From assembly GCA_002782305.1 (NCBI GenBank), contig PFHN01000070.1, positions 1 to 39,967 on the forward strand: a stretch of 39,967 bases of DNA, written 5' to 3'. How positions within the stretch are numbered: the stretch's first letter is position 1; the number at the start of each line of letters is the position of its first letter. The notes below the pieces were generated by a model, which ran no database searches, was not told where the DNA came from, and saw only the letters and a program-made list of their open reading frames with translations. This stretch comes from Candidatus Moranbacteria bacterium CG_4_8_14_3_um_filter_41_13 (GTDB taxonomy: Bacteria; Patescibacteriota; Minisyncoccia; Moranbacterales; UBA1568). Made by a program: the position numbers and the translations under genes. Below are positions 1-39,967 of the stretch, in pieces.

Positions 1-45
1 CGAAAAATTTCCTATGGATGCCGTAGAGTGAGGGAATATTTTTCG
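1..45 (+). repeat. Core hairpin of a palindromic repeat family (second copy at 37401..37446 in opposite orientation); element cut by the window edge
   Basis: CGAAAAATTTCC-N20-GGAATATTTTTCG. By hand alignment about 41 of 45 positions match the reverse complement of 37401..37446. Weaker similarity continues to about nt 90. Confidence 0.6.
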
Positions 46-258
46 TAAATAAAGAAGAGCTTTTGAGTCTGGAGCAGAGAAAAAAGATTGCTTTTGGTTC
101 TTTTCCTCTACAAGATTGGAAGGATTGCTCTGCAAAGGAGAATACAGGTCTCATACATTCTCTCTTTGATAATGCCGTCACATCGCCCTCAAAGGTTGAT
201 TGTTTCTGAGAAGTGTGTATACTACGATAGTAGTAACTCATTAATAGGATATACTCTT

Positions 259-426
259 ATGGCAGAAGAAACAGTCGCTCAAACAGGACATTGTATGAAG
301 TGCAAAGAAAAAAGAGAGATGAAAGACGTCGAAGAGGTAGAGATGAAAAACGGACGCAAAGCAATGAAAGGTCTTTGTGCTACGTGTGGTACGAAGATGT
401 TCAAAATCCTTGGTAACAAGAAATAG
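259..426 (+). CDS. Small zinc-ribbon protein, DUF5679-like (55 aa)
   Basis: Two CxxC pairs (CMKC ... CATC) in MAEETVAQTGHCMKCKEKREMKDVEEVEMKNGRKAMKGLCATCGTKMFKILGNKK. Start moved to ATG 259 because the upstream part of ORF 88..426 looks non-coding. Confidence 0.6.
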   Translation: MAEETVAQTGHCMKCKEKREMKDVEEVEMKNGRKAMKGLCATCGTKMFKILGNKK

Positions 427-441
427 CATCAGTCCAATAAG

Positions 442-477
442 AAAAGAGCCCTACTGTATAAGCAGAGCTCTTTTTTA
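442..477. terminator. Hairpin between convergent genes (candidate bidirectional terminator)
   Basis: AAAAGAGC (442..449) pairs with GCTCTTTT (467..474), followed by a T run. Lies between the DUF5679 stop and the gyrB stop. Confidence 0.45.
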
Positions 478-507
478 TATACGTCTTTCTCGTTCCATCG
501 CTCTGCC

Positions 508-2568
508 CTAAATATCCAGATTCTTCACTGTTTTCGCGTGTGTCTGGATGAAGCGACGACGAGGCTCAACTTCGTTCCCCATCAAAATATCAAAGAGTTC
601 ATCGGCAGCTTCTGCGTCTTCGATGTTCACTTTGAGCATAATACGGTTATCAGGATCCATCGTTGTTTCCCAGAGTTGTTCTGGGTTCATTTCTCCGAGA
701 CCTTTGTATCGCTGAAGAGTGATACCGTGAGCACTGGCCCCTTCCCCTTCATTCTCTACAAGTACCACAGCGTCTTCGGCAGATGCTTCTTCTTCAGATT
801 CTTCTTTCTTCGATTTCTTCCCTTTCTTCGTCGACGCTTTTTCTGATGCGAGTTTTTTCATTTCTTCTATGATACGAAGTTTGTCTTCTTCGGTATACGC
901 ATACCGTGTGTCTTTGCCCTTCTGTACACGGTAGAGTGGTGGCTGAGCAATGAAGACGTGTCCCTCGCGAATGAGCGATTCATAATACCGATAGAAGAAC
1001 GTGAGCAGAAGCGTACGGATGTGAGCACCATCGACATCGGCATCGGCCATAATAATCACCTTACCATAACGAAGCTTCGAAAGATCAAAGGTTTCACCAA
1101 TACCAGCGCCGAGAGCGATGATAATCGGTTTCAAAGTATCAGACTTCACGACTTTATCAAGGCTTGTTTTTTCGACATTGACGAGTTTACCGCGGAGAGG
1201 CAAGATAGCCTGAAACTCACGGTTGCGTCCCTGCTTCGCACTGCCACCTGCAGAGTCTCCTTCTACGATGTACACTTCAGAACGCTCAGCATCACGTGTG
1301 GTACAATCAGCGAGTTTACCAGGAAGCGTCATCCCTTCGAGCGCTCCCTTGCGTAGCACAGCGTCCTTAGCAGCACGAGCAGCGATGCGAGCCCTCACTG
1401 TGAGCAAACATTTGTCGATCATCGCTCGTGCATCGTTTGGATGTGTTTCGAGAAATTCTGCGAGTCCCTCAGAAGTTACTTGAGAAACAGCACCCCTCAC
1501 TTCATTGTTATTGAGTTTGTCTTTCGTCTGTCCTTCAAACTGAGGATTTGCCAACTTCACAGAAATAACTGCCGTAAGACCTTCGCTCAAATCTTCGGAC
1601 GTGAAAGATCCTTCTTTTTCTTTGAGTAAATTATTCTTCTTGGCATAATCATTCATCGTGCGCGTCAATGCCATTTTGAATCCTGTCACATGTGTCCCTC
1701 CCCCTGGGTTCAGAATGTTGTTGGCAAAAGAATACATATGTTCCTTGAATCCATCAGTGAATTGAAAAGAAACTTCTGTATAAATATCATTCACTGTTTT
1801 CTCAATGTAGACAGGAGTCACATTCTTCACAGCTTTTTTTCTATTTAAAAACTTCACAAAAGACACGATACCTGAATCGAAATAAAAACTTTGACGTTCT
1901 GCCTTGTACGTTTCTTTTTCATTCATCACTTCCCGACAATCCTCGGCGTGAATACGAATACCTTTGGTAAGAAAAGCTTGGTAACGGAGATATTCGAGGA
2001 TTTTGTTCCAAGAATAGCTAATCTCAGGAAAGATTTCTGGATCAGCCTGAAAGGCAACGGTTGTACCTGTTGTCTTGGATTTTCCGATGGCCTTCACATC
2101 AGCGACTGGTTTGCCTCGATGATATTCCTGCACCCATACCTTCCCCTCACGCATCACCGTCACCCGCGTCACAATCGAAAGAGCGTTCACCACTGATACA
2201 CCGACACCGTGGAGACCTCCTGATATTTTGTATCCACCTTCACCACCGAATTTTCCTCCAGCGTGAAGCACTGTCATAACAGTTTCCAGTGTTGATTTTT
2301 TGGTTTGAGGGTGGATCTCCACAGGGATACCACGACCATCATCCGTCACTTCTACCCAGTTATCCGGCAAAAGACGAATGAGGATACTCGTGCAATGCCC
2401 TGCCATCGCTTCATCGATCGAGTTGTTTACCACTTCCCAAATCAGATGGTGGAGTCCCTCAAGAGATGTTCCTCCGATGTACATACCAGGGCGCTTCCTC
2501 ACTGGATCAAGCCCTTCGAGTACCTGAATCGATTTTGCACCATAACTTGTTTGTTCTTTCTTTGCCAT
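508..2568 (-). CDS. gyrB: DNA gyrase subunit B
   Basis: 686-aa ORF with GHKL ATPase N-terminus (EVVNNSIDEAMAG), TOPRIM (EGDSAGGSAKQGR) and C-terminal QRYKGLGEMNPEQLWETTMDP motif. Confidence 0.97.
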   Translation of the reverse strand: MAKKEQTSYGAKSIQVLEGLDPVRKRPGMYIGGTSLEGLHHLIWEVVNNSIDEAMAGHCTSILIRLLPDNWVEVTDDGRGIPVEIHPQTKKSTLETVMTVLHAGGKFGGEGGYKISGGLHGVGVSVVNALSIVTRVTVMREGKVWVQEYHRGKPVADVKAIGKSKTTGTTVAFQADPEIFPEISYSWNKILEYLRYQAFLTKGIRIHAEDCREVMNEKETYKAERQSFYFDSGIVSFVKFLNRKKAVKNVTPVYIEKTVNDIYTEVSFQFTDGFKEHMYSFANNILNPGGGTHVTGFKMALTRTMNDYAKKNNLLKEKEGSFTSEDLSEGLTAVISVKLANPQFEGQTKDKLNNNEVRGAVSQVTSEGLAEFLETHPNDARAMIDKCLLTVRARIAARAAKDAVLRKGALEGMTLPGKLADCTTRDAERSEVYIVEGDSAGGSAKQGRNREFQAILPLRGKLVNVEKTSLDKVVKSDTLKPIIIALGAGIGETFDLSKLRYGKVIIMADADVDGAHIRTLLLTFFYRYYESLIREGHVFIAQPPLYRVQKGKDTRYAYTEEDKLRIIEEMKKLASEKASTKKGKKSKKEESEEEASAEDAVVLVENEGEGASAHGITLQRYKGLGEMNPEQLWETTMDPDNRIMLKVNIEDAEAADELFDILMGNEVEPRRRFIQTHAKTVKNLDI

Positions 2569-2606
2569 AAAGTCAGTATTGTGGAGAAATTAATATGTAT
2601 AAAAAC

Positions 2607-2990
2607 TTATTTGTTGGTATGAGAGAGATAGCGAAACGTGAATTCAAGCAGGAGTATCAAAGCAAAAAGAAGAGAGGCATCCCACCATACGAGGATATGC
2701 ATATACTGAAAAAGAAGCATTCCTGTCAGGAAAAATGAAAGCAGTATCGCCTGCCTAATAATCCCCATCAAATTGGCAACCGTCGTGTCATCACTCGACA
2801 TCTTTCGATACAGAGAAATGAGGAGGAGGAGAAATATCCCTACCCAAGCAACGAAAAATACGAGAAAAAACAAGGTAACAGCCGTACTCCCCATCTCCTC
2901 TGGATCGAAGAGAAAAATGATTCCCATCCATGCAGATACCGTCAGCAATGTAAAAAAACGGATACCAAAGAGATATGAAGAAAGTGACAT
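2607..2990 (-). CDS. Small integral membrane protein, unknown function (4 predicted TM segments)
   Basis: 127-aa hydrophobic ORF with regular TM-length segments. No recognisable family. Confidence 0.5.
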   Translation of the reverse strand: MSLSSYLFGIRFFTLLTVSAWMGIIFLFDPEEMGSTAVTLFFLVFFVAWVGIFLLLLISLYRKMSSDDTTVANLMGIIRQAILLSFFLTGMLLFQYMHILVWWDASLLFALILLLEFTFRYLSHTNK

Positions 2991-3132
2991 AGTATTTCGA
3001 TTGCAAATCCCTTGATCTTAAACGCTCCTTTTCCTATTCTACCTCATTTCCAGAAAAAGAGCAACTCCTTTCTCAAACGATTTTTTGCTTTATTATTGGT
3101 CTTTATACTGATTTTATACTCCAGAAAGTAAG

Positions 3133-3157
3133 AAAAAACCCTGCTTTTATAGCAGGG
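3133..3157 (-). terminator. Intrinsic terminator downstream of efp
   Basis: On the minus strand CCCTGC-N7-GCAGGG is followed by TTTTTT, about 12 nt after the efp stop. Confidence 0.7.
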
Positions 3158-3169
3158 CACTTTCTTCTG

Positions 3170-3727
3170 TTAGGCTCTAGAAACGTAGGTTCCTTTTTCG
3201 GTATTGATAACGAGTTTGTCCCCTACCTTGATAAACAGTGGTGCAGTGATCTGGAGTCCTGTTTCGAGGGTCACTACTTTCCCTCCGCCCGATGCTGTAT
3301 CACCCTTGATACCTGGAGGCGCATCAGTGACGGTGAGTGTCACCTTCACAGGAGGGTCGACATTGATCGGTTTTCCATTCCAGTTGAGTACGGACATCTC
3401 TGTTCCTTCAACGAGGTAAGATGTCATATCTCCAAGCACTTCCTTCGACAAAGAAAATTGATCGAACGTCTCTGTATCCATAAACTGGTATTCGTCTCCT
3501 TCGTGATAGAGATACTGAGCATGAGATTTAGAAATTTCTGCTTCTTCTACTTTTTCTGCTCCTTGGAACGTATAATCGATGATGACGCCCGAAAGCAGGT
3601 TTTTTAGTTTCGTGCGCATCACAGCTCCGCCTCGTCCAATTTTGGAATGAAGGTACTCCAAGACAACATATGGTTCATTATTCCAAATAATTTTTTTTCC
3701 TGTTTTGATATCGGTCATGTTTAACAT
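3170..3727 (-). CDS. efp: Translation elongation factor P
   Basis: 185 aa of typical EF-P length and sequence (KTGKKIIWNNEPYVVLEYLHSKIGRGGAVMRTKLKNL... three-domain layout). Confidence 0.95.
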   Translation of the reverse strand: MLNMTDIKTGKKIIWNNEPYVVLEYLHSKIGRGGAVMRTKLKNLLSGVIIDYTFQGAEKVEEAEISKSHAQYLYHEGDEYQFMDTETFDQFSLSKEVLGDMTSYLVEGTEMSVLNWNGKPINVDPPVKVTLTVTDAPPGIKGDTASGGGKVVTLETGLQITAPLFIKVGDKLVINTEKGTYVSRA

Positions 3728-3750
3728 AAAAACATATCAACATTATCTAC

Positions 3751-3945
3751 TTATTTGATCACGTAAGGAATAAGTGCCATAAAACGAGCACGCTTCACAG
3801 CGAGTGACAACTCTCTTTGTTCTTTGGCTGTAAGACCGTATTTCTTTGGTGGATACATTTTTCCTTGTGAATTGAGAAATCTACGAAGGAAATAAGCGTC
3901 TTTATAATCAAGATTTGCGAGCTTCTTGCTCATTGCTTCTTCCAT
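3751..3945 (-). CDS. rpsR: 30S ribosomal protein bS18
   Basis: FLRRFLNSQGKMYPPKKYGLTAKEQRELSLAVKRARFMALIPY. Start set at the internal ATG at 3945 (alternative 3933) because the first 18 codons of the tracked ORF are hydrophobic filler. Confidence 0.9.
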   Translation of the reverse strand: MEEAMSKKLANLDYKDAYFLRRFLNSQGKMYPPKKYGLTAKEQRELSLAVKRARFMALIPYVIK

Positions 3946-4087
3946 AATGTTGTAATAATAAATGATAATAAATAATAAGTGATGATTGATAAGTGACACA
4001 CAAAGAGGATAATAGATAAAACGAAAAAGTTTTTCTCAAGTCATTTATCTTGCTCTGTCATCTTGCATCTCTTATCATGCATCTTCT

Positions 4088-4588
4088 TTAGAATGGTACA
4101 TCTTCAATTTTTATTTCATCCCTTTCGTCGTCAAGATTGATGGTTGGGATTTCTTCTTCAATAGGTGCGGGTTTCGATACTGATGGTGTACCCTTGGCGA
4201 AACGATCTGAGGGAGCACTCGTACTGTGAGGAGCGCTGTTCCCTCCTTGCGATGCACCCTGGGCACGACTTCCGAGTTGCATATTCTCACCGATGATTTC
4301 TGTCGTGCGACGAGTAGTGCCATCTTTGGCTGTATACTCCCTCGTTTGCAGACGACCTTCGATGAAACATTCTTGCCCTTTTGTGAGATACTGACCGGCT
4401 ATTTCTGCCAAACGTCCCCACAAAACAATATTATGAAATTCTGTCTTTTCTTGTTTGGTCCCGCTTTTATCGGTCCAAAAATTATTGGTTGCTATCGAAA
4501 GCGTGGCTACCGATTGCCCCCCAGGAGTGGTACGGATTTCTGGATCACGAGTCACTCTGCCGACAAGAATAACTTTGTTTACGTTCAT
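4088..4588 (-). CDS. ssb: Single-stranded DNA-binding protein
   Basis: OB-fold N-terminus MNVNKVILVGRVTRDPEIR, disordered G/S/P linker and acidic tip DEIKIEDVPF. Sits in the conserved rpsF-ssb-rpsR order. Confidence 0.95.
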   Translation of the reverse strand: MNVNKVILVGRVTRDPEIRTTPGGQSVATLSIATNNFWTDKSGTKQEKTEFHNIVLWGRLAEIAGQYLTKGQECFIEGRLQTREYTAKDGTTRRTTEIIGENMQLGSRAQGASQGGNSAPHSTSAPSDRFAKGTPSVSKPAPIEEEIPTINLDDERDEIKIEDVPF

Positions 4589-4624
4589 AAGCGCATTATT
4601 AATGACTTATTAAAAAACGATTGA

Positions 4625-5128
4625 TTAAATATCCAATTTTGCTTTCAGTTGATTGTCAATTTCTTCATTGCTCACTTTCTTCGCTTCTTCTTTCGGTGCG
4701 ACAGGAGCTTGTGGCATCGGACGCATTGCACCACGCTTCTCGTAATGCCCTCCTCGGCTTTCTACTTTTGGTCGTTCAACACGTGGGATGGCTTTGAGTT
4801 CTGGCAGGTCTTTTGCAAGAAGAATAATGAAGCGGAGTACATCTTTCGACAATTGTAGCGCTCTATTGATGGTCGCAAGAGGATGTACAGCTACTTCCTG
4901 TCCGCTTGCATCTACTTCGTCTTTGTCAGGCAAAGTGAAACGACGGGCAATATAAATACCTCGAGTTTCTTTCTTCACTTCATATGCCATCTTGCGTTTC
5001 TCTTCTGTTGCCACAGCAAGAAATGTGCCCCCTTCAGCAGTCACTATTTTTTCCACTTCTTCTTTGATTCTTGGCAATTCACTTTCTTTCGATTCGCCAA
5101 CGAGATAACAGAGTTCGTATTCAATCAT
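4625..5128 (-). CDS. rpsF: 30S ribosomal protein bS6 with a long C-terminal extension
   Basis: N-terminal MIEYELCYLV... S6 fold, first gene of the rpsF-ssb-rpsR cluster. Roughly the last 65 aa are a charged extension. Confidence 0.85.
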   Translation of the reverse strand: MIEYELCYLVGESKESELPRIKEEVEKIVTAEGGTFLAVATEEKRKMAYEVKKETRGIYIARRFTLPDKDEVDASGQEVAVHPLATINRALQLSKDVLRFIILLAKDLPELKAIPRVERPKVESRGGHYEKRGAMRPMPQAPVAPKEEAKKVSNEEIDNQLKAKLDI

Positions 5129-5163
5129 ACTTTTGATTGCTTTAATAAATTACTCAAATAATT

Positions 5164-5201
5164 AAAAAAAATGCCCAGCAGAGAAAACCTACCCTGCGGG
5201 G
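5164..5201 (-). terminator. Hairpin plus T8 immediately upstream of rpsF (candidate leader attenuator)
   Basis: Minus strand CCCGCAG-N12-CTGC(T)GGG followed by CATTTTTTTT, ending 35 nt before the rpsF ATG. The 3' arm can alternatively pair with GCCCGACA (5239..5246). Confidence 0.5.
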
Positions 5202-5264
5202 ATATGTTTCTTCTAATCCTTTTTCAAGGCGGAAGAAATGTCGGGCTTTCTTTGTTGTATGCGC

Positions 5265-5293
5265 ACTGTATCAGACATTCTCCTTTTTGGCAA
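5265..5293 (-). promoter_or_regulatory. Candidate sigma70-type promoter for the rpsF leader
   Basis: Minus strand TTGCCA-17 nt-TACAGT. Same style as the candidate suf promoter (TTGACA-17-TACACT). Confidence 0.35.
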
Positions 5294-5366
5294 GTTTTAT
5301 CTCTTGCATACTCCTTACTGACTAAACGTCGAGACTGGCAAAAAGCCTGGGCGCTACACACAGAAA

Positions 5367-5702
5367 TTAAATTTTGAACCCTTTTTCAAAAAGTTCTTTC
5401 AGTTTTCTTCTCCCAGCTCCACTTTTCCACCACAATTCACGCTTCTTTGCTTCGTGCATAGTTTCAAACTCCTCTGTAAAAATCAGCTCCAATGGCCTCC
5501 TATGAGCCGTTGACTTTACTTCGCCCTTACAATGTTGTATAAAACGTGCTTTTACATCTTGGGAATATCCAACATAAGTTTTTTTTATCTTTAAAAACTT
5601 TGAAGAAAATAAATATAAAACATACGATTTGAGAGCGGGTAGGGGGAGTCGAACCCCCGTCCTCAGCTTGGAAGGCTGATATAATAAACCGTTATACGAC
5701 AC
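5367..5702 (-). CDS. GIY-YIG nuclease domain protein; 5' end of the ORF overlaps tRNA-Gly and the true start is unresolved
   Basis: Core YVLYLF...KTYVGYSQDVKARFIQH...RRPLELIFTEEFETMHEAKKRELWWK. The only canonical in-frame start is ATG 5702, inside the tRNA. There is no ATG/GTG/TTG between the tRNA 3' end (5634) and the first beta strand. Confidence 0.65.
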   Translation of the reverse strand: MSYNGLLYQPSKLRTGVRLPLPALKSYVLYLFSSKFLKIKKTYVGYSQDVKARFIQHCKGEVKSTAHRRPLELIFTEEFETMHEAKKRELWWKSGAGRRKLKELFEKGFKI

Positions 5703-5706
5703 CCGC
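5634..5706 (-). tRNA. tRNA-Gly (anticodon UCC)
   Basis: Hand-folded cloverleaf: acceptor GCGGGTG/TACCCGC, anticodon stem TCAGC/GCTGA with loop CTTCCAA, T arm GGGGG-TTCGACT-CCCCC, discriminator T. CCA is not encoded. Confidence 0.9.
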
Positions 5707-5739
5707 TTATTCTTATTACTCTCTATCTTCTGGATACTC

Positions 5740-6489
5740 TTACTTCCCCTCTTCTACCGTTGTTGCCTGAATACCAGTGAAAGGATCCATATGACGATTC
5801 TCTTTAGAAACACCAAGATCAACTAACATTTTCTCTATCGCTTCACTGAAATAGGGCGATCCAACAATATAATACAGACAATTCGGAATATCTTCAATAT
5901 ATTTCTTGAGTATATCAGCACAGATATACCCTCGTTCATCATTCTCTTTCGCGCAAGCATCTGTAGATTTGCTCAGTACAGTCACATAACGAAGATGATC
6001 AAGTGCGATATTTTGTATTTCTTCATCAAATGTAGCATCTTTCGTAAAACGATTGGCATACAGAAGAGTGAAGCTTCGCTGACTCTTTTCATATTCTGCT
6101 TGCTTCAAAATACTACGTACTGGTGTAATGCCAATGCCTCCGACAAGGAACACTATCGGTCTGTTATCTTCTTTAAGCACTGTAAAGAACCCTACTGCTT
6201 TGGTAATAACGACCGTCATACCCGGAGTCATAGCCCAGCATACTTGTTTGAAAGAACTCATACTTCTTCTCATTGAAAAATAGAGCTCAGACTCACAGGG
6301 AGCTGAGGATATAGACAAAGAACGAATAAGTCCCCTTTTGTCTATTTCAATTCCTTCAATCTTCGGGACTTCCAAAGCAACGTACTGACCAGCAGTGAAA
6401 GTATAACCCTCTGGCTTATCAAAGATAAAAAGACGTGTGCCATCAGCAACGTCACGAACTTCTTTGAGTGTCAGCGTAAATCCCTGCAT
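5740..6489 (-). CDS. FNR-like FAD/NAD(P)-binding oxidoreductase (ferredoxin reductase-type two-domain protein)
   Basis: RSLSISS (RxYS-type FAD motif) and VGGIGITP (NAD(P) binding). 249 aa. Confidence 0.75.
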   Translation of the reverse strand: MQGFTLTLKEVRDVADGTRLFIFDKPEGYTFTAGQYVALEVPKIEGIEIDKRGLIRSLSISSAPCESELYFSMRRSMSSFKQVCWAMTPGMTVVITKAVGFFTVLKEDNRPIVFLVGGIGITPVRSILKQAEYEKSQRSFTLLYANRFTKDATFDEEIQNIALDHLRYVTVLSKSTDACAKENDERGYICADILKKYIEDIPNCLYYIVGSPYFSEAIEKMLVDLGVSKENRHMDPFTGIQATTVEEGK

Positions 6490-6592
6490 ACAAGCACGAA
6501 GACTAATAATTACTCTTTTCAGTATACTCTTTTACGAGCGTCTTGTCAAAATGAATTTCTGCTTTCTCTTCTAATATTATGTCCTTCTTTTT

Positions 6593-7612
6593 CTATACAA
6601 TATCGTGCAGAATATTCTCATACTTAGCGATTTCCAAGAGCATCATAAGTACCTCCGCCAGTTTCTCGGTATCATGCCTGATAAATGAACGTGTATGTGC
6701 TATCTTGTCCCCTCGAGAAAAATAGACCTTCTCCGCACTCAGAAAATCTGATTGGATGACACGATATGTCCTTTTCTTCTGAAGTGTCTTATCAAAAGAC
6801 ACTAATTCACTTTCTCGCTCATATTTTTTCAGGAGCGTCTTACTCGGTTTCCCTGTGTTATAGGTTACGAAATCCACTCTCCCTTTACCGATATAATTTT
6901 CTATCGCCTCGATATAATTATCAAGTGTAAATCCATCAGTCTGCCCCTTTTTATTCACGAGATTGCAATTATAGACCACTTTGGCTTTCGATTTTCGTAT
7001 CGCTTCAGGAATACCCGTCACCAGAAGATTGGGTACAATAGAACAATAATGATTGCCTGGTCCCATCACAATGAGGTCAGCAGAAAGAATTTTCTCTAAA
7101 GCCCGTGGATTGGCTTTGGCTTTCGGTGAAAGATACATTTTTTCAACTCCCAACTTTTGGATCTCAAAGTTATGATTGATTTCATTTTCCCCATGAAGCA
7201 GTCCATTGTTCTTAAGTTTGATAAGAAGATTTGTATCACTATTGGTAACTGGAATAACCTCGCCTTTGACATTCAGTATTTTTGCAGCCTCCCCAACTCC
7301 CGTAGCGAAACTGCCAGTCACCTTTTCAAGAGCCGAAAGAAAAAGATTGCCAAAACTGTGCCCAGAGAGCCCTCCTTCTTCGAAGCGATAATTCATCAGC
7401 GTCCGAAGCATCTCCGATGAATCAGAAAGTGCCACCAGACACTGACGGACATCACCAGGAGGCAGGACGCCGAGCTCATCACGAAGAATACCTGTTGATC
7501 CTCCATCATCCGCCATCGAAACAATGGCCGAAAGTTCAATCGGATATTTCTTCAAACCAGAAAGCAGAGTAAAACTCCCTGTTCCTCCACCAATGGTTAC
7601 TACTTTTTTCAT
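6593..7612 (-). CDS. yvcK: YvcK/CofD-family protein (gluconeogenesis factor-like, UPF0052)
   Basis: MKKVVTIGGGTGSFTLLSGLK ... MADDGGSTGILRDELGVLPPGDVRQCLVALS signature. The start overlaps the upstream GIY-YIG stop (ATGA). Confidence 0.85.
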   Translation of the reverse strand: MKKVVTIGGGTGSFTLLSGLKKYPIELSAIVSMADDGGSTGILRDELGVLPPGDVRQCLVALSDSSEMLRTLMNYRFEEGGLSGHSFGNLFLSALEKVTGSFATGVGEAAKILNVKGEVIPVTNSDTNLLIKLKNNGLLHGENEINHNFEIQKLGVEKMYLSPKAKANPRALEKILSADLIVMGPGNHYCSIVPNLLVTGIPEAIRKSKAKVVYNCNLVNKKGQTDGFTLDNYIEAIENYIGKGRVDFVTYNTGKPSKTLLKKYERESELVSFDKTLQKKRTYRVIQSDFLSAEKVYFSRGDKIAHTRSFIRHDTEKLAEVLMMLLEIAKYENILHDIV

Positions 7613-7929
7613 AAGCTTTTACTGTTTGTCCAAAGACCATTTATTAAATTCATTTTTTTCTTCCTCGTCCATCCTTTTATTTGTTCTTCTCGTCGACGAG
7701 CAAGAATGAGGGATGGATAACTCTCATAGTATATCAAATATACAGGCCGTCGCATTCTTGTCCAAAGAGATGCTTCTCCTGAATAATGTTCTTTCAAGCG
7801 ATTCTTTACATTGACTGTTGACCCACAATAGAAACTGTCATCTTTACATAATAACATATAAACAAAAAATGCCCCTTCGACAGGCTCAGGGCACTCGACT
7901 TCTTGTATATTTTTTTGAAACCTCACCAT
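7609..7929 (-). CDS. GIY-YIG nuclease domain protein (UPF0213/YhbQ-like)
   Basis: FFVYMLLCKDDSFYCGSTVNVKNRLKEHYSG ... RRPVYLIYYESYPSLILARRREEQIKGW. Lies 55 nt downstream of tRNA-Pro on the same strand. Confidence 0.8.
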   Translation of the reverse strand: MVRFQKNIQEVECPEPVEGAFFVYMLLCKDDSFYCGSTVNVKNRLKEHYSGEASLWTRMRRPVYLIYYESYPSLILARRREEQIKGWTRKKKMNLINGLWTNSKSL

Positions 7930-7984
7930 AGATATGGGTCGAAGACCATGAGCGGAATTCTAGCGCAGCTGGAATGAAGTCGAA

Positions 7985-8058
7985 TGGTCGGAGCACTCGG
8001 AATCGAACCGAGACTACGTGCGCCCAAGGCACGCGTACTACCACTATACTATGCTCCG
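7985..8058 (-). tRNA. tRNA-Pro (anticodon UGG), CCA encoded
   Basis: Hand-folded: acceptor CGGAGCA/TGCTCCG, anticodon stem CGTGC/GCACG with loop CTTGGGC, T arm CTCGG-TTCGATT-CCGAG, discriminator A then CCA. Confidence 0.9.
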
Positions 8059-8158
8059 ATAATTACAACCCGCGTCACTCCAACAAGAAGTAAGAGGCGG
8101 GTTATAATTCTATCTTTCTTATCAAAGACTTCTCGCGAAGTATCTTCGATATTTTCTC

Positions 8159-8440
8159 TTATCTTACAGCTTCTTTAAGTGTCTTACCAGCAGTAAATTT
8201 TGGAACGGTCATTGCTGGGATAGTGATCTTAGCCTTTGTTTGTGGGTTGATACCTTCACGAGCAGCACGCTTCGAAACTTTGAATGTACCGAAGCCAGTG
8301 AGAGTTACTTTATTCCCTTTCGAGAGTTCTGCAGTGATTTCATCAATCATGCATTCAAGCATAGCTCCTACATCTTTCTTCGAAAACTCAGTTTTCTCTA
8401 CAATTGCGTGAACGAGTGTATCTTTGTTTATGTTGTTCAT
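8159..8440 (-). CDS. hup: HU family DNA-binding protein
   Basis: 93 aa with ...GFGTFKVSKRAAREGINPQTKAKITIPAMTVPKFTAGKTLKEAV. A GGTGA Shine-Dalgarno sequence precedes the ATG. Confidence 0.95.
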   Translation of the reverse strand: MNNINKDTLVHAIVEKTEFSKKDVGAMLECMIDEITAELSKGNKVTLTGFGTFKVSKRAAREGINPQTKAKITIPAMTVPKFTAGKTLKEAVR

Positions 8441-8630
8441 ATTCTCACCTGCCTTTCTAGTTTAGATCATTTACTCTCTTCCTCTTCCTACCAAAAGGAT
8501 GAGAAAGAAATAAAGATGCTAGTTATCAAACTCCTTCCTCTATTCTAAGCCATTATTTTTAAGAATGCAACCCCTAAGCCTTTTCTCATACATTTCATAG
8601 CGGAAAGGTCATTTTTCTATTCACATTTTT

Positions 8631-10163
8631 CTAACGAGCATACTCCACCGCCCTCATCTCACGGAAGACATTCACTTTGATTTCTCCTGGATATTTCAGT
8701 TCTTCTTCGATGCGTTTAGCAATATCACGAGCAAGTTTCATAGCACTCAAATCATCAGTCTTTTCTGGATTCACAAAAATACGCACTTCACGTCCTGCTT
8801 GGATGGCATACGATTTTTCCACTTCTGGGAATGTATTGATCAGTGCCTCAAGTTCTTCCAAACGCTTGATATATTTTTCTGCTGTTTCCTTGCGAGCACC
8901 AGGACGGGCAGCAGAGATAGCATCAGCAGCGGTCACGATAAATGATTCTGTTGTCTGATGAGGATATTCATCATGATGACATTTCATCGCATCAATAACA
9001 TTCTGTCCGATACCGAACTTCTCCAAAATACGCATACCAATTTTCACGTGCGTTCCTTCTATTTCGTGATCAACCGCTTTTCCAATATCATGGAGGAGTC
9101 CTGCCTTCTTCGCACACGCTACATCACACCCGAGTTCTGCCGCGAGCGCTCCAGCGAGGTATGACACTTCGAGAGAATGAAGAAGTACATTTTGCTTGTA
9201 ACTATAGCGATAACGGAGACGTCCTAATATATAGAGGAGTTTTGGATGAAGACCGGCAATACCAGCATCGTAGGCTGCAGACTCACCTGCTTCTTTGATT
9301 TTCGTATCGAGTTCTTTCTTTGCCTCTTCGACCGCTTCTTCGATGCGGGCTGGATGAATACGTCCATCAGAAACAAGTTTCTCCAGTGCGATGCGAGCAA
9401 TCTCACGACGTACAGGATCAAAACCAGAAATAATCACTGTTTCCGGTGTATCATCAACAATAAGCTCTACGCCTGTTTCTTTCTCCAAGGCCCTAATATT
9501 ACGTCCTTCTTTTCCGATAATTTTTCCTTTCACTTCATCAGATGGAATAGCGACGGTCGTTGTTGTAAATTCAGAGACATGCGAACGGGCATACTTCTGA
9601 ATAATGGTCGCCATAATATTGAGCGACTGCTTCTCGAGCTCTTCACGACTTTCATTCTCGAGTTTTGACATACGCTTCACGAGCGCATCTTTACTCTCCT
9701 CTTCGGCCAATGTAAACAATTTTTCTTCTGCTTCCTTGAGAGAAAGCTGGGCTAATTTTTCGAGACGGACGAGTTCTTCTTGATGGAGTTTTTCTGTCTC
9801 ATCACGAATAGCCCTAATTTCGTCAGCTTTTTGCATCAGACGTTGCTTCTCAGAAACAATCTCCTCTGCACCTTTTTCTGCCTGCATTTCCCTTTTTTCG
9901 AGACGCTCTTCTTGCAGAACAAGTTTTGCCTCACGAGTCTGCTCGTTTTTCTTCGCTTCCTCAAGAATGTCTACAGCTTTTTTCTTCGCTTCGACTGTGA
10001 TTTCCTTCACAGTAGTTTCTGCCTCAGACAGCATTTTTGCTGCTTGACCTTCGGCAGTAGAGAGTTGTCCTTTGGCAATATTTTGCCTAACAAGATATCC
10101 GACAAAGACCCCAACTACAAGGAGTACGAAGGGTACGATGACAGAGAATAAACCAAATGTCAT
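8631..10163 (-). CDS. rny: Ribonuclease Y
   Basis: N-terminal TM helix, long coiled-coil, KH domain ([15 protein letters not shown]) and HD domain ([12 protein letters not shown]). Confidence 0.95.
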
Positions 10164-10466
10164 ATGTGTATGATGCCGACAGATGATAGGGAGTAAGCAC
10201 GGCCAAAACCTTCTCTCTTATGAGATGGTTTATAATAAAAAGACGATTGGTGAAAAAATATTCCAACATAACGTTCCAGACAGTGCTCTTATTTTTCCTC
10301 ACTATCAAATTGAGGCAATAAATCAACTATTAAATACGTATGTTCATCATAGTCGCAGACAGGGCTTTTGTCAAAGAGAGAAGAATGCTATGATAAGAAA
10401 TATGAGAAGTGATCAAAGAAAATACACAGACACATCCCATTTTTTCCTTTTAATAAAAACAAAAAA

Positions 10467-12032
10467 ATGAATAGACCAATAGTCCTCATCGTCCTCGATG
10501 GCTGGGGAATCAGCAACAGTGTCATCGGTAATCCTATTAGAGAAGCGAGTCTTCCTACCTTCGATAAACTCAATCGTTTCTATCCTATGACCGCTCTCCA
10601 AGCGTCTGGTATTTCTGTGGGTCTTCCTTGGAACACGGCTGGCAATAGTGAGGTAGGTCATATGACAATAGGCGCTGGGAGAGTACTCTATCAGAATCTC
10701 CCTCGTATTTCACTCTCCATCCAAGATGGCAGTTTTTTCAAAAATGAAGCCCTTGTTCATGCGATACAAACTGCAAAAACAAACGGGAAAAAAGTACATA
10801 TTATGGGACTCCTCAGTTCCGGATCAGTACACTCCCATAAAGATCACATTACCGCTCTGCTCCGTCTAGGAAAAAATGAAGGTCTAGATCAGATGTACAT
10901 ACACGCCTTCACAGACGGCCGAGATTCAGCCCCTACGGCTGGTATTCAGCAATACAAGGAACTTGAACGCACCATTCGACTCCTAGGAATAGGCAAAGTA
11001 GCAAGTCTCAGTGGACGCAATTTTGCTATGGACAGGAACAATAACTGGGATCGTATCGAACTAGCATATTCTATGCTTACTAAGGGTTCAAAAGTTACTA
11101 CTAGTGACCCTATGCTTGTCTTTGAGGAAGCGTACGCAAAAAATATTTCTGATGAATACATCGAACCAATTAACCTCACAGAAAACGGGAAACCAATTGC
11201 TCTTATCGAAGAAGGTGACAGTGTTATATTTTTTAACTTTCGTGAAGATAGAGCGCGCGAACTCACTCAGGCTCTCGTGCTTCCTACTTTTGATGGCTTC
11301 GAAAGAACCAAACTGAATACTCAGTTTGTAACACTCACAGAATATGAAAGAGGATTACCCGTACAGGTAGCTTTCCCTCCCGAAGAAGTGAAACATTGCC
11401 TTGGTGAAGAACTGAGTTTACACAACCTGAAACAACTCCGTCTTGCTGAGACCGAAAAATACGCCCATGTAACCTATTTTTTCAATGGAGGGAATGAGAA
11501 ACCATTTCCAGGAGAAGACCGAGTCCTTATCCCCTCTCCTGCTACCTCACATTTTGATGAAATACCCGAGATGAGTTCTCCAAAAATTACCGAGACACTC
11601 CTAAACGCTCTCAAAGAAAATACGTACGACTTTATTCTCGTCAATTATGCCAATCCTGATATGGTCGCACATACTGGTAATGAAGAAGCATCCATCGAGG
11701 CCGTCGAAGCCACAGACAAAACCCTTTCTTTACTTATTCCCACTATCCTCAAGGCAGGCGGAGTGATACTTATGACCGCTGATCATGGCAACGTCGAGGA
11801 ACTCAAAAGAGTCAGCACCGGAGAAGTAGATACCGAACACTCCACTAATCCTGTCCCTCTCTGGTATATCACTCCTGATAACCATCGTGAGAAAAGTGCC
11901 GAAGTGATGATGCGAGAACAAAGTGAAGTTAATGGACTCCTTTCGGATATCGCTCCTACGGTACTGGCCATTATGGGCATTGAAAAACCAGAAGAGATGA
12001 ATGGAAGTAGTTTGCTCCCAGTACTCAAATAA
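10467..12032 (+). CDS. gpmI: 2,3-bisphosphoglycerate-independent phosphoglycerate mutase
   Basis: 521 aa with LIVLDGWGIS ... GNSEVGHMTIGAGR ... ADHGN motifs. Confidence 0.95.
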   Translation: MNRPIVLIVLDGWGISNSVIGNPIREASLPTFDKLNRFYPMTALQASGISVGLPWNTAGNSEVGHMTIGAGRVLYQNLPRISLSIQDGSFFKNEALVHAIQTAKTNGKKVHIMGLLSSGSVHSHKDHITALLRLGKNEGLDQMYIHAFTDGRDSAPTAGIQQYKELERTIRLLGIGKVASLSGRNFAMDRNNNWDRIELAYSMLTKGSKVTTSDPMLVFEEAYAKNISDEYIEPINLTENGKPIALIEEGDSVIFFNFREDRARELTQALVLPTFDGFERTKLNTQFVTLTEYERGLPVQVAFPPEEVKHCLGEELSLHNLKQLRLAETEKYAHVTYFFNGGNEKPFPGEDRVLIPSPATSHFDEIPEMSSPKITETLLNALKENTYDFILVNYANPDMVAHTGNEEASIEAVEATDKTLSLLIPTILKAGGVILMTADHGNVEELKRVSTGEVDTEHSTNPVPLWYITPDNHREKSAEVMMREQSEVNGLLSDIAPTVLAIMGIEKPEEMNGSSLLPVLK

Positions 12033-12063
12033 AAAAGAGACCCTCTATTCGGGTCCTTTTTTT
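12031..12063. terminator. Bidirectional intrinsic terminator between gpmI and clpP
   Basis: A run, GACCC-N7-GGGTC, then T run. Lies between convergent stops. Confidence 0.65.
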
Positions 12064-12074
12064 GTTTCATTTTA

Positions 12075-12659
12075 TTACTGAATCACTTTATCGACGATAC
12101 CATATTTCAGAGCCTCCTCTGCACTCATAAAGTAATCACGTTCTGTATCTTCTTCAATCTTCTGCAGTTTCTTCCCTGTATGTTTGGCAAGAATTTTGTT
12201 CAAACGATCACGGGTCTTCAAAATATGCCGAGCATGGATATCGATATCGGTTGCTTGTCCCGATGCACCACCGAGTACCTGATGAATCATCACTTCGCTG
12301 TTCGGCAAAGCGAGTCTTTTCCCTTTTTTCCCAGAAGCAAGAAGGAGGGCCGCAGCCGACGCTGCCATACCGATACAAATAGTCTGAATATCCGGCTTCA
12401 CATACTGCATCGTGTCATAAATAGCGAGCGCTGAAGTAACTGATCCTCCAGGAGAATTGATATACATCTTGATATCCTCTCTCGCATTTTGCGATTCAAG
12501 AAAAAGGAGCTGAGCAATAACGGCGTTGGCGAGTCCGTCGTCAATCGGTGATCCAATGAAGACGATACGATCTTTGAGCAAACGGGAATAAATATCGTAT
12601 GCTCTTTCACCAAAGCTCGTTTTCTCTACTACCATCGGAATAAGGTATTGATTCTTCAT
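12075..12659 (-). CDS. clpP: ATP-dependent Clp protease proteolytic subunit
   Basis: 194 aa with ...[20 protein letters not shown] ... [11 protein letters not shown] ... MIHQ catalytic-triad context. Confidence 0.96.
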
Positions 12660-12674
12660 ACTTGCAAATATTAC

Positions 12675-13964
12675 TTACAATTTTTCTAAGAAATTGAATG
12701 TTTTTTCATTACGGAGCTGTCCTTGTACAGCACTATAAAGACGTTCCATATCGATATTTTTCTCTACATCCTTAATATCCTTGTAACTCTGAAGAGTTCT
12801 ATTCATTTCTGCTTCAATCTCCTGACTATCAACATCAATGTCCTGATCTTTGGCAAGGTGTACTAGTATGAGATGTGCTGCCAAGCGTTTCTTCGCTTGA
12901 GGCAACCACTCTTTCTTCAAGTCATCTTCTGTCTTCTTCATCTGTGTCAGATAATCAACAAACTGTAGCCCCATAGATTCTACTTGAGCACCGAATTCAC
13001 GTATCATACGCACTTGTTCTTCTTCGACAAGTATATCGGGATATTCAAGCTCTGCTTTTCCTACCAAACTATCGAGAATATGTGCACGATGGTCTTCCTT
13101 GCTTTTTACTTTCTTCTCTTCGAGCATACCCTTTCGCATATTCTCCTTCAATACTTCCAATGTTTCGAAGTCCCCCAAACTCTTCGCAAATTCATCATCA
13201 ATGGGTGCAACAACACGCTCTTGTACGATGCCCAACTTCACTTGGAAAGTAGCCGGTTTTCCAGCAAGATGTTTCGCATGATATTCCTTTGGAAAATGAA
13301 GTTCAAACTCTTTTTCTTCTCCCTCTTTCATACCAACCAGATTTTCTTCGAAACCAGGAATAAACACTCCTTTACCAAGTACGAGTGGATGTTTTTCGCT
13401 TTTACCATTTTCAATCAGCACTCCATTTTGCAAAACAGAAAAATCTACCAAAACATTATCGCTAAGTTTGGCTTCACGGTTCACCGTCACAAGTTTCGCT
13501 CTCATCTCAGCAAGTTTCGTGAGCTCTGCTTCAATATCTTTATCGTCTATAACGTCTTCCTTCTTTACAAAATCCGCGTTCAATTTTTTGATGTCTTTCT
13601 CCCACGATGTGAGCGTAACTTCAGGCATCACGACAGTTGTCACGGTATATTCAAATGGTTTTTCCAAAACAATAGTACCAAGCTTCACATCAGGACGTCC
13701 GATAGCATCGATTTTCTGCTCTTCGAGAGCTTTTGCATATGAATGACTGACGACATGTTCAGCAGATTCCATCAAAAGAGCTTCCTTGCCAAAACGCTTT
13801 TCTACCATATCACGAGGAGCTTTACCTGGTCTGAAACCAGAAACTTTCACTTCTTTGGCAAGATGCTCTGTCGCATGGTCAAGCTCATCTTTCCATTCTT
13901 CCCAAGGAAGAGAGATAGAAAGTTCTACTTTTGAAGCTGGGAGTTTTTTTACAGTTACGTGCAT
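12675..13964 (-). CDS. tig: Trigger factor
   Basis: N-terminal ribosome-binding region GFRPGKAPRDMVEKRFG and a central PPIase-like domain. Adjacent to clpP. Confidence 0.93.
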   Translation of the reverse strand: MHVTVKKLPASKVELSISLPWEEWKDELDHATEHLAKEVKVSGFRPGKAPRDMVEKRFGKEALLMESAEHVVSHSYAKALEEQKIDAIGRPDVKLGTIVLEKPFEYTVTTVVMPEVTLTSWEKDIKKLNADFVKKEDVIDDKDIEAELTKLAEMRAKLVTVNREAKLSDNVLVDFSVLQNGVLIENGKSEKHPLVLGKGVFIPGFEENLVGMKEGEEKEFELHFPKEYHAKHLAGKPATFQVKLGIVQERVVAPIDDEFAKSLGDFETLEVLKENMRKGMLEEKKVKSKEDHRAHILDSLVGKAELEYPDILVEEEQVRMIREFGAQVESMGLQFVDYLTQMKKTEDDLKKEWLPQAKKRLAAHLILVHLAKDQDIDVDSQEIEAEMNRTLQSYKDIKDVEKNIDMERLYSAVQGQLRNEKTFNFLEKL

Positions 13965-14000
13965 ATAATAATAATCAATCCTATTAGAATGGAGAATACT

Positions 14001-14537
14001 TTACTTACTTTCTGAAAATTTATCACGATACATCTTGAGACCTTTCTTCACAGCGATAAGAGCATCTTTCTTTCCATGAAATCCCTTAATAACAACTTTC
14101 TTTCCCTCGATAGATTTGTAAGTTTCAAAAAAATGTTGCATTTCTTTCAGGGTGTGTTTGTTGATATCACTCAAATTTCTGACTTCATCGAAACGTGGAT
14201 CATTTTTTGGTACCGCGATAATTTTGTCATCACTATCACCGCAATCAATCATTGTCATAATCCCTACTGGTCTTGCTTCAACGAGGATACCAGGAAACAA
14301 AGGGTATGTAGTGAGGAGCACAACATCAAGAGCGTCTCCATCATCCCACAAACTTTGTGGCACAAATCCATAATCAAATGGATAATCCTGAGCTGTTTTC
14401 ATCGCACGATCGAGTTTGATAAGACCTGTTGCCTTGTCAATTTCATATTTATTCTTCGTACCTTTTGGACATTCAATGATGACATTAATAACATTTGGAA
14501 CATCCTCCCCCGCACTGATTTCTTTCCACAAATTCAT
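14001..14537 (-). CDS. ppa: Inorganic pyrophosphatase (family I)
   Basis: IIECPKGTKNKYEID ... DGDALDVVLL ... DDKIIAV motifs. Confidence 0.93.
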   Translation of the reverse strand: MNLWKEISAGEDVPNVINVIIECPKGTKNKYEIDKATGLIKLDRAMKTAQDYPFDYGFVPQSLWDDGDALDVVLLTTYPLFPGILVEARPVGIMTMIDCGDSDDKIIAVPKNDPRFDEVRNLSDINKHTLKEMQHFFETYKSIEGKKVVIKGFHGKKDALIAVKKGLKMYRDKFSESK

Positions 14538-14574
14538 ATGAGTAGAGTTATATAACTAATTATTTTTTGAGATG

Positions 14575-15849
14575 TTATTTCTCTTCTAACGATACTTCAT
14601 CATCACTAGAAATTACTTCTGGCATATCCTCAGATGGTGTTTCGATTGCCTCTGCTTCTTCGCTCGTTACGTCAATTTTATACCCAGTCAGTTTGGCTGC
14701 TAAACGCACGTTTTGTCCACGTTTCCCAATAGCCAGTGAGAGCTGATCAGCAGGAACTATCACAATCGCCTTCTTCTCTTCTTCAGAGATTTTTACTGAA
14801 AGCACTTTCGATGGCGCCAGGGCAGCACTGATGAATTTCTCTGGATTTTCATTCCATTCAATAATATCTATCTTCTCTCCTCCAAGTTCATCAATGATAG
14901 CTTGGACACGAGTCCCTTTTTGTCCCACACATGAACCAATCGGATCAACTCCTTCCTCAGCGGAGAAAACAGCAATCTTCGTACGAGAACCAGCTTCACG
15001 TGCGAGCGCCTTCACTTCTACCGTACCCGTAAAGATTTCTGGTACTTCGAGTGAAAACAGATGCCTCACCATTTCAGGATGAGCTCTCGAGAGAAGCAGT
15101 CCTGGTCCTTTTGTATCAGATTCAACACGCGCCAGAAAAACTTTCAGGTGCTGACCAACATGATAGTTCTCACCTTCAATTTGTTCAGAAGGAAAAAGAA
15201 TCCCTACTGATTTTCCAAGATCGACAAAAACATTTCGTCCTTCAACGCGTTGAATGATGCCGTTTACGACTTGTCCTTCTTTTTCTTTGTACTCAGTAAA
15301 CATCGATTCACGTTCGGCTTCACGAATACGCTGAATGATAACCTGCTTCGCTGTTTGTGCGGCCACTCTTCCAAAGGAATCATGACTTTCGAGAGGCATC
15401 TCAATCGTTTCACCAAGTGCTATGCTCTTCTTTATTTTCTTGGCTTCTGCAAGGAGGATATCTCGCTCTGCGTTGAAACGTGGGAGACGATCTTCATCTT
15501 CTACGGCGTCTTCTTTGATTTCTTCTTTTCCTTCTTCTTTATTTTCTTCTTCTCCTTCTGGCACTTCTTCGACAAACTCACGCACTGTTTCATCAACCAC
15601 TTCTTTTACGAGGAAAAAATTCGCTTCTTTTTTCACTTCATCAAAAACAGCTTTGATGATCTGTCCTTTCTTTCCGTAATCCTTCTTATAGGCAGCAGCC
15701 AAAGCAGCCTCCACTACTTCAAGCACTCGCTCTTTGGAAATACCTTTTTCTTCGGCAATCTGCATAACAGCGCTTCCAAATTCTCCCAGACGACCTGAAA
15801 GACTTCCTTCTTCATTCTCTACTACCTCGACTACTTTTTTCTTTGCCAT
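14575..15849 (-). CDS. nusA: Transcription termination/antitermination factor NusA
   Basis: N-terminal domain, S1 domain (VVNGIIQRVEGRNVFVDLG) and two KH domains (GSRTKIAV..., IGKRGQNVRLAAKLTG). An acidic insert follows the N-terminal domain. Confidence 0.93.
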   Translation of the reverse strand: MAKKKVVEVVENEEGSLSGRLGEFGSAVMQIAEEKGISKERVLEVVEAALAAAYKKDYGKKGQIIKAVFDEVKKEANFFLVKEVVDETVREFVEEVPEGEEENKEEGKEEIKEDAVEDEDRLPRFNAERDILLAEAKKIKKSIALGETIEMPLESHDSFGRVAAQTAKQVIIQRIREAERESMFTEYKEKEGQVVNGIIQRVEGRNVFVDLGKSVGILFPSEQIEGENYHVGQHLKVFLARVESDTKGPGLLLSRAHPEMVRHLFSLEVPEIFTGTVEVKALAREAGSRTKIAVFSAEEGVDPIGSCVGQKGTRVQAIIDELGGEKIDIIEWNENPEKFISAALAPSKVLSVKISEEEKKAIVIVPADQLSLAIGKRGQNVRLAAKLTGYKIDVTSEEAEAIETPSEDMPEVISSDDEVSLEEK

Positions 15850-15887
15850 AAAAATATCTATAAATTATAAGTGAGCAAAATGTGAAT

Positions 15888-15912
15888 AAAAAAAGCTCGC
15901 CGTACGCGAACT
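15888..15912 (-). terminator. Intrinsic terminator downstream of the VanZ-like gene
   Basis: Minus strand AGTTCGC-GTACG-GCGAGCT (one mismatch) followed by a T7 run. Confidence 0.5.
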
Positions 15913-15977
15913 CCCATAACCACTCATTGCACCTTCTCGTTCATTATAGAGCATAAAACCATTTTTGTCAACAAGAG

Positions 15978-16385
15978 TTATGGTTTTTTCCCTTGTTTAC
16001 AGTATAAAACAAAAAAGAGACTCGCAGTCACCAGGACGCTCACACTATCGATAAGGACATCACTCATACGTGCTCCTCTATAGGGGACAAAAAACTGATG
16101 AAGCTCATCGGTCATAGCATACATGATAGAAAAGAAGCTCGAGAGAAGAAGTACACGAAACAAAGACTCCTTAGGGAAAATGCCTCGGAAAAAAGAGAGA
16201 GAAAGAAGAAGCAGTATAGCATATTCAAACACGTGAGCCCCCTTACGCTCAAGATAATACCATAGCGGTGGATCAAATGCCTGAGAGCTTCCCTGCATCG
16301 TAGAAAAAGAAAAAATCACTCCCATCCAGAGAAGAAGAGTGAGCGTGCGCCACAGCATACTCTGTTTCCGAAAATAAAGCGCCAT
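15978..16385 (-). CDS. VanZ-like family membrane protein
   Basis: Four TM segments with the VanZ-type motif MTDELHQFFVPYRGARMSDVLIDS. Start placed at internal ATG 16385, since the upstream 30 codons are basic filler. Confidence 0.7.
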   Translation of the reverse strand: MALYFRKQSMLWRTLTLLLWMGVIFSFSTMQGSSQAFDPPLWYYLERKGAHVFEYAILLLLSLSFFRGIFPKESLFRVLLLSSFFSIMYAMTDELHQFFVPYRGARMSDVLIDSVSVLVTASLFFVLYCKQGKKP

Positions 16386-16515
16386 ACAAAAAAAGGTAAT
16401 TATTCTTTTTCTTTGTTCCTTTCGCCAAGTTCTTTGATGAGTTCGAAGAAAGCATAAAAAGGAAGCCATAGCCACAAAGTTTTTTTCAAAAAATTGTCAA
16501 GAAAAGCGTTTAGGT

Positions 16516-17238
16516 TCATAGGTTTGCTTTATGGTAACATTCTTCATTGATTTCGTAAACTACATCTTTCTTTTCCACTACTATTTTCCAACCCTCTTTT
16601 TCGGCTAAAGTTTTGAGATTCTGATTAGGATTGAAGGCTATCGGATGTTCTACAAGCTTGAGAAAACTGCCGTCAGACTCTGTATCACCGATACCGTATG
16701 AACCTTCGAAAGTGAGTTTGTGTTCATAGACATATTGTTCCACTACCTGACCCTTGTTACATGATGGTTCAAATGATGCCTCGCCAGTATATTTCCCCTC
16801 TGCATCGAGTGCGTAGACACTCCCGAAAACATTTTCAAACTTGAGATACTGCTTGTTGTATTCTTCAACAACTTCAATCGGTGAACCAGAAACAGCGATG
16901 ATATGATACCCTTCTTTACGCAGTTTTTTCATCAATTTCTCTGCGTAAATATAGGTCCGCTTCGCATGGAAAGGAATAAGTATCTGACACGCTTTGAATA
17001 CTTCTTTCTGTGAACAACCCTTGATATGTTCTGAATAGAGAGTCACCAGAGCCTTTCGATAATCCTCATAGGTGCCTTTGTGCTCGAGCCAACCACTGTA
17101 TACTTCTATGAGTTTATTCCGAGCCTCCACAGAAAAGATTTTCATCCAAGCGAGTTCGTTGATGAGTTCGAAATGCAGATTTTTACGAAAGATAGTTCCG
17201 TCAATATCAAAAATAGCGATCTTATTTTTCTTTATCAT
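16516..17238 (-). CDS. HAD-superfamily hydrolase (subfamily IB, phosphoserine phosphatase-like)
   Basis: Motif I IAIFDIDGTIF, motif II VSGSP, motif IV GIGDTESD. Confidence 0.8.
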   Translation of the reverse strand: MIKKNKIAIFDIDGTIFRKNLHFELINELAWMKIFSVEARNKLIEVYSGWLEHKGTYEDYRKALVTLYSEHIKGCSQKEVFKACQILIPFHAKRTYIYAEKLMKKLRKEGYHIIAVSGSPIEVVEEYNKQYLKFENVFGSVYALDAEGKYTGEASFEPSCNKGQVVEQYVYEHKLTFEGSYGIGDTESDGSFLKLVEHPIAFNPNQNLKTLAEKEGWKIVVEKKDVVYEINEECYHKANL

Positions 17239-17246
17239 ACGTATAA

Positions 17247-18617
17247 TTATGCAACAAATTTTTTCAGATGCAGATTAAAGTGCGATCCTACCCCTTCAAT
17301 ACTTTCTACCGTAATATCGCCCTTCATCTGACGAGCGATTTCACGAGAGATCCACAGTCCGAGTCCAGTACCAGAAATCTTGGATGTTTCATCGGTTTTC
17401 ACGCGATAAAACTTTGCGAACAGATGATCTATGCCTTCCGGTGAAATACCGAGTCCTGTATCCGCTACGATAACCAGGAGATTACCATCACTCTCTTCTT
17501 TCACCGAGAGAGTGACACTCCCCTTGAGCGTATATTTCACGGCATTGCCAACGAGATTGATGAGTATCTGTTTCAAGCGTTCTGGATCAGCTGATACGAA
17601 GAGAGAATCTATAGGCACATAATGGAAATCGAGTCCTTTACTCTTTGCCAGGAGAGAAAACTGAGCACTAATTTCTGCGAAAGTCGGTTTCAAATCAACT
17701 GATTGCATCGTAATAGGGAGACGATTCTGTTCCAGCCTTGAGACATTCAAAATATCTTCTACGAGATCATTGAGGCGCATCAGTGATCCGTCCATATTGC
17801 TCAGATATTCTTCGGATTGTTTCTTCGATTCTTCAGTTGCGGGACCTCTCACATCATCTTTCAAGAGATCTACATAACCACGAAGGACCGTGATAGGTGT
17901 TTTCAGCTCGTGACTGGCCATCGAAATGAAATCGTCTTTCATATGATCGACTTCTTCCAGCTTCGTGACACGGAGTGCATAATGAAAGAAACGCATATGA
18001 TTCATCAGGAGCAGTACCACACAAACAAGAGAAACAACAGCTACCATATAAGACTGAAAGATAGCCTTTTCCACGAATGTATCGTGTTCTTTGATGGAAA
18101 GTTGAAAAACAATAAGACCGAGACCTCGTCCTTCTTCATCAGTAATCTTCTTCACGACATTCCAATACCGAGCACCATTCTCATTCGTAAGAAAAGCAAG
18201 CGTCACATTTCCATCCTGCCAAGGAATCAAGTATGGAGTAAGAGCGGTATCAATCGGCTTCCCTATAGAATCAGGATTGGTTGATGCTCTTGTGACAAAA
18301 GAAGCGTCGCTCTCACTTCTTGTGAGAATAACGAGCTCAGCAATATCTCTTTTATTTTCTGACTGCAACTGCATGATTCTTTCTTGCAAGAGCTCTGGCT
18401 GAGAGAAGAGATCTTTCCCGAGCACACGGAAAACATTTTCAGCAAGAATAGCCTTGCTCTTGAGAAGGGCATCAGAAGTATCTTGGAATTTATTCAAAGA
18501 ATAATACGTATTCCCAAAAAGCGCTCCTGCTATAACAACAATCAAGACAACTGAGTAGAGAATGGTCGGATTTTTCTTTGTAAATTCTATGCCTTTCTGT
18601 ATCGATTGAAGCAACAT
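17247..18617 (-). CDS. Sensor histidine kinase (no cognate response regulator in the window)
   Basis: Two TM segments flank a periplasmic-type domain. H-box SHELKTPITVLRGY plus N, G1 and G2 boxes (NLVGNAVKYT, DTGLGI, GTGLGL). Confidence 0.9.
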   Translation of the reverse strand: MLLQSIQKGIEFTKKNPTILYSVVLIVVIAGALFGNTYYSLNKFQDTSDALLKSKAILAENVFRVLGKDLFSQPELLQERIMQLQSENKRDIAELVILTRSESDASFVTRASTNPDSIGKPIDTALTPYLIPWQDGNVTLAFLTNENGARYWNVVKKITDEEGRGLGLIVFQLSIKEHDTFVEKAIFQSYMVAVVSLVCVVLLLMNHMRFFHYALRVTKLEEVDHMKDDFISMASHELKTPITVLRGYVDLLKDDVRGPATEESKKQSEEYLSNMDGSLMRLNDLVEDILNVSRLEQNRLPITMQSVDLKPTFAEISAQFSLLAKSKGLDFHYVPIDSLFVSADPERLKQILINLVGNAVKYTLKGSVTLSVKEESDGNLLVIVADTGLGISPEGIDHLFAKFYRVKTDETSKISGTGLGLWISREIARQMKGDITVESIEGVGSHFNLHLKKFVA

Positions 18618-18629
18618 TTCATCTGTTCT

Positions 18630-20165
18630 TTATTTGATAAAAGATGATTTGCGACCGATGAGTACGAAAGCTACACCCACAAAAGTCATCATAATCACAA
18701 ACATCATAAGAAGAAACTGTGTCTTCGATTTCTCAAGAGGAGTAGTGTTCTTTTGTATTTCTTCTGCTGAAGCAGCGGAGGTTACTGGGACGATATCGAT
18801 AGCGTCAGCTGTTTTCACGAATGGAAGAGCGCGACTCTGCGAAGTGATTTTACCGACGTTATCTGTCACTGCCACATACACTTCATGATTTCCATCAGGA
18901 ATTTCTTTGTCAAGATCATAAGACCAATTACCCTCTGCATCGGTTTTCACGGTTACAACAATCGGGTCACTGAAGATATACAGTGTCACGAAGATATTTG
19001 GTAAGGCTTTTCCTGAGAAACGAGCCATTTTTTTTGTAGAAATCTTTTCTTCTTGAGTATTGTTTGTTTCACCTTTTTGTTCCGAAGTAATATCTACGGT
19101 AGCTATAGCCACTGAATTCACAACGAAGTTCGTGTCCACTACTGAAGCAGAGGTATTCTTATCAGGTGATGCAAAAGCAATTTTATCACTCTTGTCTCCA
19201 GGTGAGAATTTGAGTGGATCAAAACCGTTCTTTACTTCATCTCCATCGAGGAATCCATCCCCATCAGAATCAGCCAAGAGAGGATTGGTACCGAGACGGA
19301 CTTCTTCTTTATCTGGGATATTATCATTGTCGGTATCTGCTTCAGACTTTTCAAATTTCTTCTTCTCTTCTGGAGCCAGTTTTTCTATTTTTGTTTCTAC
19401 AAGGATAGTTTTTTTCTTCCCTTCTACGATGGTACCATCTTCTTGATACAGCTTTGTTTTCAAATCATAAGTACCATTCGGAAGAGTACTACTCGCATCC
19501 ACTGTGAGATTAAAATGACCCGCTTCGTTTTGATCAGCTGTACCTAAGTAGGTTGGCAACACAACATTTGAAGAATCTGTAGTATCTGTTTTTACTTCAG
19601 CTGGTTTTGTTTTAGACGATTGCTTCGCAGGTTCAGCATAATATTCAACTTTCTTTGTCGCAGAATCGGTCTTCGTAACAATATCAACTTTTTGCTCTTC
19701 TGTTTTATTAGACGTTACCTTCGTTTCAGTATTTTGCGCTAATTCCTCAGCTTTTTTCTGCGCCTCTGCTTTCTGTCGAGCTTCTTCTACTCGTTTATTT
19801 GCTTCAGCAATCTGTTGTCTCTTTTCTTCAGCACTCTTCTGTGATGCTGCAATTCGATTCCTTTCTTCTTCTGCTTTCTTCTCTGCATCCACTTTTTTCT
19901 GTTCTTCTTCATCTGCTTTCTTTTTTGCTTCTGCTTCTTTTTTAGCCACCTGTTCAGCTACTTTCGCTTTATACTCAGCTATTTTTTTTGCCAAATCCGA
20001 AGAGGAATGATTATCTTCTTCATTATCTCTTTCACGATTGTTATATTGATTATTGTAATCCTTTTTATTATCTTGATTGTCCTTATTATATCCTGCAAAA
20101 GCAACCCCGACACTCAAAAGAGAGAGAGTGAGAATAGCAATTACTAATCCTGATTTTTTAAACAT
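18630..20165 (-). CDS. Secreted, C-terminally anchored surface protein: K/E/A-rich coiled coil, thrombospondin type-3-like Ca-binding repeats and an Ig-like domain
   Basis: Signal peptide MFKKSGLVIAILTLSLLSVGVAFA, KKEAEAKKKADEEEQKK... region, DTDNDNIPD and DSDGDGFLDGDE repeats, and a C-terminal TM helix with basic tail (GRKSSFIK). Confidence 0.7.
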   Translation of the reverse strand: MFKKSGLVIAILTLSLLSVGVAFAGYNKDNQDNKKDYNNQYNNRERDNEEDNHSSSDLAKKIAEYKAKVAEQVAKKEAEAKKKADEEEQKKVDAEKKAEEERNRIAASQKSAEEKRQQIAEANKRVEEARQKAEAQKKAEELAQNTETKVTSNKTEEQKVDIVTKTDSATKKVEYYAEPAKQSSKTKPAEVKTDTTDSSNVVLPTYLGTADQNEAGHFNLTVDASSTLPNGTYDLKTKLYQEDGTIVEGKKKTILVETKIEKLAPEEKKKFEKSEADTDNDNIPDKEEVRLGTNPLLADSDGDGFLDGDEVKNGFDPLKFSPGDKSDKIAFASPDKNTSASVVDTNFVVNSVAIATVDITSEQKGETNNTQEEKISTKKMARFSGKALPNIFVTLYIFSDPIVVTVKTDAEGNWSYDLDKEIPDGNHEVYVAVTDNVGKITSQSRALPFVKTADAIDIVPVTSAASAEEIQKNTTPLEKSKTQFLLMMFVIMMTFVGVAFVLIGRKSSFIK

Positions 20166-20192
20166 ATTTTTATTTTATAAATGAAAACCTAC

Positions 20193-20696
20193 TTACATTA
20201 TACGTGATAAAAAATAAAGCGCAATACCTCCTGCTACCGAAACATTGAGAGAATTCTTCTTCCCATACATTGGGAGCTCTATAATAGCATCACACTGTTT
20301 CAAAATACTCTTATCAATACCTTTCACTTCATTGCCAACAACGAGCGCACTATTTTTCTTGGTACTATATTCTTCATAATAAATACTGTTTTCAGTTTGT
20401 TCAAGAGCAACAATATCAAACGCTTCTTTGTGAAGTCTCTCTGCCACACTCGAGAATGACTTTACTCTTTCCCAAGCAATTGTTTGTTCTGCTCCCAGAG
20501 CTGTTTTTATGAGTGCCTTTTCAGCCTTTGTCAGATAACTTGTCCCTTGTATTGCGGGTGCTGGGGTATAGCCTGAAAGGAAAATACGTTCCACTCCTGC
20601 TCCATCAGCCGTACGAAAAAGAGCGCCCACATTGTGAGCACTGCGGACATTATGGATAATCAGAATGAGTCTTTTTGTTCTTTGTTCACGTGACAT
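20193..20696 (-). CDS. SpoU/TrmH-family RNA 2'-O-methyltransferase
   Basis: 167 aa with NVRSAHNVGALFRTADGAG ... LVVGNEVKGI ... SLNVSVAGGIALY motifs. Confidence 0.85.
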   Translation of the reverse strand: MSREQRTKRLILIIHNVRSAHNVGALFRTADGAGVERIFLSGYTPAPAIQGTSYLTKAEKALIKTALGAEQTIAWERVKSFSSVAERLHKEAFDIVALEQTENSIYYEEYSTKKNSALVVGNEVKGIDKSILKQCDAIIELPMYGKKNSLNVSVAGGIALYFLSRIM

Positions 20697-20720
20697 AACG
20701 GATTATTAGCAATCTATGTT

Positions 20721-21752
20721 TTATCTATGTTCCAAGAAAAGCTCTTTGCCTGTTTCCCATACATCAGGAGCATTTTTCTTTTCTTTCATCCAGTACCACC
20801 ACTCCCCACCCCAAAGATAGACTTCAGGGAAGCCAACCCGTTTGGCATATTCGACATTTTCCCTCAGCTTCACCGCATTCATCGTACGCGACTGCTCTTC
20901 GAGTGACATATCTGCCACCCAGCCCGATGCCCACGGTTCTGCCTGAAGCTCAATCACCGAAAGATGAGTTTGATTGGTGAAGGTGCGTACTATCCACGCT
21001 TTTGTGCGAAAGAAATTCGGCCCAATAGGATAACGGAGGTATCCGCCGACATTTTTACTATAAATATCACGATACATCGTTGTGCCAAATTCATCCCCTC
21101 TGCTCGCTGGTCCGTACCAGAGAGATAGTTCTCCACTATCGGTAAGAAGGATCGGACGTGATGCATCGGTAGCCTTGGCAAAAGCCACTTCTTGTTCCAA
21201 AAAATGTACATCAAAAGGTGGGCAAATACCAAATGGCAAAAATGGCTCATTCTCTATCTGCCATTTCACAATCGTCTTTTCATCTTTATACCGTGTTATC
21301 GTCTTACCAATAAAATGAAGGATACCCTGTTTTCGCACTTGATCATTCTCATTTGCCCACTCCGGAATATGACATTCTGGCCATCTCGGCACTTTGAGTC
21401 CAATAGTGAGAATAATATCAGCATCATATTTCTTCGCCTCTGCTATTTGCCAATCGATATCTGCATAGTCGTACACACCTTTTTCTTTTTCAGCAAGATC
21501 CCAGTACACAGGGAGACGGAGATGTTTCACGCCGATATCATCCAAAAGTGCCAGATATGTCTGATGCCAATCAAGTCCAAGGTCACTGGCATAGCGAGAT
21601 GAGAATGTCATACCCAGCTTCACATCTTCGCGCGGATCAGGTCCAGGAAGATTGAAATATCCGAAAAGGAGGAGGAGTCCCACCAGGATACTTCCGAAGA
21701 CAAAGGCGAGGATTTTCAACAGGTGTTTAAAATGAGAAAAGAAGGTGATCAT
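20721..21752 (-). CDS. Membrane-anchored clan GH-A-like glycoside hydrolase (TIM barrel; GH5/GH42-like)
   Basis: N-terminal TM. WDLAEKEKGVYDYADIDWQIAEAKKYDADIILTIG, WQIENEPF (candidate acid/base) and ELQAEPW (candidate nucleophile). Start at ATG 21752 overlaps the upstream stop (ATGA). Confidence 0.55.
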   Translation of the reverse strand: MITFFSHFKHLLKILAFVFGSILVGLLLLFGYFNLPGPDPREDVKLGMTFSSRYASDLGLDWHQTYLALLDDIGVKHLRLPVYWDLAEKEKGVYDYADIDWQIAEAKKYDADIILTIGLKVPRWPECHIPEWANENDQVRKQGILHFIGKTITRYKDEKTIVKWQIENEPFLPFGICPPFDVHFLEQEVAFAKATDASRPILLTDSGELSLWYGPASRGDEFGTTMYRDIYSKNVGGYLRYPIGPNFFRTKAWIVRTFTNQTHLSVIELQAEPWASGWVADMSLEEQSRTMNAVKLRENVEYAKRVGFPEVYLWGGEWWYWMKEKKNAPDVWETGKELFLEHR

Positions 21753-22690
21753 AAAGCAGAAAATGTTACTCCATTCACAGAGGCAAGCCAGAGGCCAATG
21801 CCGATGAGTATGATAGCACAAAACTTCTGAAACCAGTCCCAGAAAGAAAGTTTCTCACCAAAAATATGTGGGAAACGAACAGAAAGAGGAAGAGCAATAA
21901 TGAGAAGAAAGACGTACTGCATACCAGAGAGGGCCTGCACGAAAGAAACCGACCCAAGAAAAGCCGAATAAGAGATGAGGAAAGTAGCTAAGCCCGCGAG
22001 TATTTTATTCACCACAAAAGCCAGTCCTGCGTACGCGTTTTTCTTCGAGGCAACGGTTTGATCTTTCGTTCCTCCGAGTATTTGCGCCCTCCACTGCGGA
22101 AAGAGAAGGAGACTCAGTCCGCCAAGAAACATTCCAATATGTGACCATACGAGACCGTTCACAAAGCTCCCCTCCTTGTATCCATACTTGAGAAGAAGGA
22201 GATAGAAAGCCATTAGTGCACCGGCAAAGAAGACAAAACGTGAGATGTGTTCACCTTTCCGCAAAGGAAGATCAAAAGAAATAAGGAGTCCACCTCCGAT
22301 AAGGAGAAACAAAGCAAGAATGTGCTGAAAAGAAAATGAAGTTTCTACAAAGGTTTCCGGAATAATCATCGCCACACCAAAGGTCACCAAAGAAATTACC
22401 ATACCTACAAGAGGTGAAATACGGGAAATTTCATTCTCCTGAACGGCCATATAGAACGCAAGTAGACCATAGAGAAAAAAAATACCAGCCAAAAGAAAAA
22501 TACCCGTTACATAAAGACCGAAGAAGCGCAGATCAAAAGGCACGAAGAGGATCGTAAACAAACCAAAAACAGATACAAAAAAAGCATACACCGATGGTGT
22601 TTTGATAGGACCAGAGAGAATATATTTATCCAGTATCGCAGCAAGAGCACTGCATAAGTATCCGAGGAGAGCAATAACAATCCATGACAT
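21749..22690 (-). CDS. Polytopic membrane protein, DMT/EamA-like transporter (about 10 TM)
   Basis: 313 aa, hydrophobic throughout, with a two-fold repeat of 5-TM units. The family call is tentative. Confidence 0.5.
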   Translation of the reverse strand: MSWIVIALLGYLCSALAAILDKYILSGPIKTPSVYAFFVSVFGLFTILFVPFDLRFFGLYVTGIFLLAGIFFLYGLLAFYMAVQENEISRISPLVGMVISLVTFGVAMIIPETFVETSFSFQHILALFLLIGGGLLISFDLPLRKGEHISRFVFFAGALMAFYLLLLKYGYKEGSFVNGLVWSHIGMFLGGLSLLLFPQWRAQILGGTKDQTVASKKNAYAGLAFVVNKILAGLATFLISYSAFLGSVSFVQALSGMQYVFLLIIALPLSVRFPHIFGEKLSFWDWFQKFCAIILIGIGLWLASVNGVTFSAL

Positions 22691-22754
22691 AAAATTCTTT
22701 TTTTATTTTTCAAAAGATAACGCTTCTTCTTTTATAGTATACCATACCAGGAAC

Positions 22755-22786
22755 AAAAAAACCGCCCACAGAAAATCTGCTGGCGG
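22755..22786 (-). terminator. Intrinsic terminator after paralog B of the Cys-rich exported pair
   Basis: Minus strand CCGCCAGCAG-N5-CTGTGGGCGG (two mismatches) followed by TTTTTTT. Confidence 0.6.
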
Positions 22787-22812
22787 AAAAGTAAGTTCTA
22801 TATCACCAATTC

Positions 22813-23640
22813 TTACTTATCAAGATAAGTGATAGATTGCGGGACAATCTGATTGTAATAGAAGGCGACATCACTGATCCATTTCCTGACACTTTCGTCA
22901 CTGTGACCGGCACAGCTCGAGCCACACTTCCAAATAATCATATTTTTCGGTTCACTGGTCTGTTTCTTTTCCACCAGCTGTTTCAGTCGATTCCCGACTG
23001 CTTGTACGGCTTCTTCTCCACTTCCGAAGCATCCATGTCCCATCTCAACCCCGCGTGTCCCTGCTCCCTTGTATCCCCAATAATTAAAGCAGTCCTTTCC
23101 TGCTCCATCGACAGGCACCCTCTTCCCCCAATCGCTTTCCTTCTTGGCAATACCTACGATAAGTCCTGCAATTTCGCGATCATACGTCGCGATAGTTTTC
23201 GTCATATCCAAAATAGGATATCCATCTGTGAGCGTACTGATTTGCTTTTCTAACTCATTATCATAAACCTTCACACTTTTCTCTGACGTAAGTGAAGCAA
23301 TATCTAGGATCTTCATTTCACAAGGTATGGTTGTCTGAAGAATATTTTTCTTATGCGATTGCAAAGAAAGAAACTGCGTCACATCTTCTTGCCAATAACA
23401 ACTTTCATTTTGATCTTTTGTTGATACTGTCTGTATCGAAAGACCACCTTCGTACGCTCTATTTTCTGCCTCACTTCGCGATACAAAAAAGAACACAGAA
23501 AGTGAAAATACGAAAATGAAAAAAGCTCCTTTTTGGACAAAAGAAGATTTTGTATACAATAATCGAAATGGTAAGAGGTATTTTTCTGTATATAAACTAC
23601 TGAAATCAACCTTCATAGAGTATCTGTTCCCAAACCGCAA
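22813..23640 (-). CDS. Exported protein with a conserved 4-Cys C-terminal domain (paralog B), unknown family
   Basis: N-terminal signal/anchor. The C-terminal domain GIAKKESDWGKRVPV...DCFNYWGYKG...GHGCF...MIIWKCGSSCAGHSDESVRKWISDV aligns along its length with 23830..24834. Confidence 0.6.
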   Translation of the reverse strand: MRFGNRYSMKVDFSSLYTEKYLLPFRLLYTKSSFVQKGAFFIFVFSLSVFFFVSRSEAENRAYEGGLSIQTVSTKDQNESCYWQEDVTQFLSLQSHKKNILQTTIPCEMKILDIASLTSEKSVKVYDNELEKQISTLTDGYPILDMTKTIATYDREIAGLIVGIAKKESDWGKRVPVDGAGKDCFNYWGYKGAGTRGVEMGHGCFGSGEEAVQAVGNRLKQLVEKKQTSEPKNMIIWKCGSSCAGHSDESVRKWISDVAFYYNQIVPQSITYLDK

Positions 23641-23783
23641 TCATAACTCTCAATTGCTCCTGAAACAGTATTAAGGATTAAGGCCTCGTTTTCTTTTTCC
23701 CTATAAAAGAAGTGACAAAAAACCTTTAAAGAACGTAAGTCTAAGCATACTCAATTTTCCATTTTTCGTCAACCTCTGAAAAC

Positions 23784-23809
23784 AAAAAATCCCTTAAGTA
23801 AGGGATTTT
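23784..23809 (-). terminator. Intrinsic terminator after paralog A
   Basis: ATCCCTT-AAGT-AAGGGAT flanked by A and T runs, about 20 nt after the stop of 23830..24834. Confidence 0.65.
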
Positions 23810-23829
23810 AAAAGAAAAATAACTTGTTT

Positions 23830-24834
23830 TTATCGGACAGGAATAGGTTCTTCCAAATCATCACCACCTGCCATACTGAAATACATATCAACATCAGCTA
23901 TCCACTTTTTGACACTTTCTCTGCTGTGACCATTACAACTGAAACCACATTTCCAAATAATCATCTTTTCTGGTGTATTGAGCTCCTCTGAATGCACAAG
24001 AGTATTGATACGCTTGGCAACCGTTGTGACAGCATCTTCACGACTATTGAAGCACGTATGTCCACCTGTTCCCATCAGTCTTCTGACTCCTCGATACCCC
24101 CAATAGTTGAAACAATCCTGATCATCAAGTACTGGTACTCTCTTCCCCCAGTTGCTTTCTTTTTTGGCAATACCTATAAGAAAGGCCATTGTTAGCCTAT
24201 CCTGCTCAAAAATATATGAGAGCATCGCTTCAATAGGATAACCTTTGACCATTTCCCTTATATTGTCTTTATATTTTTCATCCTCAGCCTCATTGAAATA
24301 TTCGAAGAAAATATCAGCACCACTATTGTAGGTTATATCATCAGCATTGAAAGTGTTTTGTACCGAAGAAGCAGAGGCTTCGGTTACAGAAGAGGATCGG
24401 TCCACAGTAGAAGCGCGTACGAAAACCCCTGGCCCAAAGAATGTCTCTACAAAACCCATCGAAACAACACCAAATATCACACCAAGTGTCAGTGAAGCAT
24501 AAAGCCGTTTGTGAGGAGCAATATCAGGAATCAATCTGCTTGTAGTTCGTCTAACTGAACGTACAAAAAGTTCTCCCTTACGAATGAACGTCCAGAAAAT
24601 ATCTCTAGAAGAATGTGTCCTCAATTGTTTGAGTAAGGGCTTCCTCTTGGTACGAATACCATCAAGACATGACTGCTTTGGCAAAACAGGAAAAATATCC
24701 TTCTTCGTTCGCATAGGTGCAAAAGACTGATTCACACGAGTAGCTGTTTTCCGTGCATCAACGACATCCGACATTCTTTTCTGCCTTGAAAGAACGTAGA
24801 GTGGCTCATTTTGATATGAAGAAGAAGTTTTCAT
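23830..24834 (-). CDS. Type II membrane protein with the same 4-Cys C-terminal domain (paralog A), unknown family
   Basis: A basic cytoplasmic N-terminus of about 110 aa and one TM (LYASLTLGVIFGVVSMGFV). Then GIAKKESNWGKRVPV...DCFNYWGYRG...GHTCF...MIIWKCGFSCNGHSRESVKKWIADV. The start abuts the upstream stop (TAAATG). Confidence 0.6.
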   Translation of the reverse strand: MKTSSSYQNEPLYVLSRQKRMSDVVDARKTATRVNQSFAPMRTKKDIFPVLPKQSCLDGIRTKRKPLLKQLRTHSSRDIFWTFIRKGELFVRSVRRTTSRLIPDIAPHKRLYASLTLGVIFGVVSMGFVETFFGPGVFVRASTVDRSSSVTEASASSVQNTFNADDITYNSGADIFFEYFNEAEDEKYKDNIREMVKGYPIEAMLSYIFEQDRLTMAFLIGIAKKESNWGKRVPVLDDQDCFNYWGYRGVRRLMGTGGHTCFNSREDAVTTVAKRINTLVHSEELNTPEKMIIWKCGFSCNGHSRESVKKWIADVDMYFSMAGGDDLEEPIPVR

Positions 24835-25257
24835 TTATTCTGTTTTTGTTTCAGTCGGAATATCGCCCTCTATACCACTTTTTGCTTTGAAAAAACCAAT
24901 GACATCTGGTTCGCCTACATAACACTTTCCATCGCCACCGTAGAGGAATGGCACACCCATACCTTCTGATTTGATATCGCATACTTTTGCTCTTCGTTCC
25001 ATCTCTTTTGCATTGGCTCTATCCCCCCACACTTCTTTCTTTTCGAACGAAACCTTTTCCGCTACTTGTGGGTTGGCTTCTAGAAAGTCGTTTACCACCT
25101 TGCAGTGTGGACAACCTTCACCATAATAATAGACAATGGCATTTGGATCATCGACAATCTGGGATGATTTGCCATCTTCCAGTCCGAAATAAATAATGCC
25201 TGCAATAAGAAACAGGAGAGTTCCTGCAAACAGCATCATTTTTTTGTCAAATACCAT
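24835..25257 (-). CDS. Membrane-anchored thioredoxin-fold protein (CPHC active site; glutaredoxin/Dsb-like)
   Basis: N-terminal TM, YYYGEGCPHCKVVNDFL and a cis-Pro context GVPFLY. 140 aa. Confidence 0.75.
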   Translation of the reverse strand: MVFDKKMMLFAGTLLFLIAGIIYFGLEDGKSSQIVDDPNAIVYYYGEGCPHCKVVNDFLEANPQVAEKVSFEKKEVWGDRANAKEMERRAKVCDIKSEGMGVPFLYGGDGKCYVGEPDVIGFFKAKSGIEGDIPTETKTE

Positions 25258-25272
25258 ACAGGAAAAATATTA

Positions 25273-26124
25273 TCAATTTACCTGTTTCATTATAGCATAA
25301 TTTTTCTTTCTGAGCCAGAGAAAGAGCAGAAGAGAGAAGAGAAACATCAAAAGAGAAAGGATTTGCCCAAGGGAAAAATATCCATTCACAAGAAGTCCTA
25401 TCTGAGGATCTGGTTCTCTCAAATATTCGAGTACAAAACGGATACCTGCATAAAGAGCCAAAAAGAGAATACTGAGTGCTCCTGCAAAAGGCATTTTCTT
25501 TCGAACGAAGATGACTACAAGAAAGAGTACAATACCTTCAAAAAAAGATTCATAGAGAGATGAGGGGTGCCTCAGGACATATGGAGAGGGTGCATAAGAG
25601 AAAAACATACCCCACACTTTCTCGGTTGTTCTGCCCCATAGCTCTCCATTAAAGAAATTACCCAAGCGACCAAAAAAAAGTGCTGGAGGAAGGACAAGAG
25701 AAATAAGATCAGTAGTACGCCAGAAAGACCACTTTTCCTTCTTTGTGAAGAAGAAGAGCATAAGTATTCCCCCAATCAGACCTCCATGAAAGCTCATTCC
25801 TGCCATACCTACCCAAAGATGTCTTTCGAAATCATACGGGGAGAGAAAAGCAAGCGGAGAAGAAAGAAAGAGTGGAAAATTATACAGAAGAATATATCCG
25901 ACTTTCGCTCCTATCACAGCTCCGAGAAAAAGCGTCAAAAATAAATCAACGAGTTTCTCTTGTGGGAAGGAAAGATGATCCCTCTGAATGAAAAAAAATG
26001 CAACAGATAAAGAAAGAAAGAAACCTCCGATGAAAAAAAGAGCATACCAATAAATCGAAATAAAACCGACCGTAAAAGCGATCGGCTGTATTGTTTGAGG
26101 AAGATTCTGCCACCAGATGATCAT
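25273..26124 (-). CDS. lgt: Prolipoprotein diacylglyceryl transferase
   Basis: 283 aa, polytopic, with Lgt signature GRLGNFFNGELWGR and HPSSLYES. Confidence 0.92.
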   Translation of the reverse strand: MIIWWQNLPQTIQPIAFTVGFISIYWYALFFIGGFFLSLSVAFFFIQRDHLSFPQEKLVDLFLTLFLGAVIGAKVGYILLYNFPLFLSSPLAFLSPYDFERHLWVGMAGMSFHGGLIGGILMLFFFTKKEKWSFWRTTDLISLVLPPALFFGRLGNFFNGELWGRTTEKVWGMFFSYAPSPYVLRHPSSLYESFFEGIVLFLVVIFVRKKMPFAGALSILFLALYAGIRFVLEYLREPDPQIGLLVNGYFSLGQILSLLMFLFSLLLFLWLRKKNYAIMKQVN

Positions 26125-26136
26125 ACACTGTTTTCT

Positions 26137-27195
26137 CTATTCATTATACTCTTTCAATTGATCTCGAAATTCAATCGTGTAAATTTCTCCGAGTGCCAAG
26201 AAGAGAGACACAATAATCGGACCTATAATGAAACCAAAAAGACCAAAAAGAGAGATGCCACCAAGCGTAGAAAAAAGAACAAGGAGAGGATGCATTTCCG
26301 TATCTTTACCAACAAGTTTTGGACGGAGGAAATTGTCCATCATCGAAATAATGCCAAAACCAACAGAAAGGATGAATATGCCTTGCCAAATGTGACCAAT
26401 GAGAAGTAAAATAATCCCTGCAGGAAGCCAAACAATACCAGATCCAAGTATTGGAATGATTGAACAAAGTACCATAACAAATCCCCAAATAATCGGAGAT
26501 GGTACCCCAGCAATAAAAAAGGTTACTCCTCCAAGAAGCCCTTGAAAAATACCAATGATAATTGTCCCTTTGAGAGTAGCTCTACTAATAGAAATAAACC
26601 TCTTAATAAGGAGTTTGTCATGTTCGTCTTTAAGAGGACTTAATTTCATGATATGAGCAAGCATTGTTTTCCCATCGATGAGAAAATAAAATAATGCAAA
26701 AAACATAATGAAAAGCCAAAAGAGAAAACTGGTAATACCTTGATAAGCGGTTTGCAAAAGTCCAAGAGCATTCTGACTGAATTGCTGAATATCTGTCATA
26801 ATGCGTTCTTGATTGAACGTCTGTGTATCAAGAAATAAACGAAGATATGGTATGTGTTGCACTCTCTCAACAAGAGAGTGAATAATGTTCTCAAGCGTAG
26901 AACCTTCACTGAGAATATGGTATAAATTCGTTGCTTCACCAATAGCAAAACTGAGTGTGAGAAAGATTGGTCCAACAACCACAAAAAAAACAAGTACACA
27001 GGTAAAAAAGGCGCTTGTTCCCTTCCATCCATGTGTCAAATGTTCTAATTTGAAATATAGTTTCTTAAATAAAGTCGCAACGATAGTGGCAGCAATAATA
27101 GCAGTGAGAAATGGCTGTAAGATGAAAAAAACGAGTACTCCTACAAGAAGGAGAAGAAGGAAAAAGAAATAAACGTTGAGTGATTTGAGTTGCAT
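26137..27195 (-). CDS. AI-2E family transporter (PerM/UPF0118)
   Basis: 352 aa with 7-8 TM and the typical ...LATLGGISLFGLFGFIIGPII C-terminal region. Confidence 0.8.
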   Translation of the reverse strand: MQLKSLNVYFFFLLLLLVGVLVFFILQPFLTAIIAATIVATLFKKLYFKLEHLTHGWKGTSAFFTCVLVFFVVVGPIFLTLSFAIGEATNLYHILSEGSTLENIIHSLVERVQHIPYLRLFLDTQTFNQERIMTDIQQFSQNALGLLQTAYQGITSFLFWLFIMFFALFYFLIDGKTMLAHIMKLSPLKDEHDKLLIKRFISISRATLKGTIIIGIFQGLLGGVTFFIAGVPSPIIWGFVMVLCSIIPILGSGIVWLPAGIILLLIGHIWQGIFILSVGFGIISMMDNFLRPKLVGKDTEMHPLLVLFSTLGGISLFGLFGFIIGPIIVSLFLALGEIYTIEFRDQLKEYNE

Positions 27196-27199
27196 AGAA

Positions 27200-28213
27200 T
27201 TATATGTTTAATATATGTACATTATACACTTCAACCGCTTTTTTCGGAAATACACTAAAATGAGGCTCGCCTAAGAGAATCTGAGCATTAACGAAGAGGA
27301 CTGGTTCATCCAAAATGATATTTTTCTTGTGTGGTGGACGAACAGAAAGCGTGAGGTTATACTTCTCACGAAAATATTTCTTGATACCTGCTCTCGTATT
27401 GTATCCGGATGATATAATAAACGGCCGAAAACTTTTCTTCTGCGAAGAATAGTATTTCTGATGCTTCTCGTGAAGAAAAACGTATACCTCTGCTTTCTTC
27501 CAATCAATCTTTTTCGTCTTTTCTCCTTTTTCTTTTTTATCACTTATCTTGTATCTCTTATCTTGTCTCTCCTTCTCTCCCTTCTCCACATAATAGACAC
27601 ATTTATTTCGGAGCATACAGGCTTCACATTTCGGACGAGCAAGACAAAGACTCGATCCAAAGTCCATCAGTGCTCCATTGAGCACCTTTCTTTGCATCTG
27701 AAACACCTCTTCCCAAATACCCTCATCGACGATGAGATGTTTTCCCCCGAGGAAGAATCGTCCAATAACTCTTCTTAAGTTTGTATCCCATGCCAGATGA
27801 TTATCGTTATACGCGAAACTCAAAATCGCTGATGCTGTATAGGGTCCGATACCCGGTAAGGTTTCCAAAAGTTTTTTCTCACGAGGAAACTGTCCCTGAT
27901 ATTTCATCACGACTTCCTTCGCTGTACGGAGCATATTTCGGCCACGGGTGTAATACCCGAGACCCTCATAATAAGGGAGAAATTCTTCCCAAGTCGCTTC
28001 AGAGAGAGACTCTACTTCAGGGAAACGTTTCAGAAACCGTGTGTAGTATTCCATCACACGATTGACCTGTGTCTGCTGAAGCATTATTTCTGATACCCAG
28101 ACTTCGTAGGCGGTGATATTTTGCTTGCGCCATGGTAAATATTCTCTTCCTGCCTTCTCTGAAAAGTCTGCGATTTTTTCTTCGAAAAATGCTCTGTTTT
28201 TTTTCTGTACCAT
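27200..28213 (-). CDS. mutY: A/G-specific adenine DNA glycosylase
   Basis: HhH-GPD core (VWVSEIMLQQTQVNRV, LPGIGPYTASAILSFA) and a 4Fe-4S loop CLARPKCEACMLRNKC. A Lys-rich linker precedes a divergent C-terminal domain. Confidence 0.85.
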   Translation of the reverse strand: MVQKKNRAFFEEKIADFSEKAGREYLPWRKQNITAYEVWVSEIMLQQTQVNRVMEYYTRFLKRFPEVESLSEATWEEFLPYYEGLGYYTRGRNMLRTAKEVVMKYQGQFPREKKLLETLPGIGPYTASAILSFAYNDNHLAWDTNLRRVIGRFFLGGKHLIVDEGIWEEVFQMQRKVLNGALMDFGSSLCLARPKCEACMLRNKCVYYVEKGEKERQDKRYKISDKKEKGEKTKKIDWKKAEVYVFLHEKHQKYYSSQKKSFRPFIISSGYNTRAGIKKYFREKYNLTLSVRPPHKKNIILDEPVLFVNAQILLGEPHFSVFPKKAVEVYNVHILNI

Positions 28214-28217
28214 ATAC

Positions 28218-29318
28218 TTATTCTTTTATCGCCCCCCCGCCCAGACACATCTCTCCATCATAAAAAACAGCAAATTGTCCTTCGGCGATGCCACTATCTT
28301 TTTCATCGAGCAAAACTTCGAAAGAATATTCATCTCGCTTAAGGAGTGTACATCCATATTCCTTGGGTCCGTGACGAAGTTTCACTGAGAGTTTCATTCC
28401 GTCAGCTGGCATTTCAAGAAACCAATTCGCATTTTCGATAACAAAACGATCGCGCGACTGTAAAACTTTTTGTCTATCACTCGCAATAAATATAGTGTTC
28501 GTTTGTGGATCTTTTTTCACCACATAAAATGGTCCGCCAGAGAGTCCAATACCTTGCCTTTGTCCGACAGTGAAGTACCAAAAACCGCTGTGTTCACCTA
28601 CTTTCTCCCCTGTTTCAAAATTCACCAAATCACCTTTTTGTTCCCCCAAATGATATTTCAAAAACTGATTGAAAGGAATTTTCCCTAGGAAACAAATTCC
28701 CTGACTATCTTTCCGTTTCGCATTCATCAAACTAAATTTCTCGGCCAGTTTTCTCACTTCTTTTTTTTCATATTTTCCTATCGGGAAAAGGGCTCTCGAA
28801 AGTTGTTTCTGAGAAAGCTGAGAGAGAAAGTAGGTTTGATCTTTGATACTATCCGGAGTCTTCTTCAGAAAAAATTTTCCATTTTTTTCTGCCACTTGGG
28901 CGTAGTGACCAGTCGCAATTTTATCAAACCCGCCCACACCCATTTCAGAAACGGAAGTGTTTCGGGCAGGTCGATTATAAATAAGATATTCATAGAAAGC
29001 ACCAAATTTGATACGTGCGTTACAGAGCATATCGGGGTTTGGGGTACGACCATTTTTCACTTCATCTATTGTGTATGCTACAACCCGCTCCCAATATTCT
29101 TTCTGAAATGGTACCACTTCAAGAGGGATATGTGCTTGGTCACATACCGCACGCACGTATGACAAATCATCCTCCCACGGACATTCGCCCAAGAAAGAAA
29201 GCTCGTCTTCAAGCCATATTTTGAGATAAAAAGCGGTGACGTCATGCCCCTCTTCTAGAAGTAAACGTAGTGCCACCGAACTATCTACTCCACCTGATAC
29301 CAGTACTGCTATTTTCAT
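28218..29318 (-). CDS. mnmA: tRNA 2-thiouridine(34) synthase
   Basis: PP-loop MKIAVLVSGGVDSSVA plus conserved Cys and the GHYA motif. Start at ATG 29318 overlaps the dus stop (ATGA). Confidence 0.93.
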   Translation of the reverse strand: MKIAVLVSGGVDSSVALRLLLEEGHDVTAFYLKIWLEDELSFLGECPWEDDLSYVRAVCDQAHIPLEVVPFQKEYWERVVAYTIDEVKNGRTPNPDMLCNARIKFGAFYEYLIYNRPARNTSVSEMGVGGFDKIATGHYAQVAEKNGKFFLKKTPDSIKDQTYFLSQLSQKQLSRALFPIGKYEKKEVRKLAEKFSLMNAKRKDSQGICFLGKIPFNQFLKYHLGEQKGDLVNFETGEKVGEHSGFWYFTVGQRQGIGLSGGPFYVVKKDPQTNTIFIASDRQKVLQSRDRFVIENANWFLEMPADGMKLSVKLRHGPKEYGCTLLKRDEYSFEVLLDEKDSGIAEGQFAVFYDGEMCLGGGAIKE

Positions 29319-30370
29319 ATCATCTTTTTTGCTTGAATCAAAAACGCATTTACAACGTCCGTTATTTCTTTTGCCGTATAACATCCCATCATTTGCATAC
29401 GGAGCTCTTTGGCCTCCGGAAAATTATTGATATAGGCTTGATAATGTTTCTTCATTAATTCAAAACTTTTTGTATCGTGCCATACTTCTTCGAAGAGCAT
29501 GGTGTGTTCTATCACAGCCTGTAATTTTTCTTCCACCGTCACAGATGTTTTGTTTTCATCGAAGAGCCATGGATTACCAAATATCGCACGCCCAAGCATA
29601 ACGCCATCAACGCCCGTTTCGATAACTTTTTTTCGAGCATCTGTGAGATCTTTCACATCACCATTCCCGATAATGAGCGTACCACTGCCATGAGCAATTT
29701 CTACCGCACGCTTGATACGCTCCCACCTCGCAGGCACTTTAGACATCTCTTTTTTCGTGCGAGCATGCAGAGTGATCACAGCTGGTTTCATCTCAAGGAG
29801 TTTCGGAAACCATTCCTCAAGAGTATCTTCATTATAGCCAAGTCTCGTTTTTATAGAAAGAGGAATATGCCTCCCTGAAGCCTCTATGCCTTCCTGCGTT
29901 GCACGAATGATAGCCTGCGCCAATACAGGATTTTTCATCAGTGTTGCTCCTGCGCCCTGCTTCATCACATTCTTATCTGGACACCCCATATTGATATCAA
30001 TACCATCAAACCCAAGTTCTGCAACCAGTTTTGCTGCTTCAAACATTTTCTCTGGATACGCTGTGAAAAGCTGTGCGACTATTGGTCGTTCAGCTTCTGT
30101 ATATGAAAGGTCTCGCAAAAGCGCCTCTTGCCCTTTCGGATGACAGAGCCCATCAGCAGAAACAAATTCTGTCCACGTGACATCGGGCCCGCCTACACAA
30201 AATGTTTCGGCGGGTAAATCTTCCTTTGAGCCATCACCTATATTATGTCCACCATATTTCGAATACTTCGTAATTATGCGACGAAAAACAGCATCCGTCA
30301 CATTAGCCATCGGTGCGAGAACAAAAAATGGCTTTTCTAATTTTTCCCAAAATCCAAGATACGGTTTCAT
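29315..30370 (-). CDS. tRNA-dihydrouridine synthase
   Basis: FVLAPMANVTD, DINMGCP and HARTK motifs. Start placed at ATG 30370 (MKPYLGFWEKL...). Confidence 0.9.
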   Translation of the reverse strand: MKPYLGFWEKLEKPFFVLAPMANVTDAVFRRIITKYSKYGGHNIGDGSKEDLPAETFCVGGPDVTWTEFVSADGLCHPKGQEALLRDLSYTEAERPIVAQLFTAYPEKMFEAAKLVAELGFDGIDINMGCPDKNVMKQGAGATLMKNPVLAQAIIRATQEGIEASGRHIPLSIKTRLGYNEDTLEEWFPKLLEMKPAVITLHARTKKEMSKVPARWERIKRAVEIAHGSGTLIIGNGDVKDLTDARKKVIETGVDGVMLGRAIFGNPWLFDENKTSVTVEEKLQAVIEHTMLFEEVWHDTKSFELMKKHYQAYINNFPEAKELRMQMMGCYTAKEITDVVNAFLIQAKKMI

Positions 30371-30390
30371 AAAAAATAATTCAATGATCT

Positions 30391-30591
30391 GTGATTGTCG
30401 TAAGTTTATTGTTTTCTGCACTCCTGGTCTCTGTCGGTAACATTTGTGACACAAAGTGCCGTTAGAAAATGAGCGTGACGCTCGGAGCTGTTTCGGCTCT
30501 TAGAGCAGGACAGATCTTTTCTCGGCGACTTTCGTCTCAAATGTTCGACAGAGAGAAAAGGGAAAGAAAACAATAAACTTACGAAAATCAC
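30391..30591. repeat. About 200-nt rod-like imperfect palindrome with 26-nt terminal inverted repeats (MITE-like element or structured RNA)
   Basis: GTGATTGTCGTAAGTTTATTGTTTTC (30391..30416) versus GAAAACAATAAACTTACGAAAATCAC (30566..30591), 25 of 26 complementary. Interior pairs continue: TCTCTGTCG/CGACAGAGA, AACATTTG/CAAATGTT, AAAGT/ACTTT, GCCG/CGGC, AGAAAA/TTTTCT. Confidence 0.7.
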
Positions 30592-30606
30592 TCCATCCTC
30601 ATTTAT

Positions 30607-30843
30607 CTAATCCACTCGAATAATACCGACTGGACACGCATCCGATGCCTCTTTATTTTTTTTATATTCTTCTTCATTCACTTTTGCGACCACAAATTCA
30701 TCACCCTTCCACTCACCATCTTTCAAATCCGCTTTGCCATCCTCATCATTCATTTGCCACCTTTCGGGTGCGACAAGAGCGCACGATCCGCATCCGATGC
30801 AATCATTTCTTTTATGACAGATAGTTATTTTTTTTGTTCCCAT
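30607..30843 (-). CDS. Small single-cluster [4Fe-4S] ferredoxin
   Basis: 78 aa with CIGCGSC ... CPVGII cluster ligands. Confidence 0.85.
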   Translation of the reverse strand: MGTKKITICHKRNDCIGCGSCALVAPERWQMNDEDGKADLKDGEWKGDEFVVAKVNEEEYKKNKEASDACPVGIIRVD

Positions 30844-30867
30844 AAATATAAACTATAAGTACACAAT

Positions 30868-30889
30868 CAACAATAAACGAAAATCACTC
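30868..30889 (+). repeat. Solo partial copy of the right arm of the 30391..30591 palindrome
   Basis: CAACAATAAACGAAAATCACTC matches 30568..30593 apart from a 4-nt deletion. It is in direct orientation, so the ferredoxin gene is bracketed by the two copies. Confidence 0.55.
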
Positions 30890-30900
30890 AGAAAAAATAT

Positions 30901-30962
30901 CAAAGTTTTTTAGGGAGACATTCGTCAAAATTGCTTTGACGCGGATCATCTAAAAACTTTTT
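30901..30962 (+). repeat. Palindromic intergenic repeat, copy A
   Basis: CAAAGTTTTTTAGGGAGACATTCGTCAAAATTGCTTTGACGCGGATCATCTAAAAACTTTTT. Has terminal inverted repeats and a central 7-bp hairpin. Confidence 0.85.
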
Positions 30963-30992
30963 TATTTTTTCATAATCAATATAACAGCAGGA

Positions 30993-32240
30993 CTATTTAT
31001 CTTTCCACACATATACAGCGTCATTGATACGTACTCTTTTGGTCACGGGAAAAGTTACTGTATCACCTTTTTTTCCGCTCTGCAAAGGCTTCATCTCAGC
31101 ATCACGCAATTCTCCGATTTTCCCTTCATAGACTCCTGTTGTTACACCCAAAATGCGAATTTCATCACCCTGTGAAAGTGTTCCTGCATCGATGATCATT
31201 TCGGCGACGCCTACTTTGGCAAAATATTTTTTCACTGTTCCAACAAATATTTTTCCCTTGGTCGCTTGTGATCCATGGACATCGCTATACGCTTCCAGTT
31301 CTTTGCCGAGATAATAATTCCCTTTCGAAAGCCCCCTATGATATACCGTTTTCAGCGCTCTGAAATATTCTACAATTTTTTCTTTCGTATAGGTTCTGTT
31401 CTCAATATCGGTCAGCGCTTGTCTATATGTTTTCGTCACGGTGTAGACATATTCCGGTGAACGTCCTCGCCCTTCAATCTTCCACGTTTGTACCCCTGAC
31501 TTGAGGAGTTCGTCCAAGAAATCGATCGTACAAATATCTGCAGCGCTCATGACGAAATGATTGTCCAAAATAAGTTCCTTGCCCGTTTCCATATCGGTTA
31601 CTTTGTATTCTTTGCGACAATTTTGGAGACATGCACCACGATTCGCAGAGGCATTATCGGTATAACTACTCATGAAACAACGGCCTGATTGAGCCACACA
31701 AAGAGCTCCATGAACGAAGGCTTCTATTTCCATCAATCTCCCTTCTCGTCCAAGGAGTTTTTCTTCTCTTATGCGATCGTAAATAGCCTTGATTTGATCC
31801 AGTGTCAGTTCACGAGCCAGTACGACTCTATTCGTCATAGTGGCAAAGAATTTCAGTGATTCAAAATTGGAAACAGAAAATTGCACAGAGACATGCACGG
31901 GCATACCAATCTCATTACAATACTGAATCGTTGCAAAATCAAAAGCGATGATAGCATCGATATGATTTGTTTTCGCAGCGTCCACGAGCTTCCTCATAAT
32001 TTTCGTATCATGATCATAGAGGAGGGTGTTGACTGCGAGGTATGTCTTCACATTTTTCTTTTGGCAAATGTCCGCGACTTCCGCCAGATCCGCAAGTGTG
32101 AGATTGGCAGCAGCCCGAGCGCGCATATTGAGCTGAGTCACACCAAAATACACGCTGTTGCACCCGCCCTTGATAGCGGCTGCCAAACTCTCGAAACTCC
32201 CTGCTGGAGCCATAATTTCGACATCTTTTGTATCAATCAT
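30993..32240 (-). CDS. Peptidase U32 family protein (TrhP/RlhA/UbiU-type candidate RNA or quinone hydroxylation factor)
   Basis: 415 aa. N-terminal TIM-barrel-like MAPAGSFESLAAAIKGGCNSVYFG and the U32 signature EAFVHGALCVAQSGRCFMSSY. Confidence 0.85.
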   Translation of the reverse strand: MIDTKDVEIMAPAGSFESLAAAIKGGCNSVYFGVTQLNMRARAAANLTLADLAEVADICQKKNVKTYLAVNTLLYDHDTKIMRKLVDAAKTNHIDAIIAFDFATIQYCNEIGMPVHVSVQFSVSNFESLKFFATMTNRVVLARELTLDQIKAIYDRIREEKLLGREGRLMEIEAFVHGALCVAQSGRCFMSSYTDNASANRGACLQNCRKEYKVTDMETGKELILDNHFVMSAADICTIDFLDELLKSGVQTWKIEGRGRSPEYVYTVTKTYRQALTDIENRTYTKEKIVEYFRALKTVYHRGLSKGNYYLGKELEAYSDVHGSQATKGKIFVGTVKKYFAKVGVAEMIIDAGTLSQGDEIRILGVTTGVYEGKIGELRDAEMKPLQSGKKGDTVTFPVTKRVRINDAVYVWKDK

Positions 32241-32328
32241 AGGTATATCTTTACGTCAAATAAGTGTACTGTATTTTCACGGAAAAAGAAAGAGTGATGG
32301 AACATAATGGTCTCTGCCACGTATATTA

Positions 32329-32357
32329 TTGACACTCTTTTTCTCTTCTGTTACACT
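32329..32357 (+). promoter_or_regulatory. Candidate sigma70-type promoter of the Rrf2-suf operon
   Basis: TTGACA (32329..32334), a 17-nt spacer, then TACACT (32352..32357). Lies 26 nt upstream of the Rrf2 ATG. Confidence 0.35.
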
Positions 32358-32375
32358 AAAGCAGACAATTTTAGT
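32355..32375. promoter_or_regulatory. Inverted repeat overlapping the -10 region (candidate Rrf2 operator)
   Basis: ACTAAA-N9-TTTAGT between the putative -10 and the Rrf2 start codon. Confidence 0.25.
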
Positions 32376-32382
32376 CCACATT

Positions 32383-32790
32383 ATGAAAGTATCCAAAAAA
32401 GCCTACTACGGACTGAGAGCTATTCTCGCTCTCGCCCAAACCGAAAAGCCTCTTTCTATCCATGCACTGGCTGAGATGGAGCACCTCCCCGAAACCTATC
32501 TTGAGAAAATTCTTCAGACACTTCGCAAAGCGGGTCTCGTGACAGCTCACAAAGGAGTCTCCGGTGGTTATGCTCTCGCTCGCTCTGCAAACAATATCAG
32601 CATCTGGGATGTTCTCTCCCCTCTCGATGGGCCAATGAAACCTTTCTCCTCGTCTCTCAAAGGAACTCTACCCTGCCTACAAGTCAGTCACTGCCAAACC
32701 AACGAAGTTTGGAGGACACTAGAAAATAAAATAGAAAAAACACTCTCAGATATTTCTCTCTCTAGTCTTATTCCAAAAAATATTCCTTAA
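32383..32790 (+). CDS. Rrf2 family transcriptional regulator
   Basis: MKVSKKAYYGLRAILALA... winged-helix N-terminus. Two Cys in LPCLQVSHC. First gene of the suf cluster. Confidence 0.88.
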   Translation: MKVSKKAYYGLRAILALAQTEKPLSIHALAEMEHLPETYLEKILQTLRKAGLVTAHKGVSGGYALARSANNISIWDVLSPLDGPMKPFSSSLKGTLPCLQVSHCQTNEVWRTLENKIEKTLSDISLSSLIPKNIP

Positions 32791-32800
32791 TTTTTTTCCT

Positions 32801-33535
32801 ATGATCACACTCGAAAAACTTTCTGTTTCTATAGAAGAGAAGAAAATCCTGCACGATATTTCATTCACTTTCAAACCAGGGAAGACTTATGCCATTATGG
32901 GTCCCAACGGTTCTGGGAAATCGACTCTTGCGAGTAGCATTATGGGACATCCAAGCATCGCCTATTCTCGTGCCTCGAAAATCTTCATAGAGGAAAAGCC
33001 TGCTCGCCGTAGGAGGGATATCAAGACTCTTTCTCCTGATAAAAGATCTCTCCTTGGCCTTTTTCTCTCATTTCAAACACCGATGACATTATCAGGCGTG
33101 ACGGTTTTCGAACTCCTTCGTCTGGCGCTGGAAAAGAAAATGGATCCAGTCGCTTTGCATCAAAAAGTAACAGAGTATGCGAAGGAACTCTCTATCAAAG
33201 ACGAACTTCTCAAACGTTCTCTCAATGATGGATTCTCTGGCGGAGAAAAGAAGAAGCTTGAAGCTCTACAGGCGGTACTTCTCTCACCATCGTTCGCACT
33301 TTTCGATGAGATTGATACTGGTGTCGATGTGGATAGTCTCAAAACTATTTCTCATTTCTTAAAAAAACATCTCGCTAAAAAAACAACACTTGTTTTCATT
33401 ACACACTCGACTCGTCTTCTCTCATACATCAAACCAGATGAAGTGATAGTCATCAAAGAAGGTCGTCTCGTGAAAACAGGTACTGGTACTCTCGCAAAAA
33501 AAATTGAAGAAAAAGGATTTGAATCTATCATATAA
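32801..33535 (+). CDS. sufC: Fe-S cluster assembly ATPase SufC
   Basis: Walker [13 protein letters not shown] signature FSGGEKKK and Walker [11 protein letters not shown]. Sits in a suf context. Confidence 0.93.
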
Positions 33536-33536
33536 T

Positions 33537-34943
33537 ATGAAGCGTACAAAGAAAAAAAATATCGACCTCGGCGATTATAAGTACGGTTTTGCTATGCCAG
33601 AACACTCTGTGCACAAGACCAATTTAGGCTTAAATAAAAGAATCGTGAGCGAAATATCACACGTCAAAAATGAGTCTCCTTGGATGCGAGATATCCGTCT
33701 TTCGGCGTATGAAATTTTCAAAAAAAAGCCAATGCCGGTGTGGGGCGCAGATCTTTCAAAAATTGATTTCAATGCTATTACTTATTATCTCAAAGCCACC
33801 GACAAACAAGTAACGAGTTGGGATGATCTCCCGAAAGATATCAAGGACACGTATGACCGCATCGGTGTTCCAGAGTCAGAAAAGAAATTCCTCGCTGGTG
33901 TGTCGGCACAGTATGAATCAGAAGTCGTATATGAAAGTATGAGCAAAGAACTTGATAGACTCGGAGTCATCTTCTGCGATATGGATACAGCAGTGAAAAA
34001 ATATCCGGAAATTGTCAAAAAATATTTCGGGACACTTATTCCAACGAATGATAACAAATTTGCTGCCTTGAATACGGCCGTATGGTCAGGAGGATCCTTC
34101 GTCTACGTACCCAAAGGCGTGAAAGTAGACCTCCCACTTCAAGCTTATTTCCGCATCAATGCCGAAGCCTTCGGACAATTCGAACGAACGCTCATCATTG
34201 CAGAAGAAGGAAGCTCTGTACACTACGTCGAAGGTTGCACAGCACCTATTTATACCACATCATCTCTCCATTCTGCTGTCGTCGAAATCTTCGTGAAAAA
34301 AAATGCCCACGTACGTTACACAACTGTTCAAAACTGGAGCACCAACATCTTCAACCTCGTGACGAAACGTGCCAAAGCCGAAGAGAACGCAGTGATGGAA
34401 TGGGTGGATTGCAATATCGGATCAGGTGTGACTATGAAATATCCTGCGGTATACCTCACAGGCAGGGGTGCTCACGGAGAAGTTCTTTCTATTGCCTACG
34501 CGGGTAAGAATCAACACCAAGACGCCGGTGCCAAGATGGTACATCTCGCGCCCAATACTACTTCGCGTGTCATTTCCAAATCTCTTTCCAAAGATGGTGG
34601 TCGCACATCGTATCGCGGTCTCGTCCACATCGGTCGTGGTGCCACCAATGCCAGGGCCTCCGTTGTCTGTGATGCCCTCCTTCTTGATGATATTTCTCGC
34701 TCAGATACCTATCCCACGATGTCCATCAAAGAAAAAACAGCCATCTTCGAACACGAGGCAACCGTCGAAAAAATAGGAGAAGAAAAGCTTTTTTACCTTA
34801 TGTCACGCGGTATCACAAAGACCGATGCAGAAGGACTCCTCGTCAATGGATTCATCGATCCTGTCGTAAAAGAGATTCCTCTGGAATACTCTATTGAATT
34901 AAACAGACTCATGAGTATGAATATGGAAGGAAGTATCGGATAA
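33537..34943 (+). CDS. sufB: Fe-S cluster assembly scaffold SufB
   Basis: 468 aa from ATG 33537, directly after the sufC stop. SufB-type beta-helix core with FVYVPKGV... and ...[17 protein letters not shown]. Confidence 0.93.
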
Positions 34944-34949
34944 AAATAT

Positions 34950-35555
34950 ATGCACTGGAAAGACATCACAACTGACAGAGAGACAACCTATACGCTCACA
35001 GAAAATGAGCAGTGTGTTTTCTTCTTGTTCAATCGTTCGGGCAATCTTACCTTTGAACTCACTGGTAGAAATGCCGAGGCACATATCTTCGCCTTCTTCG
35101 TCGGCAAGAAAGAATGCAAACATACCCTCACCATTATACAAAATCACCGCGCTCCGAAAACTATTTCTCACACCCTTATCAAAAGTGTCGTGTCAGATGC
35201 ATCGGTATGTATGTATGATGGTACTCTTTTCATTGACACCAATGCTCTCGGGAGTGATGCGTCGCAAGAAAGTCGCGCCCTCCTTCTTTCTTCGGATGCC
35301 ACCGTTTCTATGAAGCCAACACTAGAAATCCTTGCTGACGACGTACAATGTTCCCACAAAGCGACCGCTAGCCCTCTCGATAGAGAAGCATTATTCTTCG
35401 CAGAATCTCGTGGAATATCCCCGAAAAAAGCCGAAAAACTCCTTATTTCTGGATTTTGGAATGATGCTTTCGAAAAAATAGCTCTGCTTCTCCCAAAAGA
35501 AGAAAAAATAAAAGAGCGCCTCCTCTCTCTTCTCTCTCATAAAACAATATTGTAA
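34950..35555 (+). CDS. sufD: Short SufD-like protein (201 aa)
   Basis: SufB/D C-terminal signature LEILADDVQCSHKATASPLDREALFFAESRGISPKKAEKLLISGF. Only 201 aa. Confidence 0.8.
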   Translation: MHWKDITTDRETTYTLTENEQCVFFLFNRSGNLTFELTGRNAEAHIFAFFVGKKECKHTLTIIQNHRAPKTISHTLIKSVVSDASVCMYDGTLFIDTNALGSDASQESRALLLSSDATVSMKPTLEILADDVQCSHKATASPLDREALFFAESRGISPKKAEKLLISGFWNDAFEKIALLLPKEEKIKERLLSLLSHKTIL

Positions 35556-35599
35556 TACCATACATACCGATTATCAACGGTCGTGGTTTATCGGTAACA

Positions 35600-36838
35600 A
35601 TGAGACTTATGCTCAACACGAGTCAAATCAAAAAAGATTTTCCTCTCTTCACACATCATCCAGATTTGGTGTATTTGGACTCGGCCGCGACAGCCCTCAA
35701 GACGCAAGGAGTGATTGATGCAGAGAGAGCATACCTCGAGGAGTATTCAACAAATGTCATGCGTGGTCTGTATCCTCTCGCCGAAACAGCCACAGAAAAA
35801 TTTGAAATGACGCGAGAGAAAATGGCTACGTTTATCGGTGCCAAAAGCTCGAGTGAAATCATCTTCACTTCTGGAACAACAGATGCTCTCAACCTTGTTT
35901 CAAAACTCCTCGCTTCACAAATAGAAAAGGGAGATACTCTTGTGACAACAGCAATGGAACATCATTCCAATTTTCTCCCTTGGAAGGAATTAGCAAAAAC
36001 CAAGTCGGCGGATCTACATATTGTTTCTCTCACAAAAGAAGGAATGATTGATAGAGAAAGTCTCAAAAAATCTATCGATGAACACACAAAAATTGCTTCA
36101 TTCTCTGCTGTTTCCAATGTTTTAGGGACAATCAATCCTGTGAAAGAAATTATCGCTCTCATTCGCAGTATCAATCCAAAAACGCTCATCGTCATCGATG
36201 CCGCTCAAGCAGTGTGTCATATGCCTATGAGTGTTTCAGATTGGGATGCTGATTTTGTCGCTTTCTCAGGACACAAAATGTTCGGACCAACAGGTACAGG
36301 AATCCTCTATGGAAAATACTCGCTCCTCGAAACACTTCCTCCTGTCAATTTTGGTGGAGGTATGGTGCTCGATAGTTGCGCCGAAGATACCCTCTATAAG
36401 GAATCTCCATATTGTTTCGAAGCAGGCACGCCAAATATCGGAGGAATGATCGCACTCGGTAGTGCTATTGATTATATAGAAAATATCGGGCTTCAGAATA
36501 TCCATCTTCACGAAACAACTCTTGCTTCGTACGCGATAGAGAAACTGAAAGAAACTTTTGGAGAAGACATCTCCATTATCGGACCAAGTAAGAAGGAGAA
36601 GCGAAGTGGCATCATCGCATTCACTCTCGCGAACGTTCATCCTCATGATATCGCTGGAATACTTGGTGAACAAAATATATGCGTCAGAGCAGGAGAACAC
36701 TGCACAACCCCTCTTCATCACAGCCTCAGACTTTCTGCCACTACTCGTCTTTCACTTTCCATATACAATAACGAAAATGACATCGACAAATTCATTTCAG
36801 TCCTCAAAGAAATTCAAGCGATGTTTCTCAATAAGTAA
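35600..36838 (+). CDS. sufS: Cysteine desulfurase SufS (class V aminotransferase)
   Basis: PLP lysine motif FSGHKMFGPTGTGILYG and active-site RAGEHCTTPL. An alternative start is ATG 35609. Confidence 0.93.
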   Translation: MRLMLNTSQIKKDFPLFTHHPDLVYLDSAATALKTQGVIDAERAYLEEYSTNVMRGLYPLAETATEKFEMTREKMATFIGAKSSSEIIFTSGTTDALNLVSKLLASQIEKGDTLVTTAMEHHSNFLPWKELAKTKSADLHIVSLTKEGMIDRESLKKSIDEHTKIASFSAVSNVLGTINPVKEIIALIRSINPKTLIVIDAAQAVCHMPMSVSDWDADFVAFSGHKMFGPTGTGILYGKYSLLETLPPVNFGGGMVLDSCAEDTLYKESPYCFEAGTPNIGGMIALGSAIDYIENIGLQNIHLHETTLASYAIEKLKETFGEDISIIGPSKKEKRSGIIAFTLANVHPHDIAGILGEQNICVRAGEHCTTPLHHSLRLSATTRLSLSIYNNENDIDKFISVLKEIQAMFLNK

Positions 36839-36856
36839 TTATAACTCAAAAAGAAT

Positions 36857-36928
36857 TTCAAAAGTTTTTTAGGGAACGTTTAGCGAAATTGCTTCGATTT
36901 CGGTAGGGTTCATCTAAAAACTTTTGAA
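36857..36928 (+). repeat. Palindromic intergenic repeat, copy B (most divergent, with an internal insertion)
   Basis: TTCAAAAGTTTTTTAGGGAACGTTTAGCGAAATTGCTTCGATTTCGGTAGGGTTCATCTAAAAACTTTTGAA. Confidence 0.8.
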
Positions 36929-36969
36929 ATATTTTCCAGCAATCACTATAACTTCAATTCATAAATACT

Positions 36970-37335
36970 ATGTCTCTCTACCAAGACCTCATCCTCGATC
37001 ACTATCGCAATCCCCGCAATCAAGGGACACTCAAAAATGCGACTCATAGCGCTGATGCAGCGAATCTTTCGTGTGGAGATAAGCTTCATATAGACATAAT
37101 CGTCAAAAATGATATTATAGAAGAAGTGAAGTTTTCTGGTTCTGGATGTGCTATTTCTCAGTCATCAGCTTCTCTTTTGACAGAGCATATCAGAAAGCAC
37201 ACAGTGAAGCAGGCCCTCTCACTTGAGCCGAAAGACATTCTCGATCTTATCTTGGTAACGCTTTCTCCAGCTCGGCTGAAATGCGGACTCCTTTCACTCG
37301 AGACCGTCAAGAAGGCGCTCAATCAAGAGAAATAA
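36970..37335 (+). CDS. sufU: SufU/IscU-like Fe-S scaffold / sulfur acceptor
   Basis: LILDHYRNPRN, CGDKLHIDI, GSGCAISQSSASL and ARLKCGLL motifs. Confidence 0.9.
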   Translation: MSLYQDLILDHYRNPRNQGTLKNATHSADAANLSCGDKLHIDIIVKNDIIEEVKFSGSGCAISQSSASLLTEHIRKHTVKQALSLEPKDILDLILVTLSPARLKCGLLSLETVKKALNQEK

Positions 37336-37342
37336 AATTGTA

Positions 37343-37505
37343 TTATACTGGGAGATATATTTTTTTCCTCACCGCAAGACTCCTCGCCTCTCTGTTTTTT
37401 CCGAAAAATTTCCTTCACTCGACCGCATCCATAGGAAATTTTTCGAAAACAGAGGACTCTTCAAACAAGTTGCGGAACCAGAAAAAAATATATCTCCCAG
37501 TATAA
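37343..37505. repeat. 163-nt imperfect palindrome with perfect 24-nt terminal inverted repeats (MITE-like element or structured RNA)
   Basis: TTATACTGGGAGATATATTTTTTT (37343..37366) is the exact reverse complement of 37482..37505. Interior pairs are CCGCAA/TTGCGG, CTCTGTTTT/AAAACAGAG and core CCGAAAAATTTCC/GGAAATTTTTCG. Confidence 0.75.
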
Positions 37506-37578
37506 TCCACAATCTCATAAAATAAAGAGAGGGTGAAGGTGAGGAGTTTTCGAAAAATAATTTAATAAAAGAAATGTT

Positions 37579-37851
37579 ATGTCACAATGGAAAGACGAAA
37601 CAAAGCCACACGGTCCAGTAACACTCGCAAATGGATGGACTGTAGAAGTCGATGCCAGTGCCTGCATTGGAGCTGCTCCTTGCACCGCTATGGCTGCCAA
37701 TACCTTTGCATTAAATGATGATGGGAAAGCAGGCATACTTGCTACTCTTGATCAAGACGATCAGGAAACCATTCTCAATGCTGCTCGTTCTTGCCCTGTC
37801 GCTGCTATTATCATCAAAGATGAAACAGGAAAAGTTATTTTTCCGGAATAA
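37579..37851 (+). CDS. Small ferredoxin, probably [3Fe-4S] type
   Basis: CIGAAPC ... CPVAAI (CxxAxxC...CP pattern). 90 aa. Confidence 0.8.
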   Translation: MSQWKDETKPHGPVTLANGWTVEVDASACIGAAPCTAMAANTFALNDDGKAGILATLDQDDQETILNAARSCPVAAIIIKDETGKVIFPE

Positions 37852-37897
37852 TCTTTGAAATAAATCTCTCTAAAATAAAAACGGATACGGAAAAGAT

Positions 37898-37964
37898 TTC
37901 AAAAGTTTTTAGATGATCCTCGCCGAAGCAATTTCGCCGAATGGCTCCCTAAAAAACATTTGAA
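37898..37964 (-). repeat. Palindromic intergenic repeat, copy C (inverted relative to A and B)
   Basis: TTCAAAAGTTTTTAGATGATCCTCGCCGAAGCAATTTCGCCGAATGGCTCCCTAAAAAACATTTGAA. Confidence 0.85.
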
Positions 37965-38016
37965 ATCTTTTCTCGCATTAGCTTCGATTATATGTTTGAT
38001 GTTCAATAAAAACACC

Positions 38017-38334
38017 ATGGCAACAAAAAAAATCCCAATTAAGAATCAAGTCATAGAGAAACTCAAACTCGTACTCGACCCCGAGCTCGGTATTTCTGTG
38101 TGGGATTTGGGTCTTATTTATAACATCCTCATTGATAAAGAAGGTATTTGTACCACCACGATGACACTCACCACTATCGGCTGTCCCTTGTTTGCGCAAA
38201 TCCAAAAAGAGATAGAGGATCGTATTATGGAGATAAAGGAAATCAATGATGTGAAAGTTGAGCTCGTTTTCGATCCACCGTGGAGTGTCGAAAAAATGTC
38301 CGAAGAATCAAAAATCCGCCTTGGTCTTGATTAG
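38017..38334 (+). CDS. sufT: SufT/DUF59 (MIP18-family) Fe-S assembly protein
   Basis: LKLVLDPELGISVWDLGLIYNI ... TLTTIGCPL. Start at ATG 38017, because the upstream part of the tracked ORF runs through repeat C. Confidence 0.85.
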   Translation: MATKKIPIKNQVIEKLKLVLDPELGISVWDLGLIYNILIDKEGICTTTMTLTTIGCPLFAQIQKEIEDRIMEIKEINDVKVELVFDPPWSVEKMSEESKIRLGLD

Positions 38335-38361
38335 TAGTGACATATACAAAAAAGAAAAAAT

Positions 38362-38424
38362 AAAAAAGTTTTTAGATGATCCGCGTCAAAGCAGTTTTGA
38401 CAAATGGCTCCTAAAAAACCTTTG
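38362..38424 (-). repeat. Palindromic intergenic repeat, copy D (inverted relative to A and B)
   Basis: AAAAAAGTTTTTAGATGATCCGCGTCAAAGCAGTTTTGACAAATGGCTCCTAAAAAACCTTTG. Lies between the convergent sufT and korB. Confidence 0.85.
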
Positions 38425-38450
38425 GGATATTTTTTTATTCCTCCTCTTCG

Positions 38451-39308
38451 TTATGTATATTTCCCGATAAGCGTACTCAAGGCCTTATCATCAAACGTTT
38501 TCTCATACAATGGCTCATCACCTTCGCGGACGAGCGTTTCATAGGTTGGCTTCCCTGTTCGTTCGTAGATGATGCCCAAGGCAAGTCTTTCAAGATCAAA
38601 AGCGAGTTTCAATGCTTCCATTTTGCCGGTTTTATCATGCGTTTCATCGACATAATAACATTTTTCCTTGAACCACTGATACGTATTTTGTTTGTTGAAC
38701 ACGACACACGGCTGGAATACATCCACGAGTGCATAGCCCTTGTGAAGAATCGCTGCTTTGATAATTTCTTTCGTTTGCAAAATATCTCCCGTAAACGCAC
38801 GCGCCACAAATGTTGCATCCAGTGAAAGTGCCACGGCAAGTGGATTAAACTGATCAACAATAACACCGTCTGGCTGGATAGGATTTACGAGTCCTTTCTC
38901 GCTCATCGGCGAAGCCTGACCCTTCGTCAAACCATAGATCATATTGTCATGCACGATGTTCGTGATGTCAGGGTTACGACGAATAGTGTGGATGAAATGA
39001 TTTCCTCCTTCGCCATACGTATCGCCATCACCACTCTCTGCGATGACAGTCAATCGTGGATTCACATTCTTAATAGCAATAGCTGGTGGCAGTGCCCTCC
39101 CGTGGAGACCATTAAAATAATTCACACGCAGATAATGAGGGGTCTTGGCGGCCTGACCAATACCCGAACAAATCACAGCGTTCTCTGGTGTGATATCGAG
39201 TTCTGAAAGCGCCATTTTCACGATATTCAAAATAGGGAAGTTGCCACAACCTGGACACCAGGCCATATCCGTCCCCCTTGGCATATCATAGAGTTTTTTA
39301 TCGACCAT
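38451..39308 (-). CDS. 2-oxoacid:ferredoxin oxidoreductase beta subunit (TPP-binding; KorB/OorB-like)
   Basis: WCPGCGNFPIL, GDGDTYGEGGNHF and a typical length of 285 aa. Confidence 0.9.
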   Translation of the reverse strand: MVDKKLYDMPRGTDMAWCPGCGNFPILNIVKMALSELDITPENAVICSGIGQAAKTPHYLRVNYFNGLHGRALPPAIAIKNVNPRLTVIAESGDGDTYGEGGNHFIHTIRRNPDITNIVHDNMIYGLTKGQASPMSEKGLVNPIQPDGVIVDQFNPLAVALSLDATFVARAFTGDILQTKEIIKAAILHKGYALVDVFQPCVVFNKQNTYQWFKEKCYYVDETHDKTGKMEALKLAFDLERLALGIIYERTGKPTYETLVREGDEPLYEKTFDDKALSTLIGKYT

Positions 39309-39372
39309 ATGGATATAAATTAAAAATACAAAATCTCAATTTCCAAATAAATTATAAATCCAAACATCTAAT

Positions 39373-39733
39373 CACTTCGACTTCTCGATAATAGCTGCAA
39401 ATATCTTTACTAATTCTATAGTCTCTTGCAGTAACGGAGCAACTCTTTTTTCTAAATCAGGGTTTGCTTCTATGAGGAGCTGGAGCCAATATACCGTTTC
39501 TTTTCCTTCTTTTCGACAAATGCGCATGCGAAAGGAAAAATCTTTTTTGTAACTGTTTCGTTAGCTTCTCTGTAGTTCGCTCCCAGAGAAGTTCCTGATC
39601 TTGCCAATTGACTAGAAATTGTGTTATTTATAGTATCTTTTGAGAGACTCCTACATAAATGAATAATACGCTTTCCGTACTCTAGCGTCCGTTTTTCTAA
39701 ATCATATATTTTTGTTTTTTGAACTTTTTCCAT
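39373..39733 (-). pseudogene. Four-helix-bundle protein gene (23S rRNA IVS protein / Avd-like family) interrupted by a -1 frame change at A-AAA-AAG
   Basis: Frame 0 (39470..39733) gives ...QLARSGTSLGANYREANETVTKK and then nonsense. The -1 frame from 39542 continues DFSFRMRICRKEGKETVYWLQLLIEANPDLEKRVAPLLQETIELVKIFAAIIEKSK to TGA at 39373. Together this is a full-length family member of about 120 aa. Confidence 0.75.
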
Positions 39734-39771
39734 TTGAATTTATTTGTAGCTTGTAATTTTGAGCTTTGGAT

Positions 39772-39966
39772 TTACAATGACTGTTTCAGTCTTGTTACTA
39801 CTTCTTCCACGGAAAATGGATCGCCATCATATTTGAGTATCGATTCCAGGATTTTCACACCATATTCGAGTTTCAGAAGATTGGCAAATTGCGCTCCAAC
39901 ATTGTTTTCCAAAACTACAATCTTTTTCTTTGAAAATAATTTTTTTGCATTCTCTGGAAGCGGATA
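39772..39966 (-). CDS. 2-oxoacid:ferredoxin oxidoreductase alpha subunit, C-terminal end (5' part outside the window)
   Basis: Manual translation gives ...KKIVVLENNVGAQFANLLKLEYGVKILESILKYDGDPFSVEEVVTRLKQSL*, the typical KorA/PorA C-terminus. Not in the ORF track because it is short and partial. Confidence 0.7.
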   Translation of the reverse strand, partial: YPLPENAKKLFSKKKIVVLENNVGAQFANLLKLEYGVKILESILKYDGDPFSVEEVVTRLKQSL

Positions 39967-39967
39967 C

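Follow-up and report, generated by a model that had tools for sequence, protein, structure and literature searches.

A low-copy, probably mobile hairpin repeat of Candidatus Moranbacteria as a candidate transcription terminator

The suf operon of Candidatus Moranbacteria bacterium CG_4_8_14_3_um_filter_41_13 raises the question of why four copies of one palindromic repeat are gathered in the gaps between its Fe-S and ferredoxin genes. An earlier note on the window (the whole stretch of DNA analysed, 39,967 nt of contig PFHN01000070.1) offered three readings: REP/MITE-like selfish DNA, RNA processing or stability punctuation, and protein-binding sites. The repeat turns out to be a previously undescribed family within an already known class of bacterial repeats, rather than an Fe-S-specific signal, and its copies are best read, on balance, as REPIN/SPRITE-like mobile palindromes serving as terminator or attenuator hairpins, a role suggested by their position and sequence.

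All four repeats lie where they had been described, with a mutual identity of 84-89% over 69-80 nt as given by a repeat finder (89% across 80 nt between copies A and D). An unfiltered covariance-model search of the whole window scored them at 71-102 bits, the next match reaching only 14.5 bits; there are thus exactly four, all within 30.9-38.4 kb, which bears out the claim that the other ~30 kb is free of them, and the 9.3 kb searched past the window end held no copy. Copy A is an 81-nt hairpin on the minus strand (30891..30971; 82.6 bits), with its conserved blocks at 30943-30959 and 30905-30919, between the stop of a U32 peptidase (30993) and the start of a 78-aa ferredoxin (30843). Copy B, a minus-strand hairpin of ~90 nt (36848..36937; 78.7 bits), separates the sufS stop (36838) from the sufU start (36970) and belongs to a subtype marked by an insertion of 6 nt and an extended central stem; its ortholog is L024:174-302. 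Copy C is an 84-nt plus-strand hairpin (37889..37972; 102.1 bits) between the stop of a 90-aa ferredoxin (37851) and the start of sufT, with an ortholog at L002:1508-1598, and copy D, an 83-nt plus-strand element (38354..38436; 71.1 bits), lies between the convergent genes sufT (stop 38334) and korB/POR-beta (stop 38451), its outer stem being partly decayed and its A and T tracts 6-7 nt long. The orientations reported by the earlier note, A, C and D sense to local transcription and B antisense, hold, and the real coding sequences are free of all four copies. An open reading frame running from TTG 37960 across copy C is an artefact, sufT starting at ATG 37999 or 38017.

Each element is a single long hairpin, 80-100 nt across the family, built from the outside inwards of an A-tract/T-tract base, an outer stem of ~12-16 bp in which pairing is kept and sequence is free, then the conserved stem AAGTTTTTAG/CTAAAAAAC, whose bulges are fixed, next the stem GAACC/GGTTC, and at the centre a hairpin that varies. 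The 13-15-nt inverted repeats that had been taken as terminal are therefore not the ends: pairing continues ~12-16 bp further, into the A-tract and T-tract, so that the window elements measure 81-90 nt. Every window copy contains two invariant blocks, AAGTTTTTAGATGAACC ... GGTTCCCTAAAAAAC. With copy C as the example, the 5' block AAGTTTTTAGATGA(A/T)CC (37903..37919, plus strand) comprises the lower conserved stem (AAGTTTTTAG), the conserved bulge AT and the upper conserved stem (GA(A/T)CC); it pairs with the 3' block GG(T/C)TCCCTAAAAAAC (37943..37957, plus strand) except for one C and one A in excess. The central stems and loops, and the compensatory A-T to G-C change, had been read correctly in all four copies; the inner blocks AGGGAG and GATCATC, however, belong to a helix that pairs as GAACC/GGTTC in other genomes and in window copies A, C and D is interrupted by a T.C mismatch. 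Over 35 copies the block columns are at least 95% conserved. Pairing holds in 93% of cells, and double changes affect 16 of the 34 pairs, as against 9.5 +/- 1.4 double-changing pairs in shuffles (none of 500 reaching 16) and 4-9 in slid controls. Stem covariation is thus strong, and it also appears between orthologous copies (1-5 double compensatory changes per pair).

The family occurs in a subset of uncultured Candidatus Moraniibacteriota (CPR/Patescibacteria), in at least seven metagenome-assembled genomes (MAGs), at about 30 distinct sites and with 2-13 copies per genome. The collection comprises 26 true exact-pattern matches in six Moraniibacteriota/Patescibacteria MAGs, a few further copies found through the covariance model and five from metagenomes; a 767-kb contig gave only two exact matches. 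The element is absent from Rfam and from the phages and viral contigs searched, and no earlier account of it was found in the searched literature. It is not scattered in the hundreds of copies that would, according to the earlier note, have made the association with Fe-S genes coincidental; yet it stands mostly beside non-Fe-S genes, the neighbours at 16 non-suf sites being unrelated housekeeping genes. The Fe-S/ferredoxin association is nevertheless real, but positional: long hairpins occupy 10 of 20 ferredoxin-flanking gaps, compared with 5 of 142 gaps elsewhere (p = 1.6e-7); those in the ferredoxin gaps come from at least nine unrelated families. The best explanation for the four copies around the suf operon is such a local hotspot in ferredoxin-flanking gaps, not an Fe-S-specific function. 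Two palindromic elements of the window lie within the hotspot and outside the repeat family studied here: one of 171 nt (family 2; 37339..37509; dG -67 kcal/mol) fills the sufU|ferredoxin gap, and one of 201 nt (family 3; 30391..30591; dG -93.5 kcal/mol) occupies the gap from dus to the 78-aa ferredoxin.

The element is probably a mobile hairpin. Copies have been gained or lost at orthologous sites and their orientation can flip: sites B, C and D are each filled in some genomes and empty in others, and site D and a DprA|TopA site hold differing subtypes or opposite orientations between genomes. The copying unit is the whole hairpin, as seen in copies L019a and L042, which are 97.6% identical over 82 nt between unrelated flanks; L024 carries a nested insertion within its own copy. 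Taken together, varying occupancy, flips and whole-hairpin copies at unrelated sites indicate that the element moves or has moved. Cores are kept more alike within genomes than between them (identity 0.77 vs 0.65; p = 0.0005, with copies treated here and in the other statistics as independent although some share ancestry), forming genome-specific subfamilies, and the outer stem displays no genome effect, its sequence being specific to each locus. Some enzyme would move, or have moved, the elements, with the invariant asymmetric core as its putative recognition site; a RAYT/IS200-type single-strand DNA transposase is one candidate. No target-site duplication or sharp element end is visible around the copies, no transposase linked to the family was found in the ~300 kb examined from element-bearing genomes, and a related genome has a RAYT-like Y1 transposase between REP hairpins of its own. 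All four copies are kept unchanged in every strain-level relative, so that no closely related filled/empty pair is available. Selfish DNA of the REP/MITE kind is consequently the best supported in kind of the note's three readings, given the dispersal, variable occupancy and genome-specific subfamilies, albeit at low copy number and without target-site duplication.

The positions of the copies suggest what the hairpins may do. Copies persist almost only downstream of genes, with 23 in tandem, 10 in convergent and 1 in divergent contexts (p = 0.012); divergent promoter gaps are thus avoided (1 of 34 copies), and tandem copies are more often sense (17) than antisense (6; p = 0.035). The summed A and T tracts are longer at convergent than at tandem sites (median 12.5 vs 8.5; p = 0.003). 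Between convergent genes of the window, at an empty site (12037..12065), lies an intrinsic terminator of the classical bidirectional type, AAAAAGAGACCC-tctattc-GGGTCCTTTTTTT, and the orthologous position in L021 and L036 holds the element; L002 likewise has a classical bidirectional terminator at an empty orthologous convergent site. The sufT|korB junction, where copy D sits, has a bidirectional terminator in 9 of 9 relatives sampled blind, and in the window and L024 the element ends only 4-19 nt short of the stop codons on either side, so that a further terminator would not fit. These comparisons suggest that the element has in places replaced ordinary transcription terminators. Once transcribed, the hairpin with its U-tract would bring about intrinsic termination, in both directions and in place of the ordinary terminator where gene ends converge; within operons it could be a weaker attenuator or a hairpin protecting 3' ends.

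The same observations have to be weighed against other readings. The element might chiefly be an RNA structure selected to act in cis as a signal for processing or stability between cistrons, such as a substrate of RNase III or a hairpin shielding 3' ends, one that sets the relative expression of its neighbours (for example, of ferredoxin within the suf mRNA) and whose spread is secondary. We think this unlikely, although the copies occupy transcribed intergenic positions 9-37 nt past stop codons, prefer the sense orientation, have a lower stem of ~24 bp that would fit RNase III, and, where old and orthologous, are much better conserved than their flanks and carry compensatory changes; unrelated hairpins have moreover been gained independently in the same two ferredoxin-side gaps, and processing by RNase III and RNase E has precedents in Correia and ERIC repeats (PMC10969869). 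What weighs against it is that a strand-specific signature is lacking, with 10 G.U pairs vs 13 A.C pairs on the mRNA strand and a sense fold no more stable than the antisense fold, that either orientation occurs at orthologous sites, that a quarter of the tandem copies are antisense, and that the close relatives L002 and L024 at the same gaps, like 10 other suf operons, do without the element. The RNA punctuation of the earlier note is accordingly plausible as a transcript-level effect, judging by position, orientation bias and A/T tracts, but not as one specific to Fe-S genes. The strand-symmetric Watson-Crick complementarity, with no G.U excess, would suit purely selfish or neutral palindromic DNA without host effect, in which pairing is kept by template switching between arms or by gene conversion and the position bias marks only where insertions are tolerated. 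Ragged palindrome ends, cores homogenised within genomes, the clustering and nesting of several palindrome families in the same gaps, as in BOX, RUP and SPRITE (PMC10969869), and enrichment downstream of genes, the usual mark of tolerated insertions (PMC3049150), point the same way. We nonetheless consider this quite improbable: the element is the sole hairpin at convergent junctions where relatives have a terminator, and so most likely took over that function; A/T tracts are longer precisely at convergent sites; and orthologous copies are 80-91% identical vs 13-68% for their flanks, far above neighbouring non-coding DNA, in genomes whose proteins are only 60-90% identical. Another host role than termination could also lie behind this strong conservation of old copies.

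A site bound in double-stranded DNA by a regulator or nucleoid protein, for instance by the Rrf2-family protein whose gene heads the suf operon, with the copies marking an Fe-S regulon, is highly improbable. Two invariant blocks of 15-17 nt kept across species, an Rrf2 gene (32383-32790) adjoining the copy cluster and the grouping of the window copies around Fe-S genes would agree with it, but in other genomes most copies flank unrelated genes, their downstream position all but avoids divergent promoter gaps, the suf promoter region of the window holds no copy by the covariance model, and none was found in ten Rrf2-bearing suf operons of relatives sampled blind. Furthermore, covarying stems with conserved bulges are what one would expect of a folded single strand and not of a duplex operator, and half-sites ~40 nt apart are too distant for a typical dimeric winged-helix site, Rrf2/IscR operators being about 25-29 bp. 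An Rrf2/Fe-S operator role is thus not supported, and the invariant asymmetric core may still bind a protein.

The preferred reading, a mobile palindrome co-opted as terminator or attenuator, places the element among several known systems. Correia/NEMIS of Neisseria and ERIC of enterobacteria are MITE-type repeats; RNase III processes Correia transcripts and RNase E those of ERIC, with effects on mRNA levels (PMC10969869). Like the Moranbacteria element, both are intergenic palindromes co-transcribed with genes as long hairpins, and Correia shares the in-place inversion seen here at orthologous sites. However, Correia elements, about 100-200 bp long and present in more than 100 copies, are bounded by defined terminal inverted repeats, have TA target duplications and carry promoters as well as an IHF site (PMC10969869), and none of these four features was found here. 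REPINs (Bertels and Rainey, 2011, PMC3116915; bioRxiv 10.1101/2021.07.10.451892) are likewise ~90-nt hairpins outside genes with two inverted invariant blocks, a less conserved spacer paired through compensatory changes, and long, largely vertical persistence as genome-specific populations, and the related Moranbacteria genome with a RAYT-like gene adds to this likeness. Yet the conserved blocks here are internal, with the variable outer stem outside them, whereas the conserved 16-mers of REPINs are terminal; the individual arms are not themselves palindromic REPs; the 2-13 copies fall far below the tens to hundreds of typical REP/REPIN populations; and no cognate RAYT was found next to any copy, the REP sequence of the only RAYT seen (L062) being unrelated to the element. 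With the classical bidirectional intrinsic (rho-independent) terminator the element shares the order of A-tract, hairpin and T-tract and a place between convergent genes, no more than about 20 nt from either stop, exactly at the positions of relatives' terminators. It differs in its AU-rich hairpin of ~35 bp interrupted by conserved bulges, whose AU-rich outer stems, set beside the GC-rich stems of classical terminators in the same genomes, count against the terminator role, in 32 invariant nucleotides common to unrelated loci and species and unneeded by a terminator, and in occurring also inside operons. SPRITE, a low-copy repeat of Firmicutes with about 30 copies per genome (PMC3049150), offers a parallel in many respects: both are AT-rich, small and interspersed, form a long duplex with a U-rich tract behind it and simple AAAA/TTTT ends, lack a demonstrable target-site duplication or known transposase, are over-represented between convergent genes, sit near the 3' ends of genes, and co-cluster with other repeat families, and terminator co-option has been suggested for both. 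Unlike SPRITE, to which it has no sequence relationship, the Moranbacteria element lives in a CPR host and combines an internal core that is invariant and asymmetric with a covarying central hairpin; mutual pairing of its A/T tracts makes it symmetric and able to act in both directions, and the replacement of classical terminators is seen directly at its orthologous sites.

Four copies of a palindromic repeat stand in the window where the earlier note had placed them, as direct inspection confirmed, and a repeat finder aligns them pairwise at 84-89% identity over 69-80 nt. The central stems, loops, orientations and single compensatory change described in that note are each right; the element, which had been taken to be 63-72 nt long, is bigger, since pairing extends beyond the supposed terminal repeats into the A-tract and the T-tract, so that each copy forms one hairpin of 81-90 nt. 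Gene assignment with Pfam gives a minus-strand order of U32 peptidase, copy A (30891-30971), a 78-aa ferredoxin, a 201-nt palindrome and dus, and a plus-strand order of Rrf2, sufC, sufB, sufD, sufS, copy B (36848-36937), sufU, a 171-nt palindrome, a 90-aa ferredoxin, copy C (37889-37972), sufT and copy D (38354-38436), after which the korB/POR-beta gene follows, convergent to sufT. The copies start 9-37 nt past the upstream stop codon and finish 14-47 nt ahead of the next gene. Folding is much stronger than in shuffles for three of the four (z about -4 to -6), but not for copy D, whose outer stem has decayed. A covariance model trained on 30 family members and run across the entire window with filters off gave 71-102 bits to the four copies, against 14.5 bits for the next best match, an unrelated palindrome, and no further copies were found in the 9.3 kb past the window end. 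Rfam holds no family matching the element, the only matches in the window at gathering thresholds being two tRNAs elsewhere, and a permissive scan of 36800-38480 returned weak non-specific matches only (e.g., miRNA hairpins), all far under the thresholds. A good sigma-70-like promoter match (TTGACA and TACACT spaced by 17 nt, plus a TG extension) at 32329-32357 closely precedes the Rrf2 gene as annotated in public assemblies (135 aa, start near 32383), and the 153-aa ORF that begins at the TTG at 32329 is therefore probably too long.

The consensus anatomy was obtained from a model-guided alignment of 31-35 copies. At the base of the hairpin an A-rich 5' end is paired with a T-rich 3' end, followed by about 12-16 bp of outer stem, free to vary in sequence, and by an invariant stem AAGTTTTTAG/CTAAAAAAC that carries an additional A. 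Further inward come a conserved AT bulge facing a single C, the GAACC/GGTTC stem, an internal loop and, finally, a variable central hairpin. The invariant blocks (17 and 15 nt) are mutually paired, and the spacer between them varies while its stem covaries. A k-turn in the conserved bulge was considered and rejected because no tandem G.A pairs are present. Standard pairs occupy 93% of the cells in the alignment, and changes on both sides are seen at 16 of 34 pairs, compared with 9.5 +/- 1.4 in column shuffles (0/500 reach the observed value), falling to 4-9 when the partners are slid by 1-3 columns. The pairing is nearly pure Watson-Crick, with 15 G.U pairs that are no commoner than A.C pairs (23); an A.C pair is a G.U pair when read on the opposite strand. 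Orienting the copies by mRNA strand gives 10 G.U against 13 A.C, and a test of RNA-strand asymmetry was negative, sense-strand folds not being more stable than antisense ones (8/13, p = 0.37). As neither a G.U excess nor a sense-fold advantage is present, the structure is kept on DNA or for the sake of both strands, and the hairpin does not look like an RNA structure of a single strand. The invariant blocks also hold stop codons (TAG, TGA and TAA) in several frames on both strands, so that an insertion near a gene end can provide a new stop codon. At L013:6573-7133, a locus from a related genome, a peptidyl-tRNA hydrolase ORF terminates 22 nt into an element, its stop being the TAG of the conserved TTTTTTAGGG.

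A search of one genome per species for an exact pattern, derived from the blocks common to all four copies, gave 26 true copies, spread over six Candidatus Moraniibacteriota/Patescibacteria MAGs, besides four chance matches. The covariance model added three copies within the same loci, and a scan of metagenomes only 5 further independent copies. The family is sparse in its hosts, each MAG having 2-13 copies and one 767-kb contig no more than 2 exact matches, and was not found in viral contigs or phage records. The window's organism is widespread: 143 blocks of the assembly collection list its KorB, with contigs reaching 89 kb, and homologues of its ferredoxin are labelled Moranbacteria by their sources.

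Several loci syntenic with the window allow filled and empty sites to be compared. The gap between sufS and sufU (site B) is filled in the window and in the related locus L024, while in L002, another such locus, the two genes are only 10 nt apart. The gap between the ferredoxin and sufT (site C) is filled in the window and L002 and empty in L024, where it measures 7 nt, and the site downstream of sufT (site D) is filled in the window, L023 and L024 by three different subtypes in both orientations and is empty in L002. In the DprA|TopA gap, L009 and L038 are both filled, in opposite orientations, and the window is itself empty at sites filled in L021/L036 and in L030. L025/L015 had been considered as an orthologue of site A and was set aside, as no fer78, U32 or dus gene is found there. 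What is copied is the entire hairpin from A-tract to T-tract, as follows from L019a and L042, which have 82 nt in common at 97.6% between unrelated flanks, and from window copies A and D, with 80 nt in common at 89%; recent copies accordingly share about 80-82 nt, whereas the ends of the palindrome are ragged, pairing stopping at differing points among copies (60-123 nt). The element is thus probably mobile. No flanking direct repeats were found in 32 copies, and in this apparent lack of a target-site duplication the element differs from MITEs. In the closest relative available (L068, 99.8% identical) all copies are unchanged, so neither a precise empty site nor a target-site duplication can be defined from it. 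MITEs derive from an autonomous IS element of the same or a related genome and share its ends; no IS element with ends matching the family was seen in the 8-kb loci examined, and a recurrent neighbouring protein as mobilising enzyme was rejected, since the two 158-aa ORFs beside copies are unrelated and probably spurious. An apparent 155-nt strain-specific insertion splitting the U32 peptidase at L031:17481-17580 proved to be a scaffolding artefact, made up of 100 N and a 55-nt duplicated overlap. In the orthologue of copy B at L024:174-302, a 32-nt GC-rich hairpin, AGGCCCGCCTGCCACGATGTAGCACTTCGGGC, which may be another small mobile hairpin, is nested between the conserved T-run and AGGGAAC.

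Once in place, the elements appear to be under constraint. Orthologous elements are 80-91% identical, compared with 13-68% for the adjoining intergenic DNA, and the proteins of the compared genomes are only 60-90% identical. Double compensatory substitutions separate the orthologues at site C (2), at the iPGM site (5) and between L015 and L013b (3). The core of the hairpin and its outer stem behave differently. Core identity reaches 0.77 inside a genome, compared with 0.65 across genomes (permutation p = 0.0005), whereas the outer stem displays no genome effect (0.66 vs 0.64, p = 0.18); the copies L016 and L019b have identical cores and outer stems that differ at four pairs, each on both sides. 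Such a genome-specific core needs either homogenisation within the genome, by gene conversion or re-insertion, or co-evolution with a genome-encoded partner, and its decoupling from a locus-specific outer stem represents a concrete puzzle on how these elements are copied or homogenised.

The position of the copies relative to genes points to a role at the ends of transcription units. After genes had been re-called by codon-usage scoring, those copies flanked on each side by a called gene were counted, and 23 were found in tandem, 10 in convergent and 1 in divergent context (convergent vs divergent p = 0.012), the tandem copies being mostly in sense orientation (17 sense, 6 antisense, p = 0.035). 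Element GC content is 27-48%, and the copies of the window and L024 lie 4-37 nt from stop codons. Both available empty orthologues of convergent sites (window 12037-12065, and L002 downstream of sufT) hold a textbook bidirectional intrinsic terminator. The same was observed in suf neighbourhoods sampled blind, that is, chosen solely through a ferredoxin homologue and the length of the contig, where a bidirectional intrinsic terminator occupies sufT|korB in 9/9 genomes. Altogether, a classical terminator is found at this junction in ten genomes and the element alone in the window and L024, where it fills the gap to within 4-19 nt of the flanking stops and is hence the sole hairpin there. In L023 the element directly follows sufT, and the convergent neighbour is a different, 480-aa gene. 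The uninterrupted A+T runs at the stem base are also longer at convergent sites, with a median sum of 12.5 compared with 8.5 inside operons (Mann-Whitney p = 0.003). From sequence and position, we infer that at transcription-unit ends the element would serve as a bidirectional intrinsic terminator, and that inside operons, where the GAAAAGA/UCUUUUC base is weaker, it would act at most as an attenuator or as a hairpin protecting 3' ends. The sufT|korB junction offers unusually direct comparative evidence that a mobile repeat can assume the job of an intrinsic terminator.

The earlier note had found the copies only in intergenic gaps of Fe-S and ferredoxin genes, and this link holds for position and not for function. 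Beyond the suf loci the flanking genes are unrelated (pth|L25, PMT|FtsQ, rmlB|rmlC, pilC, iPGM, UvrA, GlmS|RNase T, DprA|TopA, a DEAD-box helicase and a SpoU methylase), and ten blind-sampled suf operons, covering 160 kb and with Rrf2, contain zero copies; the family therefore has no Fe-S-specific role. The operator of an Rrf2/IscR-type regulator is a palindromic duplex of about 25-29 bp in the promoters of regulated Fe-S genes, and an operator reading of the element finds no support, because the suf promoter gap is without a copy, the copies lie downstream of genes, and the ten Rrf2-suf operons lack the element. A role like that of DNA uptake sequences was dropped, since the conserved 12-mer never occurs singly in the window, save for one match with one mismatch, which is within chance. 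A likeness to the type II CRISPR repeat GTTTTAG...AAAAC was discounted, because the copies are scattered one by one and form no array, and no tool result speaks for it. Integron attC sites, whose R'/R'' consensus presumably does not fit the element, were rejected as well, the flanks being conserved syntenic housekeeping genes and the orientation non-uniform.

The positional part of the link concerns palindromic elements in general, for which the gaps flanking the ferredoxin are a hotspot. Every gap was folded and scored against shuffles, a long hairpin being defined as at least 100 nt with z <= -4, and in the ten blind-sampled Moranbacteria suf neighbourhoods (L058-L067), of the 20 gaps on either side of the suf-operon 90-aa ferredoxin, 10 hold such a hairpin, compared with 5 of 142 other gaps (Fisher p = 1.6e-7). 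Among these five, three lie between or beside korA and xse genes and one adjoins a second ferredoxin gene. In the gaps flanking the suf ferredoxin and those round the second ferredoxin nearby, long hairpins have been gained independently from at least nine unrelated families with no detectable mutual similarity, including relatives of the window's two other palindromes. The window and its extension contain six clear palindromic elements, all inside 30.4-38.4 kb. The hotspot may arise either from tolerance of insertions or from selection for a hairpin there. It is conceivable, if rather unlikely, that in Moranbacteria mobile palindromes are interchangeable structural punctuation, the host selecting hairpins of any origin at the ferredoxin gaps and the operon end. 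Hairpins selected in this way could stabilise or insulate the ferredoxin transcript segment, or end transcription, and the repeat families would then supply a very small genome with a stock of ready-made regulatory modules; the missing sense-strand folding advantage gives no positive support to RNA-level selection at the hotspot. The hotspot is a testable lead on the tuning of expression within operons in unculturable organisms.

The two other palindromes of the window are unrelated to the element. The 171-nt hairpin at 37339-37509 (dG -67 kcal/mol, with 29-nt near-perfect ends) fills the sufU|ferredoxin gap; a truncated inverted copy lies at window 1-88 (77% over 88 nt), and a relative in L060 (86%) occupies the same gap in opposite orientation. 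The 201-nt hairpin at 30391-30591 (dG -93.5 kcal/mol) separates dus from the 78-aa ferredoxin. It has family members at L060:2091-2314, L058:1425-1689, L025:5218-5350 and L028:1-53 that are 86-90% identical across species; the L060 member is at the same site, the L058 member in the sufU|ferredoxin gap. Nothing in Rfam matches this hairpin at gathering thresholds, and it may be either a mobile element or a structured RNA that is conserved. Further features were observed around korA in the compared loci. A reverse transcriptase (RVT_1) adjoins a bAvd gene right beside korA at L059:12729-14259, a pairing characteristic of diversity-generating retroelements; at L067:10721-11083, korB and korA are separated by an inserted 23S_rRNA_IVP-family gene; and the 631-nt korA|xseB gap at L067:12823-13453 folds exceptionally well (dG -239 kcal/mol, z -7.9).

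Among known repeats, the closest architectural analogue of the element is the REPIN, which consists of two highly conserved inverted blocks and a less conserved spacer forming a hairpin with compensatory changes (PMC3116915), and which persists vertically over long times in genome-specific populations (PMC3116915; bioRxiv 10.1101/2021.07.10.451892). The element, too, has two invariant paired blocks and a variable covarying spacer. However, the ends of REPINs are, or overlap, REPs, themselves short imperfect palindromes, whereas AAGTTTTTAGATGAACC and GGTTCCCTAAAAAAC of the element are not palindromic and lie internally, with 12-16 bp of variable outer stem outside them, and REPIN populations reach tens to hundreds per genome, compared with 2-13 for the element, i.e., ten to a hundred times fewer. 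With its internal, non-palindromic blocks and low copy number, the element falls outside the REPINs on the tested features. A REPIN system also has a cognate single-copy RAYT (Y1_Tnp) gene in its genome, flanked by the REP/REPIN sequence. The only RAYT seen belongs to a REPtron-like locus at L062:14326-15044, in a related Moranbacteria genome, where a 219-aa Y1_Tnp (RAYT/IS200-like) gene (Pfam 31.6 bits, cutoff 23) is bracketed on both sides by the 21-nt palindrome CTTGGAGGTCGAACCTCCAAG in the classic REPtron layout; RAYT enzymology is thus present in the Moranbacteria lineage. This palindrome is unrelated to the element family, and a tblastn search with the RAYT-like protein gave no match in the 8-kb element-bearing loci. 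Two more CTTGGAGGTCGAACCTCCAAG copies lie in frame within the Y1_Tnp coding sequence, where the protein repeats HQLGGSTSK, an arrangement reminiscent of Rickettsia palindromic elements, which also insert in frame.

The closest functional analogue, in a class defined by function and not by homology, is SPRITE of Streptococcus pneumoniae, an AT-rich repeat with AAAA/TTTT ends, about 30 copies per genome and no demonstrable target duplication or transposase, which is enriched between convergent genes near 3' ends and whose co-option as a terminator has been proposed by its authors (PMC3049150). The element likewise is an AT-rich long duplex with a T-rich tail, enriched at convergent sites (10 vs 1 divergent) near gene 3' ends. 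Inversion in place and RNase III processing have precedents in Correia elements, and the clustering and nesting of repeat families in BOX, RUP and SPRITE (PMC10969869). No description of interspersed palindromic repeats in CPR/Patescibacteria was found in the literature searched. As this family shows, tiny, dense CPR/Patescibacteria genomes still keep small populations of probably mobile hairpins, and the covariance model can be used to annotate the elements and to avoid spurious ORFs across them. The element is a new family, a small, low-copy and probably mobile REPIN/SPRITE-like palindrome of a Moranbacteria subclade that in places replaces an intrinsic terminator.

Follow-up and report, generated by a model that had tools for sequence, protein, structure and literature searches.

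The palindrome between sufU and the ferredoxin gene in the suf operon of this Candidatus Moranbacteria genome is probably a copy of an orphan, non-autonomous and likely selfish DNA element, MITE-like and RPE-like (RPE, Rickettsia palindromic element), that is maintained as DNA. Selection or correction would act on the hairpin or cruciform form of this DNA and not on an RNA, and any effect on sufU and ferredoxin expression would be incidental. The element belongs to an apparently undescribed repeat family of the Candidatus Moranbacteria order (CPR), and no published description of palindromic repeats in Moranbacteria or CPR was found in the literature searched. The window refers here to the whole 39,967-nt stretch of DNA that was analysed, which is contig C119 of the genome under study (G000; 932 kb in 121 contigs, 41% G+C). 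Other G-numbers denote relatives, whose genomes are samples and often fragmented.

The palindrome measured 171 nt and was composed of a family unit enclosed by copy-specific outer stems (Table 1). The initial annotation had described perfect 24-nt ends, and TTATACTGGGAGATATATTTTTTT at the left end was indeed the exact reverse complement of the right end, with pairing extending to 29 nt per arm (37339-37367 and 37481-37509, 97%, one mismatch). The core stem and loop that it had proposed were likewise recovered, as 17-nt arms at 37398-37414 and 37433-37449 (94%) around a loop of 18-20 nt, and the palindrome does separate sufU from the ferredoxin gene, being located between the stop codon of the former and the ATG of the latter. 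A genome-wide blastn search of G000 with the 24-nt ends returned two self matches only. The family unit was matched on the plus strand by R1, a covariation model built from 12 copies with 149 positions and 43 pairs, and no minus-strand match at the suf copy was among the matches listed at E ≤ 0.001. Single-strand folding of the suf copy gave −69.7 kcal/mol compared to −26 ± 3.6 kcal/mol for shuffled sequences (z = −12), and none of the 200 shuffles folded as well. The native ferredoxin leader is conserved with or without an insertion, which places the element upstream of the leader. A promoter scan for the ferredoxin gene called no promoter within or downstream of the element. Since a T-run is absent 3' of the element on the plus strand, it is not a classical terminator. 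Orthologues of sufU were present in 46 of the 50 congeners.

Table 1. Features of the suf-operon palindrome, its neighbours, and related copies and genes. Positions are those of the window unless a locus or contig is named.
Feature	Position	Strand	Description
Full palindrome, 171 nt, near-perfect	37339..37509	.	Family unit plus copy-specific outer stems
Left 24-nt outer arm, perfect	37343..37366	.	Pairs with 37482-37505; unique to the suf copy
Right 24-nt outer arm, perfect	37482..37505	.	Outward-facing TATAAT at the tip, no -35 box; not called by the promoter scan
Conserved family unit	37351..37497	+	Covariation model R1 positions 1-149, 134.5 bits, E = 1e-29
Core hairpin, stem CCGAAAAATTTCC / GGAAATTTTTCG	37401..37445	+	Apical loop of 20 nt, 37414-37433, TTCACTCGACCGCATCCATA; family consensus TC.AC.GC
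Asymmetric internal loop, 5'-arm side, conserved	37378..37386	+	Family consensus CAGACTCA; from alignments and column conservation
Asymmetric internal loop, 3'-arm side, conserved	37457..37470	+	Family consensus CTTCAGACAAG; from alignments and column conservation
sufU, 121 aa, upstream neighbour	36970..37335	+	ORF list, translation; stop codon at 37335
Ferredoxin gene, 90 aa, downstream neighbour	37579..37851	+	ORF list, translation; ATG at 37579
Native ferredoxin leader AAAATAATTTAATAAAAGAAATGTT	37554..37578	+	Kept in relatives with and without insertion (spacer comparison)
Second copy, right 143 nt of 227 nt	1..143	-	Left part is the end of C52 (2326-2477); unit orientation opposite
mnmA, uninterrupted, usual length	28227..29318	-	G000
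mnmA with unit	L065:1102-2322 (G043); L073:825-2045 (G013)		Insertion after the GHYAQV motif
Weak Y1_Tnp ORFs (IS200/RAYT-type), ~230 aa	G006:C3:668-901; G054:C2:107605-107856; G185:C37, C45		32-35 bits

The core had also been reported at the window start in the opposite orientation, and positions 1-45 did match it at 41 of 45 nt (blastn-short E = 1e-7 against the 0.93-Mb genome), with the weaker similarity past the core extending to nt 88 (nhmmer E = 5e-6). The last 68 nt of contig C52 overlapped exactly with window 1-68. When this upstream DNA was joined (C52:2326-2477 plus window 69-143), the similarity between the suf copy and the window-start copy covered 133 nt at 75% identity (E = 3e-17). 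The joined copy of 227 nt folded at −86.9 kcal/mol and was matched by R1 at C119:1-45(-) and C52:2383-2477(-). The 24-nt termini of the suf copy were found to be absent from the window-start copy upon upstream extension via C52; the outer stems of the two copies differ, and the window-start copy carries instead a perfect 19-nt outer repeat of its own, AGAGGAAAAGAACCAAAAG / CTTTTGGTTCTTTTCCTCT. Copies 95-99% identical to it were found at the tails of C24 and C97, at the head of C44 and around a gap at C84:2353-2420. Overall, G000 carries at least five copies including the suf copy, the others being broken across contig ends. The contig ends (tails of C52, C24 and C97, head of C44) or the N-run (C84) fall inside near-identical copies, which makes the repeat a direct cause of fragmentation in the G000 assembly. 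The proposal of a dispersed family, as opposed to a local accident, had understated the case, with at least four further copies in G000 and well over 100 across the order.

A local accident or an assembly artefact such as a fold-back chimera, with the match at the window start being due to A/T-rich chance, was considered, as the metagenome assembly is fragmented (121 contigs) and palindromes can be assembly artefacts. This reading was refuted by the orthologous copy in the independent assembly of G006 (86% identity) and by more than 100 full-length copies in independent assemblies, with E-values of 1e-17 to 1e-40. In addition, the element is interior to a 40-kb contig, and the probability left to an artefact is negligible.

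A BLAST search with the element showed copies in two congeners only, G006 and G017. With R1, full-length units (~150 nt) were identified in 27 of the 50 congeneric genomes. The highest copy numbers in the genus were 29 in G045, 18 in G047 and 16 in G054, and the closest relative, G049, had no family copies (range among congeners 0-29). Across the order, with the best 20 candidates per genome scored, 34 of the 151 genomes had full-length units, representing 21 of the 76 genera; under the same cap, ~145 genomes of the same class but outside the order had none. The zero matches in these genomes of other orders also served as a specificity control for R1. True copies scored between 72 and 174 bits on one strand, and the score on the other strand never exceeded 39 bits. 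Judged by these genome searches, the family is specific to the CPR order containing Candidatus Moranbacteria. Four near-identical copies each were found in G003 and G047; together with those of G000, they indicate that the family has multiplied recently in these genomes.

The alignment of 12 copies showed a common unit of ~150 nt with the consensus ends CCAAAAG...CTTTTGG, in which the stems differed among copies by paired changes and the unpaired motifs were conserved. The unit is a five-helix hairpin with a length of 135-155 nt. Sequence conservation was concentrated in a T-run/A-run helix and in three unpaired places, namely CAGACTCA in the 5' arm, CTTCAGACAAG opposite to it in the 3' arm and TC.AC.GC in the apical loop, an asymmetric arrangement. 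For 33 copies aligned to R1, an alignment that leans towards the model structure, standard pairs occupied 92.4% of the stem cells compared to at most 57% when the partners were slid by 1-3 columns, and changes on both sides were found in 37 of the 43 pairs. Double-change cells in the same copies numbered 290 against 79 ± 8 in shuffles, a statistic that overstates significance because copies within and between related genomes are non-independent; the slid partners and the zero matches outside the order are the more meaningful controls. In the MAFFT alignment of the first 12 copies, double changes were already present in 21 of 44 pairs. The 1320 stem cells comprised 1195 Watson-Crick, 19 G:T, 34 A:C and 72 other combinations, and one-sided changes were far rarer than double changes. 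The stems are strictly Watson-Crick with no G·U excess.

Palindromy continued past the model ends for 6 bp or more, with no more than one mismatch, in 18 of the 61 copies, against 0 of 61 in the shifted control and ~1 expected by permutation. Part of this outer palindromy was a further shared layer, GTTCAACAA...TTGTTGAAC, to which many seemingly specific flanks belong. Outer stems differed between near-identical units, such as L175 and L176 in G047. Small hairpins were also nested inside the units L019, L022 and L023 of G017 and L016-L018 of G006, with CCTGTCTGCCGACAGGCAGG in the internal loop and a 37-nt hairpin, CCGCCCGCAACGCATTCGCGTAGCGATTCGGGCAGGC, in the apical loop; L023 had an additional 20-nt hairpin inside the first nested hairpin.

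The family could also be a structured non-coding RNA, in the form of a multi-copy sRNA gene or of a cis-acting element of mRNAs; its conserved loops would then be functional motifs of the RNA, and the suf copy would regulate sufU or ferredoxin expression. The conserved asymmetric loops, the constant length, the strand-specific R1 scores and the strong covariation are in line with this, and between two convergent genes of G006 a copy takes the place of an ordinary terminator. In each of the first 12 copies, the strand complementary to the model strand also had a fold better by 8-23 kcal/mol, which is weak evidence for an RNA as these copies share ancestry. In a structured RNA, one would normally expect G·U to be tolerated and A·C to be avoided, but in the stems of this family G·U pairs were outnumbered by A·C and one-sided changes were rare. 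Orientation relative to co-directional flanking genes was random (11 same, 11 opposite), and the gene contexts of 49 copies were 16 convergent, 11 divergent and 22 tandem; a bias of 12:4 in gene orientation seen in an earlier smaller sample was gone with 49 copies. For replication-strand order, G104 looked suggestive and G047 was mixed. The suf copy was nowhere near any gathering score in Rfam, and six typical copies had no Rfam match at E ≤ 0.1. A conserved promoter or terminator was likewise absent from the family. Moreover, the unit is inverted at the orthologous sufU-ferredoxin site, mnmA is translated through an in-frame copy, and the distribution in the order is patchy (34 of 151 genomes, best 20 candidates per genome scored). 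The lack of G·U bias, the random orientation, the inverted orthologous unit and the lack of an Rfam match argue for DNA rather than RNA, and the RNA reading was set aside as distinctly unlikely on the Rfam result, the pair composition and the vanished orientation bias.

Elsewhere in the window, at ~15885-15970 on the minus strand, a tiny conserved unit common to G006 was observed, with TTGACA-17-TATAAT, ~35 nt and then a terminator, GGGAGTTCGC...GCGAGCTTTTTTT. It is a candidate small RNA or leader by its sequence, and in G006 a family unit is positioned directly upstream of it.

The comparison of sufU-ferredoxin spacers showed that the spacer was 20-60 nt without the element in most congeners and 40 nt in G049. 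In other congeners it was filled by long palindromes of at least three unrelated families. The short spacer in relatives and the unrelated palindromes elsewhere show that this site has been colonised repeatedly and that the element does not belong to the operon design. One of the other families is represented in the window by a 201-nt palindrome at 30391-30591, also present at C84:129-313, with the core TTTCTTTCTCCGG...GGAAAGAAAGGGAA. Its family fills the spacer in G047, G014, G021, G018 and G011 and probably also in G017, where the contig ends inside the palindrome. In four other congeners, the spacer is occupied by a third family (TTTCCTTCCTCCAAGAATTCTC...). A short palindromic family of 63-83 nt occurs at window 37890-37972 with the ends CAAAAGTTTTTAG...CTAAAAACTTTTG, and the initial annotation listed further sites of it at 30901, 36857 and 38362. 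The terminal motif of this short family, CAAAAG...CTTTTG, is common to the 150-nt family. The extra spacer segment AAAATAAAGAGAGGGTGAAGGTGAGGAGTTTTCGAAAAAT (window 37519-37553) is similar to the left-hand flank of the unrelated palindrome that G047 has between sufU and ferredoxin, which hints at an earlier insertion at this site, since deleted.

One clean empty site was found, where G047 carries a 222-nt insert and G000 (C92) reads TGTAA|ATGTGC. The insert in G047 includes its palindromic outer stems. This pair led to the rejection of a pre-existing palindrome or an inverted target duplication as the origin of the outer stems, since the stems belong to the insert; mnmA and C83 could be read either way. 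At the same pair, the one clean empty site, direct repeats did not exceed 1-2 nt. The TA target-site duplication that had been suggested for the suf copy was not upheld, as the palindrome runs through the TA bases and no duplication was seen at the clean filled/empty pair. The units were mostly located between genes, in either orientation. Overall, the identity of the copies, together with the filled and empty orthologous sites between species, points to mobility.

In G043 and G013, a unit was inserted in frame into mnmA, adding ~55 codons with the frame kept open (Table 1). The two mnmA units were 68% identical and kept 39 and 36 of the 43 pairs, with six compensatory changes, and such paired changes in diverged units indicate that pairing was maintained after insertion. 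The native mnmA site, CAAGTGGCAGAAAAAAATGG, resembles the 3' arm of the element (CAAGTGG...AAAAAAT).

At the orthologous sufU-ferredoxin site in G006, the unit was 86% identical to the suf copy and faced the other way with respect to the genes, which run on the plus strand in G000 and on the minus strand in G006, the unit being on the plus strand in both. Among paralogues, the asymmetric outer layer CCTCTACAAGATTGG accompanied the inner unit in either orientation, one way in C119 and C97 and the other way in C44 and in L017 of G006. These flips, both the paralogous ones and the one between G000 and G006, suggest recombination between the arms as far as sequence comparison can indicate, and independent insertions in opposite orientations are the alternative. 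In addition, C83:4385-4500 of G000, which is orthologous to the filled sites L018 of G006 and L021 of G017, holds a decayed remnant, TTCAATTGAAC followed by CTCAAAAGCACATTTTTTC, the arrangement of which suggests an internal deletion of an old copy.

RPEs are palindromic repeats of ~100-150 bp that are found in intergenic positions and in frame within protein genes (PMC10969869). The Moranbacteria element resembles them in being palindromic and dispersed in a small, host-dependent genome, and its in-frame insertion of ~55 codons in mnmA is of the kind by which RPEs are recognised. It differs in belonging to an unrelated phylum, in having one intragenic site compared to dozens in Rickettsia, and in being defined by structure, covarying stems and conserved asymmetric loops. 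RPEs are not known to be linked to a transposase. By this comparison, the element is an analogue of RPEs and not a member.

Prokaryotic MITEs include the Correia/NEMIS and ERIC/IRU elements and the QMITEs of Coxiella (PMC10969869, PMC2229807, PMC5896051). The element shares with them a small size, a non-coding nature and a multi-copy, dispersed occurrence (171-227 nt; five or more copies in G000, as many as 29 in congeners), as well as terminal inverted repeats (29-nt arms at 97% in the suf copy, 19-nt perfect arms in the window-start copy). Like MITEs, it lies mainly in intergenic DNA, may occur within operons and would give stable hairpins in transcripts. Unlike MITEs, it showed no target-site duplication at the one clean empty site, and no cognate IS was found when the fragmented assemblies of G000, G017, G045 and G047 were searched for Y1_Tnp, TnpB and IS110. 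Moreover, the whole Moranbacteria element is a hairpin, not just its termini, and its outer stems vary among near-identical copies. On these likenesses, its behaviour is most likely closest to that of RPEs and other prokaryotic MITEs (PMC10969869, PMC2229807).

REP, BIME and REPIN elements are mobilised by RAYT (Y1) transposases (PMC3733652). Like the element, they are palindromes located outside genes and presumably serve as substrates in the form of hairpin DNA, and weak Y1_Tnp-like ORFs were found in a few genomes. However, the unit of ~150 nt compares with 20-40 nt for REP elements, its consensus lacks the GTAG/CGTC head, and a RAYT (Y1) gene is absent from the genomes with the most copies.

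Integron attC sites are recognised by their structure, with covarying stems and asymmetric unpaired bases, and their active form is a one-strand hairpin that has R''/R' boxes (RYYYAAC / GTTRRRY) at its foot. The way in which structure is conserved is shared with the Moranbacteria element, which may, by analogy, work likewise. However, the family consensus ends CCAAAAG...CTTTTGG show no R''/R' boxes, and the copies are dispersed over contigs and loci with no cassette arrays. The element is not a member of the integron attC family.

The same comparison bears on whether the copies are functional host sites rather than selfish DNA, with hairpins or cruciforms serving in attC-like recombination, as replication or priming signals, or in nucleoid-protein binding. 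As in integron attC, structure is kept here while the sequence varies, with Watson-Crick stems and asymmetric unpaired motifs, and pairing was kept in situ in the mnmA copies. Against a host role, the copies are dispersed with no arrays, their number varies from 0 to 29 among congeners with none in the closest relative G049, near-identical copies within genomes point to recent bursts, one insertion lies within a coding gene, and no attC-type R-box is evident in the family consensus. A host function was judged very unlikely on this balance, and the MITE- and RPE-like element is the reading followed below.

A search for mobilising genes with Y1_Tnp (PF01797) gave no match in G000, G017, G045, G047 and G169. 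The weak Y1-like ORFs of other genomes (Table 1) were uncorrelated with family copy number and were missing from the highest-copy genomes. TnpB and IS110 domains were absent from the fragmented assemblies of G000, G017, G045 and G047. Small GIY-YIG genes numbered 3-8 per genome, and no unit was located within 1.5 kb of any of 21 of them. Overall, Y1/RAYT, TnpB, IS110 and GIY-YIG genes were rejected as mobilisers, as they showed no association with the family. The nested mini-hairpins were also considered as REP units of the Y1-like genes, and no such motif was found near those genes. SbcD (TIGR00619) had no match in G000, G017, G045 and G047, and the control search was positive in 13 of 14 reference genomes. 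SbcD is the nuclease subunit of SbcCD, a complex that attacks long hairpins, and its apparent absence may explain the tolerance of long palindromes.

For the MITE- and RPE-like element, a putative structure-specific enzyme would need the hairpin in order to copy it, or alternatively the arms would correct each other by template switching or hairpin-templated repair, and the apparent lack of SbcCD would let long palindromes persist. At the suf locus, the element has inserted into a sufU-ferredoxin spacer that is normally 20-60 nt long. As a side effect in the operon, the transcript hairpin of −70 kcal/mol may act as a processing site, a stability barrier or a partial roadblock. A more specific proposal, which we regard as possible yet unlikely, is that the family is copied and kept palindromic by a structure-driven, transposase-free DNA pathway. 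In genomes lacking SbcCD, this could be template-switching during replication or repair templated by the hairpin; alternatively, a putative enzyme could act on hairpin DNA in single-stranded form, reading the bubble CAGACTCA/CTTCAGACAAG together with the apical loop. Either of the two routes, if true, would explain the differing outer stems on near-identical units and the flipped inner unit, and would represent a novel way for bacterial repeats to move.

These repeats occupy a measurable share of otherwise extremely compact, sub-megabase CPR genomes, and they sit within operons and in at least one conserved enzyme gene. They break metagenome assemblies, as at least five contig ends of G000 and one gap fall inside copies, and confusion with riboswitches, sRNAs or terminators is possible. 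Their recognition by a model would allow better annotation of Moranbacteria and would provide strain-level markers. Finally, the family poses the question of how a 150-nt hairpin can propagate and keep its pairing over order-level timescales without a recognisable transposase.
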